In this document: piece by piece, positions 1-64,000 of the stretch
Numbering within the stretch: position 1 is the first letter of the stretch
Layout of the letters: every line of letters starts with the position of its first letter
Source of the DNA: Mytilus trossulus
Lineage: Eukaryota
Assembly (NCBI RefSeq): GCF_036588685.1
Contig: NC_086381.1
Location: 73,222,001-73,286,000 of the forward strand
Reading direction: 5' to 3'
DNA length: 64,000 nucleotides
Made by a program: the position numbers and the translations under genes
The notes under the pieces: generated by a model
The model's input: only the letters and a program-made list of their open reading frames with translations
Database searches by the model: none
What the model was told of the DNA's origin: nothing

Positions 1-49
1 AGCCTGATTAATGATCATAAGTAATAACACAAATGTTTTTGGTATTATT

Positions 50-3000
50 TTAATCCTTGTAAGTGTATTTCCAGAAATAAGCATAGCATATCAAATATCC
101 CCAGCTCAACAGTCCTACCATCAGAGCAATACACACTAGATTTCTGGCACTTCTGGCTTTTTGGTGAGCAATATCGAAATCCCTCTCTTCAACAGCCTTT
201 CTAGCCTGCAAAAAAGTAATAATCTATAAGGAATATAACAATGTATGATTTAGTCTTATATTCCTAACTACTACAATGGATATCATGGGTGCCAATTAAC
301 AATGTTGTACACAATTTGGTTTTTAAGTTTCGACCCCTAAATCTATAGCATTTAAAATAAGGAGATGTGGTGTTATTGTCAATGGGACAACTATCCACCA
401 ATGTTCAAATGAAGTGGATGTAAGCACTTCTAACCAACCGTACAGGCTTCAACAACGAGGCAAACCCATACCGTATAGTCGAATAGTCGGCTATAAAAGA
501 GAGGCGACGAAAGGAACATTCATTAGTCGAAAATTATTTTTTTTCAGTAATGACTTACTTCTTTACTTGCTGATACAGCTAACAATCCAATGCATGGACA
601 GAAAACTAGGGAAATTATTGCTGGTATTGTCCAATCTATTGGTGGACTATTAAATACAGACTCGTCTGTAAATATCTGGAAAAATAATCATCGGTAATGG
701 TTATCAAAACTACAACAGGTACAAGAGAGCGACTCCGTCAGCCAGTAACCACTGTAACATTGGAAGGTTTGTTCGTCAGTTGCGTAGAATCATTGAAGAT
801 CCGTTGCCCGAAAATCAAATTTATATTTAGTAATGGAAATTTCTGACCGTCATAAATTAATGGTACCACGACGGTTACAGGAGTAACAATGTACTGAAGA
901 ATTGGAACAATCAGTTTCACGGTCTACAGTCCTCGAAAAGCCAAAATCGGACCTGTTATGTTACGAAATTTTGAGTTTAAGCATTATGATTTAAGTTATA
1001 AACTGTTAATGTTTTTAGAATTGTCTATGTTTTTCTTGTTCTGTAAAATCCAATCGTAAATTTGACCAATAATACCAATTGGAAATAAATGTTGTCAACA
1101 AGCTATTTGTGAATATGTATGTTCTTATGATACAGAAAACCCCAACACATAATGGAAAAAGGGGGAGGGCAAAAAATTGTCCTGTTCCCAAGTACCTTTA
1201 GTTGTGACATCTTATCATAGTTAAATTCTTCTAGATAAAACAAACACACTTGATTAAACATCAATTCTCTCTCATAATGATCCAAACACAAATATATTCA
1301 TAATTTTTATTCAGTATCATCGATGTACTAAAATGAAAGATTATTAAGTCTATACTAGATTTTTAAGCCTGATTTCATCAATATTTAAAAAAAAAATATT
1401 CTTCTACTCTTTTTTGGTGTTAATTGTTGGTTTCGTTTCATTCTTATTTGTTGAATCTTTTACTAAAATACGTGAAACAGATAGGATAACATATTAGAAT
1501 ATTGTTTTCTTCATAGTTATAGATCACTTTGGGGTGTTTTGCGGTGTTTTGTTGTTTTATGTGGTATTTTAGGTGGTAGCGGTGCTGTTCGGAGGTGAAC
1601 CGGCATACCGAGAGATCAGTACCATTTCCATGCTTCGACCCTTTTATCATAGAATTACATCCTGTTACCACATAAAACAACAAAACACCGCAAAACACCC
1701 CAAAATGATCTATAATTATGAAGAAAACTATATTCTATTATGTTATCTTATCTGTTTCACGTATTTTTAGTAAAATATTTAACAAATAAGATTGAAACGA
1801 AGCCAATTATTAACAACAAAAAAGAGTAGAAGAATATTTGTTTTTATCTTTTTTTTCTAATATTGATGAAAAATGTATCCTCCAACACACTTAATAAATA
1901 TTTTAATAATATCGAATGTTTTCGGAGGAGTTCTAGCTGTGAGATATCGAATGTTTTCGGAGGAGTTCTAGCTGTTAGATATCGAATGTTTTCGGAGGAG
2001 TTCTAGCTGTGAGATATCGAATGTTTTCGGAGGAGTTCTAGCTGTGAGATATCGAATGTTTTCGGAGGAGTTCTAGCTGTGAGATATCGAATGTTTTCGG
2101 AGGAGTTCTAGCTGTGAGATATCGAATGTTTTCGGAGGAGTTTCACTGTGTGCACATTAGATACAGGTTTGTTATGGCTTTAATGTGCAACAAGAGGATT
2201 TGTCCCTTGCTTACACTTTTAGCTAATATTATATATAGTCACACTAAAGTTTTTATCAGCAGGACTGTTAGTTTCATAAAAAATCATTATTATCAATACT
2301 TACAACAGACCCATCATAACTTTCCTTCTGATGACTTGGAGGTTGGTAGAGGACAGTGCAGCGTGCCGACGGATTCCTTTGCCTCCGAGGAAAATAGTGC
2401 CTGATTGATTCCTCGTACGACGGAGGTTGTTGATTCTGAATCCTGAGTCCAGGTTGTGGATATTTTACTGTAAATTCAGGAGTGGAAGGACGAAGACGAA
2501 CTGATACTCTTGGAGTCGGAGAAGGTTGTGTTGGAACATAGGTCTGTTCTGAATATCTCTTAAACTGCTGATTCTGGTTTGTCCATGGACCTAGGAGAAA
2601 TCTTGGACCGACCCGAGAATGTCGAGCCATACTGGTTGGAGCATATTGGGCCGGATACCTCTGGCAGTTTTGTGTTTCATTATGTTCTTCCAAGGAAACT
2701 TCATTGCCAAGCGTAGGAGGACGATCTAATCCTCGACTAGGAGGGAAGAATTCCTCAACTTGCCGACCGCCAATGCTTTCGTCTGGAGTGACTGTACAAT
2801 ATAAGAAGATCAAGGATTAATTCTAAATTATGATGGCAACTTAAAAACCTCGTTTTGTAAAGGTCCATGCCATACAAAAAAAACAAAAGCCCAAAATCCT
2901 ATGCAACATACACACATATTAATAATGTACTTGTAAAACATAAAAAAAATGGAGATCTAATGTGAGCATTGTAGAGGATAGAGAAAAAAAAACTAAAAAG

Positions 3001-3809
3001 GCTTGGTATGTGATATTTTTTTTTGTAAAATACATATCATGTAAAAAATTATAACATTGACTCTCAATAAGTTTGTTAAAAAATGCTGATCCTCCTTTAA
3101 TCGAGAGCATGCATGGCAACAGCTAAAAGGATCGATAATTAAGGTTGACATTAATATAAAACTGAATTGCTATATAATACAATTTTGACTAGACAAAGTC
3201 AAATCAAACTCTGAAAAAAGATACAAGATGTCTATTAGAAATAGATTCGGTATTCCAGTTCAAATGTAAACTTCTGACTTGGTTCAGTTTTTTATACAGA
3301 TTATGACGAAGAATTTCTTAGAATTGATGCAGAATAATTTAAAAACTTCCTTCTGCAGTGTGTTTACAAAAGAGTTTTAAGAATTACTGTAAAAAGTTAA
3401 ATCACAAAAATAAAAAACTCCGAGGAAAATTCAAAACCAAATGGCAAGATCAAAAGCTCAAACACATCAAACGAACGAGCTTAACGGAAAGTCCATAATC
3501 AAATAGCAAAATCAAAAGCTCAAACACATCAAATGAACAAGCTTGCAACCATGACTATAAACAAAAATCTAACTCCATACAATTGTAAGTATAAACATAA
3601 TGCATTTTACACAATAAAAATATAGAAAATAATATTTACCCGGTTAAAAGGTTTGTTAAAAATATCACTTTACAAAAGCAAGGAAATGTTATCAAATTCT
3701 GAGAAGTGATAAATAAATTAAGTAGACTATATTATTGATGTATTAATAAGAAGCAATGTTTTACGAACTACAGCACTTAGAAAATAATACCTTGATTCTT
3801 CATGTCCAT
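50..3809 (-). CDS. CD225/dispanin (IFITM/PRRT1-like) proline-rich transmembrane protein, paralog 1, ~259 aa, 4 coding exons
   Basis: Exons 3809-3791 (MDMKNQ), 2791-2304 (Pro/Gln-rich, contains PPSY), 675-559 and 205-50. All introns are GT-AG, phases 1,0,0, total 780 nt. The last two exons give PPIDWTIPAIISLVFCPCIGLLAVSASKE/ARKAVEERDFDIAHQKARSARNLVCIALMVGLLSW, a typical CD225 domain. The short first exon is the least certain part. Confidence 0.9.
1373..1871. mobile_element. Foldback/MITE-like long inverted repeat in intron 2 of CD225 paralog 1
   Basis: ~1373-1566 is the near reverse complement of ~1666-1871 (e.g. ggggtgttttgcggtgttttgttgttttatgtggta vs taccacataaaacaacaaaacaccgcaaaacacccc), with a spacer of about 100 bp. 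Confidence 0.8.
1908..2142. repeat. 35-bp minisatellite, ~6.7 near-perfect copies
   Basis: Unit gatatcgaatgttttcggaggagttctagctgtga; atcgaatgtt recurs at 1911, 1946, 1981, 2016, 2051, 2086 and 2121. Confidence 0.95.
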
Positions 3810-3909
3810 TCCAAGTTTGGTTGTTGAGGATGCAGAATATGGACAGTGACGTTATCGATTGTTTTGATCCCACATGACCTCATGTCCATTCCAAGTTTGG
3901 TTGTTGATA

Positions 3910-4175
3910 GATATAGGAAGATGTGGTGTGAGTGCCAATGAGACAACTCTCCATCCAAATAACAATTTAAAAATTAAACCATTATAGGTTAAAGTACGGC
4001 CTTCAACACGGAGCCTTGGCTCACACCGAACAACAAGCTATAAAGGGCCCCAAAATTACTAGTGTAAAACCATTCAAACGGGAAAACCAACGGTCTAATC
4101 TATATAAACAAAACGAGAAACGAGAAACACGTATATATTACATAAACAAACGACAACTACTGTACATCAGATTCC
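3910..4175 (+). repeat. Abundant dispersed repeat family (SINE-like; core gaagatgtggtatgattgccaatgagacaact)
   Basis: Related copies occur at ~355-497, ~4365-4545(-), ~9075-9460(-), ~15990-16325(-), ~28065-28175(-), ~46375-46500, ~48017-48065(-) and ~49915-50035. Class not determined. Confidence 0.75.
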
Positions 4176-5239
4176 TATGTTGTTTTGATGTTTTGATGCC
4201 ACACGACCTCATGTCCCGCTATTGGACAACTTGACCAGCAGAGTAAACCGTTTTTGTATAACTGTTGATAACAGGAAGGGTGTCTTGGATGACAATACTA
4301 ATGTATATGCTTAATATTTATTTGTTTATGTTTTATGTATTAAACTTAAAAGTTTTTTTATACAGATTAGACCGTTGTTTTCTCGTTTGAAAGGTCTTGT
4401 TTGGGGCCCTTTATAACTGTTCGGTCTTAGCCAAGGCTCCGTCACGGTGTTGAAGACCGTACTTTGACCTTAAATGGTTTACTTTTACAAATTGTGAGTG
4501 ACTTAGATGAAGATTTTTCTTGGCATTTATACCACATCTTCCTATATCTATCAGAGACATATAATACATATTGTATTATATGTCTCGATCTGTATCTATT
4601 TAGTTATATATGCTTTCATATTAGTATTTTGCATGTTTATAGTGTATATATGCATGCATGTATGTTTAAATTGTAGAAAATCTTACTTTATCGTTTTGTG
4701 GCATGCCGACTCTAAATAAAGTTTTGATTTACTTTAACAGTTATGACTTATTTACTTAGTATACTACACTACCACGCAATATTATCAAAATGAAAATTTC
4801 CTATTCAATATTTTGATAAACTGTTTTTTTTTTACTGTGACAAAAAAAGTACAGTAACTGAACATGCTAAGAAATTACGAACGCCATTAATGTTTTCATT
4901 GCAGATATTTGTGTTCGTCATGAAAGTGTAAATTCTACCGCCAATTAATAATCCAATGGAACTTTTTGTGTGTGTCTCTTATTGCAGAATTATTTCCGTT
5001 TAGTGTTATTAAGCACACATTATGGTTTAACATATCAAAGACTCAAGAAAACACCATTTGATAGCTAAAGCCGTTCAGCAATCCTGGAAGATATCTTTTT
5101 GATACTTGATTTTTTAATCAGTCCATTTTATTCTAAGTTAACGAATAACATTCAGTATTAACCTGATTTTTCAAAATCGAAAATTGATAACGACCAATTT
5201 ACTTTTGTTAGAATTTTGAATATGGATTTGTTGTATCAT

Positions 5240-5645
5240 TGACAAATGAGATTCTATCCACCAGAGAACAAATGAGACACTTTCCACTAGAGACACTATC
5301 CACCAGAGAACAAATGAGACACTATCCACCAGAGACTCTATCCACCAGAGACACTATCCACCAGAGAACAAATGAGACACTATCTACCAGAGTGCAAATG
5401 AGACACTATCCACCAGAGAACAAATGAGACACTATCCACCAGAGACTCTATCCACTAGAGACACTATCCACCAGAGAACACATGAGACACTATCTACCAG
5501 AGAACAAATGAGACACTATCCACCAGAGACACTATCCACCTGAGAACAAATGAGACACTATCCATCAGAGAACAAATGAGACACTATCCACCAGAGAAAA
5601 AATGAGACACTATCCACCAGAGAACAAATGAGACACTATCCACCC
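5240..5645. repeat. 26-bp/16-bp composite minisatellite (gagacactatccaccagagaacaaat)
   Basis: Roughly 17 tandem units mixing a 26-bp form and a 16-bp truncated form. It accounts for ORF 5239-5427. Confidence 0.9.
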
Positions 5646-8527
5646 ATGGCCAACTATTTTCCTCAGTGTAAGCCAGTACGAGTTATCGCGCATGATTTTG
5701 ATTTCTTATCCGTCTGATCAGTCTTTTCTGTGTGTGATATCTTATCAAGGCAACATGCTGAGTTTGTAAAGACAATGTTGACACTCGTAAATAATTTGAC
5801 AACCCTAAGTAAACAATACTATAAATATATGACATTGTAGCATGCTAGGTTCTGCATAAATACGAGTTGTATAAACTGACTTTATTTCCAAAAGATAAAA
5901 TTCGATTTTACCGAATATCAAACCGCACATACACAATAAAAAGTCGAAAAAGGACAAATATGAGATCATGATTACCAAACATATACGAATATGAGACAAC
6001 GTAGAGTTTGAATACACATACACAAACTCATTGCAACATTTTGAGTTTTTATTAAAAGAATAAATTCAGTCTCTGCTTTTACTCTTGTTTTACCTCCCAG
6101 AACTGTATGTTTATTAATATTTTCTTTAACTTTTCAGCCATGATTTCTGAGAGATATTTCAAAATTGGCCTTCAACACTAAATGCTTTTATAGTATTTCT
6201 GCCCGCGATAATGCAGTTTGTTTATAAATCACAATGGAAAACACGCTACAGTACATAAACGTATTGTCCTTTAAATAGCTTTAATTTTGCTATGTGAAAA
6301 AAGAGGAATGTCGTATTAATAATGAATAAGTATAAATGCAGAGCTTAATTTCCAAATTTCTTTAAAAATGCTTTCAGTTAAGACAAAAAGTTAACGATGT
6401 GAAAAGCGTCTTCTATGTAAAATAAATTTTCAGATTTTGACACTTCTATCACATTCACTGTATAGCTATAGAACAATAGACAATTTCTCAAATTAGATTG
6501 TTTTTTTTTATAAGTTTGGATGTTCCGAAGTGACAAAGTTTTTTCTAAAAAAGATCAGTTTGCAGGTCATCTTAGAATGGACACTCTATCAATACATGTT
6601 TCTCATTTTCAACAATATTTATACACGCAATACATGTTCGTTGATGGAAGGATAGGTCTCTCACTAACAAAAATGATATAGTCTTAGATTACTTGTTTTA
6701 TTTTTATAGATATAAGCCAATCGAAGCACATACTTATAATACTAATGAATTTATGTACTGATATTCTCAAATTAATCAGCAAATTTTCCCAAAATTAATT
6801 GCATGCCGCCTAAAACCGTAAAGAAAGTCCCACAGAAAAGTGTATACAATAATGTTCCGAATATTATATAAAAAAGGGGGGAAAATTATATTACTGATAT
6901 GTAAAGGAAAGTCTTAACCACGGATACAGTGCTATCTGAAATTCACAACAGGTGATCAAATACTTGATGACATTTGTGAACTTCACGCAGATATCTTTAG
7001 AACATGCTAATTGAAACAACAGGGGTCGCAGGCATCTGTTTTCATGTTTTAACGATTCAAATTATCTCATTCATTCGATAAATAAAAAATTCTGCAAATA
7101 CATGTACAATATAAATGCAAGAAGATTTGGTATAAGTGCCAATGAGACAGCTCTCCGTAAACTTTACATTAACAGAACAATAATTAAAATGAGTTGCCTT
7201 TTTAATACAAATTTTACATGAATGTACAAGTATAAAAAAATAAATATATTTTAAGATAGAAACTTCTGAAAAGACGGAGACAAATAAAAAATAATATTTA
7301 TTTTGTTCTACGCGATTTATTTTTCTAAAAGTTAAGTGGATAAAAGGAGAATGTGCACCAAACAAGCAATAGTCTAGTATATATCACATGTACATGTAAC
7401 ATAGTACAGCGATTCATATTGCCAATCAAAAGCAGTGAAAAGGTATCAAATTGATGAAAGAAAATTTGACGTACAAGATTTCATTCCAAATCCATCTACT
7501 ACAAAAGATCTTCTGAAAGTGTTACTGCATCTGGAAAATTTAAGATAATGACACTTTTCCTGTTTCATCAAAACTAATTGGTCTTTTTAAAACATGAGAA
7601 TAATATTTATAAAATATGTATCTATTACTTCTTTGTTAATCAGATGAACATGTTAAAGTATTAAAATTGTTTAGTTACGGCCGCCTTATTATTAAAAAAA
7701 CCTTTTTAAAAGATATGAAAGAAAATTGCAAAAAAAAAATCCATTTTAGATGGGATTTCAAGTTTTTTGAAACATCCAAAAGTCTGAGTTAATGTAATAG
7801 TGAAAGATTTTATAGTATCAAAAATAAAGAAAACTGACAGCTGGACAAAAATATTATTTTAAATAAAAAGTTACACTTCTTTTACTTTACTGAATTTTTA
7901 AACTATTGATGTAAAACATTTGATTAAATGTGTAAATATTTAATGTACAAATAGATTTATCTTTGTTTTGTGACCTGTGAGCGATTTACTTGGTAGGACC
8001 ATGGAAGTACTATATATATCAATATAATACCTCCATGGACTTAGAATTTTTCTCGCAATCTTCAAACAATGACAACAACTCCAGTTTTGGATAAAAAAGG
8101 CCCCGATTCATTAAATTTTCTAAAATCCCAAATATATACCATTGGAAAGATTATAAAGCAAAGAACATATATTTATGCCAATGAATTTATTTCTAAGAAT
8201 AGTGAAAGATGTATTCATGAATGAAAACTCCTTTGCATACGTTTTTGGTTTTGAATTGTATGAAGTAATAGGGAATGAACCACTTTTTTTAAAATGAAAA
8301 TGGCCGTAACTTCTGCAATCCCGATACAATTATAAATTATGTCATTAGAAAGCTAAGAAAATATATTTTCTAATGTGATGCCAATGAAAAAGATATTTAT
8401 TTTTGTTTACTGTCAGCTAACCAAAATTCAATATTTCCTTTCACAATCTATAGTAAATTTATCGATATCGACTGCGATCAAATTTAGCGCATGCGCACTG
8501 CGGGTGCTGATAATAGTTGCGTATGCA

Positions 8528-8660
8528 GAGACACTATCCACCTGAGAACAAATGAGACACTATCCACCAGAGAACAAATGAGACACTATCCACCAGAGAA
8601 CAAATGAGACATTATCCACCAGAGAACAAATGAGACACTATCCACCAGATAACAAATGAA
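8528..8660. repeat. Second array of the same 26-bp minisatellite, ~5 copies
   Basis: Same unit and orientation as the array at 5240-5645. Confidence 0.9.
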
Positions 8661-9752
8661 GGAAATACAAACAACTATAAACGATCTTTTGAGCTAAATC
8701 AAAACCGTACATGGTGTTAAAAGTCCCGACATGAAAACATCAAAATGAGAAAAAAAGCCTTATATATAACAAAGCAACCCCAAAAAATGACAGACCTGAA
8801 AACATCGACCACTATATTAGTCGACACTCATAGGATCATACGAAATGGCCAACAAAAGTTGTACATATATAACTATTCGGCACAAAAGCATCAGGTTACC
8901 GCTCCTTTATGCTGGTGGTATTTGAACAGCCTAGTGCACCGAGTGTCAATGTGTTCTGGACACGATGTCTCAGAAACATGCATGGGTTCCATTCTATAGC
9001 TAATAAAAAGACAAAAAGTTAGCAAATTTAACATTGATTGCAGCTTTGTCGGCTTTATCTTAGGTTGGTACCAGAAAACCCCACCACATTTTCTATGTCT
9101 GTCCAAATTCAGGAGCCTGACATTCAGTGGTCGGCTTTATCTTAGGTTGGTACCAGAAAACCCCACCACATTTTCTGTCCAAATTCAGGAGCCTGACATT
9201 CAGTGGTTTGATGTTGATTATCCTATTTGTTTTTCGTTTATTGTTTTGTACATAATTAATTCCGTTAATTCTATCGTTTGTTTGGTTTTACATTTGTCAT
9301 TTTGGGGCATTTTATATATAGCTTTCTAATCGACGTGGGTTTTGCTTATTGTTGAAAGCCGGACGGTGTTATGGAGTTGTTTTAATGTCTACGCCTATGA
9401 TGAAGAGATCGTTGTCACATTGTCTCGTGTGAAATCGTACCACATCTTCTTCTTCTTATATCGTAACATAAAATACGATTGGTGTTGCCTTACTTGGCAT
9501 GTCAGCTAATCAACTCATTTATAAAGTGTTGCTGAATATTAAATTATATTATGGTTCAACAATTTAACAAATGCATATTCAAGGGAGACAACTTGAGTAG
9601 CTGCTACTTTAAAAGAAAAAGAAACTATCACAATCATATTATCTTTTTAATTGTTTTAATGAATATTCTTAACAAATAATACCACTTGTATTCATTACTT
9701 TGAACTTCTATAAGTTTTTTTTTCAATTTCGCTTTCAAAAAGACATTGTTTG

Positions 9753-12700
9753 TCAATCATACAATGTGGCATTTAAAACTTGTGAGTATATAATATAAGT
9801 ATAGCAAAATATCCCTAGCATAACACTGACAATTATTAGTTTTTTGGCATTATCAGCTTTCGCACGTGCTGAGACATAATCTCCTTCTTCGTGTGCCTGT
9901 TTTGCCTACAAAATAATAATTATAATATTAAATATAATTATTTTTCAGTTTTTTTCGCAAATTAAATATTGAGTGTGTTCAGAGTTCCAAATAAAGCATA
10001 ACCTTATATATAAATATGTGACACTAAACTATGCACTTTGACATCCAAATACTTATTTCGTGTTTGATTTGGGGTATTTAAGGTTTATGACCCCTTCTGT
10101 AGTCAATTTTGTACGAACTTTTGATACTTACATTGTATCAAAACTACAAATATGATAAATAATATATAGATATGCCATTTTGTACACATGCCGAGGGGAA
10201 ACTTGATGCAAAGCATTATTATTTACTGTTTCATTGCACTTTGTGTCAATTAAACCAAGATTTTTATAGAAAATCCACAGCCTTTATCCTTGTACTCTCA
10301 TTTTTTGGCAATTTGATGCCACAAAGAACTCTTTTTCTATTAAATGCAATGAAACAGTAAATAATAATGCTTTGCAGTTAAGTTTCCCCTTGGTATATGT
10401 ACAAAATGACCTATCTTTATTATTCATATGTAGTTTTGATGCAATTAAAGTTTGAAAAGTTCGTACATAAATGACTACAGAAGGGGTCATAAATCTATAT
10501 GAGTGCATGTTGATGGAATATTGTTTAAATAAAGAAGAAAATAGAAGACAATTCAGATGACACAGTAAATACCTATACACATTTTAAAACGGTAAATAGA
10601 ACTACCTTCAACAATGAACAATGATATTTCTAATGTTGATATGTATAGAAAGCACAGTTACCCGCCAAAAGTGATTAATGATATTTAAAACAAAACAGGG
10701 CTCACGAAATAGTGTTACAATTTTTCGTGTACGTTAGAATATTTTTGACGATAAGGGATTTGTTTCCCAATTCTGAAAAAGAGAAAAATCAGAAGAAATG
10801 ATTATCAGGTTGGAAAATCAGTCACATCGGTCCATAATAACCTATTTAACACATAACAGCCCAAAATGGATGATATATATCAAGTGCGGTGCAAATAAGC
10901 ATAACTTTTGAATTTAAAAAAATACTAAAAATTTTATTTTCTATGTCAAAAGAAGTAACTTTGGACAATCGACTTTTCCTGTAAAAATGAAGAAATTCAG
11001 AAAACTGGTCTCTTATAAACAATCTGGTTAAAAGAAAAGTTTCTAAACATTTATTTTTTTTGCCTTTTATGAAATCGTTTTCTCTTTGCATTACTTACCA
11101 TTGAGTCGAAAAAAAAAGTTTACACAGTAAAATTATATAAATACATAAGTTACACAAAAAGTAGATAACCCATTGAAATAAAGCATATTTGTCAGTTTTT
11201 ATAACTTGTCGTTAAAATCGGGGTCACCGAGCCGTGCAGGTTAAATCATATATACCGACTTGCCTGGTCAATAAATATTACCACAAAAAAAACAAGTAAC
11301 TTACACTTCTACTTGCCAATATTGCAACCAATCCGCATGGCCATGCGCAGAAAATACATGCAACTACCGCTGGAAGCGTCCAATCTGGAGGAGGTGTTCT
11401 CTGCATCTGTCTAGCGTTATCTGGTAAAACCTAATAGAGCAGAACGGTTGACGTATTATTTGATGACGGCAATAAAACCTTTGCATATAAGTTATTCAAA
11501 ATGTAACTATAAATTCATAAAATAAAAATTATTATACCGTGAAAATCTTTTTTGAAACGAAAAAAATGCTTTTTACAATACCATGAATTAAAAAAACACT
11601 TTACGACCAGTATTTGAGTTACCAGTAGTTGAATTCTCTCTCTCTACCAAAAATGGTATCTCCTCTTTCATTTACTTATCTCTCTGTTGAGACTCGTTGT
11701 AAAGTTAAGCAGCGTTTATTTATAATCATGTACTTACAACAATACCAACTGGTTTTGGTTGATTGTATACGGGAGGTGGAGGTGGATATCCTTGACCAGA
11801 CGGAGGAGGTGGTTGTGGGTATGGTGGTGGAGGATATCCTTGATCAGTTGGAGGAGGTGGTTGTGTGTATGGTGGTGGAGGATAGGCGGGTGTTGAAGGT
11901 TGTGAAAATCCTTGTCCAGGTGGCGCAAAACCACTTCCGGGAGGTGCAAATCCTGTACCGGGTTGGGCAAAACCCCCGGCAAAACCACTTCCAGGAGGTG
12001 CAAATCCTGTACCGGGTGGAGCAAATCCTTGTCCCGGTGAAGCATATCCACTCATCGGCTGTCCTCGTGTATCCGTTGTAATGGTTCCTGTTGAAATTCA
12101 AATGTTGAACTCAGATAACGAAATTTAACTGACATATACTTTATAGCATCGAGAACTGTTTTAGAAGGCCTGACTATTTGGTCACTATATATCTTTAAAA
12201 TTAAGAATGGAAATGGGAAATGTGTCTTTAAAGAGACAACAACCTGACCAAAGAGCAAACAACATCCGAAGGCCACAGCTGATTCATACAAGTCTATTCC
12301 AAATTCTATACAGAGTTTTATCAAATAGTTTAAGGCATTAGTGCATTTGAGAACATTTGTGTATTTTTCTTAATTGACCATATAGTAAATGAAAACAATT
12401 AAAATTGAAAACCATAAAAAGAAAGATTTCATTTCATGTTCATGTTTTTAAAATTATGAAGAGAGTCTTTTTAAGTTTCACCAAACTTGTCCAACATTTT
12501 TTTCTCGTATGCCTTTTGTATAAATATTGAAATGTGTTTGCTATGTAAGATGAAAAGCAGCATAGCAACATTGACCAATTTCCAGTCTGTCTAACCTCCA
12601 GTGGCAAATACTTCGTGTATATAAGGATGAGGAAAGCAGAATACAACATTAATTAAATCAGAACAATAAAGAAGAGGTATACTCATTCAATATAATATTG

Positions 12701-12757
12701 AATGCATCGATAACAAAATCAAATTAGAGTATTCCTTTAATATTTACCTCTTTGCAT
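9753..12757 (-). CDS. CD225/dispanin (IFITM/PRRT1-like) proline-rich transmembrane protein, paralog 2, ~212 aa, 4 coding exons
   Basis: Exons 12757-12748 (MQR), 12087-11738 (GFAPPG and GYPPPPY repeats), 11430-11305 (VLPDNARQMQRTPPPDWTLPAVVACIFCAWPCGLVAILASRS) and 9905-9753 (AKQAHEEGDYVSARAKADNAKKLIIVSVMLGIFCY...). GT-AG introns, phases 1,0,0, 639 nt. Same architecture as paralog 1. Confidence 0.92.
10081..10496. mobile_element. Foldback/MITE-like long inverted repeat in intron 3 of CD225 paralog 2
   Basis: Arms ~10081-10238 and ~10345-10496 are reverse complements (tttatgaccccttctgtagtca / tgactacagaaggggtcataaa), with a spacer of about 105 bp. Confidence 0.8.
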
Positions 12758-12780
12758 CTTACAGCAGACGTGTTTCTGGA

Positions 12781-12876
12781 GTCAAGGACGTCCTACTTAT
12801 GATAGTCACGTCAAATCGGTTGTCAAGGACGTCCTACTTATGATAGTCACGTCAAATCAGTTGACAATGACGTCCT
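12781..12876 (-). promoter_or_regulatory. 41-bp tandem duplication just upstream of the CD225 paralog 2 ATG, carrying CRE/ATF-like TGACGTGA and GACGTC sites
   Basis: Unit gtcaaggacgtcctacttatgatagtcacgtcaaatcggtt at 12781 and 12822, with a partial third copy at 12863. The regulatory role is inferred from position and motif. Confidence 0.5.
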
Positions 12877-14039
12877 CTGTCAATGCTGCTGGCGTCGTGT
12901 ACACGTGTAATAATAGTCCTTTGATAATCTATGTTGATAATTGTCATTGTGCTTTGCATCTTTTGTTACCTGTGCTTATGTAACGGTTGATTTCTTCCTT
13001 TGTGATATTTTATCCTGAGGATAATTTGTCACGGTTATACATCAAACTCTGTCTTCTTTTGAACCGAATTTTGCTGTGCGTTTGTTTATTACACATTTGG
13101 TAGAGGTTGAGATCTCACCAAACATGTTCAACCCCAACACATTTTTGCGCGATTTTTTTCTATATATATTTCTTTTTGAACTTTCAGAAATAAACCGCTG
13201 TGTCACGAGCGCATGATACGCCTGTCGCTTCAATAAGAATAAGAATTTCAAAGAATAAAGCCTATGAATAATCTGTGATAAAAGAACTGTCAGTGCTTTG
13301 TTTTATATTGGCTGTAAACTGTAATTTATTGCTCATGTTATTTATATACACATATTATTGAGATATTAAATGTTGAAAAATATTTATGTTTTGCTTTGTT
13401 TATTCTCGTAAAGACTACAGGTGATTGTCATGCTTATCTCGTATAAAGGAGGTGAAGATCATATACAGAATACATGCCGTATAATTTGCATTTTGGTGGT
13501 ACTGTGAAAAAATATTTGAAGCTATTTTAATGCTAGTTTGTACATGTAGTATGTTCATTTTACAATAAAAAATAATAATTAAACGAGAGATGAAAGTTAC
13601 CAAAGGGATATTAAAACTCATAAGTCGAAAAAAAAATCTAACACAGCCATGGCATGACAAAACACAAAAAACGACGCGCGGGAAGACAAACAATTATACA
13701 CTAACACAACATGGAAAACTAAAGACTGAGCAACATGTGTGAATGATTTCAGGTGCTTCGGAGAGGTAAACACACCCTGCACCACATATGGCACCTGTTG
13801 AGTTGCTCATACAAGCTTTGTAGTAGGTGCATCCAATATAGTCACAAAATCTTCAATTATTTAGTGAAAGTACATCATCTATATTGGAAAGTAAACTTAG
13901 AGGATACAGCTTTCTTTTTTCTTTCTTTCTCAGAAGTTAATGTATGCAATCAACCTCATATAAAAAAAGGAACAAGAAAAAAATCAAATTTTGATACTAT
14001 TGCAAGATGAAAGAGTCTAAGATTGTATGTACTCTAAAA

Positions 14040-14705
14040 TAAAATTGAGAATGGAAATGGGGAATGTGTCAAAGAGACAACAACCCGACCAAATAAAAAA
14101 AAACAACAGCAGAAGGTCACCAACAGGTCTTCAATGTAGCGAGAAATTGCCGAAGCCGGAGGCGTTCTTCAGCTGGCCTCTTAACAAATATATACTAAAA
14201 AAGTACTAGTTCAGTGATAATGAACGCCATACTAATTTCCAAATTGTTCACAAGAAACTAAAATCAGAATAATACAAGACTAACAAAGGCCAGAGGCTCC
14301 TGACTTGGGACAGGCGCAAAATTGCGGCGGGGTTAAACATGTTTATGAGATCTCAACCCTTACCCTATACCTCTAGTCAATGTAGAAAAGTAAACGCATA
14401 ACAATACGCACATTAAAATTCAGTTCAAGAGCAGTCCGAGTCTGATGTCAGAAGATGCAACCAAAGAAAATAAACAAAATGACAATAATACATAAATAAC
14501 AACAGACTACTAGCAGTTAACTGACATGCCAGCTCCAGACTTCAATTAAACAGACTGAAAGATTATGATTTCATCATATGAACATCAGGCACAATCCTTC
14601 CCGTCAGGGGTTTAGTATCATACCATCATAACATATATGAGAAGAACATAACCCGTGTCATGCCAACAACTGTTTTTATAATAAATGTGTTTAGTTCCGA
14701 CGTAA
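14040..14705 (+). repeat. Dispersed repeat (aaaattgagaatggaaatggggaatgtgtcaaagagacaac family)
   Basis: The terminus is shared with a shorter copy at ~12197-12280. The internal ggctcctgacttgggacaggcgcaaaa motif is related to segments at ~9100-9200, ~13095-13150 and ~16085-16105. Boundaries approximate. Confidence 0.6.
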
Positions 14706-14890
14706 AGAGACTCTAAAAGACCGTTTTAAAACTCGAGAACAGTGAAAGTGTCGACACTTTAATTTCAAAAGTGATCTGAATTTGGAGTCACGGTAATAAC
14801 CATTGTGTACAATTTTATAACACTTAGTTTGAAGACAAACCAGAGAACGGAAAATAAACTCATTATAGATACCAGGACTAAATTAAGTAT

Positions 14891-14936
14891 ACACCAGATG
14901 CGCGTTTCGTCTACAAAAGACTCATCAGTGACGCTC
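14891..14936 (-). ncRNA. Type I hammerhead ribozyme motif (downstream copy; AUC triplet, probably weakened)
   Basis: Minus strand GAGCGTCA CTGATGA GTC TTTTGTA GAC GAAAC GCGC ATC TGGTGT. Stem I GCGUCA/UGGUGU, stem II GUC/GAC, palindromic GCGC loop III. The G of GUC is replaced by A. Confidence 0.7.
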
Positions 14937-15227
14937 AAATCCAAAAAAAGTTAAAAAGGCCAAATAAAGTACGAAGTTGAAGAGTATTGAGGACCAAAAT
15001 TCCTAAAAGTTTGGCCAAATACAGCTAAGGTAATCTATGCCTGAGGTAGAAAAGCCTTAGTATTTCAAAGAAATAATCAAAAATTTGTAAAAAGTAAATT
15101 TATAAATATAACCATATCAATGACAATTCATTTCAGCACAAAAAGTGCTGACTACTGGGCTTCTGATACACTCGGGGAAATAAATCTCTACCAGCAGTGG
15201 CATAGATACCAGGACTAAATTCAGTAT

Positions 15228-15273
15228 ACGCCAGACACACGTTTCGTCTACAAAAGACTCATCAGTGTCGCTC
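15228..15273 (-). ncRNA. Type I hammerhead ribozyme motif (upstream copy; intact core with GUC triplet)
   Basis: Minus strand GAGCGACA CTGATGA GTC TTTTGTA GAC GAAAC GTGT GTC TGGCGT. All core nucleotides are present; predicted cleavage is between 15234 and 15233. Confidence 0.8.
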
Positions 15274-17029
15274 GACCACCAACCTCCGAACCTAAAGACG
15301 GACAAGGGTAAACCTGAATGTCTATACCGCCAATGGGAGGCGGCATACAAACAAAATACTAGTGTCGACTGTAGTAGTAGATAAACTAGTACAACGATAG
15401 CCGCTGCATTAGATGCAACTAATTTGGGACTGATTCACAAATGACGAAATCTAATCCGGGGGTGACTGCATTTCGATGGCAATACCCATCAAGCCAGTTT
15501 CTACTTCTTTGGCAACAACCAAAACCCTAACCCATGTAGCCACTAAATAGGGTGGGGGATAGTGCCCTTGAAAAGAAGGTGTGTCTATACACTGCCCCCA
15601 TCCTACCCCATGGAACTATAAAAAAAGTTTATATGAATAATTAATACCATATGATACACTATCATTGCAGTTGAAGCATGCCTCTAATATAACATAACCC
15701 AGTTTATTACGGTATTGAAGCCAGGTTACTTTGAAGGAGTTGACTGATATGTAAAACTAGGTCCATTCACAACAAAAAACAGTAAAGTGGAAGAACTGCA
15801 TGAAAAGTTTGCGAGTGAAATTACTTATATTTCAAATGAAAAAATGCCCTGAAATTATTATCATATCAAATAATTGATAAACCCTTACATAACTATTTCT
15901 CCTGTGTAGGAATTCATACTTGTAACGTCATGAACTTGCAGGTGTATATCTGCTCAACATCGATCTGATGAGATAGGTAAGCCCTTCTCAACTGATTTTT
16001 ATAGTTTGTTCATGTGTTGTGATGTTACTACACTATAGGGATTTGACTGGGAACCCACAATCAACCCCATCACATTCTTTATGCACCTGTCTAAGTCAGG
16101 AGACAGTATTCAGTGATTGTCGTTTTCTGCTATATTTTATGTGTTTTTTATTTATTATTTTGTACAGAAATTATTATGAAAGTTTGAACTGTTTTGAGCC
16201 TTTTATAGCTGCCTTTGTGGTATGCTTTTTGCTCATTGTACAGCAATATGGGCTATTTTCTATTTCATTTTGTCTCTGGTTGAGAGTTGTCTCATTAGCA
16301 ATCATACTGCATCTTCTTATTTTTTAATATTATACATTTACAAAATGAGTTGCCATGATGTCCACCTATGAAATACGACTTATCCTAATTTAATATCAGT
16401 ACATGAAACTTGATTTGCCATAATATATGACCTGATCCCAACATGACTTTTTCAGTCCATTCCTCATAAATACAAAACAGACATTGAAAAACTGAACATC
16501 ATAAAATACAATATAGAAAACTGAAGAAAAGGTAACAAGAACCCACTTGTAACCTCAGGGGAGTACTGGTGTGCTAAGCTGTGCTTCATAAGACCAGAAG
16601 AACGAAAGCTAGATTTATCCTTGTTAGACGATAACAAAGTGAAAGACTGTGAAGAGGAAGGTAATAACATCAATATTATAATATTACAAACATTTCACTC
16701 ATTTGATGTTGTTGTTGTAATAGTCAATAATTCTGCCAAAGCCTTTGCAAATCTGAGTATATGAACAGTGACAAGCATATCTAGTGAAGCTTTTTGTTCG
16801 AAATTGCAATATGGTTTTCATGATGTCCTATTTTATACTACATGTAGTAAATTATACTGCTCTTGGCTGGCAAGAAATGACAGAATTTCTATGAAGATTC
16901 ACAAATTCCATATGTAATTCCATGGCTAACTTATTTGTTGGTAGTAATTTTCTTGGATGTCATGTGTTATTACCAGATTGACTACGTAATTAGGGCCAAA
17001 GAAGTACAAATTTCTAATATACAGGATTA

Positions 17030-17900
17030 CTTAAAAAGAATGCACATTCTAAAATGTCTAGCCTGTCTTTCTTATCATTGAATGTATGTTGAAAGTCTGT
17101 AACTTGAAGGTTTTACTACAAGTATCCATTAAACTTAGCACTGTCAATGTTCTATGATAATGAGCCAGACAAAACAAACAAGTCTACCTTACAATTGTTC
17201 CATACACCAAACATTGATGACTTATTGCTATAAGTCATTGGAAAACCAACCAAAACACAAAAACCTAACATTGACCAATAACCAAAAATTGAGTTCAAGT
17301 TCATATGATACTGGCAAGACCAACTTGTACAGCTTAGATTCATTCCATACACCAAATATAGTTGACCTATTGCTTATAATAGTACTTGAAAAACAGACCA
17401 AAACACAAAAACTTTACATTGACCAATGGACAATGAAAATGAGGTTAATGTCAGATGCAACCTGTTCTGACATGTACCCTTACAATCATTCCATACACTT
17501 CATGTAGTTGGCATGCTGATTGTAGTATCTGAGAAACAGACCTAATTATTCAACTTAAATACTGATCACTGTTCCATGAGCTCAAGGTCAATTGGACCCT
17601 CTCTGATTGACATATAGGCTTTGCAAGGAACCTGTATACCAAATATAGTTATCCTACTACTCATAATAAATCAGAAATTCACATCATAAAAATATCTTTT
17701 CAAGCAGTCTCTGAATCAAGAAAATGAGGCCAAGGACGTTGGACATATGGCAGACAAAAATTTGGTAACATAAGGTATATGAACACACAGTATTTAGCAT
17801 CCAGGTCTTCCACCTTCTAAAATATAAAGTTTTTAGAAGTGAACTAACACAGCCCCCACATTACTTTCCCTATATCAAGTTTGATTCAGGTCTCGATATG
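17030..17900. mobile_element. Degenerate HINE-like element related to 48556-49630
   Basis: Shares ccatacaccaaatatagttgacctattgct, gaaaatgaggt and gcatccaggtcttccaccttctaaaatataa with the 48.5-49.6 kb element. Ends are eroded. Confidence 0.6.
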
Positions 17901-19296
17901 GATGGTCATGTTACAAAAATGACAGAATCAAGTAACAATACAACTATTGCAGATAAGATTTTTTATTGTATAAACTATCACATTAATTTTGGCTGAAAGG
18001 ACGGTTACAGAATAAACAGGACTAAAACAAGCTCTTTGTTTCTAACCAAAATGGACTACAAATACATCATAAAAAATGACTGAGTTTTTTGTTATTCTTA
18101 CAAAAATAAGATAAACTTGTACACACCATTTTTTGGTTTCATGTAGGAGGATGGAAGGAGTTGTCTCCCTTGACCAGAAAGAAAAAATAGACAAAAAATA
18201 AACCAAAAGAAATCAAATATCAGCTTCTTTCTTCCCTATATCAAATTTTGAATGATAAATACCAAATTCCTGTGGAATAAATATTCACATATTCTAAAAA
18301 AGGTCCTTAAAATCTTTTAAACTTAAAATGTCTAGCTTTGATATTCGAACTCATAACATGACCTTGAAAAATGTTATGAAAATAAAGACAAATATTTAAA
18401 CAATTTACTGTCAAATCAAATAGTGTGAAAGTGTGAGACATAAATAGTTATTTATAGATTCATTCCAAGGATAAAAGAATGAACTTGAAATGAAGATGTA
18501 CTTAGCACAAAATTATCAGAGTTAACATAATGACTTGAATTTTACCAATTTGAATCAATTAACGGTGAAAAGTTTTATTCATTCTTTGTCTTTTACAACT
18601 GATTGCGGTATCTGTTTCATCAAAAGTTAACCATGTACTGCTTTATCCATTTGAAACTATACACCTGTGAGCAACCTTTTCAAAAGAGTACATTATTGAA
18701 GAAAGTAATATTTGATTATCTCCCTTTTTTTGGCTTTCTTTTTTTAATAAATGTAAATGGATGTTATTTGTATTTTTTTTTAAATGGTAACTGAAAGGAG
18801 AAATAATCCTAATCACTAATTAGCAGATGCATGAATAAACTATTTTGAGACAAATTTTTTTAAATATTATTTAAAACACATTGTAGAATGATAACATTCT
18901 GTGAATACTATTAAACAGAGATTCTAAAGCTTGAATAATAAAACTATTGATGTCTAATCCAATGTGTATATAAAAAGTTTTGAAAACTCTAAAAAGTCTA
19001 AATATTTACATCTGACAGTCATTAAATAAACAAACAAAAAATTTCAAATTTCATTGGCTTTGTTTATTTTGCAAAAATAATTTAAAATTTCACAATATTA
19101 GTTGTTTTAAATTGTATCAGTCTTATATTCTAAAGGTTTTTCATTATATTTAAAGAAAACTTTAAAATGTTAATGTGAATTTATGCAAAATTGTAGTCTA
19201 ATTGATAAAAGTTTGAAAACAAAATACCAAATTTTAAAAATTTGATTTTTCTATATATATTTTTTTTTTACTAGGTCTTGTCCGATTGGTTGATAT

Positions 19297-20573
19297 AACT
19301 AAAGGCTCCAAAGAGCCTGTGTCGCTCACCTTGGTCTATGTGAATATTAAACAAAGGAAGCAGATGGATTAATGACAAAATTGTGTTTTGGTGATGGTGA
19401 TGTGTTTGTAAATCTTACTTTACTAGTCTTGCTGCTTACATTTATCTCTATCTATAATGAACTTGGCCCAGTAGTTTCAGTGGAAAATGTTAATAAAAAT
19501 TTACAAATTTTATGAAAATTGTTAAAAATTGACTATAAAGGACAATAACTCCTTAGGGGGTCAATTGACCATTTCGGTCATGTTGACTTATTTGTAAATC
19601 TTACTTTGCTGAACATAATTGCTGTTTACAGTTTATCTCTATCTATAATAAAATTTAAGATAATAACCAAAAACAGCAAAATTTCCTTAAGATTACCGAT
19701 TCAGGGGCAGCATCCCAACAATGGGTTGTCAGATTCATCTGAAAATTGTAGGGCAGATAGATCTTGATCTGATTAATAATTTTACCCCGTGTTGGATTTG
19801 CTCTAAATGCTTTGGTTTTTGAGTTATAAGCCAAAAACTGCATTTTACCCCTATGTTCTATTTTTAGCTGTGGCGGCCATCTTGATTTGATAGTCGGGTC
19901 ACCGGACACATTTTTAAAACTAGATACCCCAAAGATGATTATTGCCAAGTCTGGATTAATTTTGCCCAGTAGTTTCAGAGGAGAAGATTTTTGTAAAAGA
20001 TAACTAAGATTTACGAAAAATGGTTAAAAATTGACTATAAAGGGCAATAACTCCTAAACGGGTCAACTGACCATTTCGGTAATGATGACTTATTTGTAAA
20101 TCCTACTTTGCTAAACATTATTGCTGTTTACAGTTTATCTCTATCTATAATAATATTCAAGATAATAACCAAAAACTGCAAAATTTCCTCAAAATTACCA
20201 ATTCAGGGGCAGCAACCCAACAACGAAAATTTCAGGGCGGATAGATCTTGACCTGGTAAACATTTTTACCCCATGTCAGATTTCCTCTAAATGCTTTGGT
20301 TTTTGAGTTATAAGCCAAAAACTGCATTTTACCCCTATGTTCTATTTTTAGCCGTGGCGGCCATCTTGGTTGGTTGACCGGGTCACGCCACACATTTATT
20401 ATACTAGATACCGCAATGATGATCGTGGCCAAGTTTGGTTCAATTTGGCCCAGTAGTTTCAGAGGAGAAGATTTTTGTAAAAGTTAACAACGACGCCGGA
20501 CGCCGCCGGACGACGCCGGACGCAAAGTGATTGGAAAAGCTCACTTGGCCCTTCGGGCCAGGTGAGCTAAAAA
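19297..20573 (-). mobile_element. Helentron-associated non-autonomous element (HINE / pearl-CvA / DINE-1-like)
   Basis: On the minus strand: TTTTT-AGCTCACC-tggcccgaagggcca-AGTGAGCT (subterminal repeat plus its inversion), a CGTC-type microsatellite at 20490-20523, ~500-bp internal tandem repeats, then GGTGAGCG and the terminal hairpin AGGCTC-tttg-GAGCCT. Confidence 0.8.
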
Positions 20574-21679
20574 GGTACATACACTTAAGGTAATTTTGTA
20601 AACAAAAATACATGGTTGAATATTGAAACCAAATTCTTCAGAAGACAAAATAACAAGGGTATATGAAATTTGATGCAAATACATGTAGATACGTTTATAT
20701 TTTATTTATGTTAAAGTATTTTCCCCAGAAATGTTTTGATAAATTCACATCAACCTGGTGATAAAAAAAAATAATATAAGGATTTCATTGGCATCCTTTC
20801 TCATGTGGATGTGTTACCATATTTTCTACATTATTTTAATGTATACTAGTTATATTACAAGTTATAATCTATCTTTTTAAAATCTTTTATATCTAGACTG
20901 GTCCTTGGACGGAATGCCTCACTAGCTGTAGACGGCTAGTGCTAAATATAAAAATCTATAAAAAACTCAAACTAATAAAAACAAACATCTTAACAAGAAA
21001 ACAATTAATGAGCAAATCAAACATTATTTGATTAAAATATTCATCACAATAAATTACTATTATGTATATTAATAAATGTACATTGGATAACAAATAATAT
21101 ATCATAATATAATACAGTATACATAAAAAATACTGTATCCAACCTCATAAAATCCATAACAGTATCACATTTTGTTCAAGAGGGGGAGTAAGATTAAACA
21201 TTTAATGGATTTACTAGGTTAGTTTTTGGTAATATGTAGTTTTTTCTTAGCTTTATCAAAAGTTATTAATATAGGAAAAATAAAATAGCTTTTTAGCCTT
21301 AAGATGAGGCCAGGTAAAGAGAAAACATAAGACAACGTTGGAGACAGTTTGTCCTCAATCTGTTTAAAAGATGATAGACTTGTTAGTTTTGGTTTATATT
21401 ACCTGGTAACTTATGAAAATTAAAACTAATTTAAATACATGTATATAATTCACTCTATAAAATGTGAGGTGGCAGCTATTAGATTTATAGTGACAGGGCT
21501 TACATTAAGATAAATACAAAAGTTTATTTAGTTTGCAATCTTAATTATTTAATAACTTAATTAATTTTTTACCATTATAATCATTTAATATTTATCTATT
21601 GTAAAATAGCACTAATTTTTTTTTATTACAATTATTCTGCATCAACTAGTAAACTGGCAAATGATTAAGCGTGCATACA

Positions 21680-21778
21680 CAGGCGCAGATCAAGAGGGTT
21701 TTTTTTGGACGATGAATGCATTTGAATGGGACATGTAATTTGAACCCCCCCTTTTTAAAATGGCTGGATCCGCCCCTG
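21680..21778. mobile_element. 99-bp MITE with 5-bp TSD (hAT5-like)
   Basis: Termini CAGGCGCAGATC... and ...GGATCCGCCCCTG, flanked on both sides by ATACA (21675-21679, 21779-21783). Confidence 0.7.
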
Positions 21779-22875
21779 ATACAACCCTACCAAAGAGTTG
21801 TATTTCATTAATAAATATGAACAATTAATAAAAATGTCTTTTCAATTATGATGCAATAGATGAAAAATATTATATTAGGCAAGGTATTAATAAATGATAT
21901 GTTTCATGGTTTCCTACAAAAATACAAAAACAGATACAAAACAACCTATGTATAACATATACTTATAATATAATAATATTTAAAAACTCTACATCTGGCA
22001 AATATTTTGTGATATAAAACAATCCAAGTTTAGGGTACACATTATACAGTGGACAATCTGTAAAATAAATTCCACTTATAAACCATATTACAGAAGAAAA
22101 ATCTTATAATTAAAATATGTATATACATGTATTAAAAAACATCATGAATTCTCTAGTAAATAACATGAATTACATTTGTAAAATGCAACATTCACTTATG
22201 TGTGTCCTCAACAACCAAGCTCTGTGAATAGATACATGGATCATGCACTAAATTGCAATTATCCACAAATTTTCTGGTTTTCATGTGATACTTTTATAAT
22301 CAAAATGAAGAAAACATAAATCCAGGTGTGCATAAATCTTTTACTGTATCATGTACCAATATTCATGTTCTTTTTATTACAGAACAATGCATCCATTAAA
22401 CATATACATGCATTTCTACTACATGAACCTTGAACTAAAAATTCCCACAAGAAACGTACAGCATTTCAAACACATATTGGGACAGAACACTAAATAATAT
22501 AACTGTAATTGAAGGCACAGTCCTCAGCTAATAACAATGTATAACATGGCCAGGGTCCCTGGGCACCCAACTATTCATTATCATTCCAAGTTGTTGCAAA
22601 GTGAAATAACAAAAACAGGCACTTTTACTAACAAAAGCAAGATAACTCTACTTCAAATGACAGCAAATTCTAGCCCTACAACAAAATATGAGAAATAGAA
22701 CCATCAAAAGAGATTATTGTATCTTCCAGTAGATGCTATATTACACCTGAAGTGAACTCATAAATTCAGAATTAACCTCATTATAACCTGCAATAACCTT
22801 TACTATAGATTTTTTTTATCTATAACAAATTTTAACTCTGCATAAACCTAATCTCCTTTCAGGATCTCTCCCTGC

Positions 22876-22990
22876 ATGTATATGTGTTTGTACATGTATG
22901 TGTGGTCTACAAGAGTTTTGTGTTTGTACATGTATGTGTGGTCTCCAAGAGATATGTGTTTGAACATGTATGTGCGACCTCCAAGAGATC
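22876..22990. repeat. ~36-bp tandem repeat, ~3 copies, in the probable 3' UTR of the coiled-coil gene
   Basis: tgtgtttgtacatgtatgtgtggtct(a/c)caagag is repeated. Confidence 0.75.
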
Positions 22991-23377
22991 AAATACTCAT
23001 ACTAATCTAACTGCATTCATACATGTATCATGTCTACATCATCACTAACATATACATGAATTACATTCAAGTTAATCATAAATTATACAGTAACTTAAAT
23101 TACTAGACAAAATAAATTATAGTTATTTTATATCTGACAATCAACTAAACAGAATAACTATAAACTATTTCTGCTAAAAATTATTAGTTTATTATATTCA
23201 AAGGAACTTTAATAAGGCTTGGAATTTTACTATGTTTCCTTGTTAAAATTACCAAGTGCTTTCTCTTGTGTCCAAAATACCCTTAAAAAGTTCTGTACAA
23301 ACAACATTAGAACATAAGCTCTATCTCTAGGACAAAAAGTCTGGAAGTAAAAAAAATGTACAAAACACATTACATTA

Positions 23378-26300
23378 TTAAAAATCGTCATCCAGACTTT
23401 CTGTAAGGAATGCTTTATCGCTGTCTTTCTCCTCAGTGTTTCCTTGGTTATATGATTCACCATATTCCTTATTTAATAACTGACCACAGGTATCTATCAA
23501 CGTTGACAAATCTTCCTTTGTAGTGTACCGTGAATTATCTTCGTCTGGAGTTTCCGTGTCCGTGCTCCATTCTGGCTCTTCCTGATTGACAAACACTTCA
23601 GGTTCCTCACAAAAGGATACATGTTTACTGGATTGGTTTAAAGCATTGTCATCCTGTCTTTCTTTTTCACTTTCTTCTTTTTTTTCTTCTGTCTTATTTT
23701 CAGTTCTATTACTGTCAACTTCATCAAAGCCAACAGTTTGCTCTTTTTCATTCACTTTCGAATTTTTAACATCTGCATCATCTAATTCTTCTGGAAGATC
23801 CAAATATGTGTCCATATTTACATTTTGTGTTTCCTTTTTTGTTTGGGAAGGTTGATTAGTTTCTTCTACATTTTCTTCCTTTTTCGTTGCATTTTCATCA
23901 GCATTTCCATTTACATATTGTGTATCATTTTCAATTTTGTCCTCTATTTTTGTGTCATGTGACTTAGTATTTATATTATCATATTTAATATCTTCTGATG
24001 AACTGGTATGTTCAACATCATCATTTAAAGGTACCAGTTCCCTAGATGCCTCGACTTCTTGAGGTTCTATCGAACCACTTTTTCTCAAAGTTTCTTCAGA
24101 AAAGAGTTTTTTCTGCATGTTTGCTAAATGTGTCGGTACACCTTGTTCTGGTGGGAAGGGCAGTATAAATGGATTGGCCTGATCCTCACTGTTCATGATT
24201 TCCTCGACATGTGCAGGGGCACTTGAGGGAACGGGTGAGTATGGTGATCTCATGGGAACAGGAACTTTTCTCCCAGCAGCTGGGGCTGTTCCTGGTCTCT
24301 GGTATATTCTTCCAGACACTTTTAAAGATTCTACTGTTCGATCTTTAGCAGTGCCTGGTCTATCGTCAGCCATTTTATAAGAATGAGACTTTGAGGGAGG
24401 TTTAGGAGATTTGCTCCCATCAAAACTTCCACCACCAAATGACCTATTTGCAGTGGCATCATATCGTTTAATGCCAGTATCAACTGATTTTCTTTCATTC
24501 AGCATTGTATGAATTCTCTTTTTAGCAACTTCTGGCACAAGTTTGGACATCTCTGGATCAGATTTTGATAGAACTTCTTTCTGTCTAATTTTTTCCTGTT
24601 TTCTTTTTTCTTTATCTTCTTTCCTTTTTGTATTAACCCAGTCATCATATGTTAATCTCAAGTTCTTATCACTTTCGTCCTTTGCTGATTGCCAATGTTC
24701 TTTCTCTGTGTGAGTTGACTGTAGTTTAGGCTGAGCACTCATTGGTCTATTTCTCATGTTCAGTTTAATTTTTCCTGCTACAGGCCTTTTATACATAAAC
24801 TTTGAAGTAGGTGGCAGTGGATCGTGACTTTTCTGATCATTTAAATCAAATTTTAGATGTTCTGATGAGGTCCCTAACTGGTCCTGTACTGTCTGTGCGG
24901 TACTATCTGTATTCTCTGTTGCTTCACCATTTTTCTTTGTTTTATATGAATGACGAGGACTCTTTTGTTTCCATTGTGATGGTGCAGTCTGCGCACGTAC
25001 AGTTATGCCTCTGGTAGGTGATGACAATTCAATTCTTATTTTTTCCTGCAGTTCAAGCTCTTTTTCATGTTGTTTTTTCTCCTTAAGAGTTTTCCTATAG
25101 TCTTTTTCTTTTTCTGAAATCCATTTTTTCACAATTTTCTGAGATTCCAATCTGCGTTCAAACTTATCATTTGCCTCCAAAACTAACTTCTCTCTTTCTT
25201 CCCTTTTCTTCTTTCTTTCTTCCTTTTCTTTTTTCCTGTGGTCTTTGTCTTTTTGTTTTAACCACTTTATTAAATCAGGATTTTTGCTTGCTTTAATATG
25301 ATGAATTTCTGGTTCGTTTGACCTTGATCTTGGAGACAATGTCCTTGACCCAGAGTAGTCTGACCTTGATCTTGGAGAAAGTGTCCTTGACCCTGTGAGA
25401 TCAGAGGTACTGTCCAATGTAGAATTCAGTGTTGTTTTTGAATCTGATTTCTTTACTTTTTTCTTCTTCTTTTTCATCATAACTGGACGAGGATCAACAA
25501 TGACCTTGCCCTGTCTGGCAGCGGATGTGTTTTGAACTCGCTGGACACTAATGTATGTGTGATCGTCGCCAAAATCACCTGAAATAGAATTGTGAGTTGA
25601 TTAAATTTATTCTTGCATTTTGCTCTACATGTGGATTTTGTTATAGATGCCACAACTAAAATACTCAGTATACTTATATATCATACCTGTATAGATAAAC
25701 ACAAGTAAAAAAAATGGCCCTAAGAACAATTGCTCCTACAAAAATGTATGGAGAGAAGGCATAACTCATATGTTACAACGGATCTCTTTATTTATCCGTT
25801 AATCAATTAGACTGTTTTTGTATCGGTTTGTGTTCTTATTTTTTTGTACGGTACATATTCACATGTCTGTTTCTTTAATCTGATCTAAGAAAAAAAAATC
25901 AGATTTATCTCCCTTGAGTAACTTTCTAACCAAGCATCTCAAATAAACAAATCAATTCTATCTCTTAATTAATAAATAATTTACAACTTCATTAAATCTG
26001 CAAATTAATTTAAAACTTGTTTATAAAGAGTCAGACATTGATTTATGTTTGTAATTAGGTGAAATTTGTTATTACTTTTAAAAGTCTTTATTTGTATTTG
26101 TCACATTGCTGAGAATATATATATGGTGCTGAGAATTTCCAATTACAGTTTTGTACCTTTTTAACCAAAGCGATTTTGTTTTACAAGTCAGGATGTCTGA
26201 CTTAAAAGTATAACAAATTTTATCAATTACAATGTATATGTAGAAAATTATAGGGAATTATGATTGCAATTTTATGTTTAGCTTGCACCTTCAATATCAA

Positions 26301-29300
26301 GGCAATATTGTTTATAAAAGTTGTTAAATTATGTCAGCTATTGACTATCAAGATTATCATATCAAAGTAAATAACTTGTTTTAGTGTTAGAAATATCATT
26401 ACATTTGTACCTGAATCTTGTACATTTGTACATGTATGTTCCACAACTTGGTTTGCAATTTGAAAGATTTTATGAAATTTTTATTCACGGTTTTATATCT
26501 TGGCAAGTTCCAAAATCATGGCTAATCACTTCTTTTTACAGGAATTAAGTTATGTTCTGACATGAGAAATGAAAATTCTAATTCAAATTGTATTGTAAGT
26601 GCTCTGAAGAGTATAATCATTGCCAGATATTTATGAAATTTATATCACAGGTTTATACATGTACATCAAAGATTCAGACAAGCTGATCAATTATTTTAAT
26701 AGAAGGTACATTGTATGTCCCTTAGAAATTTAAATTATACATAAAATTTGCATAATTAGTGCTCTCAAGTGTTAAATTCTTTCAGATAATACTGAATATT
26801 TTGTCAAAGGTCTGTTGCTGCAATGTCTCAAACAATTCAAAAATCAGCGCCCATATTTTTTTGTTGAAATTTGACATAAAGAGTTATGTCCCTTTAAAGT
26901 GTCAATCAAATTAATAGAAAATTTCATTGTAGGCAATCTATTCTATCCAGATTGTTCTCAAATTTACATCATAGGTTAATATCAGTTACAAATGTATGTA
27001 TCAACAAGAATGTACACGAATGCCCCACTGGCACTAGCTTTCAATTTCTACATTGTATGTTCAGTGGACCGTGAAATTTGAGTCAAAACTCTAATTTGGC
27101 ATTACATTAGAAAGATCATATTAGAAAGATCATATCAGAAAGAACAGGTATACTGAGTTACAGGTTGATTGGACTAAAACTTCATCAAAAACTACCTCAA
27201 ACAAAAACTTTAACCTGAAGCGGGACAGACAAACGAACGGGTGAACGAACAAACAAACAAAAGATGGATGCACAGACCAGAAAACATAATGCCCCTCTAC
27301 TATCATAGGTTGGGCATAAAAAACTACCTTGACCAAAAAATATAACCTGAAGCAGGACAGATGGAAGAACTAACTAAAAAACATAATGGGGTAGAAAAAA
27401 TCTAAAATAAATTTATGTGGGCAAGAAAAGATGGAAAATTTAAAATATAGTATGTGGGTTGAAACCATTTGTTATTCTGATGTTATGTAATATAATATTG
27501 GTTTATTTGTACTTAAATTTATCTCTGTTCATTTAATATGCACAATATTAAAAAGACTTGGTTTCTATGTGCATCAGACATGTTCAAGGTACAAATAATT
27601 GCAGTTACTGTCTGTTGATCAGCATTTATAATTGCTCATATCCATATTTCAATCTATCATGCATATAGAAATCATTAAATATCATATAGTCAAGTAGAAG
27701 ATCAACAAAAACAGGTTTTTAACGTGCATGTACATTTGAAGTGGAGGATAAATTGATTCAACAGTGAATAATTTAAGCCTGTAAATTTCATACTTTAGCA
27801 AAACTTATCACTTGAAAACATTTTAAAATACTTGTACCATCATTATCATGCCCAATACATGTAGTTTATATCAAAAGCCATTCACAATGATGACCTGCTA
27901 TATTCCTAGGACATTAAAAGTAATCAGAACCACCTCTGTTTGGGGTTTACAACCCTGTTTGAGATCCATATATATTGACTTTTTATGGACCAGGTAGAAA
28001 AGTTCTCAAAAGGACATTGACATAATAAGTCATTTACAACTGAACATTGTGTCTGAACAATTGCTGTGCTCATTGTTGAAGGCTGTACGGTGACCTATAG
28101 TTGTTAATGTCTGTGTCATTTTGGTCTCTTGTGGACAGTTGTCTCATTGGCAATCATACCACATCTTCTTTTTAATATAAATGGTCAATTATTTTAACAC
28201 AATGAGCAAAATATTTATTAACTAGAATAATTTAAAGCAAACATATATATCCATACAAAAAAGCAAACAATTGCAGAACAATACATAGAGCACAACAAGA
28301 CTTTCTGAATTTGTCTTGGGCTTACAAACTAGCATTGCTCTAGGAAAGACTGTTGGTCAGGACATTTAACATGTTCAAAGAGGTTAGATAATAGACAGCT
28401 GTTAAATGACCAGCAAATTGAATGTGTAATAAGGACAGAAAAATTTGATACACTATGAATATAAATGCTTCTATGTACTACACTCTGAATGACAATCTTA
28501 GACTGAAACACGTCTTTTTAAAAATGTGCAATTACATGTACATGTAGTTAAGAAGGAGGCGGTCAGCAGAAGACCTAAGCTACCTCAGTCCCTGGACCCA
28601 TTATTCTGACTCATGACAAACATGTCTTTGTATCAACAACAAAATGCTGTATGCTTAACTGAGAATCGACAAATAAATGTACTCGTACTTAGTCTTTGGT
28701 TTGACCTACATGTAGTAGAGTTAAGAACCCATGACCCAAGTATTTTTGTTATTTTTACATTATTCTTCTATTTAGTCATGTACAAATTAAATGTAACAGA
28801 AATTACAACTACAGAAACTTTATCATTTTTAATCTACTTTAGAATTTTTCCAACTATTTACTTGGTGTCTACAGACTTAAGATTTCTATATATATGCATC
28901 AAAGCATTTTAAAATTTTAAATATGTAATTGAAGGCACTTGTTTACACCTACATGTTCCTGTATTCAAATTGTCATGCATGTACCTTTGAATGTGTGTTT
29001 TAAGGATTACAAGGTTTAATTTACATTTTACAATACCAGTTTACTATTGTACAGTTAAAATGTCTGCATGTTAAATAAAGGTAAAGAACTGGGAACACCC
29101 AGAAATCTTACTTTAAAGGTGAGCTTTCATTGAAATGCTTTTTGTGATACAAATTTATAAACCCATTTTGAGGAATATTTTTGAAATGTCATTTGATTTT
29201 GATTTACTTTCATCGCTTTTTCTGAGGAAATTTGTTCTTTTGTTAATTAAATATTTTATAGACATACTTTCTTAAAGATAAGATTTTAAATATATCATCA

Positions 29301-32300
29301 TTTTAAGACGAAAAGTTAACAATAATCAAAACTTCATGTGATTCCCTTGCTCTATTTTGTCATGGGAACTGCAATAATACATGCATTTTACGAAAACAAT
29401 TGTACTAGTAAAATGATTGGCTTAAAATGACGAGTATCTAAACTGCTTTGCAAATTCAACAGTGATGAGTACATTAAGAAGTTTGAGGACTATATTTTGA
29501 CAAAAATTTTACTTATAAATTACATTCTTTTTCTTTTTCAGAGGGGCAAGTGGAATATTTATAATTCTAATGCAATTTGGATGTAACAATTTTTTTCATT
29601 GGCTAAAAGTTGCTGTCAATCCACAGTTGACCAGGCTTTACTAAGGAGGGACCCACCATTTTGAATTGATGAATCAATAAATGTTCGATTACTGCTATAT
29701 ATACAATCGAAAATAAAACAACACCTACCTCAAATTAGTCGTTTTAATGTAATTTTATCCAAATTTGAAGCGTACAGGTAACGTAATAACGTCCAGTTTG
29801 TAAATTTTCATTTGTATGACGTCACGTTTAGCCATGACGTCTTTGTGCCAAAATCATTAATGAAGTTTCGCGTTTTTTTTTTATTTGACATAATTAGACA
29901 TTTTTTCTAGTTTTATCATATTTTTTCTTTTTGTAATGCATTAGAATCGGAATAACAGTACTGTAGTTAAAGAGTTGCCACCGTCAATTTTGATTTGACA
30001 GTCGCAAATCTCCGTGTTACCGTCTCCGCTACGTGTCGCCAGTAAAACTGCATTTGCGACCGTCAAATCTACAATTGGCGGTGGCAACTCTTCATCTACA
30101 GTACTGTTAGTCCTTAATTATTACATTTTTTGCAATGAATTACATTGATTTCCCAGTTAAATAAAAACCGATAATTTCACATGTGAAAAAAACGTGGTTA
30201 TTTCACTCTCTGACGTCCTACTATAAGTTATATGGTTTGCTACTGACCCTCTACGGATCCACAGAGGGTTAGTAAAATCCATAGGGGGTGAGGCCTGAGG
30301 CCCAACCTTATGAATTTTATTCACCCTCTATGGATCTGTAGGGGGTCAGTAGTTAACCGTATAACGAATTTATCGGACGCTGGACTTTTTCTGCTGCCTT
30401 TGGTTGAAAAATAAACAATGAAACACAACAACATTAATAGATGACGTCGCCATTAACGCGTCATGAACCCCATATGAAACTTACTATCCCCATACGGTCT
30501 CATGGGGGGTCACCACGTGATGGCGTTTAACCAATCACAATGCGATAATTCATCTGTGGTCTGATAAAACAATAGGCATTGTCAAGACATCGAAAACGTC
30601 GGATCAAAACATGTGTAGGAAAAAGATATAGTTCCTTACATTTTCTATATTAATTTCATAAAAAAAGAGTCCTTTGCCAATATGTAATAAAAAGAATAAC
30701 TAATAAAAAAATTCAAATTTCGAAAAATATTCAACTTGTGACCTAACAACACTGATAATTAACTCATGCGCTATGGGCATTTGTGAATTAATGTGTTGTT
30801 CCGTCACAAGTTGAGTATTTTTCTCTATTTGAATTCTGCGATTAGTTATTCTACAAAGAATTCCCAACTAATAATTAAATACAATGATAATATCAAGGTC
30901 CAATACAGACAATTTTAATTTAGGCAAGTAAGAAAAGTTACTAAATCTTTTTATCAAAATTGTATTAAGAAAATTTTGAGTTGCTTATTGCTGTTTCTTT
31001 TATACATATATATCATTGCCTTATCAATTTAACCACATATTCATGTCCTGAATATATAATGCAGTAATTTAAAACATTGTAAAATATTAAACAAAAGGAT
31101 ACTTAATCAACTTATTTATGTATTTATGTTTATGATTGCCAAGATATGAACCATTTATAGTTATCAATTTAAACGCCTCCATACAAAAAACAAATTATTT
31201 AAAATATATCTTTAACCAGTTTAAGTGCACAAACACATTTAAAGAGTTAAAGGGATTATTTATATGTAAATATATATAACTTTAAACCAATTTTAAGTCA
31301 TTTTTGTAAGTGAATAATTTGTTTGGCAATCAGTCTCGAGTCTTGTTTGTTACATGTACATGTAGTTTCAATTACAGTTCTCTGTTACATATATATTTCA
31401 AAATTATATTACCTACAGCCAGTGTACATGGTGTATACATTTTATGAATTATTCCCCATTAATTTTTCCAATCTCAATTTATAACTGTAAATTCAGAAAT
31501 TATTGCAATGTATTTATAAAGGCAGAAATGGGACCATGCATGGTGACAGGGTTATAATCGCAATAATTTAAACTTGAATTTTTGATATGAATTAAACAAG
31601 ATTTTTCTCGATATATATCGTAAAAGTTAAAATCACATTTTAGTCTTAAATGACAAAATTGCAATATAAAATGCATGCAATAATTTCTGAATTTTCAGTA
31701 TATACATGTGCATTGTACATGTATGTGTACAAACAAAAATGTATCATTAAATTGAAAAGTAAAAGGAATCTTTAAGCATTAAGCCATGTTAGAAGCCATG
31801 AGATTATAACCAAATCGCAATTAAAACTAGATGTGCGACACGAATGGCCCCGACCAAAAAATTGAAAAATCTGCAATTTCAATAACACATTTGGACACAA
31901 ACATGATGGTAGTCTCACATTGATATGTTCATAATCATAAATTAACTGTTAACAAAACTCAGCTCAAAATGTGGAGGTCTATAGAAAAAAAGTCTGTATA
32001 AATGTGATTTTCAAAGTTGTAAACCCTGAATTTTGGCAAAAATTTATGGAGCGGAACAAAACTAAAACTTGATCTGTAACTCAACATGAGTAACTCATAT
32101 ACCAAAACAGCTCAATATCTGAAAGCATTTAGAAAAAAGTGTATAACTGTGATTTTCAACACTTTATCAAAGTCCAAAGACCGTAAATTTGGGAAAAATT
32201 AGCAGAGTGGAACAAAACTTAAATTAGACCTGTATCTCATCATGGTTACCTCACATACCAAAGATCAGCCCAAAATCTGAAAGCATTTAGAAAAAAAGTC

Positions 32301-34589
32301 TGTATAACTGTGATTTTCAACAATTTATCAAAGTCCAAAGCCTGTAATTTCGGAAAAAAATTGCAGAGTGGAACAAAACTTAAACTTGATCTGTAACTCA
32401 TCATGGTTAAATCACATACATGTACCAAAAATCTGCCATATATAATATATATATATAAAATGACTGAATAAATAGTCAACGATAAATCTTACGGGGCGAT
32501 GGATCATATAAACATGATGCAGTACACTACATAATATAATATATAACAAGTCTAAAAAAATACAAAATCACCAAAAACACAATAAAACGAACAATATGTT
32601 AGATATTTCGAATAACAGATATCCTTCTTCGGTAATTGCATGATGAAAAATGAATCTTGTCAATTCAAATTAATACTCTATCAAAATCTTGATTTATACA
32701 ATTTAAGCGAACGCTGAAACAATTTTCAAATTTTCAAACACACCGCAAAGACTACAAAAATATGCCAAAAATAAAAAAAGTTATTTACGATGTGAACTGG
32801 CACAACTCTAAATTCCCAAAGGTGTTGACAGGTTTTAAACAACTGCGTGGAAATACAGTCCCAATAAACAGTCCTGACCGATCTAAACTGGTATGATATT
32901 TAAAATATGACAACGGTAGGGCAGTTGCATCAGAGACTGCGTATTTAAACATCTAAAAAATATAGTAATTTGATGATAAGAAAATTGAGTAATAAATTTT
33001 TACTAAGGTTAAGTAATAGAACGTGGCTGCGTACTTACACATCCTTGCCAACTGTAATCAAAACTAATATAATCCAAAAATTCCTGAAAAGTGTAAGGGT
33101 CCAGTACGGAAGCCGTAGTAACTGGCCACAAGTGATGACAGGAAATTAGCAGTTGTTTAACATCTCAACTGTCAACACCTTTGGGAATTTAGAGTTGTGC
33201 CAGTTCACATCGTAAATAACTTTTTTTATTTTTGGCATATTTTTGTAGTCTTTGCGGTGTGTTTGAAAATTTGAAAATTGTTCCAGCGTTCGCTTAAATT
33301 GTATAAATCAAGATTTTGATAGAGTCTTAATTTGAATTGACATGATTCATTTTTCATCGTGCAATTACCGAAGAAGGATATCTGTTATCCGAAATATCTA
33401 ACATATTGTTCGTTTTATTGTGTTTTTGGTGATGTTGTATTCTTTTAGACTTGTTATATAATATATATATATATATATATCTGAAGGCGTTTAGAAAAAA
33501 CTCTGTATAATGGTTTGTTGTGGAATGACGGATTACAGAATTTCAGAATTGCTGGGGCATAAAAATTCTGAATTCACAGTATACACATTTTCCAATTTAC
33601 TTACTTGTTAAAGTGTCCCTTGACCGTGACCTGACTTTAGTCAGACCTTGTGGTGCACCTCTTTTTACTCTCATACTTGCTGGTAAACTCCTGGGAACCA
33701 GTACACCACTTGGAGGTAAACCATGACTGGCACTAATATACTGGTCCCTTAAACTGTGCATCTGTTCACATTGCTGTTGAGTCATCTGGGCATGGGTACC
33801 AGAAAACTGAGTTGCCATTAAATTATGAAGTTCTTTGTATTTTTGTTTAATTCTCTCTTCAATAAATATATCTGGATTAATATCAAATGACCGATATTTT
33901 CTAACTTCTCCTCTCTTCAAAAGCTTTTTTCGTTTCCCCTTGCGACCAGTATCACTGGCAGTATCATGAGTTACATGTCTTTCTATGGTAGTTTTAACAG
34001 GGGCACTTTGTGTTGATGATAATGAATCTGATCTTGGTTCTTTTACAGGAGATTTGGGGGTTGAAGGTGATTTTGATCTTTCCCGTACTTTCTTTCTGGA
34101 ATATTCCACCGATGATGAACGAGACCTAGAGCTGGTTGAGGATGAAGAAGATGTTCGTGAGCGTGAACGAGATCTGGAATAAGAACTCCCACTTGATCGT
34201 GAATATGATCTTGATTTTGAGGATGGTTTAACCAATCTTGCTCTATCTTGTGATCCAGAAGACCAAAAACTTGAAGAGGAATCAGACCTTGATTTAGAAC
34301 TTCCTGATCGTGACCTTGACCTACAACCATTTTCTGGCAGGGGAACTATAACCTTTCCATGACTAGTGTCCTTCACCTCATGTGAATTTTCTCTAACAAT
34401 TTTAACTCTTTGACGTGACTGTCTATCAGGGTTGTTGGCACTTTTCTTCTTCATTTTGGGACTTTTAGGGCTTGTCTCTTTTACAAGATTTACAAAGAGA
34501 TCTTTTTGTTCATTTGTTATTTCACCGTCAGAACTGCTCTGAATAAGTTTTTCTAGCAATAACAATTTTTCAGACTTTAGCTTGGACAT
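23378..34589 (-). CDS. Uncharacterised ~1061-aa RS-rich, charged coiled-coil protein (loose MAP9/CCDC34/CCDC181-like WxxxK helices), 2 large coding exons
   Basis: Exon 34589-33605 (ATG MSKLKSEK downstream of an acceptor at 34612/34613; donor A|GTAAGT, phase 1) joins exon 25578-23378 (acceptor tttcag, phase 1) in frame as ...RDTLT-S-DFGDDHTY...; total 3186 nt. It contains KWLKQK, KWISEK and DWVNTK helices, RPxSA/RPxTA motifs and an acidic tail. The family assignment is tentative, and extra small exons in the 8-kb intron cannot be excluded. Confidence 0.8.
27002..27322. mobile_element. Short HINE-like element
   Basis: Reads aacaagaatg...gaatgcccc, then a GAAC/GACA microsatellite, and ends aatgcccc...gggcataaaaa. 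Reverse-orientation relatives lie at ~45020-45200 and ~45845-46140. Confidence 0.65.
29949..30113. repeat. Long imperfect palindrome (hairpin) at the end of a dispersed element
   Basis: taacagtactgtag...agagttgccaccgtcaatt pairs with aattggcggtggcaactct...ctacagtactgtta. Confidence 0.8.
30227..30365. repeat. Imperfect palindrome (hairpin)
   Basis: gttatatggtttgctactgaccctctacggatccacagaggg pairs with ccctctatggatctgtagggggtcagtagttaaccgtataac. Confidence 0.8.
30693..30852. repeat. Imperfect palindrome (hairpin)
   Basis: agaataactaat...tcaacttgtgac pairs with gtcacaagttga...attagttattct. Confidence 0.75.
31825..33565. mobile_element. HINE-like element with ~120-bp internal repeats, interrupted by a nested foldback
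   Basis: Starts aactagatg...cgaatggccccg, carries repeated ctgaaagcatttagaaaaaagtctgtataac units and ends gctggggcataaaaa. The last unit is split across ~32440 and ~33480. Confidence 0.65.
32541..33459. mobile_element. Foldback/MITE with ~290-bp near-perfect terminal inverted repeats in (TA)n context
   Basis: 32541-32831 is the reverse complement of 33169-33459 with only scattered mismatches. The core is about 340 bp and both flanks are TA runs. Confidence 0.9.
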
Positions 34590-35584
34590 TCTATAACATA
34601 AGATTCCAAATCTGAAATTAAAAATAAAACTGCACTTTAGGTGAAAAATAGAAAATATTATTTTGTGACAATAAGAGACAAACTCACGACTCAAGAGGCA
34701 TTCAAATTCATAAGTTGAAAATAGACTGAAAGCCCCATGTAAATAATAAATAAATAAATCTAATTTCTATGAATGAACAGATAATTCAACCAAATATTAA
34801 TGTCATGCCTTTTTCAAAAATAATAAACCAAAAAATTCAAAATGAAATGTATTAGTGTAATAGCTTTTCTAGGGTACATGTAGTAGGTGGTCAGTGCTTA
34901 TACAAAAATAAGGAGATGTGGTATGACAGTAACTGCCAATGGCAATGAGACATGCATGCAACTTCCCAGACGAGACCAATTGACATGTACAAATATAAAG
35001 TTAACAACAACAGGCCTTAAATAATTCACGAATTAACTTTTTAAGTCTGTTCCAAAAAAATGTATGAGTATTTGGCACAGAATAATATCATATATTTCAG
35101 AGGAGAATATTGTTGTACCTACAAGCACACAGAAGGTAAGAATTTGTACAATGTACATGTATAAATGCAAAACATCTAGTGGTGACGGGTCGATGAAGAT
35201 TTCAGGGCAAAATTGGGTCTCAAAGTTGACACGAACACTCAAAGTCCAGGATAAAACAATAGCTTCAGAGTAATGATTGTAAGAAGGCATCACTGCAAGA
35301 GATGAAAATATCCTCTCAAAGCCTCATTTTAATACCATTTGGGTGCAAGAAAACTCTGACTAGAGACATATCAGAAGGTTTACAAAAATGACAACCCAAA
35401 CCATCAATACTTTATAGGTCAACTCAGACATTTGATAAAGTCAATTCATCTCTAAAGTTAATTTGATAAGTCAACTCAGGCCGTTTCTAATCTCAACTAC
35501 ATGTATGTATATATAATACTGGTAAGACAAATATAGAATTGGAGTTTTTATAAATATAAATGATTTAATGACTGCATGTGTCTG

Positions 35585-35890
35585 AAGAGAAAAGAGGGAT
35601 GAAAGATAGCAGAGGGACAGTCACATTCATAAATCAAAATATAAACTGACAACGCCATGGCTAAAAATGAAAAAGACAAACAGACAAACAATAGTACACA
35701 TGACACAACATAGAAAACTAAAGAATAAACAACACGAACCCCACCAAAAACTAGGGTTGATCTCAGGTGCTCTGGAAGGGTAAGCAGATCCTGCTCCCTA
35801 TGTGGCACACGTCGTGTTGATTATGTGATAATAAATCTGGTGAATAGTCTAATTTGGTAGGTCACATTTATGAAAGGGAAGGGGATTGTA
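35585..35890. repeat. Dispersed repeat (gatctcaggtgctctggaagggtaagcag family)
   Basis: Related to ~13585-13810 and, in reverse, ~63620-63705. It accounts for ORF 35548-35808. Confidence 0.65.
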
Positions 35891-36175
35891 TTTACAACGT
35901 AAGGAAGTGATGCTGTCTATAACCGGCTGATAACGCAAATACATGTAAGAAAGGTTGAGTTATGATGCCTATTTTCACTATAGATACAAACAACAGAAAT
36001 ATCAGCTCAGACCATCTTTGAAGAAAAGTTCTATATACATGTACAATATATATTGACAAGGACGCTATAGGCAATTTATATTGACAAGTTGAAAGATTGA
36101 ATATAATTTTAAAGTAAAATGATGACATAAACAATTTATAATAGAGGAATTTTTACGAATTGTCACAGGCCCAAA

Positions 36176-39100
36176 TTGTTCAGCATTCATAATTATTTGG
36201 GCAAATTTTATGAAGCCCAGATTAATATGGCAGATACATGTAAAATGATGTATATATATTCTTCTGGTTGTACAGAAGACATAAATGAAGTTTATTCAAA
36301 GTTACTAAGAAATATTGAGCACTATAGTCAACTTGGAGATATTGTAATTCAAGGTGATTTTAATGCATATACTAATACTATTCCTGATTTTGTTATCTCT
36401 GATGAAGCAAAATTCCCAAAATCAAAAGACAATGATTATTCAATTGACTCACATAATTTAAGGAATAATCTTGATTCAAAATCTGCAAATAAGAGTGGAA
36501 AGTTATTAATTGATTTATGTAAAGAATCCGGACTCAGAATACTGAACGGAAGAACTATTGGAGACCCTTTGGGCAAATGTACATGTATAACATATAATGG
36601 TTCCAGTCTTGTAGACTATACACTTGTGTCTTCTAATATATTACAATGCATTGGAAACTTTAAAGTTAGTGATTTTACTCCAATATCAGATCACTGTCCT
36701 ATCAGTTGCTCTTTACTTACTTGCTTTCAAAAATGTAAAACTATAGAGACAAAATTAGATCCTCTCCCTGGTAAATTTTTTTGGGATAACAAAGCAATGG
36801 ATTTTTATACTACAAACATTCAAAACTCACATGTAAAACAAAGACTAGATGAATTTGTAAATAATAAACAGATTGATTCTAATTCAGCTGTTGAAAAATT
36901 CAATGCTATTTTGTGTGATACAGCACTTTTATCAACTAAATTTGTTCAAAAGAAAATCATGAATAGGCCTATTAAGAAAAGTAAAAAACCATGGTTCTCA
37001 GACTCTTGTCATGACCTCCATACTACAGTTAAAAAGTACTGTTTACTTGTAAATAAGTTTCCAGACAACGGATCCTATAGAAAATCATTTTACTCATTCA
37101 AATCTAAATTTCGAAGAAGGTGTAAACAAGAAGAAAGAAATTACAAGAGTCAAATCTGTGACCAAATTTCACTAAATATGAAAAAAGACCCAAAGACATT
37201 TTGGAATTTACTTAACAAATTAAGTTCTCTTTCAGAAATAAAAGAGGAAAACCATTTTGATCAAGAATTATTTATAAACTACTTTAAAAAAATGAACAGT
37301 ACTTCTAACATCCAAAACAATAAATTCCATGACATAATTATTGAAAAATTAACAGCCTTAAAAAAGACACTAAATACATGCAACTCTGACAACGAATTTA
37401 ATAAACAAATCCAGCCAGCTGAAATTTTAAATGCAGTTAAAACACTTAAAAATGGTAAATCATCAGCTGAAGACTTAATTTCTAATGAAATGATTAAATG
37501 CGGTATGCCAGTATTATTAGAACCCCTATTAAAACTTTTTAACCTAGTATTTATGAAAGGCAGCTTCCCAAAATTATGGAACAAAAGTTTGATTACTTTA
37601 ATTCATAAAAAGGGGAACAAATCTGACCCCTCTAATTATAGAGGTATCTCATTGACTTCTAATTTGGGAAAATTATTCAATAAAATTATACACACTAGAC
37701 TAATGAAGTTTATTAACACTAATAATTTGATAAGTGAAAATCAGATTGGCTTCAAAGAAAAAGCTAGAACAGCAGATCATATCTTCTCATTAAAGTCTAT
37801 TGTAGACAAATATAAAACTAAAAAAAAGAAAATTTTTGCAGCATTTATAGATCTGCGAAAAGCCTTTGATACTGTCTGGAGAGAGGGTTTATTCTACATT
37901 CTACTCCAAAACAGACTTCCAGGCAAGCTTTTTAATGTCATCCAATCAATGTATAATGACAACAAATGCAGAATTAAATTTCAAAATGGTATGAGCCATG
38001 AATTTATATCAAATTATGGAGTAAAACAAGGGGATGTACTTAGCCCCACTTTGTTTAATATTTATATAAATGGCCTTGTAAATGACCTTGATCATGCAAA
38101 CACTCAACCAATTATTATAGGAGATGTTAAATTAACATCATTATTATATGCAGATGACATTATTTTATTATCTGAAACCCAAGAAGGGCTACAAAATGCA
38201 CTAAATGAGTTAACTAAATTTTGTTCCCTATGGAAACTTGATGTTAACAAACAAAAATCAAAAATTATAATATTCAATTCTAATGGAAAATCTCACTGTA
38301 ATTATTTTAAAGTAGAAAAAGAACATCTCGAGACTGTTAAATCTATTTGTTACCTTGGAATAACTATAAATTGTTCAGGAAGTTTAAGTCATTCAAAAAA
38401 AAATCTTATGGAAAAAGGGAGAAAGGCTTGGTTTAAAATTAAAAAAACAGTCTCTTTAGATAATTCCTGCAGTATGCTTGGAAAATTATTTGATACTTTA
38501 GTTGTTCCAATAACTCTTTATGGGAGTGAAGTTTGGGGTGTAAGCCAAGTGTTCAAAGATTCAGATCCATTTGAACATTTACATATTAAATTTATTAAAG
38601 AAATTTTAGGTGTACAGTGCAAAACAACAAATGTAGCCTGTTTAACTGAGACAAACAGAATCCCTTTGTACTTTAAAATTCAGCTTTCAGCTATAAAATT
38701 TCTAAACCATATTGTAAACTCGCCTAACACTTTAGTCCATAAAATATATAATAATGTAGAGAAAACAAGTAAATGGGTTAACATTGTAAAAGACTGGTTA
38801 AATAAATTAGGTTTTGGTCATCTCACTTTTGATACTTTTAATTTAAAATATCACATAAATAGTATCCAACAAAGAATCTATGACCAGGCTTATCAAATTA
38901 TAAATTGTTCTATCAATAAATGTGAAAAATTAAATTTCTTTTGTCATACTAAAAGAATTAGGAAAAGGCCCCCATATATTGATATATGTAAATTCAAAAC
39001 TGACCGATCAGTTTTCAGTAAATTTAAACTAAGTGCACATTCCCTAGCAATTGAAAGAGGGCGTTATACCAACATTGAAAGAAGTAAACGCATTTGCTTA

Positions 39101-39343
39101 TCCTGTAACAGACAAGAAATTGAGGATGAATACCATTTCTTCTCAATCTGTCCATGTTATTCATCATTAAGGGATACCTATATACAAAATATTAATAAAA
39201 ATTTTAATTTCAATTTTATTAAATTGCAGTCCACTATAACACTTAAGCATTTGACTGTACTTTTAAATAGCAGTCTACCAGTCATTATAAAAATCACCAT
39301 AAAGTATATTAATGATTGTCTTTTATTAAGAACATCTGTATAA
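36176..39343 (+). CDS. LINE ORF2-like endonuclease/reverse transcriptase, N-terminally truncated
   Basis: APE motifs GDFNA, VDY and SDH; RT motifs NYRGISL, FIDLRKAFD, GVKQGDVLSPTLF, YADD and YLG; C-terminal HSLAIERGRY...CLSC...EDEYHF...CPCY. The first ~29 codons are probably host flank. Confidence 0.9.
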   Translation: MFSIHNYLGKFYEAQINMADTCKMMYIYSSGCTEDINEVYSKLLRNIEHYSQLGDIVIQGDFNAYTNTIPDFVISDEAKFPKSKDNDYSIDSHNLRNNLDSKSANKSGKLLIDLCKESGLRILNGRTIGDPLGKCTCITYNGSSLVDYTLVSSNILQCIGNFKVSDFTPISDHCPISCSLLTCFQKCKTIETKLDPLPGKFFWDNKAMDFYTTNIQNSHVKQRLDEFVNNKQIDSNSAVEKFNAILCDTALLSTKFVQKKIMNRPIKKSKKPWFSDSCHDLHTTVKKYCLLVNKFPDNGSYRKSFYSFKSKFRRRCKQEERNYKSQICDQISLNMKKDPKTFWNLLNKLSSLSEIKEENHFDQELFINYFKKMNSTSNIQNNKFHDIIIEKLTALKKTLNTCNSDNEFNKQIQPAEILNAVKTLKNGKSSAEDLISNEMIKCGMPVLLEPLLKLFNLVFMKGSFPKLWNKSLITLIHKKGNKSDPSNYRGISLTSNLGKLFNKIIHTRLMKFINTNNLISENQIGFKEKARTADHIFSLKSIVDKYKTKKKKIFAAFIDLRKAFDTVWREGLFYILLQNRLPGKLFNVIQSMYNDNKCRIKFQNGMSHEFISNYGVKQGDVLSPTLFNIYINGLVNDLDHANTQPIIIGDVKLTSLLYADDIILLSETQEGLQNALNELTKFCSLWKLDVNKQKSKIIIFNSNGKSHCNYFKVEKEHLETVKSICYLGITINCSGSLSHSKKNLMEKGRKAWFKIKKTVSLDNSCSMLGKLFDTLVVPITLYGSEVWGVSQVFKDSDPFEHLHIKFIKEILGVQCKTTNVACLTETNRIPLYFKIQLSAIKFLNHIVNSPNTLVHKIYNNVEKTSKWVNIVKDWLNKLGFGHLTFDTFNLKYHINSIQQRIYDQAYQIINCSINKCEKLNFFCHTKRIRKRPPYIDICKFKTDRSVFSKFKLSAHSLAIERGRYTNIERSKRICLSCNRQEIEDEYHFFSICPCYSSLRDTYIQNINKNFNFNFIKLQSTITLKHLTVLLNSSLPVIIKITIKYINDCLLLRTSV

Positions 39344-39593
39344 CTTGTATTTCTTTTAATATGCAATGCCAACCTAATTTTTGTTTGTGTTCTTTTTTCA
39401 ATTGTTCATGAACATTAATAATGTGTTAACTGTTGATATTTATAGCCTTTTTTCTTCTTTGCTGTGAATACCACTGTCACTCTAATATAATTGTAATCAA
39501 TTTAACTATTGTACGTTTATTGTCTTAATTTTGTATGCCATAACCATTTAATGTAAATGTGTTTGTGCAAATAAAATATTGTCTATTGTCTAT
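36263..39593 (+). mobile_element. 5'-truncated non-LTR retrotransposon (LINE) with APE endonuclease remnant, RT and C-terminal zinc knuckle
   Basis: Uninterrupted ORF, ~250-bp 3' UTR, AATAAA near 39570 and a short (TTGTCTA)2 tail. Candidate TSD ATATTCT at 36256-36262 and 39598-39604. Clade (RTE-X/CR1-like) not resolved. Confidence 0.9.
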
Positions 39594-39859
39594 GTACATA
39601 TTCTGTATAAATCCAATGATTGGACTTCAAAAAAATTCATTGTTAATATTTCAGTCATTTCAATAATCAAGAAACATTAAATGACATACCAGAACCTAAG
39701 ACTACTATAACACAAACAAATGTGTGACACTGTCTATTGAACATGTTGAAGCCCACCCCCCTTAATTCGAAATATGTAAATAAAATCATGTTTCTGTAGT
39801 TTCAACAGTAATTTATAAACAGACCAGTAAGTTAATTCATATTTTTACAATAAGGTAAA

Positions 39860-40325
39860 ACTCACTTAATAATCTTTTGCTAAATAACATGATGAGGATT
39901 GAGAGTTGTTACCGGTAAACTGTTGCACTCTAGAGAGTTTGTGGCATGCCGACGACAACTTGTTTACAAATTGCATCTCGTTGGGTTGGTGTAAACCGCA
40001 AGTTAGTACCCGCGGAAAAGATTATATTATATTATTTTGTATATAATATATTCGATCTTTCATTTGCAATATATAATTCTTTATATTTCAAAAAAAGTTA
40101 ACCTTGTATTTCTATCATAAATTGAGCTTAACCGTCTAAACACATATTTTTAAATGAAAATTAATGTAAATAATTATCGGGAGTGTGCTCACCGTAAAGA
40201 AGAGCACAAGCACCTGCGAGATTTGACGTGACTTAGAATTGTTATGACGACGTGTATACAATTTCACGATATGATGGCTCACCAATAAAAAATGATTAAA
40301 ATTTTATAAAAATAAAAGGTAAGTA
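39860..40325. promoter_or_regulatory. Probable bidirectional promoter and first non-coding exons of the coiled-coil gene (-) and the TEX52-like gene (+)
   Basis: Locally CpG-richer sequence. Plus-strand donor AG|GTAAGT at 40318/40319; minus-strand donors at 40192 (G|GTGAGC) and 39865 (A|GTGAGT); TGACGTGA at 40224-40231. Both genes have an acceptor just upstream of their ATG and so need an upstream exon. Confidence 0.55.
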
Positions 40326-40439
40326 TTTTGTAAATGAAAATTACGTCAGAACTTAAATTCACGTTATTATCTTTCTAAGTAAATTATAGTGTCTTATTTT
40401 TGTAATCTATCGGAAATTTTTCATATTTAAACCTGAGGC

Positions 40440-40473
40440 CAGAGACATATATAATACATATTATATGTCTCTG
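40440..40473. mobile_element. 34-bp hairpin insertion with 7-bp TSD (micro-MITE or transposon footprint)
   Basis: CAGAGACATATA...TATATGTCTCTG (12-bp perfect arms), flanked by CTGAGGC at 40433-40439 and 40474-40480. Confidence 0.7.
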
Positions 40474-41196
40474 CTGAGGCTGAGACTTGTTACAGTAGTC
40501 TGAGATGAAACATGTACAATGAATATTGAAGATTATAAACTAACATTTTTCGATGTGTTACAGCTCAGCTACAATACTAAAATTATATATTTGAAAGAAT
40601 ATTTTGCAACATTTTGATACAGATATGGGAGATAACCTTGTAAACCTAATGTAAATTTAAACTGTTAAACAGAATAAAGCTTATTTTATAGAAAAATCTT
40701 GGGGTGAACACCATCAGCAACTTCTACCAAAGATCCAAAGACTCATAGACACCATTGCGCTTGAATATTGAAATTTCCATGGTTTTAATAAAATATACAA
40801 AATACAATAAAAAACAATATCAATTATATACATGATATAAAATGTTAGTCAGAGATTACTCTGACTTCCGCTTGAACAAGATAAATATAAGACCATATAA
40901 GTGTATGAACAAAAAAAAAAGTATTATTTACAGTGGCGAGATACTATTTACTTCTAAGCCTTGCTTCTTTGTCTCTTACTGTAATATATTCGTTTATAGA
41001 TAGTGAGTACGAAGAGCCTGACAGTCAGATTCTTATTGAAATGCTTAAATTACCAAACTATTTTCCATTTCATAAAACCAAAGATTTGTTTACTATACAA
41101 ATCCTTGATAAAACTTGACCATTGATGGCTAATTAACTCTTAGTTAACCAATATAATTCTTTCCATTTCAGAAAATTTGTCCTCTGACAAGCTGTG

Positions 41197-42507
41197 ATGT
41201 CAGCTAATGTCATTATGCCGACCATTGAGGAGAGGGAATCTTTAATGAGAGAAAAAAATCCAAAATACACAGGATTTACACCAAGACCAACAGAAAAACT
41301 TGCTTCGAGGAGAAAACCTAAATCTATGCTTGACATTGAATGTAGTCACTATCTTAGGACAGACCATGAACAATTTGTACATGGTCATCCTCATATGGGA
41401 TATAAACTATGGTTGGAAGCAGGGAAGCATGCACCACCATTTCCTTTAAATTCAGACTCAAATTTCAACAGTAATGTGTGGAGAAATTTTAGAAAGGAAT
41501 ATGGGTTTCATAATACTGCTGAAGGAAGAAAAATTGGGGATATAATAGCAACAATGTACCCATTGAACATTCCTGCTCCATCTAGAGTTGGTGCTCATAC
41601 ATTTGATAAATATTTACGGGAGTCTAAAGTATTCAGAAATGAAAAGTTTGAGGCTCTGGCAATTAATAGGACAAGAGCAGATGTTAAAGATTTCAAACGT
41701 TTACGAGTAAAAAGTGATGCTCGAAATCCACCACTCGATGAGTTAGGTAAGATCAATTCAGGACACACCGTGTTTAAATTTTTTTTGGGGGTTTTTGGAA
41801 ATGTTTAAACAGGCCAGTGTCAAATGTTTTGGAGACATTTAAACCTTGCAGTCAACTTACTGAAGAAAAAAAATCTGATTATTTTACAAGATACTCAAAA
41901 GAAATTTTCAGAAAGATTACAAAAATAAAAAAAAAACTGAATTATTGGTAAGGTACATAATGTAATTAGCCAACACCAATCAGACTGGTGCATACATGTA
42001 CATGATAAAGAGAAACTGTATATTGTAATTACAAATGTAACCTATTGCTTAACCCTTTCATTTGTACTTTTGTAAATTGTAATTGACAAAGAATATATCA
42101 TATATATCGCATAACAATTGCTTGTGTTTAACAATTATTTTATCTTCATAACTGAGATGATCTCAATACATGTAGTTGTTTAATATAATCTTCCTATTTA
42201 CATTTTAGGCAATATTCTTCCACCAGAAAATTTCAAGAAGTATGAACACCGATTTATACCCCCACCACCAGCTCCACCGACGCCTCCACCAGCCAACCAG
42301 AAAATAGATTCATTAGGACAGAAATATGTTCCACGTTCAGAACCATTACTATGGAAACTGTCTTACAAACTTAATCATCCAAGCTATGATAAAGTGAATG
42401 AAGGAATAAAAAAACGACGTGCATTGGAAGAAATGGCGAGATTAAACCACCCTGAAGGTTCACCTTTACCACAAACATTCCCGTCCCCAATTCCTCAAAA
42501 TTTATAA
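41197..42507 (+). CDS. TEX52: Testis-expressed protein 52-like (DUF4532 family), ~282 aa, 2 coding exons
   Basis: Exons 41197-41746 and 42209-42507 (G|gtaag...tttag|GC, phase 1), 849 nt. Motifs YKLWLEAG...NSNVWR and ARNPPLDELGNILPPENFKKY resemble vertebrate TEX52 as I recall it (no search run). Confidence 0.8.
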
Positions 42508-45313
42508 CTAACGCTTCAAACTTTTAGTTATTTTTACTAAGGATTCTTATGACTTGATATTGTTTAAGTTTTTAACTTATAATTGAAAATGTTAATAAAC
42601 AATTTACTTCAGTCATAAGATTAGATGCTCTGTGAATAGAGATTGTTTCTGAAAAGATGACAGTTTTCTAATAGCACTGTGGTTCAGTCAACTGGCAAAT
42701 TTGATTAAATATCTGAATAAATTTACCATTTGAGTTTAAAAAAAAATCTAGCAAAAGAGAAAAAAATCACCAGTTAGAGTGAAAATTACTAATGTGTGTG
42801 ATTTGAATTTAATTATGATGACCACTTCTTCCTTAATTAAAAAATCTTTATAAGGATAGAAACATCATAAGGTTTACACAAATTTATTTTATTGTCATGA
42901 TTTACATGTATTTATAAATAGATTTAATATTAAAGTAAAAAAAATCATAAATTGACAGTAAAACTATAAATTTACAGCAACTTTCTTATTTTCTAATACA
43001 CAATTTTTTTAATTACAAAATGTACTAACCAAATATTTCCTGGCATAATACATGTGTTTTTGTAGATATTAATGCTGAATTAAGATGTTGTTTAATTTGG
43101 GATCAAGGGAGATAATTACAGTGTTTCTTTTAAAATTGAATTTTTCATATTATGGATAGCGTGTGTAATCATGATGTAGAATGATGTACATGTAGATTGT
43201 ATTATATTGTTGGAATTCATTTAATTAGAACAACTTTTTTGTTGATGCAATATCTTTTCACATTTTGTGATTTATGTTTTGAAAATTGGCATTTGAGATG
43301 TTTTACATTGTGTAAAATATTTTTTCTTGGTATAGGGAATGTTTTGTAAATTAAAAATAATGTGGAAAACTTTTAAAATATTTTTATAATGTTGTATTAT
43401 TATGTCAGATGTTTTAGCAGTTCAGAAATATGGTCAGTTTTGATTTTAAACACACCATCAATATTATTAATATTTAAGATTTTTTTACAACAAATTTATG
43501 TTTAACAAATAACCATCAATATGTATTTTCTTATTGTACTTTCTAAAAAAAAAATTTCAAGATCTAGAAATAAAGGATAAAATCTTTAATACAAATTTAA
43601 ACGATGTTTCATAGATAAAAATGAAATAAAATAGATACATTAGTAGATGATCATTTGTCAAAATTTCAATAACTTATCTGTCAAAAATTTTTGTTGCCAA
43701 AAATAAATCAGTATTAAAACCATACATGTAAGTCTTTTATTATATATATACATTATAGGATATAAATATGTAACAATTATCATATTGGTCTTCCCTGTAT
43801 TTTCAAATAGCACCATATGGTTTGAAATGAATCTGTTTCCATAACATTATAACACTGAATTTTAAAAAGATTTCATTTTATAATCTATTCAAATAGCAAC
43901 ATAATACATGGGGAGAACGCTGATTATTAATTAAAAAATCATCATCCCATAGTATTTTAAGGAGATTGAGGGGGATCAGATACTTAGCATATTTTCCCCA
44001 GATAATAATTACTGCAATATAGTTGTTGTTGTTGTTTGCTTTAAAATGATTGAATTGTTCTTTAAGATGTTTTTTGTTATGATTGTATTTTTCACAAGAT
44101 TGTTCAAGAGTGTGTTAAACTTTATTTTTGTAATTCTTTAATTTCATAATTTTTTAATTAGATTTATAGTGCTTTTAGTAAGAATACTGCTGATTAAGAT
44201 AAACTGTGATAAATAAGTATTTGTTTGTAACAAAAGATTGAAATAGAACATTTATAATACTTGGTTGAAAATTTGTCAACTTTTTTTTATAGATTGCTTT
44301 TAATTCTGTGAAACAGACAGTCTAAGTTAACAATATAATTCTTCACTATAGAAAAATATTATGCAAACAATTAAAAAATCATAAAGGATTGAAATAACAC
44401 ATTATACATATTTTAAATGGATTTGAAATCTAGTTTTCCACAATAATAAAAAAAAAAGTAATGAGTTATCTCCCATTTTCAGTAGTAAGCTTATGTGTTA
44501 ATGGGAGTATTAAGTTTGGTAAACTGAGAATACATTAGTGTTTTAGAAGTTTTATTTTGGAAGAGTGATTTTTTAAATAAAAAATATGTTTCTTTTGGCT
44601 TTAAATAGTTTCAAATATGGAACTGAAAATTTAAATTCAGTATTTTGAATTATATTTCAACCAAAAAAGATATTTTTATCAACAACTATGAGTCCATGAT
44701 ATAGCCTTTTTGTTCTGATGTGGAATAAAGCATTCATCAAGCAATCAATTTTATCAACAATGAATAACCTGCTGCTTTATAAATAAAAACACTATATGTA
44801 TAAAATGTAACACTGTATGTTTAGGTAATTAATATGTGTGTTTTGCTCAGTAAACAGATGTTATTAACTAGTCCAATAATTATGTGATTGTTTTCATCAG
44901 TGGTTATCTATGTCATACATAAAGGTACACATACATCATACACCCTGTAATTGAAAGTATTGTTAAAATAGAGACAATCTGTCATATATAGCAGAAATAT
45001 AGTACTCATTTGAATCAATTTTTATCCCACACCTAGGGACATAATGTTTTTCGGTCCTCCATCTTTCGCTCTCCAGGTGAAAGTGCTTGATCAAGGTAGT
45101 TTTTGATGAAGTTGATATTCCAATCAACTTAAAACTTAGTTCACAAAAAGTGACATGTTCCTATAATATGATCTTTTTAATTTTAATGCCAATTTAAAGT
45201 GTGATTGGTGCATGCCTGTGTTATTGACACATAATTGTTATTTTTCTTTTCAAGAATTTCTTTTTATTAAAAGAACCAAGTTTAGTTTTAAACTGGTAGT
45301 CTTTGCATGACAC

Positions 45314-45670
45314 AGTAAATCTTTAGTAGATACTGAGTGACCGAGGCATAAAGAGTCCCTTACTGCTGAGTGACCGAGGCATAAAGAGTCCCTTACTGCT
45401 GACTGACTAGCCCTATGTTCTATAAACAGTAAATCTTTAGTAGATACTGAGTGACCGAGGCATAAAGAGTCCCTTACTGCTGACTGATTGCCCTATGTTC
45501 TATAAATAGTAAATCTTTAGTAGATACTGAGTGACCGAGGCATAAAGAGTCCCTTACTGCTGACTGACTAGCCCTATGTTCTACAAATAGTAAATCTTTA
45601 GTAGATACTGAGTGACCGAGGCATAAAGAGTCCCTTACTGCTGACTGACTAGCCCTATGTTCTACAAATA
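45314..45670. repeat. ~80-bp minisatellite, 4 copies, the first with an internal ~35-bp duplication
   Basis: agtaaatctttagtagatactgagtgaccgaggcataaagagtcccttactgctgactgactagccctatgttct starts at 45314, 45428, 45508 and 45589. Confidence 0.92.
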
Positions 45671-46599
45671 TACATGCTCCAATGTTTAGATTGTATCCTT
45701 TATATGTAATATAGATTCCAGTATTTGTTTTTTTGCTGTTATTGTTTTTGACATATTTATATTTTTACCTCATATTTTAACATTCTTATTCATATACATT
45801 GTACTGCTGAATAAACTATTTTCTCTATTTTATTATTTCTTAATTTGTATGCCCCATTTATGGACATTATATATGTTTTCTGGTCTGTGCATCTGTTTTC
45901 TGTTTGTTTGTTTATATATCTGCCTGCTTCTTGTTAAAGTTGTTGTTTAAGTATTTTTTGATGAAGTTGAAGTCCAATCAACTTGTCACGTAGTACACAT
46001 GTACCCTATATATGATATGATCTTTCTAATTTTAATGCCAAATTAGAGTTTTTTCTCCCATTTTCATGGTCCACTGAACATAGATAATGATAGTGTGGAT
46101 TTGGCATCCATGTTCTATGGACAGTACATTCTTGTTTTTAAAGCCTCGATATTTATTGACATACTGACTCCGTCTTTCATGTCAGATACCTCGTCTTAGG
46201 TCATATAAACTGGTAATTGGTAGAGTATCGATTGACATTGAGTAATTTACACTGGTTTGACAGGTTGGTTTTCTTATTTAGCTTAAACCAAATTGAAATG
46301 CAGATCTTCATGATGAATAAAAAAAGGCTAAAAGATAGTAAACTCTTTTAAAGTCTATCATTTAGTATATAAAAATAAGGATATGTGGTATGATTGGCAA
46401 TGAGACAACTATAATTACCAAAGTTCAAATCAAGCGAATTTAAGCAATTATAGACAACCTTAGTTTTCAACAAATAGAAAAACCCTTACTGTATAGTATG
46501 CCAAGCAGAAATTGTCTTATTTATGAAAGAATTTGATCCAATGTTACTGTAATATGGAGAGAAACAAGGGAAGTAATTCTTGCGATAATTCTGTCAATT

Positions 46600-47960
46600 G
46601 AGACCTATCTTGTTTTTGATGTCTTCCTTGACGGAGTCATAAAGCAATACATAGATATGCTGCTTCCGGTGTCATCATTCACAATGTATTAATTTGCGAT
46701 TAGGTATAGTCTATGGTGAACCACAAGTGGCAGGTCAATGATATTTGGTATGCAGTTGTTTTAGCATTGGCTCATCTCATTTCCATGGAGATTATTTGAT
46801 CCTGCCCCCTCAGTCATGGTCTAATGACTTTGAAACTTTTGCTTAGTTTACATGTACGAGTTTGTGATTGGGTCAGTTTATGGGGAACCACTAGTGGTAG
46901 GTCAATGATATTTGGTATGTAGTTGTATAAGCATTGGCATATCTCATTTTCATGGAAAATATTTGGCCCGCCCCCTCTGTCATGGTATATTGACTTCGAA
47001 ACATTTGCTTAGTTTGCATGTTTTAGTTCGTGTGATTAGATGAACTGCTAATGTTAAGTCAATGATATTTGGTATGGAACTTATTGGTATTTGTAAGTTT
47101 TATTTCCATGAAAATCATAAAATCCAAACCCCTGGTCATGGTTTATTGACTTTGAAATTTTATATCTATAATACTAAAATTACGAGGTCCAAATTATCAG
47201 CCGTCATCACGTAAAAACGACAAATCACAGAATTCAACTTTATATATAACTAATATAGTACAAAGGTGTAGATTAAAAATTACACCACTCCAGGCCCTTT
47301 TGTCCTCCACGTAATTAATATTGCCAATAATTAAGAAGTTCCGGGTCGAGTCCGATACTGATACCAATAGTATATTCACCTGTTACCTATTATCTTATCT
47401 GTACGTCCCGAATCTGACAGGCGCACCACCAAACGGTGTATTTAGGACTTATATGCTATATACACTTCAATTCGTTAGAGGGCATGACGTAAAACAGCGA
47501 ATCAAAGAATTCAACTTTTTTTTATAACTAATATAGGACAATGCTGTTGATTAAAAAAGACTCCATTCCAGGACCTTTCGTTTTCCAAATAATTAATATT
47601 ACCAATAATTGATAAGTTCCAGTTCGACGGGTTTAAACAGAAAGATTTGAAAGCAGAGAAAAACTGTGTATCTTATAATCGGCATGACTTTATCAGATGA
47701 CAATACTAATACTAAAATAAGGCTTGCGCATAGTTATATACTTTAATTCAGTCACGAACCCGTAATATCACGGGTGTGTTCTAGTAGTTTAAAAAATTAA
47801 TGTTTGTGTAAAGGTCTGTTTAAAGGGAACTATTTATGATAAGTCAATAGTATTTGGTAGACAGTTGTAATAACATTGGCACATCTCATTTCCATGGAGA
47901 TTGTTCAACCATGTACCTTCAGTCATGGTTCATTGACTTTGAATAATTGTCTCACTTATG
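46600..47960. mobile_element. Degenerate HINE-like element with ~170-bp internal repeats, hosting a Helitron
   Basis: ggtcaatgatatttggtatg...catctcatttccatggaga...gtcatggt...gactttgaa units recur on both sides of the insertion at 47165-47784. Confidence 0.6.
47165..47784 (+). mobile_element. Non-autonomous Helitron, 620 bp
   Basis: 5' TC (tctataatact), 3' hairpin ACCCGTaatatcACGGGT followed by CTAG, inserted between A47164 and T47785 with no TSD. Internal ~277-bp duplication (47211 and 47488). Confidence 0.85.
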
Positions 47961-48555
47961 TAACATCCATTATTATTTTAATTTCAACATTTGCATAATC
48001 AAAACTACAAAAAAGACATGGAGAGTTGTCTCATTGGCACTCACACCACATCTTCCTATATCTATATCTCTGGATTACAGTTTATGGAATTTGGTGCTGA
48101 TTGCAGATCTTGAACAGCTTTCCTTTCATTCACAACCTTTCTAGACTTTGAGCAGCTATTGCCATATAAGAACCTTGTGCATACGTTGTTGAAGATAATA
48201 AATGTCTATTTTTGTCAAGACTTCTGTCGCAGAAGGCTTGACATAGAAATAGTGATCTGCTAGCAACAGCTTTAGTTAACTACTATAAAGCTTTATATTT
48301 TAGAAAGTGGAATACCATACTTGGTATATAGAGATGCCTTATTTTTTGAAGTTTCTGTCTGTCAAAGGCCATTGTCTTGACCTCATTTTCATGGTTCAGC
48401 AACTACATAAAAAAAGTGATTTTTTGCAATGTTTATTAACGAGTCTGAGGTAAATTTTGACTAAGGGTACTGCATACAGAAATGAGTGACAGATAATGGA
48501 ACTGGGGAGAGACCAATCAGTGACTATCTTTTACATCATAACCTTAGAGTAAGGC

Positions 48556-49630
48556 AACAAGAGTGCATACACTGAAATGTCTCACCTTCTTTGCTAATCA
48601 TTGATATAATGTTGATAGTCCTAAGTATAAAGCTTAATTACAACTGTCACATAAACTTAACATTAACCAAGATAGCTAAAATCAGACCAATGAACCATGA
48701 ATATGAGGTCAAGGTCAGATGAACCATCCCAGGCAGACATGTACAGCTAATGCTTCCATACAACAAATATAGTTGACCTATTACTTATAGTTTAAGAAAA
48801 AATAGACCAAAACACAAAAACTTAACACTGTGCAATGAACCGTGAAATTGAGGTCATGGTCAAATAAAACCTGCGGGACTGACATGTAGATCATAAAATA
48901 TTTTCATACACCAAATATAGTTGACCTTTTGGCATCTTATATTAGATTAAAAGACCAAAACTCAAAAACTTAACTTTGACCACTGAACCATGAAAATGAG
49001 GTCAAGGTCAGATGACATCTGCCCACTAAACATGTACACCTTACAATCATTCCATGCAACAAATATAGTAGACCTATTGCATAAAGTATGAGAAAAACAG
49101 ACCAAAACACAAAAACTTAACTATAACCACTGAACCATGAAAATGAGGTCAAGGTCAGATGACACCTGCCAGTTGGACATGTACACCTTACAGTCCTTCC
49201 ATACACTGAATATACTAGCCCTATTGCTTATAGTATCTGAGATATGGACTTGACCACCAAACTTAACCTTGTTCACTGATCCATGAAATGAGGTCGAGGT
49301 CAAGTGAAAACTGTGACGGGCATGAGGACCTTGCAAGGTACGCACATACCAAATATAGTTATAACTTATAATAAGAGAGAATTCAACATTACAAAAAATC
49401 TGAACTTTTTTTTCAAGTGGTCACTGAACCATGAAAATGAGGTCAAGGACATTTGACATGTGGCTGCCCGAAACTTCGTAACATGAGGCATCTTTATACA
49501 AAGAATGAAGCATCCAGGTCTTCCACCTTCTAAAATATAAAGCTTTTAAGAAGTTAGCTAACGCCCCTGCCGTATGATCACTATCCCTATGTCGAGCTTT
49601 CTGCAACAAAAGTTGCAGGCTCGACAAAAA
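48556..49630. mobile_element. HINE-like element with ~146-bp internal tandem repeats
   Basis: Starts aacaagag..., carries ccatgaaaatgaggtcaaggtcagatga units, and ends with the inverted pair tgtcgagc-tttctgcaacaaaagttgca-ggctcgaca followed by aaaa. A truncated reverse copy lies at ~48220-48420. Confidence 0.8.
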
Positions 49631-50539
49631 CAGATATGGAGACCTAATTACCGACTATACAAACACATGACCAGATCACAACATCATTTAAAGTACAATA
49701 GAACCTACTACAAAAGTCATCTTGTAACCTCTATTTAGCAACAACTGTGGCTTTTTGCTCTGATGTAATAATACTTATGCATTAACACAATTCAAAAGTA
49801 GCCTTCATTATATGTTAAAAGGAGAATGTGGTATGATTGCTATTGATATAAATTTGTTTTGAAGTAGTAATACTTATGCATTTTAACACAATTCAAAAGT
49901 TTCCTTCATAATATGTTAAAAGAAGATGTGGTATAATTGCTAATGAGAAAACTCTTCACAAGAAACCAAATGACACAGAAATTAACAGCTATAGGTCACT
50001 GTATGGCCTACAACAATGAGCATAGCCCATACCACATATGGTAAGATTTAGTTAGTTCCAAAGGTACCTTCTATGCAGGTTTGAAGCCTGAATTCTGTTT
50101 AAAGGAGTAAAGTGATTAATTTGGGATAAAACAAGCATTCAGGCAGTATTGCATGGCAATACATACTCCCCTATTGGTTAAAAATTAATTGTACTGGAAC
50201 AACATGCTAACTTGTCATGGTGTTAACTTTTTTTTAAAATATCAAAACAATATCTACAAGCATGACAAAAAAAGTGTGGAAAACTGATTATTTGAAGGAA
50301 TTGTCCAAGGACCATAACTCTGCACAAAATTATCAGACTGATACAAAATTCAAACTTGATCTGTAACTTGTTATGATAAAGCAATATCCCAAATGTCAAA
50401 TTAATATTTTCAAGCATGAAGAAATAATGGGTAGAAAACGGATTTGCTGGACAGACAGACAGAGTGCAAACTTGGTTGGTAGGGGACTAATAAAATAGTT
50501 AAAATAACTTTACAATCAATTAACACAACAATTGTCACT

Positions 50540-51906
50540 AGAGGGTCCCTTTCAGGACCAGTGTCCATACTGGATTTGTTAGACTGGTGTCCAAGGATAC
50601 AGTTAGCATCCTTTTATTTTTCATGTCTTCATATAAAATGTGGACAGTGTACAACTTGCCAATTATGTTCACAAAAAACAGTCTAAAGGATTCTTTGGGA
50701 GGATGTTTGTAATTTGTTGCTTTTTTGCATTCTATAACAGGTTGTTACTCATCATCTAGGCTTTTTGGAATATGCTAAGGACTTCCATTCAAAAAACTTA
50801 ATCACAAATATCAAGACCAAGGCTTCATTAAGGCAGATACCATCTAAGCAGGAGAAGGAGCGCTAACATGTTTATATGGAGGAATTGACATTTTTGTCTG
50901 GAGAAAATTAAAATCCATAGTAATTACTGGAAACACATTGGTTCAGGTGAAAAGTTTACCACCAACATCAGATTCTGGGCAATTTCATAGTCTTCGAGTG
51001 TATTATCAGAAGAAGTTGACATACATCCTACAGATTATGGTTGGGAAATCAAAAATGGAAAATTTTATCAAATTTTGATGGCACTTCCACAGACCTGATA
51101 AGCTTCTTAACATTAGTAGATGCAACTATAAACAAAACTGACACCAAACCATGAGTCTGTTGAAATAATGGTTTCTGAAAAATATGAATAGCAGTTTTTT
51201 CCTGTTTTTGACAATTTTTAGACAAATATAGCTGTTTTCACCTAAAATAAGTTATTTTATTATTTGTTTTACAATGCATTTTGTTTGATCTAATCTTAAT
51301 TATATAAAGATTTCCATTTTTTTTATCTTAGAGTGATTCAAAAGCAGTTTAAACTCCAAATTGGTGCTTTTCCAGTTTTTTACGATTTTTGATTGATTTT
51401 GCTATATTTTACCCAAAATCATCATTTTCACAATAAGGAATTGCTATAAAATTTTGGAATGATTAAAATAATGGTGTTTGTCTTTATTGAAAAATTAAAT
51501 GAACTACTTTTACCATTTTTTATCTTTTTCCTGTCTGTTTTGGTAATCAATTCACGCTATGTAAATCTCAAATTCCAACAAAAATCGGATGTTTTCACCT
51601 AAAATTCCATGTCTATTAAAATACATCTATTTTTTTATTATTTTATTTCATAAACACTGTATAAACTGTTGTAAAACTTTTGATTGAAAATTATTATCAT
51701 CAAAAATGAATGTTTAACAAGCTTTTCCCAGTTTTTAGCTATTTTTGACAAATTTTGATATGTTTCACCCCAAAAAATCCATGTTCCCACTAAGATATCT
51801 TGGTAGACTTTTAGTATGTTATAAAGAAAGCCATTTGGAATCGAAAAATACAAAAACAAATTCTATTGCAATTTTTTGGAGGTCAAATGCTATTTTGACT
51901 AGACTA
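50540..51906 (+). mobile_element. Decayed Academ-type DNA transposon, 3' part
   Basis: Broken reading frames give HSITGCYSSSRLFG (50728; XPG/H3TH-like HAxTGCDxxSxxFG), LPPTSDSGQFHSLRVYYQ (50956), PTDYGW and a Cys-rich remnant. The terminus ttttgactagacta reads TAGTCTAGTCAAAA on the minus strand. Superfamily assigned from motif recall. Confidence 0.6.
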
Positions 51907-52006
51907 TAACTATCCAAATTTGACTATCCATGAGGGTCTTCCACAGATTACATGCATGATATATTAATGAGGAGAATGAAATTTCATGTTTAAAAAGGTA
52001 GTTGAT

Positions 52007-53024
52007 CCGGGGCGGATTTAGGCGGGGGCGTGGCGGGCGTGTGCCCCCCCTAAAATTTGCAAAGCATGGGTTGACTTCAACATATTTAAGTATCAGAAGA
52101 GACCATTCAATCTTTTTTTAACATTCAAAGTATGTAAAACAGTCAGTTTAACAGAATCGACGTGATTACTAATCAACTGACCTACGCTTTATTAAAGTTC
52201 TATAAATAATTTCAAAGGAAGGTGTCAAACGCGGAGCTGAGTTTGATGTCAAATACAATAGTTTTTTAGCAGTTAAAGTAAAAACAAATGTTACATTGTA
52301 TTTGCGGTTTTTATAATCCATTTGTTTGATAATCGAAGTTACAAAACATCCCTTACTCACTTTCACAATTTCATCAATGATTCATGACATGGTCAATAAA
52401 ATATTCGGCAGGTGAAATTCTTTTATAATTTCCGTAATGAAAGATAGAAATACTGTTTCAAGCGAAAGGTTAGTTTATTAATTTGTATCTCTGTGTCTTT
52501 ATTTATTTCTCACTGTTTGCAACCTTAATATTTAGCCTAATTCTGTACCGTATTACTGTATGCTTGGGATCCCAAGAAAATAAATATAACTGCGTAAATG
52601 TATCTCATTCTGGTTTTAGTTGTTTGTAGCGAACATGACCTCCAAAAATCAAAAAAGTAAAACCAGATAGTATGAAAGGACAATTTAAAATCGCTGGTTT
52701 AAATAGAACTTTTCGTTTGTAAAATTTATTGGTCAGGTGAGTAATTGTGATCTGTCTCGTCTCACTTTGCGTCCGTCTGTCCGCCCGTCTATCTGTAGAT
52801 TGTTGTCAGGTGTGGATTAATGCGGTTTCAGCTTGAATTTTTAATTCCTCGCTAATTTTAACAAACAACAGTTCGAGATATCTAGATTTCACCACTTTAG
52901 AAGAATATTTCAATAATTTTACCAATAAAACCTCCAAAATTTTTCGCCTCGCTCCACTCGGCCAAAATTTTAATTTGCGCCCCCCCCTCTCCCCGCCTAA
53001 CTGGAAATCCTGGATCCGCCCCTG
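52007..53024. mobile_element. ~1-kb non-autonomous TIR element with 5-bp TSD (hAT5-like)
   Basis: Termini CCGGGGCGGATTTAGG and CCTGGATCCGCCCCTG, with TTGAT on both flanks (52002-52006, 53025-53029). Confidence 0.8.
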
Positions 53025-54259
53025 TTGATGATTTTTTAATAATCACACAGAGGTAGAACACCGTAGAAAATCTTTTTGAGATAGACCATGTGCGATCATA
53101 ATTTGAATTTATTGTCTATAAGAATTTCACTTGAAAATAACTCAGTTACTTTAAATTCACCTTTGCTATCCATTTTCACACTTTTTAAAAGGGAAATAAG
53201 GTTTTGATGAAAACAAACCTTTAAGAGCAGGAGAGTTTGTTAATTGATGAAATTAAACGAATAAAACCATCATAGAAAGTAACAGACATGAAAAATACAA
53301 ATGAAAATCAAAGTATCATAAAACAATATTTTTATTAACAATAAAAACTTTGGCTTGTTCCATTAAATTCAGTATACTATTCAAAGAATGGATGTAAAAT
53401 AAAGCGAAATACTATATTACAAAGCCTACTACAAGCCAGGAACAGCTCTTACAAAATATCTAACAACAGCTGATCAATTAATACCACATATATAAAATCA
53501 TAGACTTATATATACATATATATACAAATAAATAAACATATAATCACAAATAATAAAATATAATGAAATGATTTGTTTAGTAAATATACAACATTATGCA
53601 AAAATATGATAATTGTAATATATTTAGTTTCTTAGAACATATTTCTTATATCAAAAAGAATATTGCAGTTGCAATTTTGTTTTTAATTACCCATTCAAAA
53701 CAGATACATGCAATTTCCAACCAAAATTAAGACTATTTGAATGTTACAGGCATGTAACTTGTTAAATTTTTGCAAAGTTTAAACATTTTTCTTGTCATTT
53801 TTTGAAATTATATTTGAATTTTAATTTTTCATGTTATGTCTCTAACCAAAGCACCCAAGGGAGACAATTTGACTTCTGGTCTGTATGTGTCCAATCAGGG
53901 GAGGCTATTTTTAAATTTCAAAATGTAATTTTGGTTTCGATAGAAAACAGGATTCCCAAAAATATTAAATATGAAATATAAAAAATTATAATTATATTGC
54001 ACTAAAATCTACACATACAAGATTATTAAAATCAGCTTTACTATTGGACACCTTTGAAAGTCATAAAGAAACTTTTATCTTTATTAGATGTTCAGCAATA
54101 AAACAGCATAAAATATTTTATAAAATAGATTGTCACATTATTTCCTATAAGATCATTACATCTCAACATTAACAATGATATCATTCATTTATCATTAAAA
54201 CTTATATGATTCTTTAAGTATACAATAATTTAAGATAATGATAAAAATAGAATACACAT

Positions 54260-54672
54260 AGCTTATGGACTAGAAAACTTAAGCAGCTTACGGAATAGAA
54301 AACACATAAAGCTTATGGAGTAGAAAACTAAAGCAGCTCATGGAATAGAAAACATATGAAGCTTATGGAGTAGAAAACTAAAGCAGTTCATGGAATAGAA
54401 AACATATGAAGCTTATGGAGTAGAAAACTAAAGCAGCTTATGGAATAGAAAACACACGAAGCTTATGGAATAGAAAACACACGAAGCTTATGGAAGAGAA
54501 AACACATGAAGCTTATGGAGTAGAAAATGCATGCAGCTTATGGAATCGAAAAAAAACCATGTATCATATGGAGTTGAAAACACATGAAGCTTATGCAGTA
54601 GCAAAAACATATAGCTTATGAAGTAGAAAAATACATGTAGCTTATAGAGTGAAAACACATGTATCCTATGGA
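54260..54672. repeat. Degenerate 24-25-bp minisatellite (~16 copies) in the probable syntaxin 3' UTR
   Basis: Unit gcttatgga(g/a)tagaaaac(acatg/taaagc)a. It begins about 110 nt downstream of the stop codon on the minus strand. Confidence 0.85.
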
Positions 54673-54778
54673 TGTTATAATCATTTCAGAACAATTATAT
54701 GAATGGTTATAAATGTAGATGTACATTTACAACAATATCTGATTTAGGAATTAAAATTACGTTCAAGGAATGAAAACA

Positions 54779-54999
54779 TTATTTGGTTGCTAAGATGATA
54801 ATTAATGTTATAATGGCTGCTACTATAAGTAATATAATAAGTAGACAACACATCTTCTTCCTTGATTTCCTCTGAAAATAGAAAGAAAGAATTAATAGCG
54901 GGTGGTTACTTAAAAATTCTCATAATAAGGCTCTTTGCATCAATGTGGTATTTTGTAGCCTCAAATTGAATGCACTTCCTTTGACAAACCAGATAGATT

Positions 55000-55032
<33 letters not shown>

Positions 55033-58000
55033 ATTGATTGATTGAAGAATGTTTAACACCATTTCACTATATCACTATGAAATAAGAAATAGTGAAAGAG
55101 ATTATCTTTTCTGTGTTATAATTGTTTTTTTTGTCTCATTTTGAAAATAAGTTGAAGGTGAGACTGCCATAACATTATGTATAACCATTATTTTTCATCA
55201 ACAGCAAATTCACCATTTTTTTAATCTATAAAAAGACTGAACCCAAGAATAGAGAAAGTGATGCCACCCATATTCAAACTTAATCTGTGTTTGATGGTAA
55301 TAAGCATTGTATATAAGTATCAGAACATTTCTTTGTGGCAAAGTAAAGAAGCTGTGTGGAAACGACAATTGTTCTATATACAAAAATGAAATAAGTTAAG
55401 TACATTGGAAGTGACACCACCAAAGTTCAAATTTGATCCTTTTGTTTACTGGTTTTATGCATTTCTAATCAATAGCATTATGTTTGAGACAAACTAAAGA
55501 AGATCATTATGGGATCGATCACTGTAGTACTTGATGCGTACCAAGTATTTTTTATATCTGCAGGTAAATTCTGCATATTTTTTGGAAAATATCAACTATT
55601 TAAGAATTGAATGCTTCTTTTTGTAACTTCATTGGGGTGTAAAAGCGTTAATTTTGTATGAGGGCAGAAGTGCTTCATTCTAAAAATGTGTGCACTGTCA
55701 ATGCTTTAACAATCCTGTGAAGTTACAAAAGGAAGCATTCAATATTTATAAAATTATTTTTTACCAAGGATCATGATAACACAATTTTTATCAAGTTTTT
55801 ATTTAATTTACCTGTGCACTTTACTGTCTGACCTTGTGTCATCATGAATGATAAATTCTATTGTGTTATGAAGTTGGTTTAGGAATAAAGTGAGATAGCA
55901 GTGTAGCCAATCAGAATACCGTGTTATAATGAAACATATATCTAATGTAATTATAAAAACTTGAAAAAAAGAATGTTACTACAGGACTACTACCCTTTAT
56001 TCTTTGATCTAAACTGATAATACATGTAGTGATAGTCTGCAGCTTCCCTGAGGCCTAAATTAATATATTGTTTGTTTCCCCAATCCCAACCCTGCCAAGC
56101 CAGGTGTGGGTAGGTAGGTAGGGAAATAATTTTATTTTTTCCTAAAAGCTGGCGCAATGCGGGTTGATCTGGTAAGCATAAAAATTGGAAATGAATAAAA
56201 TAATATTTGACTAAGTTTGGACAATAAAATTTTATGAGTATAGAAGGTCGGTTGGGATTAGGGAAACAAACAATATTTTATTTTAGGCCTGACTGAGATA
56301 TTTCTTCTTCTACACTAATATGAGTTATCTCCCCCTTACCTGATAGTCTGCAGCTTTGCCTTACTGAGATGTTCCTTGTTCTACACTACTATGACTTATC
56401 TCCCCCTTACCTGATAGTCTGCAGCTTTGCCTTACTGAGATGTTTCTTGTTCTACACTAATATGACTTATCTCCCCCTTACCTGATAGTCTGCAGCTTTG
56501 CCTTACTGAGATGTTCCTTGTTCTACACTAATATGACTTATCTCCCCCTTACCTGATAGTCTGCAGCTTTGCCTTACTGAGATGTTTCTTGTTCTACACT
56601 AATATGACTTATCTCCCCCTTACCTGATAGTCTGCAGCTTTGCCTAACTGAGATGTTCCTTGTTCTACATTACTATGAGTTATCTCCCCTTACCTGATAA
56701 TCTGCAGCTTTGCCTAACTGAGATGTTCCTTGTTCTACATTACTATACGCTTGTTCAACATTTGCCTCTATAGAATCTGTAATAGAGTTAAATAGTTTTA
56801 TTCCGAACCCTCTGGCTCCAAGCATTTTTCAAATATTTTATCAGTGTTAACAATTGTTTTTAAATGTCTTGCAAACATTTCAGATTAACATTGTACTTAA
56901 TCTTGGACTCACATATGCAATTTATGATTATGTCCACATCTTTAGTTTATCATGAATGTATGTATTTTTAATTGTAGGTTTGGACATTTTGACTTGACAC
57001 AAAACACATGAAAATTCAAATTTGTATCATAGGAATACCTATTTGTCCCCCTTGCTCATGAATTAATGCTCCCAGGTCTCTGAATATCTCATTCACATCA
57101 AGAATGTCTCCCTGAAATAAAAAAAAAAGTTTGATGTTAGCAGAGACCACACATGCAGACATTAATAAGAAACAATAGTTCTTAACCAAAAAGATTCAGA
57201 TTAAAAAAAAATAATTGAAAAAGATTAATAAGTCTAGGTATTCCCTCCAAAAGTTGTGGGAAAAGTCTGAGGAACAGTGCTTTAAGATTTAGTGATATTT
57301 ACTTCTAATTGTCTAATTCTTTCTTCCCTATCCTGTATCAATGCTAGATCATCCTCTATCACTTGTTCCTGAGCCTGCATCTCCTCTCTCCGTCTTTCTT
57401 GCTCAACAAACGGAGATTTATCATCATCTTCATCCTATAATACATCTTATATCATAAAAATATATCACTCAACAAATTACCTCAAAGAAACAATTTATAT
57501 TTCATCCCTTGATCTAAGAATCACAAGCAGTTGCATTTTAGGGAGGGGGAGGGAGCATAAAGGATTAGCAGTCACTCTTTTGATTTAAAAAAAAAAATGA
57601 TTTTATGACATAGTAGTCCAAATATTTTTGTGTATGCATTAAGTTTTAAAGAATAATGCCCTTTTTCAAAACATCCTGGATCCTTACCTGATTAAATATG
57701 CTATGTGTAAAAAATGTTGAGGTCCTTAAAATATTTTAAGATATATATGAATAGGCAAGTGGGTAACAAGTTTATATGAAAGTGTGAGTGAGTGAATAAG
57801 ATAATGTACCATTAAAGCCTAAATTTGAAACATACAGTTATAAAATATTTTCCATAACATTTTTCACTTCTAATTTGTTCATAGCACAAATGAACATACA
57901 TGTACTGCACAATCTTAGGAATGAAATAAGGCCAGGATTTTTAATTTGTTGGTTTACGGATCCGTCGACCCGATTTTGCCGATTCCTAGAATAAAAATAA

Positions 58001-61000
58001 AATTGACTTTTCATGCTTTTTTATTCCCGCCGACCCAAACAAATACATTATCCCTGAAAAATAATTAAATTCTTTTTTTTATGAAATGAAATGCATGAAT
58101 TACTAACAAAATTGATAACGCTCTCTGTTGTGAAAAAAAAAAACTTCCAGTTTACGTTTCTAAAAATAGACAAATCAATTATAACTGACCTTGAATTGTC
58201 GTTTACGCAAATAATTTTGCGGAATGAAATCTGTGTTTAAAACCTATTACACAATAAGTTCGTTTCCTTATTTGTCATCAGTCTGTAAGATGCATAATCT
58301 CATAGAAATAGACTTGTCCAAATGTGGACAGGTGGAAAGCACCTTCGAAGTAAAAGTTCTGAATATCAACAAGTTATTTAGAATTTTCTTGTTTCATGGA
58401 TAATAAAAAAAATTCGTCCATTTGGATTAAAAACGGGAATGCATGACACTAGATTAACCCAATATTCTCGTTTTTTCGTGGAAGAGTCTATTACGTTTTT
58501 GACACGTGTGTTGAAACTTATTTTCTTTTCGTATGACGTTTTTTTACATTTTTTCTTTATCAGTTTTCGTTTTTGGAGATCATTACTCACCAAGTTTTCT
58601 GGAATTGATTAAGAGCTACGCGAATGTTTGTGAACACTCCCCCCCCCCTTTTTTACGGCAAATCATTGCGATATTTATGATTGACAGCTGAGCAAGAATA
58701 TTTCATCGAACTAAAATTTGAAATGATGACAAAATAGCATAAATACATTTTGATTGAAAGGTGAAATGTATATTTATTTTGCTTTTTTTTCTGTCTTGAA
58801 AGTTTTTTTTTTTCTTTTTTTTTCCCGACCGACCGACCCGACTTTTTCATTTGGAAAATCCGTAAACCAACAAATTAAAAAACCATGGCCTAAGACTCAC
58901 CAACCATCCTGCTGAAGATTTTGGTTTCTTTTCACTTAATTTTGTTGTTTGTTTAACTTTTTCAGCTGCTTTCTGTAATATAAGAAAAGAAAAAAACAAA
59001 TTCAAAATAAGAATTAGTTTAAAGTTCTAGACACAAGGGATTTGGTTTTCAAGGTTTTATTTCAATACAGACAATCACATTCTGAAATTGAAATTCTGAA
59101 TCTTTGAATAGCTGAGAAGACCATTCACTTTTACAGAGACAAACATATCAATCACTTTTAAGAAGAAACATACCACCTTCTTAATAGAACTGTGTGTAAA
59201 CAAATTAACCAAATATGATGTGGTCTATGTGTAGATCACGATTCTATATCAGTGTGACTAAAAGTGAGATCAGACAGACCTTTATTCCTTTTGCTAATGA
59301 TATTAAGTGACAAAAGACAAATAACGAGTCCATCATGTTTGAAATTTTGCTCACACATTTGTTTTTAAAAGGTTTGATTGTTTGGATTTTGGTTTGAAAC
59401 ATTTAGAAAAACCCACAATTTGGTCATGTTGCGATTAAATGACCAAATAAAAGGTTCTAACTGTTGTAAAGATTTTTTTTGCCAAAAACCCAGATTTCCT
59501 TTAAGATTGCATTTCAAATTCAACAGTCTTTCATCCCTGTCTGTAGAGCCAACTATTAGATTTTTTGTTAATTTGTTCTAGTCCTGAAAATGCATCAAAT
59601 ATTTGCCACTGGTCATAAAAAAAACATCAATCAATTTTGAGAAAAGCTTACCTTTTGTAATGATGAAAATCTCTGTACTGAATCTTGAAAATCACTTTTT
59701 AATCTGTCGATCTGTAATTTCTGTGACTGTAAAATCAGAGGATTTAAAAGTTAACCAAATGCATGAAATTTTACCATAATTCTTATTTGAATTCTATGTT
59801 GGTCATTGCTAGTAGTTAGTTAACAATTTATATAGGCATTGGATGTTGTAATGGATGCGTAGTTTATTATTGCAGTTTTAACATCTTAACAAAATATGAA
59901 AGCTGTTTTTTGCTCTTTGGTCTGGTTGTTAACTCTTGGACATTCTTTGTTTTCATTCTGAATTTTAAATTTATCATTAGATTGATATCAATTAAAGAGT
60001 GTGAGGATGTACCTAAAATCATAATCTTTCTACAACCACAAAATTTCAATCTTCCATCTACGTCTGGTCCCCTTGACAATTTGGGTGTCAACCATACTGT
60101 TTATTATTTACATGGTTAAGTTTCCTCGTTTTTCCCTATTGAGTTTACACCACTTTTTGAGATAATCTCTTTTCTTCCAAGCATAATTTGCACTCATTGC
60201 TCAGTTTGTAAATTAAATATTGAATGAAATAATTATTACCCTATCAAGACCTTTAATGCCAGCCACTTTTTTCATTAACTTTGTTGTGTCGACTACAATT
60301 CTGTTTGTACTCTGTGACGTGTCATGGCTAGATAAGAAAATAATATATTAACAGTCAATTATCAAATGTTATAAGTAAAAAGAATGGGATAATTTTCAGC
60401 ACATGTATGCCTAATATTTATTTAGAAATTTAATAAGCATACATATTAATTTCAAAGGAAAGTAATAAATATTTCAGACCAGGGAAATATTTGAAACTTT
60501 CTTAAAAGTCTAAGACTTTGTTGAATATCCTGCTAGAGTGGGGCGCCCATATTCGCCGGGGACACAATTTCGCCATTTTATGATTTAGAGGTGTAAAAAC
60601 TTCAAAGGATGGCTGAAATGGAAGACACATACTGGTAAATGATATTATATAACAAATATGATTATTTTTTAAAACTGAGACAAAATTGAACCTACTGAAT
60701 AGGACCGAAAAACAAACAATTTCGGCCAATTTCCTGAAAAAAAACACGAATTCAAAGCAGTATTTCTAAGTAGTTCTTAGACTGAATGCCCTAAATTTCA
60801 GTTCTTAACACCTTTGAAATGTCTGCTATTCATCTAGAATGAAATTGATTTGATTAATGTTGTTTAAAGCTGCGGTTATTTGGTTTTAAATAGATGTGAA
60901 AAAAATCAGGAAATTTCAAACACCCTTTAACCGATCTTTTCAGATGATTAGATTCAAACAAACACGTTTTCAAGCTTAAGAATATTTTGCATTTGAAGTT

Positions 61001-63130
61001 ATCTTCATATAGAAATATCAGTATACTTCAAAAACATTAAGGCTTGAACATAAACTGTAGAAAACATGAAAAGATGTGGCGAAAATGAGCATCCCACTCT
61101 ACATGTAATATCAACCTTATTTAATTAATATGTATTCAAAGTCTGTTTATAAAAATTTGTAATTCACCATGAATCCAACGATAACAATAAATCCACAGTA
61201 TGTTTACAAATTATCCTCCTATCTTAAAGAAATAAGTATTCTGGATTGATTGTTTTTTGTTGAATACCAACTTTTGTGGATTTTGTGAATACCTAGGAAC
61301 CACGAATTTCAATGTTCAACGAAATAAAAATTTGTCATAGTTTTTTATGCCTACTTTGCAAAAAATTCAAGTGTACATGAAAATAATGTTGTTCCTCAAT
61401 CCACAAAAATGACTGAATCCAAATTAACTTACATTCTATCTCTTATCTGCGGACTATCCCTCTCTGTATTTATAATTTTCATTGCACGATCCAATGCATT
61501 TGCTACAAGTAAAAAAAATAGAAAATAATAGCTCCTTCATGAGAACACAACATAAAGTACACAAAATTGAATTCAGGATCAACCTAATTTCCTTAATGCT
61601 AAATCAAATACTGGTAAATAAAAAGTTTTTGAAATCACTGTTTCTATAAAATATTGATTGAAACTTTATAAGCATAAAACACCAATCACATTGGCAATTG
61701 TGACTGCTGCTTTAAAATGGTGTAGTATGGTAATAAAATTACATCATACAAATGTATATCATACTAACCTCCATTATTTATTGTACTGATGTTTCCACTA
61801 ATCTCTCTACACAGGTCACTAAATCTTCCCTCTATAACAGATGAAATATGTGTAAATTATCCACATCTATATAATTGGCAAATATAATTTTTAACAAAAA
61901 TAAAACATAATGTAAAATAAGAAAATCTTCTTTGATCTATAAAATTGAAGTTACAACTGTCCAGTCAATCTCCATACAAGTAAGGATATTTTATTTTAAC
62001 TGGAGTAGAAACAGACATGCACATGCAAAATTGTGAATTAAATTGATACATGTACAATTATACATGTATATGAGGACAACATATGAAACTATCATCTTGT
62101 CTACTTGATGTATTAAATCATATTTTTCACTATCAATGTTAAACTCTCTGCATTAAAAATTCTTCTGCACTTATTTCTATTATACATTATAACCATTTTC
62201 ACATGTTTTGGAAAAGAAAAAGAGAATAATTCACAATGGAAATATTGACTCAAATTTTAGGAGAAAAGTATTGCAATTTACTGGCCTTAGTGTTTGAATG
62301 CTTATCAGTACATCATTTTCCAGCATGTAAAAGTTAAATTCGCAAAAGAAATTTTTGATGTCAATGGCTGTTGCATATTGTTTTAATTTTTCTATTTTTT
62401 CTGCTCAATCATAGAAATAAAAGTTTTACAGATTCATGTTTCAAAGAAACCCCTTACAAATAAGGAGACCTTAAGATGATGCCCAGGCTTCAGCAAGGAG
62501 AAAACAACTGATGTACAATGGAGATCAATGCATTTGGTTATTGGCTAACAGACAGCAACCATCCTAAGACAACACGACAAGAACATGAACACAAATTATG
62601 ACAGGTTACCTTGCTTTCCATCTTTATATGGTGCATAGCCTGGATCATCTCGATATTCTCTTGTAGAACTTACCTTGCTTTCCATCTTTATATGGTGCAT
62701 AGCCTGGATCATCTCGATATTCTCTTGTAGAACTTACCTTGCTTTCCATCTTTATATGGTGCATAGCCTGGATCATCTCGATATTCTCTTGTAGAACTTA
62801 CCTTGCTTTCCATCTTTATATGGTGCATAGCCTGGATCATCTCGATATTCTCTTGTAGAACTTACCTTGCTTTCCATCTTTATATGGTGCATAGCCTGGA
62901 TCATCTCGATATTCTCTTGTAGAACTTACCTTGCTTTCCATCTTTATATGGTGCATAGCCTGGATCATCTCGATATTCTCTTGTAGAACTTACCTTGCTT
63001 TCCATCTTTATATGGTGCATAGCCTGGATCATCTCGATATTCTCTTGTAGAACTTACCTTGCTTTCCATCTTTATATGGTGCATAGCCTGGATCATCTCG
63101 ATATTCTCTTGTAGCTCCATAGTTAGACAT
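54779..63130 (-). CDS. Syntaxin-7/12 (TSNARE1) subfamily endosomal Qa-SNARE, ~273 aa, 10 coding exons
   Basis: Exons 63130-63058, 61831-61769, 61502-61433, 60327-60240, 59726-59652, 58972-58901, 57434-57303, 57111-57039, 56776-56694 and 54871-54779. All GT-AG and in frame, 822 nt. SNARE motif [62 protein letters not shown]; tail anchor RKSRKKMCCLLIILLIVAAIITLIIILATK. Confidence 0.95.
54991..55045. repeat. (GATT/GATA)n microsatellite
   Basis: About 13 tetranucleotide units in the last syntaxin intron. Confidence 0.95.
56030..56745 (-). repeat. 71-bp tandem array built from the 3' end of syntaxin coding exon 9 plus its splice donor
   Basis: ttacctgata starts at 56336, 56407, 56478, 56549, 56620 and 56690 (the true exon end). 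A 7th degenerate unit at ~56030-56335 is split by a MITE. Confidence 0.95.
56052..56289. mobile_element. PIF/Harbinger-like MITE, 238 bp, 3-bp TSD TGA
   Basis: TIRs ggcctaaattaatatattgtttgtttccc and gggaaacaaacaatattttattttaggcc, with TGA at 56049-56051 and 56290-56292. Confidence 0.8.
57930..58890. mobile_element. PIF/Harbinger-like non-autonomous element, 961 bp, TSD TAA
   Basis: TIRs ggccaggatttttaatttgttggtttacggat and atccgtaaaccaacaaattaaaaaaccatggcc, with TAA on both flanks. Confidence 0.85.
60534..61101. mobile_element. Non-autonomous TIR element with TAG termini
   Basis: tagagtggggcgcccatattcgcc pairs with ggcgaaaatgagcatcccactcta. No clear TSD. Confidence 0.6.
62606..63114 (-). 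repeat. 64-bp perfect tandem array (8 copies) built from the 3' end of the first coding exon of syntaxin plus its splice donor
   Basis: ttaccttgctttccatctttatatggtgcatagcctggatcatctcgatattctcttgtagaac starts at 62606, 62670, 62734, 62798, 62862, 62926, 62990 and 63054. The last copy is the real exon end. Confidence 0.97.
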
Positions 63131-64000
63131 GATGTTTTATCTATAAAATAAAGTTAATTCATAATTCTATACATGAAATTGAATCAAACAAGAGATCCCA
63201 ATAAAATGTTTGTATGCTTCTGATTGAGATGTTTCCTACAAAAATAAATATACAATGTATGATGAGGTTGATAAAAAAAAATGTGTGTTTATGTCACTTG
63301 TTGGCTTATTTCAGGTGACACTAGAAAACTTGAATCAACTATCTGGTTGACCATTATGGAATATCAGTTACACACATGCGACCTACATGTTCCAAACGCA
63401 AATATCGTAACCGCAATCCTGTCCTCTTTTCTCAAATGTTATCTACTGAATTAGACTTATCTCCCAGTTTGTACTTATATGAGCATCAAGATGGGGGCGC
63501 CCCATTAAAAGTAGTATTTGCTTACCCTTCCCAAGCACTCAGGTTTTTTTAAGGGGTTAAAGTTTTTATCGCATAGGGTATAGTTTTTTTTGTTGTGTTT
63601 TTAAATTTTTTATAATTTGTTTTGCTTTAAATCTTTTCTTGTTTTTTACCATGGCATTGACATTTTATTTTAACTTTTGAGTTAAAATGTCCCTTTGACA
63701 TGTTTGGTTTCTTTTGTCTTTTTTTCTGACAAAATAAATTTGCAATTTTTATATTGACCAGGATCAAATGGTCCTGGTTAAGTGACAGGCTAATGTGGTA
63801 TAAGCACCTAATTTTCAAATCTGTACAATACATACATTGACATAGCAAATCGCCAAATAGAGATTTATAATTCACACATGTGTTAAATGACATTCATGAA
63901 TTAGTTTTACAAACATTTGTTTCTTTATAAAAAAATCATGTAGTATATTTTGTATTTAAATAGACAATAGACAATAGACCATTAAAATGCATGGTTATGG

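What the first reader, a model, noticed from the sequence alone, without database searches (positions are those of the whole stretch)
14852..15273. Twin hammerhead ribozymes 337 nt apart: a retrozyme unit that could excise itself as a small circular RNA
Seen: two minus-strand motifs with CUGAUGA, a 3-bp stem II, GAAAC, a 4-nt loop III and an NUC triplet, closed by stem I. Predicted cleavage sites 15234/15233 and 14897/14896 would release a 337-nt non-coding monomer. Known: minimal type I hammerheads with a tiny palindromic stem III cleave as dimers and define Penelope-associated and non-LTR retrozyme repeats. Such tandem units giving circRNAs have been reported in metazoans including mussels, so the class itself is not new. 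Inference: the two copies are damaged in different places (AUC with a GCGC loop; GUC with a GUGU loop and one stem I mismatch), so this locus may be partly active or decaying. The left-flank segment aaataaactcat is missing before the second repeat, suggesting a small internal deletion. The element lies about 2 kb upstream of CD225 paralog 2 on the same strand and could sever read-through transcripts.
Basis: partly seen in the sequence, partly recalled or inferred. Interest (0 to 1): 0.8.

Follow-up and report, generated by a model that had tools for sequence, protein, structure and literature searches.

The report
Worn copy of known mussel retrozyme
This is one decayed, apparently silent copy of an abundant and already published kind of small mobile repeat of mussels that carries self-cutting hammerhead RNA motifs, so it is real but ordinary.

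Summary
Two identical 25-nt hammerhead (HHR) cores lie 337 nt apart on the minus strand, with the predicted cleavage sites (none expected by chance). They belong to a 424-nt insertion (15275 to 14852), about 1.16 units of a repeat family with a period of about 365 nt. That family has 4,574 exact cores in this 1.3-Gb genome. In unit size, copy number and HHR type it matches the published mussel non-LTR retrozymes (PMC7229834). This scan has already noted such elements many times on other DNA of this genome.

This copy is worn:
- Each HHR breaks one helix pair.
- It differs from the family majority in 20 of 424 columns.
- It lacks 30 nt.
- It scores 18.8 bits on Rfam type I, against 32.5 for typical family copies.

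In four RNA runs both flanks have zero depth. At eight listed interior sites nearly all reads carry family letters, not this locus's letters.

Excision of a 337-nt circle and severing of CD225 transcripts are not. Interest is low.

The parts
14852..15275 (-). Whole retrozyme insertion: 424 nt, about 1.16 family units, 35.6% G+C. It starts just 5' of HHR copy A and ends at the family's shared 3' terminus.
   Evidence: Coverage by BLAST hits from the 29 other family loci rises from 0 at 15290 (1 at 15280) to 69 at 15270 and falls from 76 at 14860 to 0 at 14850. The commonest HSP ends are 15275 (57 of 108) and 14852 (62 of 108). Unit coordinates are 325 to 47. G+C.
15228..15271 (-). Hammerhead copy A. 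Stem I 5' strand 15271-15266, CUGAUGA 15265-15259, stem II and loop, GAAA, 2-bp stem III with GUGU loop, GUC, cleavage 15234/15233, stem I 3' strand 15233-15228. One stem I pair is broken (A15268 opposite G15231).
   Evidence: Rfam Hammerhead_1 18.8 bits, E 0.17, below the gathering score of 34. Family letters differ at 15268, 15239 and 15237.
14891..14934 (-). Hammerhead copy B. Same core, GCGC loop III, AUC, cleavage 14897/14896. The 15.2-16.2 pair of stem III is broken (C.A), and one stem I G-C pair has become G.U (14893).
   Evidence: Rfam Hammerhead_3 28.4 bits, E 9e-4, below the gathering score of 48.5. The energy of the imposed HHR fold is +0.9 kcal/mol, against -6.7 for a typical family copy.
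14897..15233 (-). The 337-nt stretch between the two predicted cleavage sites, the hypothetical monomer.
   Evidence: Linear fold -78.9 kcal/mol, z -2.27 against 100 shuffles. A natural 365-nt family unit gives z -2.53.
15201..15203 (-). Junction of a 30-nt deletion relative to the family, bounded by a 3-nt microhomology. This explains 337 nt instead of about 365-367 nt.
   Evidence: Alignment with five natural family arrays. The exact 23-nt junction occurs once in the genome, in this locus. RNA reads of family copies carry the undeleted letters (joint 15203 to 14852 with 15 letters between).
14852..14896 (-). 3' tail after copy B's cleavage site, ending at the fixed family terminus (unit coordinate about 47).
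   Evidence: In 29 of 30 loci the array ends at unit coordinate 45-57 (27 of 30 at 45-51). The remaining locus is cut by its own edge. Junction sequences.

Best explanation
Window 15275-14852 (minus strand) is an old retro-insertion, longer than one unit, of a high-copy, non-coding, non-LTR retrozyme family of a mussel-type genome.

In this kind of element, each unit of about 365 nt carries one type I hammerhead. Transcripts of tandem copies cut themselves into unit-length RNAs. A host tRNA ligase circularises these. A retrotransposon reverse transcriptase, most likely from a Penelope-like element, copies the RNA back into DNA. These steps come from the literature and were not shown here.

The family's insertions share one 3' end, about 48 nt past the cleavage site, and have variable 5' ends. 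That is the footprint of reverse transcription primed at a set point and running for a variable length. This insertion covers about 1.16 laps, which is why it holds two hammerheads.

Since insertion, the copy has accumulated 20 differences from the family majority in 424 columns, partly of the CpG-decay type, and a 30-nt microhomology deletion. Each hammerhead has lost one helix pair. The locus is not detectably transcribed. It is best read as an inactive relic, not a working source of a 337-nt circular RNA.
For: **Family membership**
- The 337-nt stretch gives 4,253 first-look candidates in the genome. The 40 that were scored gave long matches that are mostly 91-95% identical.
- There are 4,574 exact 25-nt cores and 0 in the reversed control.
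- Core spacing is about 365 nt in 30 loci.
- G+C is 35.6%.
- Typical family HHRs score 32.5 bits, E 7e-5, on Rfam Hammerhead_1.
- The published mussel description matches in kind: about 5,000 type I HHRs in two related ribozyme families, repeats of 350-390 bp and abundant circRNAs (PMC7229834).

**Insertion footprint**
- The 3' ends lie at unit coordinate 45-57 in 29 of 30 loci, while the 5' ends are scattered over the unit.
- Exact flank repeats of 8-10 nt occur in 3 of 27 loci.

**Decay**
- 20 of 424 columns differ from a family majority of at least 60%. The script scored 4 of the 9 transitions as CpG-type. A further CpG-to-TpG change at 14893 was hidden by gap placement.
- There is a 30-nt deletion, and its junction is unique in the genome.
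- 31 of 46 sampled family HHRs keep all 12 helix pairs, but neither window copy does.

**Silence of the locus**
- Depth is 0 in 14722-14832 and in 15277-15600 in all 4 RNA runs.
- At 15013, between 52 of 58 and 62 of 62 reads carry the family letter.
- At 15189, the figures are 5 of 5, 10 of 11 and 6 of 6.
- At 14985, they are 91 of 96, 84 of 86 and 49 of 59.
- At 14864, they are 65 of 70, 74 of 75 and 66 of 67.
Against: - At 15237, in copy A's loop, most of the few reads carry the window's letter (4 of 5, 14 of 24 and 11 of 12 in X21, X22 and X24). These could come from this locus. They could equally come from other copies with the same recurrent CpG change.
- Only about 6-18% of each raw-read run was read. 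Three individuals or libraries do not cover all tissues.
- The catalytic core letters and the A15.1-U16.1 pair are intact in both copies, so residual cleavage, at least by copy A, cannot be excluded without an assay.
- No target-site duplication was found for this locus (399 of 1,000 shuffles scored as well).
- I did not find the autonomous partner. None of the 38 GIY-YIG (Penelope-type) loci examined carries this family's HHR or tail within its own 3' region.
- Identity with one of the two published mussel HHR families is inferred from size, copy number and type. The sequences are in figures and supplements that I could not see.
Confidence: 0.85

Rival explanations
1. The locus is still partly active. 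Occasional transcripts through it are cut by copy A and, weakly, by copy B, perhaps with the two hammerheads pairing through stem III as a dimer. This would release a 337-nt RNA that is circularised.
For: - Both catalytic cores, both A15.1-U16.1 pairs and both NUC triplets are intact.
- Copy A's imposed HHR fold costs only 1 kcal/mol more than a typical family copy (-5.7 against -6.7).
- Most of the few reads at 15237 carry the window's letter.
Against: - Both flanks have zero RNA depth in 4 of 4 runs. A transcript containing copy A's stem I would need to start at or upstream of 15271, at most 5 nt inside the element.
- Only 1 of 22 reads at 15189 carries the window's letter.
- Copy B's HHR fold is unfavourable (+0.9 kcal/mol).
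- The stem III duplex between copy A and copy B is -6.9 kcal/mol against -13.3 for two typical copies, and it leaves the two pairs next to the core unformed.
Confidence: 0.08
2. The element acts in cis on the CD225-family gene 2.8 kb downstream on the same strand. It would cut read-through transcripts or serve as a boundary or promoter element.
For: It lies on the same strand, 2,797 nt upstream of the putative ATG of a gene with CD225 domain exons.
Against: - No RNA read lies between the element and 14722 in any of the 4 runs, so there is no read-through to cut in these samples.
- The element is one of thousands of dispersed copies, and nothing marks this position as selected.
- The abstract of bioRxiv 10.64898/2026.07.22.740005 reports retrozymes enriched in intergenic DNA in vertebrates.
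Confidence: 0.03
3. The two motifs are chance matches or a plain local duplication with no ribozyme ancestry.
For: Rfam reports nothing at gathering thresholds.
Against: - No chance matches are expected in shuffles.
- The genome holds 4,574 exact cores, with 0 in the reversed control.
- Family copies score within 1.5 bits of the Hammerhead_1 gathering score.
- Helix pairs are kept in 40-46 of 46 sampled copies at each of the 12 positions.
Confidence: 0.01

Closest known systems
Metazoan non-LTR retrozymes of the mussel Mytilus galloprovincialis (Cervera and de la Pena 2020, PMC7229834)
   Same: - Type I hammerhead per unit.
- Unit size: about 365 nt here, 350-390 bp published.
- Thousands of copies: 4,574 exact cores here, plus 14,629 of a sister core.
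- Low G+C (35.6%).
- No LTR, PBS or PPT.
- Short arrays from just over one unit to several units.
- Family-level RNA reads are present.
   Different: - This particular copy is worn. It has a 30-nt deletion and one broken pair in each HHR, and no sign of its own transcription.
- Whether this family of about 365 nt is one of the two published ribozyme families could not be checked letter by letter, because figures and supplements were not available.
- The sister family, with 354-355-nt arrays, fits the published 353-nt construct better in size.
Penelope-like elements and their hammerhead-bearing terminal repeats (pLTR)
   Same: - Hammerhead near the 3' end.
- Partial tandem arrangement with a 5'-truncated upstream copy.
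- Fixed 3' end with a variable 5' end.
- PLEs with GIY-YIG domains co-occur in this genome (149 matches).
- A 2026 preprint argues from vertebrates that retrozymes are non-autonomous PLE derivatives (abstract only).
   Different: - This element has no ORF.
- None of the 38 GIY-YIG loci I examined shares this family's HHR or tail within its own 3' region.
- The PLE hammerheads seen in L072, L075, L055 and L074 have other sequences.
Newt and axolotl satellite 2 hammerhead repeats
   Same: Tandem units of about 330-350 nt, with a type I HHR that has a very short stem III and a palindromic loop.
   Different: - Different sequence and phylum.
- The amphibian HHRs are reported to need dimers for efficient cleavage (PMC7229834).
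- For the mussel, the paper reports slow but real self-cleavage of a cloned genomic repeat.
Plant LTR retrozymes
   Same: Non-autonomous, flanked by two HHRs, expressed as circular RNA.
   Different: Plant elements have type III HHRs inside LTRs of about 350 bp, a PBS and PPT, 4-bp TSDs and G+C above 55% (PMC7229834). None of these features is present here.

Membership tests
Hammerhead ribozyme, type I (Rfam RF00163) | Conserved catalytic core: CUGAUGA, GAAA, the A15.1-U16.1 pair and an NUH cleavage triplet | tested here: met
   Both copies have CUGAUGA, GAAA and A15.1-U16.1, with GUC (copy A) or AUC (copy B).
Hammerhead ribozyme, type I (Rfam RF00163) | Three helices around the core, with stem I open (type I topology) | tested here: inconclusive
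   The topology is type I. Copy A keeps 11 of 12 pairs (stem I A.G). Copy B keeps 11 of 12, but the lost pair is one of only two in stem III. The HHR fold is not the minimum-energy fold of the isolated 51-mers.
Hammerhead ribozyme, type I (Rfam RF00163) | Score at or above Rfam's gathering threshold (34 bits) | tested here: not met
   There are no gathering-level matches in the window. Copy A scores 18.8 bits. Copy B scores best on Hammerhead_3, at 28.4 against a threshold of 48.5. Typical family copies reach 32.5-32.9 bits, also just below the threshold.
Hammerhead ribozyme, type I (Rfam RF00163) | Mg2+-dependent self-cleavage after H17 | not testable with these tools
   This needs in vitro transcription. 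The paper reports cleavage for one cloned mussel genomic repeat, not for this locus.
Metazoan non-LTR retrozyme | Type I HHR inside short tandem repeats of 150-450 bp, from dimers upward | tested here: met
   Spacing is 337 nt here and about 365 nt in the family. Arrays run from about 1 to at least 8 units in the 30 loci.
Metazoan non-LTR retrozyme | Dispersed multicopy family with low G+C (below 45-50%), lacking LTR, PBS and PPT | tested here: met
   There are 4,574 exact cores on both strands across the contigs. G+C is 35.6%. The only terminal repeat is the 72-nt overlap of the unit itself.
Metazoan non-LTR retrozyme | Non-coding | tested here: inconclusive
   Only mechanical ORFs of 59, 49 and 77 aa overlap the element. 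They were not searched against protein libraries.
Metazoan non-LTR retrozyme | Expressed as unit-length linear and circular RNA | tested here: not met
   This verdict is for the locus. Its flanks are silent and reads carry family letters at the window-specific sites of the interior. For the family, reads are present, but circularity cannot be read from short reads because tandem DNA is colinear with a circle junction.
Metazoan non-LTR retrozyme | Retro-insertion marks (target-site duplication where present) | tested here: inconclusive
   Exact flank repeats of 8-10 nt occur in 3 of 27 family loci. None is significant for this locus.

The most novel reading that the evidence does not exclude
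The 30-nt deletion may be a copying scar rather than later damage.

- The deletion spans the family's fixed 3'-end point (unit coordinate about 48), exactly one lap upstream of the insertion's 3' end.
- That is the point where a reverse transcriptase running round a circular template would meet its own starting point.
- Near-identical deletions occur at the same unit position in at least two other independent loci (L066 and the duplicate pair L064/L065). A further locus, L067, shows a messier break at this point.

If true, such scars would be genomic evidence for rolling-circle reverse transcription of retrozyme circles.
Probability: 0.08. Interest if true: 0.4.

Novelty: already known. Interest (0 to 1): 0.12.

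Why it matters
It matters little on its own. It adds one dated, broken copy to a family whose biology is already published: self-cleaving, circular-RNA-forming retroelements of mussels.

Two things are useful by-products:
- A clean negative for this locus. It is not expressed, and both ribozymes are impaired.
- An independent confirmation, on 30 loci, that insertions of this family share one 3' end about 48 nt past the ribozyme cut and have variable 5' ends. This constrains how such elements are copied back into DNA.

Tried and rejected
**Checks that gave nothing or were rejected**
- Rfam at gathering thresholds gave nothing in the window. The matches in E-value mode are below threshold.
- Tandem Repeats Finder found no array here, because there are only 1.16 units.
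- Target-site duplication for this locus: the best local alignment of the two 60-nt flanks is matched by 399 of 1,000 shuffles, so I rejected it.
- Empty-site paralogue: the 285-nt upstream flank is single-copy, so none is available.
- Other copies in the window: none beyond this locus.
- The 'goes back 352' joint in the reads is not a circle junction. It comes from family reads that still hold the 30 nt deleted here. The 'goes back 305' joint carries 32 foreign letters and comes from a related subfamily.
- Strandedness of the RNA: the two mate orientations are roughly equal, so this was not informative.

**Search for the autonomous partner**
- I looked at the 30 best GIY-YIG loci, two 10-kb stretches of a tandem 1,056-aa element, and six more 3' regions.
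- I saw three kinds of Penelope-like 3' end: one ending in (TA)n, one with an N-terminal GIY-YIG and no HHR in view, and one with other HHR sequences.
- None has this family's HHR or tail within its own 3' region.
- The sister-family HHR on the same strand in L048 lies about 900 nt beyond that element's homology boundary, so I read it as a separate insertion.

**Limits on what I could see**
I used linear folds instead.
Natural intact family copies serve as the control.
- Supplementary Figures S4 and S5 of PMC7229834 (mussel HHR families and cloned circles) were closed. They may show whether this exact family is one of the published two.
- Papers seen: passages of PMC7229834; abstract and outline of bioRxiv 10.64898/2026.07.22.740005; search listings only for PMC8557442 and PMC7761336.

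Full report
**Observation.** On the minus strand the window holds two identical 25-nt hammerhead cores, at 15265-15241 and 14928-14904. None of 100 shuffles had even one match. A looser hammerhead pattern finds only these two.

Reading the sequence gives the following for the two copies.

| Feature | Copy A | Copy B |
|---|---|---|
| Stem I 5' strand | 15271-15266 | 14934-14929 |
| Stem II | 4 bp with a 5-nt loop | same |
| Stem III | 2 bp | 2 bp, one pair broken |
| Loop III | GUGU | GCGC |
| Cleavage triplet | GUC | AUC |
| Cut | 15234/15233 | 14897/14896 |

The spacing is 337 nt. The direct repeat around the cores is 72 nt at 92% identity.

**Rfam.** At gathering thresholds nothing is reported in the 64 kb. 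In E-value mode copy A scores 18.8 bits on Hammerhead_1 (gathering score 34, E 0.17). Copy B scores 28.4 bits on Hammerhead_3 (gathering score 48.5, E 9e-4). Typical copies of the same family elsewhere in the genome score 32.5-32.9 bits on Hammerhead_1 (E 5e-5 to 7e-5), just under the threshold. The family motif is thus a bona fide near-threshold type I hammerhead, and the window's copies are degraded versions of it.

**Family.**
- The window's genome (1.30 Gb, 541 contigs) gave 4,253 first-look candidates for the 337-nt stretch. The 40 that were scored gave long matches that are mostly 91-95% identical.
- The exact 25-nt core occurs 4,574 times (2,285 forward, 2,289 reverse), with 0 in the reversed control.
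- In 30 loci the core spacing is about 365 nt.
- A sister core differing by one letter occurs 14,629 times, largely in long arrays of 354-355 nt units.
- The two core types can sit in one array: compare C1:269657 with its neighbours. The core counts therefore do not separate the families perfectly.
- The two families align only over the hammerhead-proximal 120-odd nt, at about 80% identity.

**Boundaries and footprint.** Homology to the family runs from 15275 to 14852 with sharp edges. That is 424 nt, or unit coordinates 325 to 47 when coordinate 1 is the first base after the cut.

- In 29 of 30 loci the array's 3' end lies at unit coordinate 45-57, and in 27 of 30 at 45-51. The remaining locus, L006, is cut by the locus edge.
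- The 5' ends are scattered: 5, 8, 28, 44, 53-67, 93, 119, 176, 211-299, 325, 356-365.
- L023 and L026 overlap one array, and L010 and L015 share flanks. The independent sample is therefore at most 27 loci besides the window.
- Eight arrays have near-integer unit lengths.
- Exact flank repeats of 8-10 nt are present in 3 of 27 loci (L004, L009, L021). None is significant at this locus.

A fixed 3' end with a variable 5' end is the footprint expected of reverse transcription primed at a set point and running for a variable length. On a circular or multimeric template that length can exceed one lap. This is an inference from the footprint.

**State of this copy.**
- Against a family majority of at least 60%, the window differs in 20 of 424 columns: 9 transitions, 7 transversions and 4 small insertions. 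The script scored 4 transitions as CpG-type. One further CpG-to-TpG change, at 14893, was hidden by gap placement.
- It lacks 30 nt next to copy A, bounded by a 3-nt microhomology. This explains 337 nt instead of about 365 nt.
- The exact junction is unique in the genome.
- Of 46 sampled family hammerheads, 31 keep all 12 helix pairs. Copy A breaks stem I pair 3 (A.G). Copy B breaks 15.2-16.2 (C.A), one of only two stem III pairs.
- The imposed hammerhead fold costs -6.7 kcal/mol for a typical copy, -5.7 for copy A and +0.9 for copy B.
- A stem III duplex of two typical copies is -13.3 kcal/mol. For copy A with copy B it is -6.9, and the two core-proximal pairs are left unformed.
- These energies are crude guides, not activity measurements.

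**Expression.** One read-laying run laid three raw-read RNA runs from two studies and one RNA contig set on 14500-15600, at 95% likeness or better.

- Depth is 0 in 14722-14832 and in 15277-15600 in all four runs. No transcript enters or leaves the element here.
- Reads do lie on 14852-15276, but at window-specific sites they carry family letters:

| Site | X21 | X22 | X24 |
|---|---|---|---|
| 14864 | 65 of 70 | 74 of 75 | 66 of 67 |
| 14899 | 36 of 45 | 41 of 48 | 9 of 10 |
| 14985 | 91 of 96 | 84 of 86 | 49 of 59 |
| 15013 | 62 of 62 | 52 of 58 | 49 of 53 |
| 15132 | 3 of 3 | 13 of 13 | 6 of 6 |
| 15163 | 5 of 5 | 4 of 5 | 6 of 6 |
| 15170 | 4 of 4 | 7 of 7 | 3 of 6 |
| 15189 | 5 of 5 | 10 of 11 | 6 of 6 |

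- Against this reading, at 15237 most of the few reads keep the window's letter (4 of 5, 14 of 24, 11 of 12). Another 20 difference rows were not shown by the tool.
- The loose ends at 14852 have heterogeneous continuations (agreement 0.45-0.51). The reads therefore come from many other insertions.
- The 'goes back 352' joint carries the 15 letters that the window has lost, so it is not a circle junction.
- Short reads cannot show circularity for a tandem element in any case.
- Conclusion: the family is transcribed, and this locus is not detectably so in these samples. Only 6-18% of each run was read.

**Context.** A CD225-family gene lies downstream on the same strand.
- A proline-rich first coding exon runs from an ATG at 12055.
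- CD225 domain exons lie at 11430-11281 (PF04505, E 2.5e-5, below the cut-off on its own) and at 9905-9756 (E 1.3e-6, above the cut-off).
- The element ends 2,797 nt upstream of that ATG.
- With no reads between them, nothing supports a role in cutting read-through transcripts.

**Partner.** Penelope-like elements are plentiful: there are 149 GIY-YIG matches. Among the 38 loci examined, none carries this family's hammerhead or tail within its own 3' region. The Penelope link therefore rests on the footprint and on the literature: the discussion of PMC7229834 and the abstract of bioRxiv 10.64898/2026.07.22.740005. Earlier notes of this scan claim such a partner for other retrozyme families of this genome (s1-826654, s1-820559). 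I could not reproduce this for the present family.

**Comparison and verdict.** The element meets the tested defining features of metazoan non-LTR retrozymes: a type I hammerhead in repeats of 150-450 bp, a multicopy dispersed family, low G+C and no LTR features. It fits the published mussel case in size and abundance. The class, the organism group and even this genome's families have been described before. This scan alone holds 292 notes with both words. The specific locus is a decayed, silent copy. The one loose thread is that similar 30-nt deletions spanning the fixed 3'-end point recur at two or three other independent loci. This might be a scar of lap completion on a circular template, but the support is thin. 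Novelty: already known. Interest: low.

Noticed in passing
window 14500-14708: This is a different repeat with high RNA depth (about 100-300 per orientation at the left edge). In all three raw-read runs the reads leave the window at 14708 with one consistent continuation (agreement 0.95-0.97). The window therefore holds a truncated copy of another transcribed element.
   Followed up: no
window 12055-11729, 11430-11281, 9905-9756 (minus strand): A CD225/dispanin-family gene. It has a proline-rich first coding exon, and the CD225 domain is split over two exons (PF04505, E 2.5e-5 and 1.3e-6).
   Followed up: partly
L066 (G000:C10:15931275), L064/L065 (G000:C7:27084845 and 27426730, same flanks), L067 (G000:C13:26202652): Other copies of the family carry deletions of about 30 nt at nearly the same unit position as the window (unit coordinates about 32-62, spanning the fixed 3'-end point). 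They lie in at least two or three independent loci.
   Followed up: partly
L009, L010, L011, L015, L016, L022, L028 and others: The 5' ends of arrays cluster just after the 3'-end point (unit coordinates 44-67). This gives near-integer unit lengths in about 8 of 27 loci. That would fit termination on completing a lap, or a linear template with set ends.
   Followed up: no
G000:C1:269302-292684 and C1:113382-118361: Satellite-like arrays of more than 60 and of 15 units, 354-355 nt each, of the sister hammerhead family (14,629 exact cores genome-wide). One unit of the first array carries the window family's core variant.
   Followed up: no
L061 (G000:C10:30942500-30952499), L062: Young tandem copies (100% identical over 2,377 nt, spacing 4,277 nt) of an element with a 1,056-aa open frame. 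The GIY-YIG domain lies near the N-terminus, the permuted Penelope-like type. An internal tandem repeat of about 255 nt sits between the frames. No canonical hammerhead motif was found.
   Followed up: partly
L047-L051, L031, L038, L050, L054, L059: A Penelope-like family with a C-terminal GIY-YIG domain. Its copies end about 200-250 nt after the stop codon, most of them in a (TA)n tract.
   Followed up: no
L072 and L075 (about 100 nt after the open frame's stop): Penelope-like elements carrying a hammerhead-like motif of a different sequence directly downstream of the open frame.
   Followed up: no
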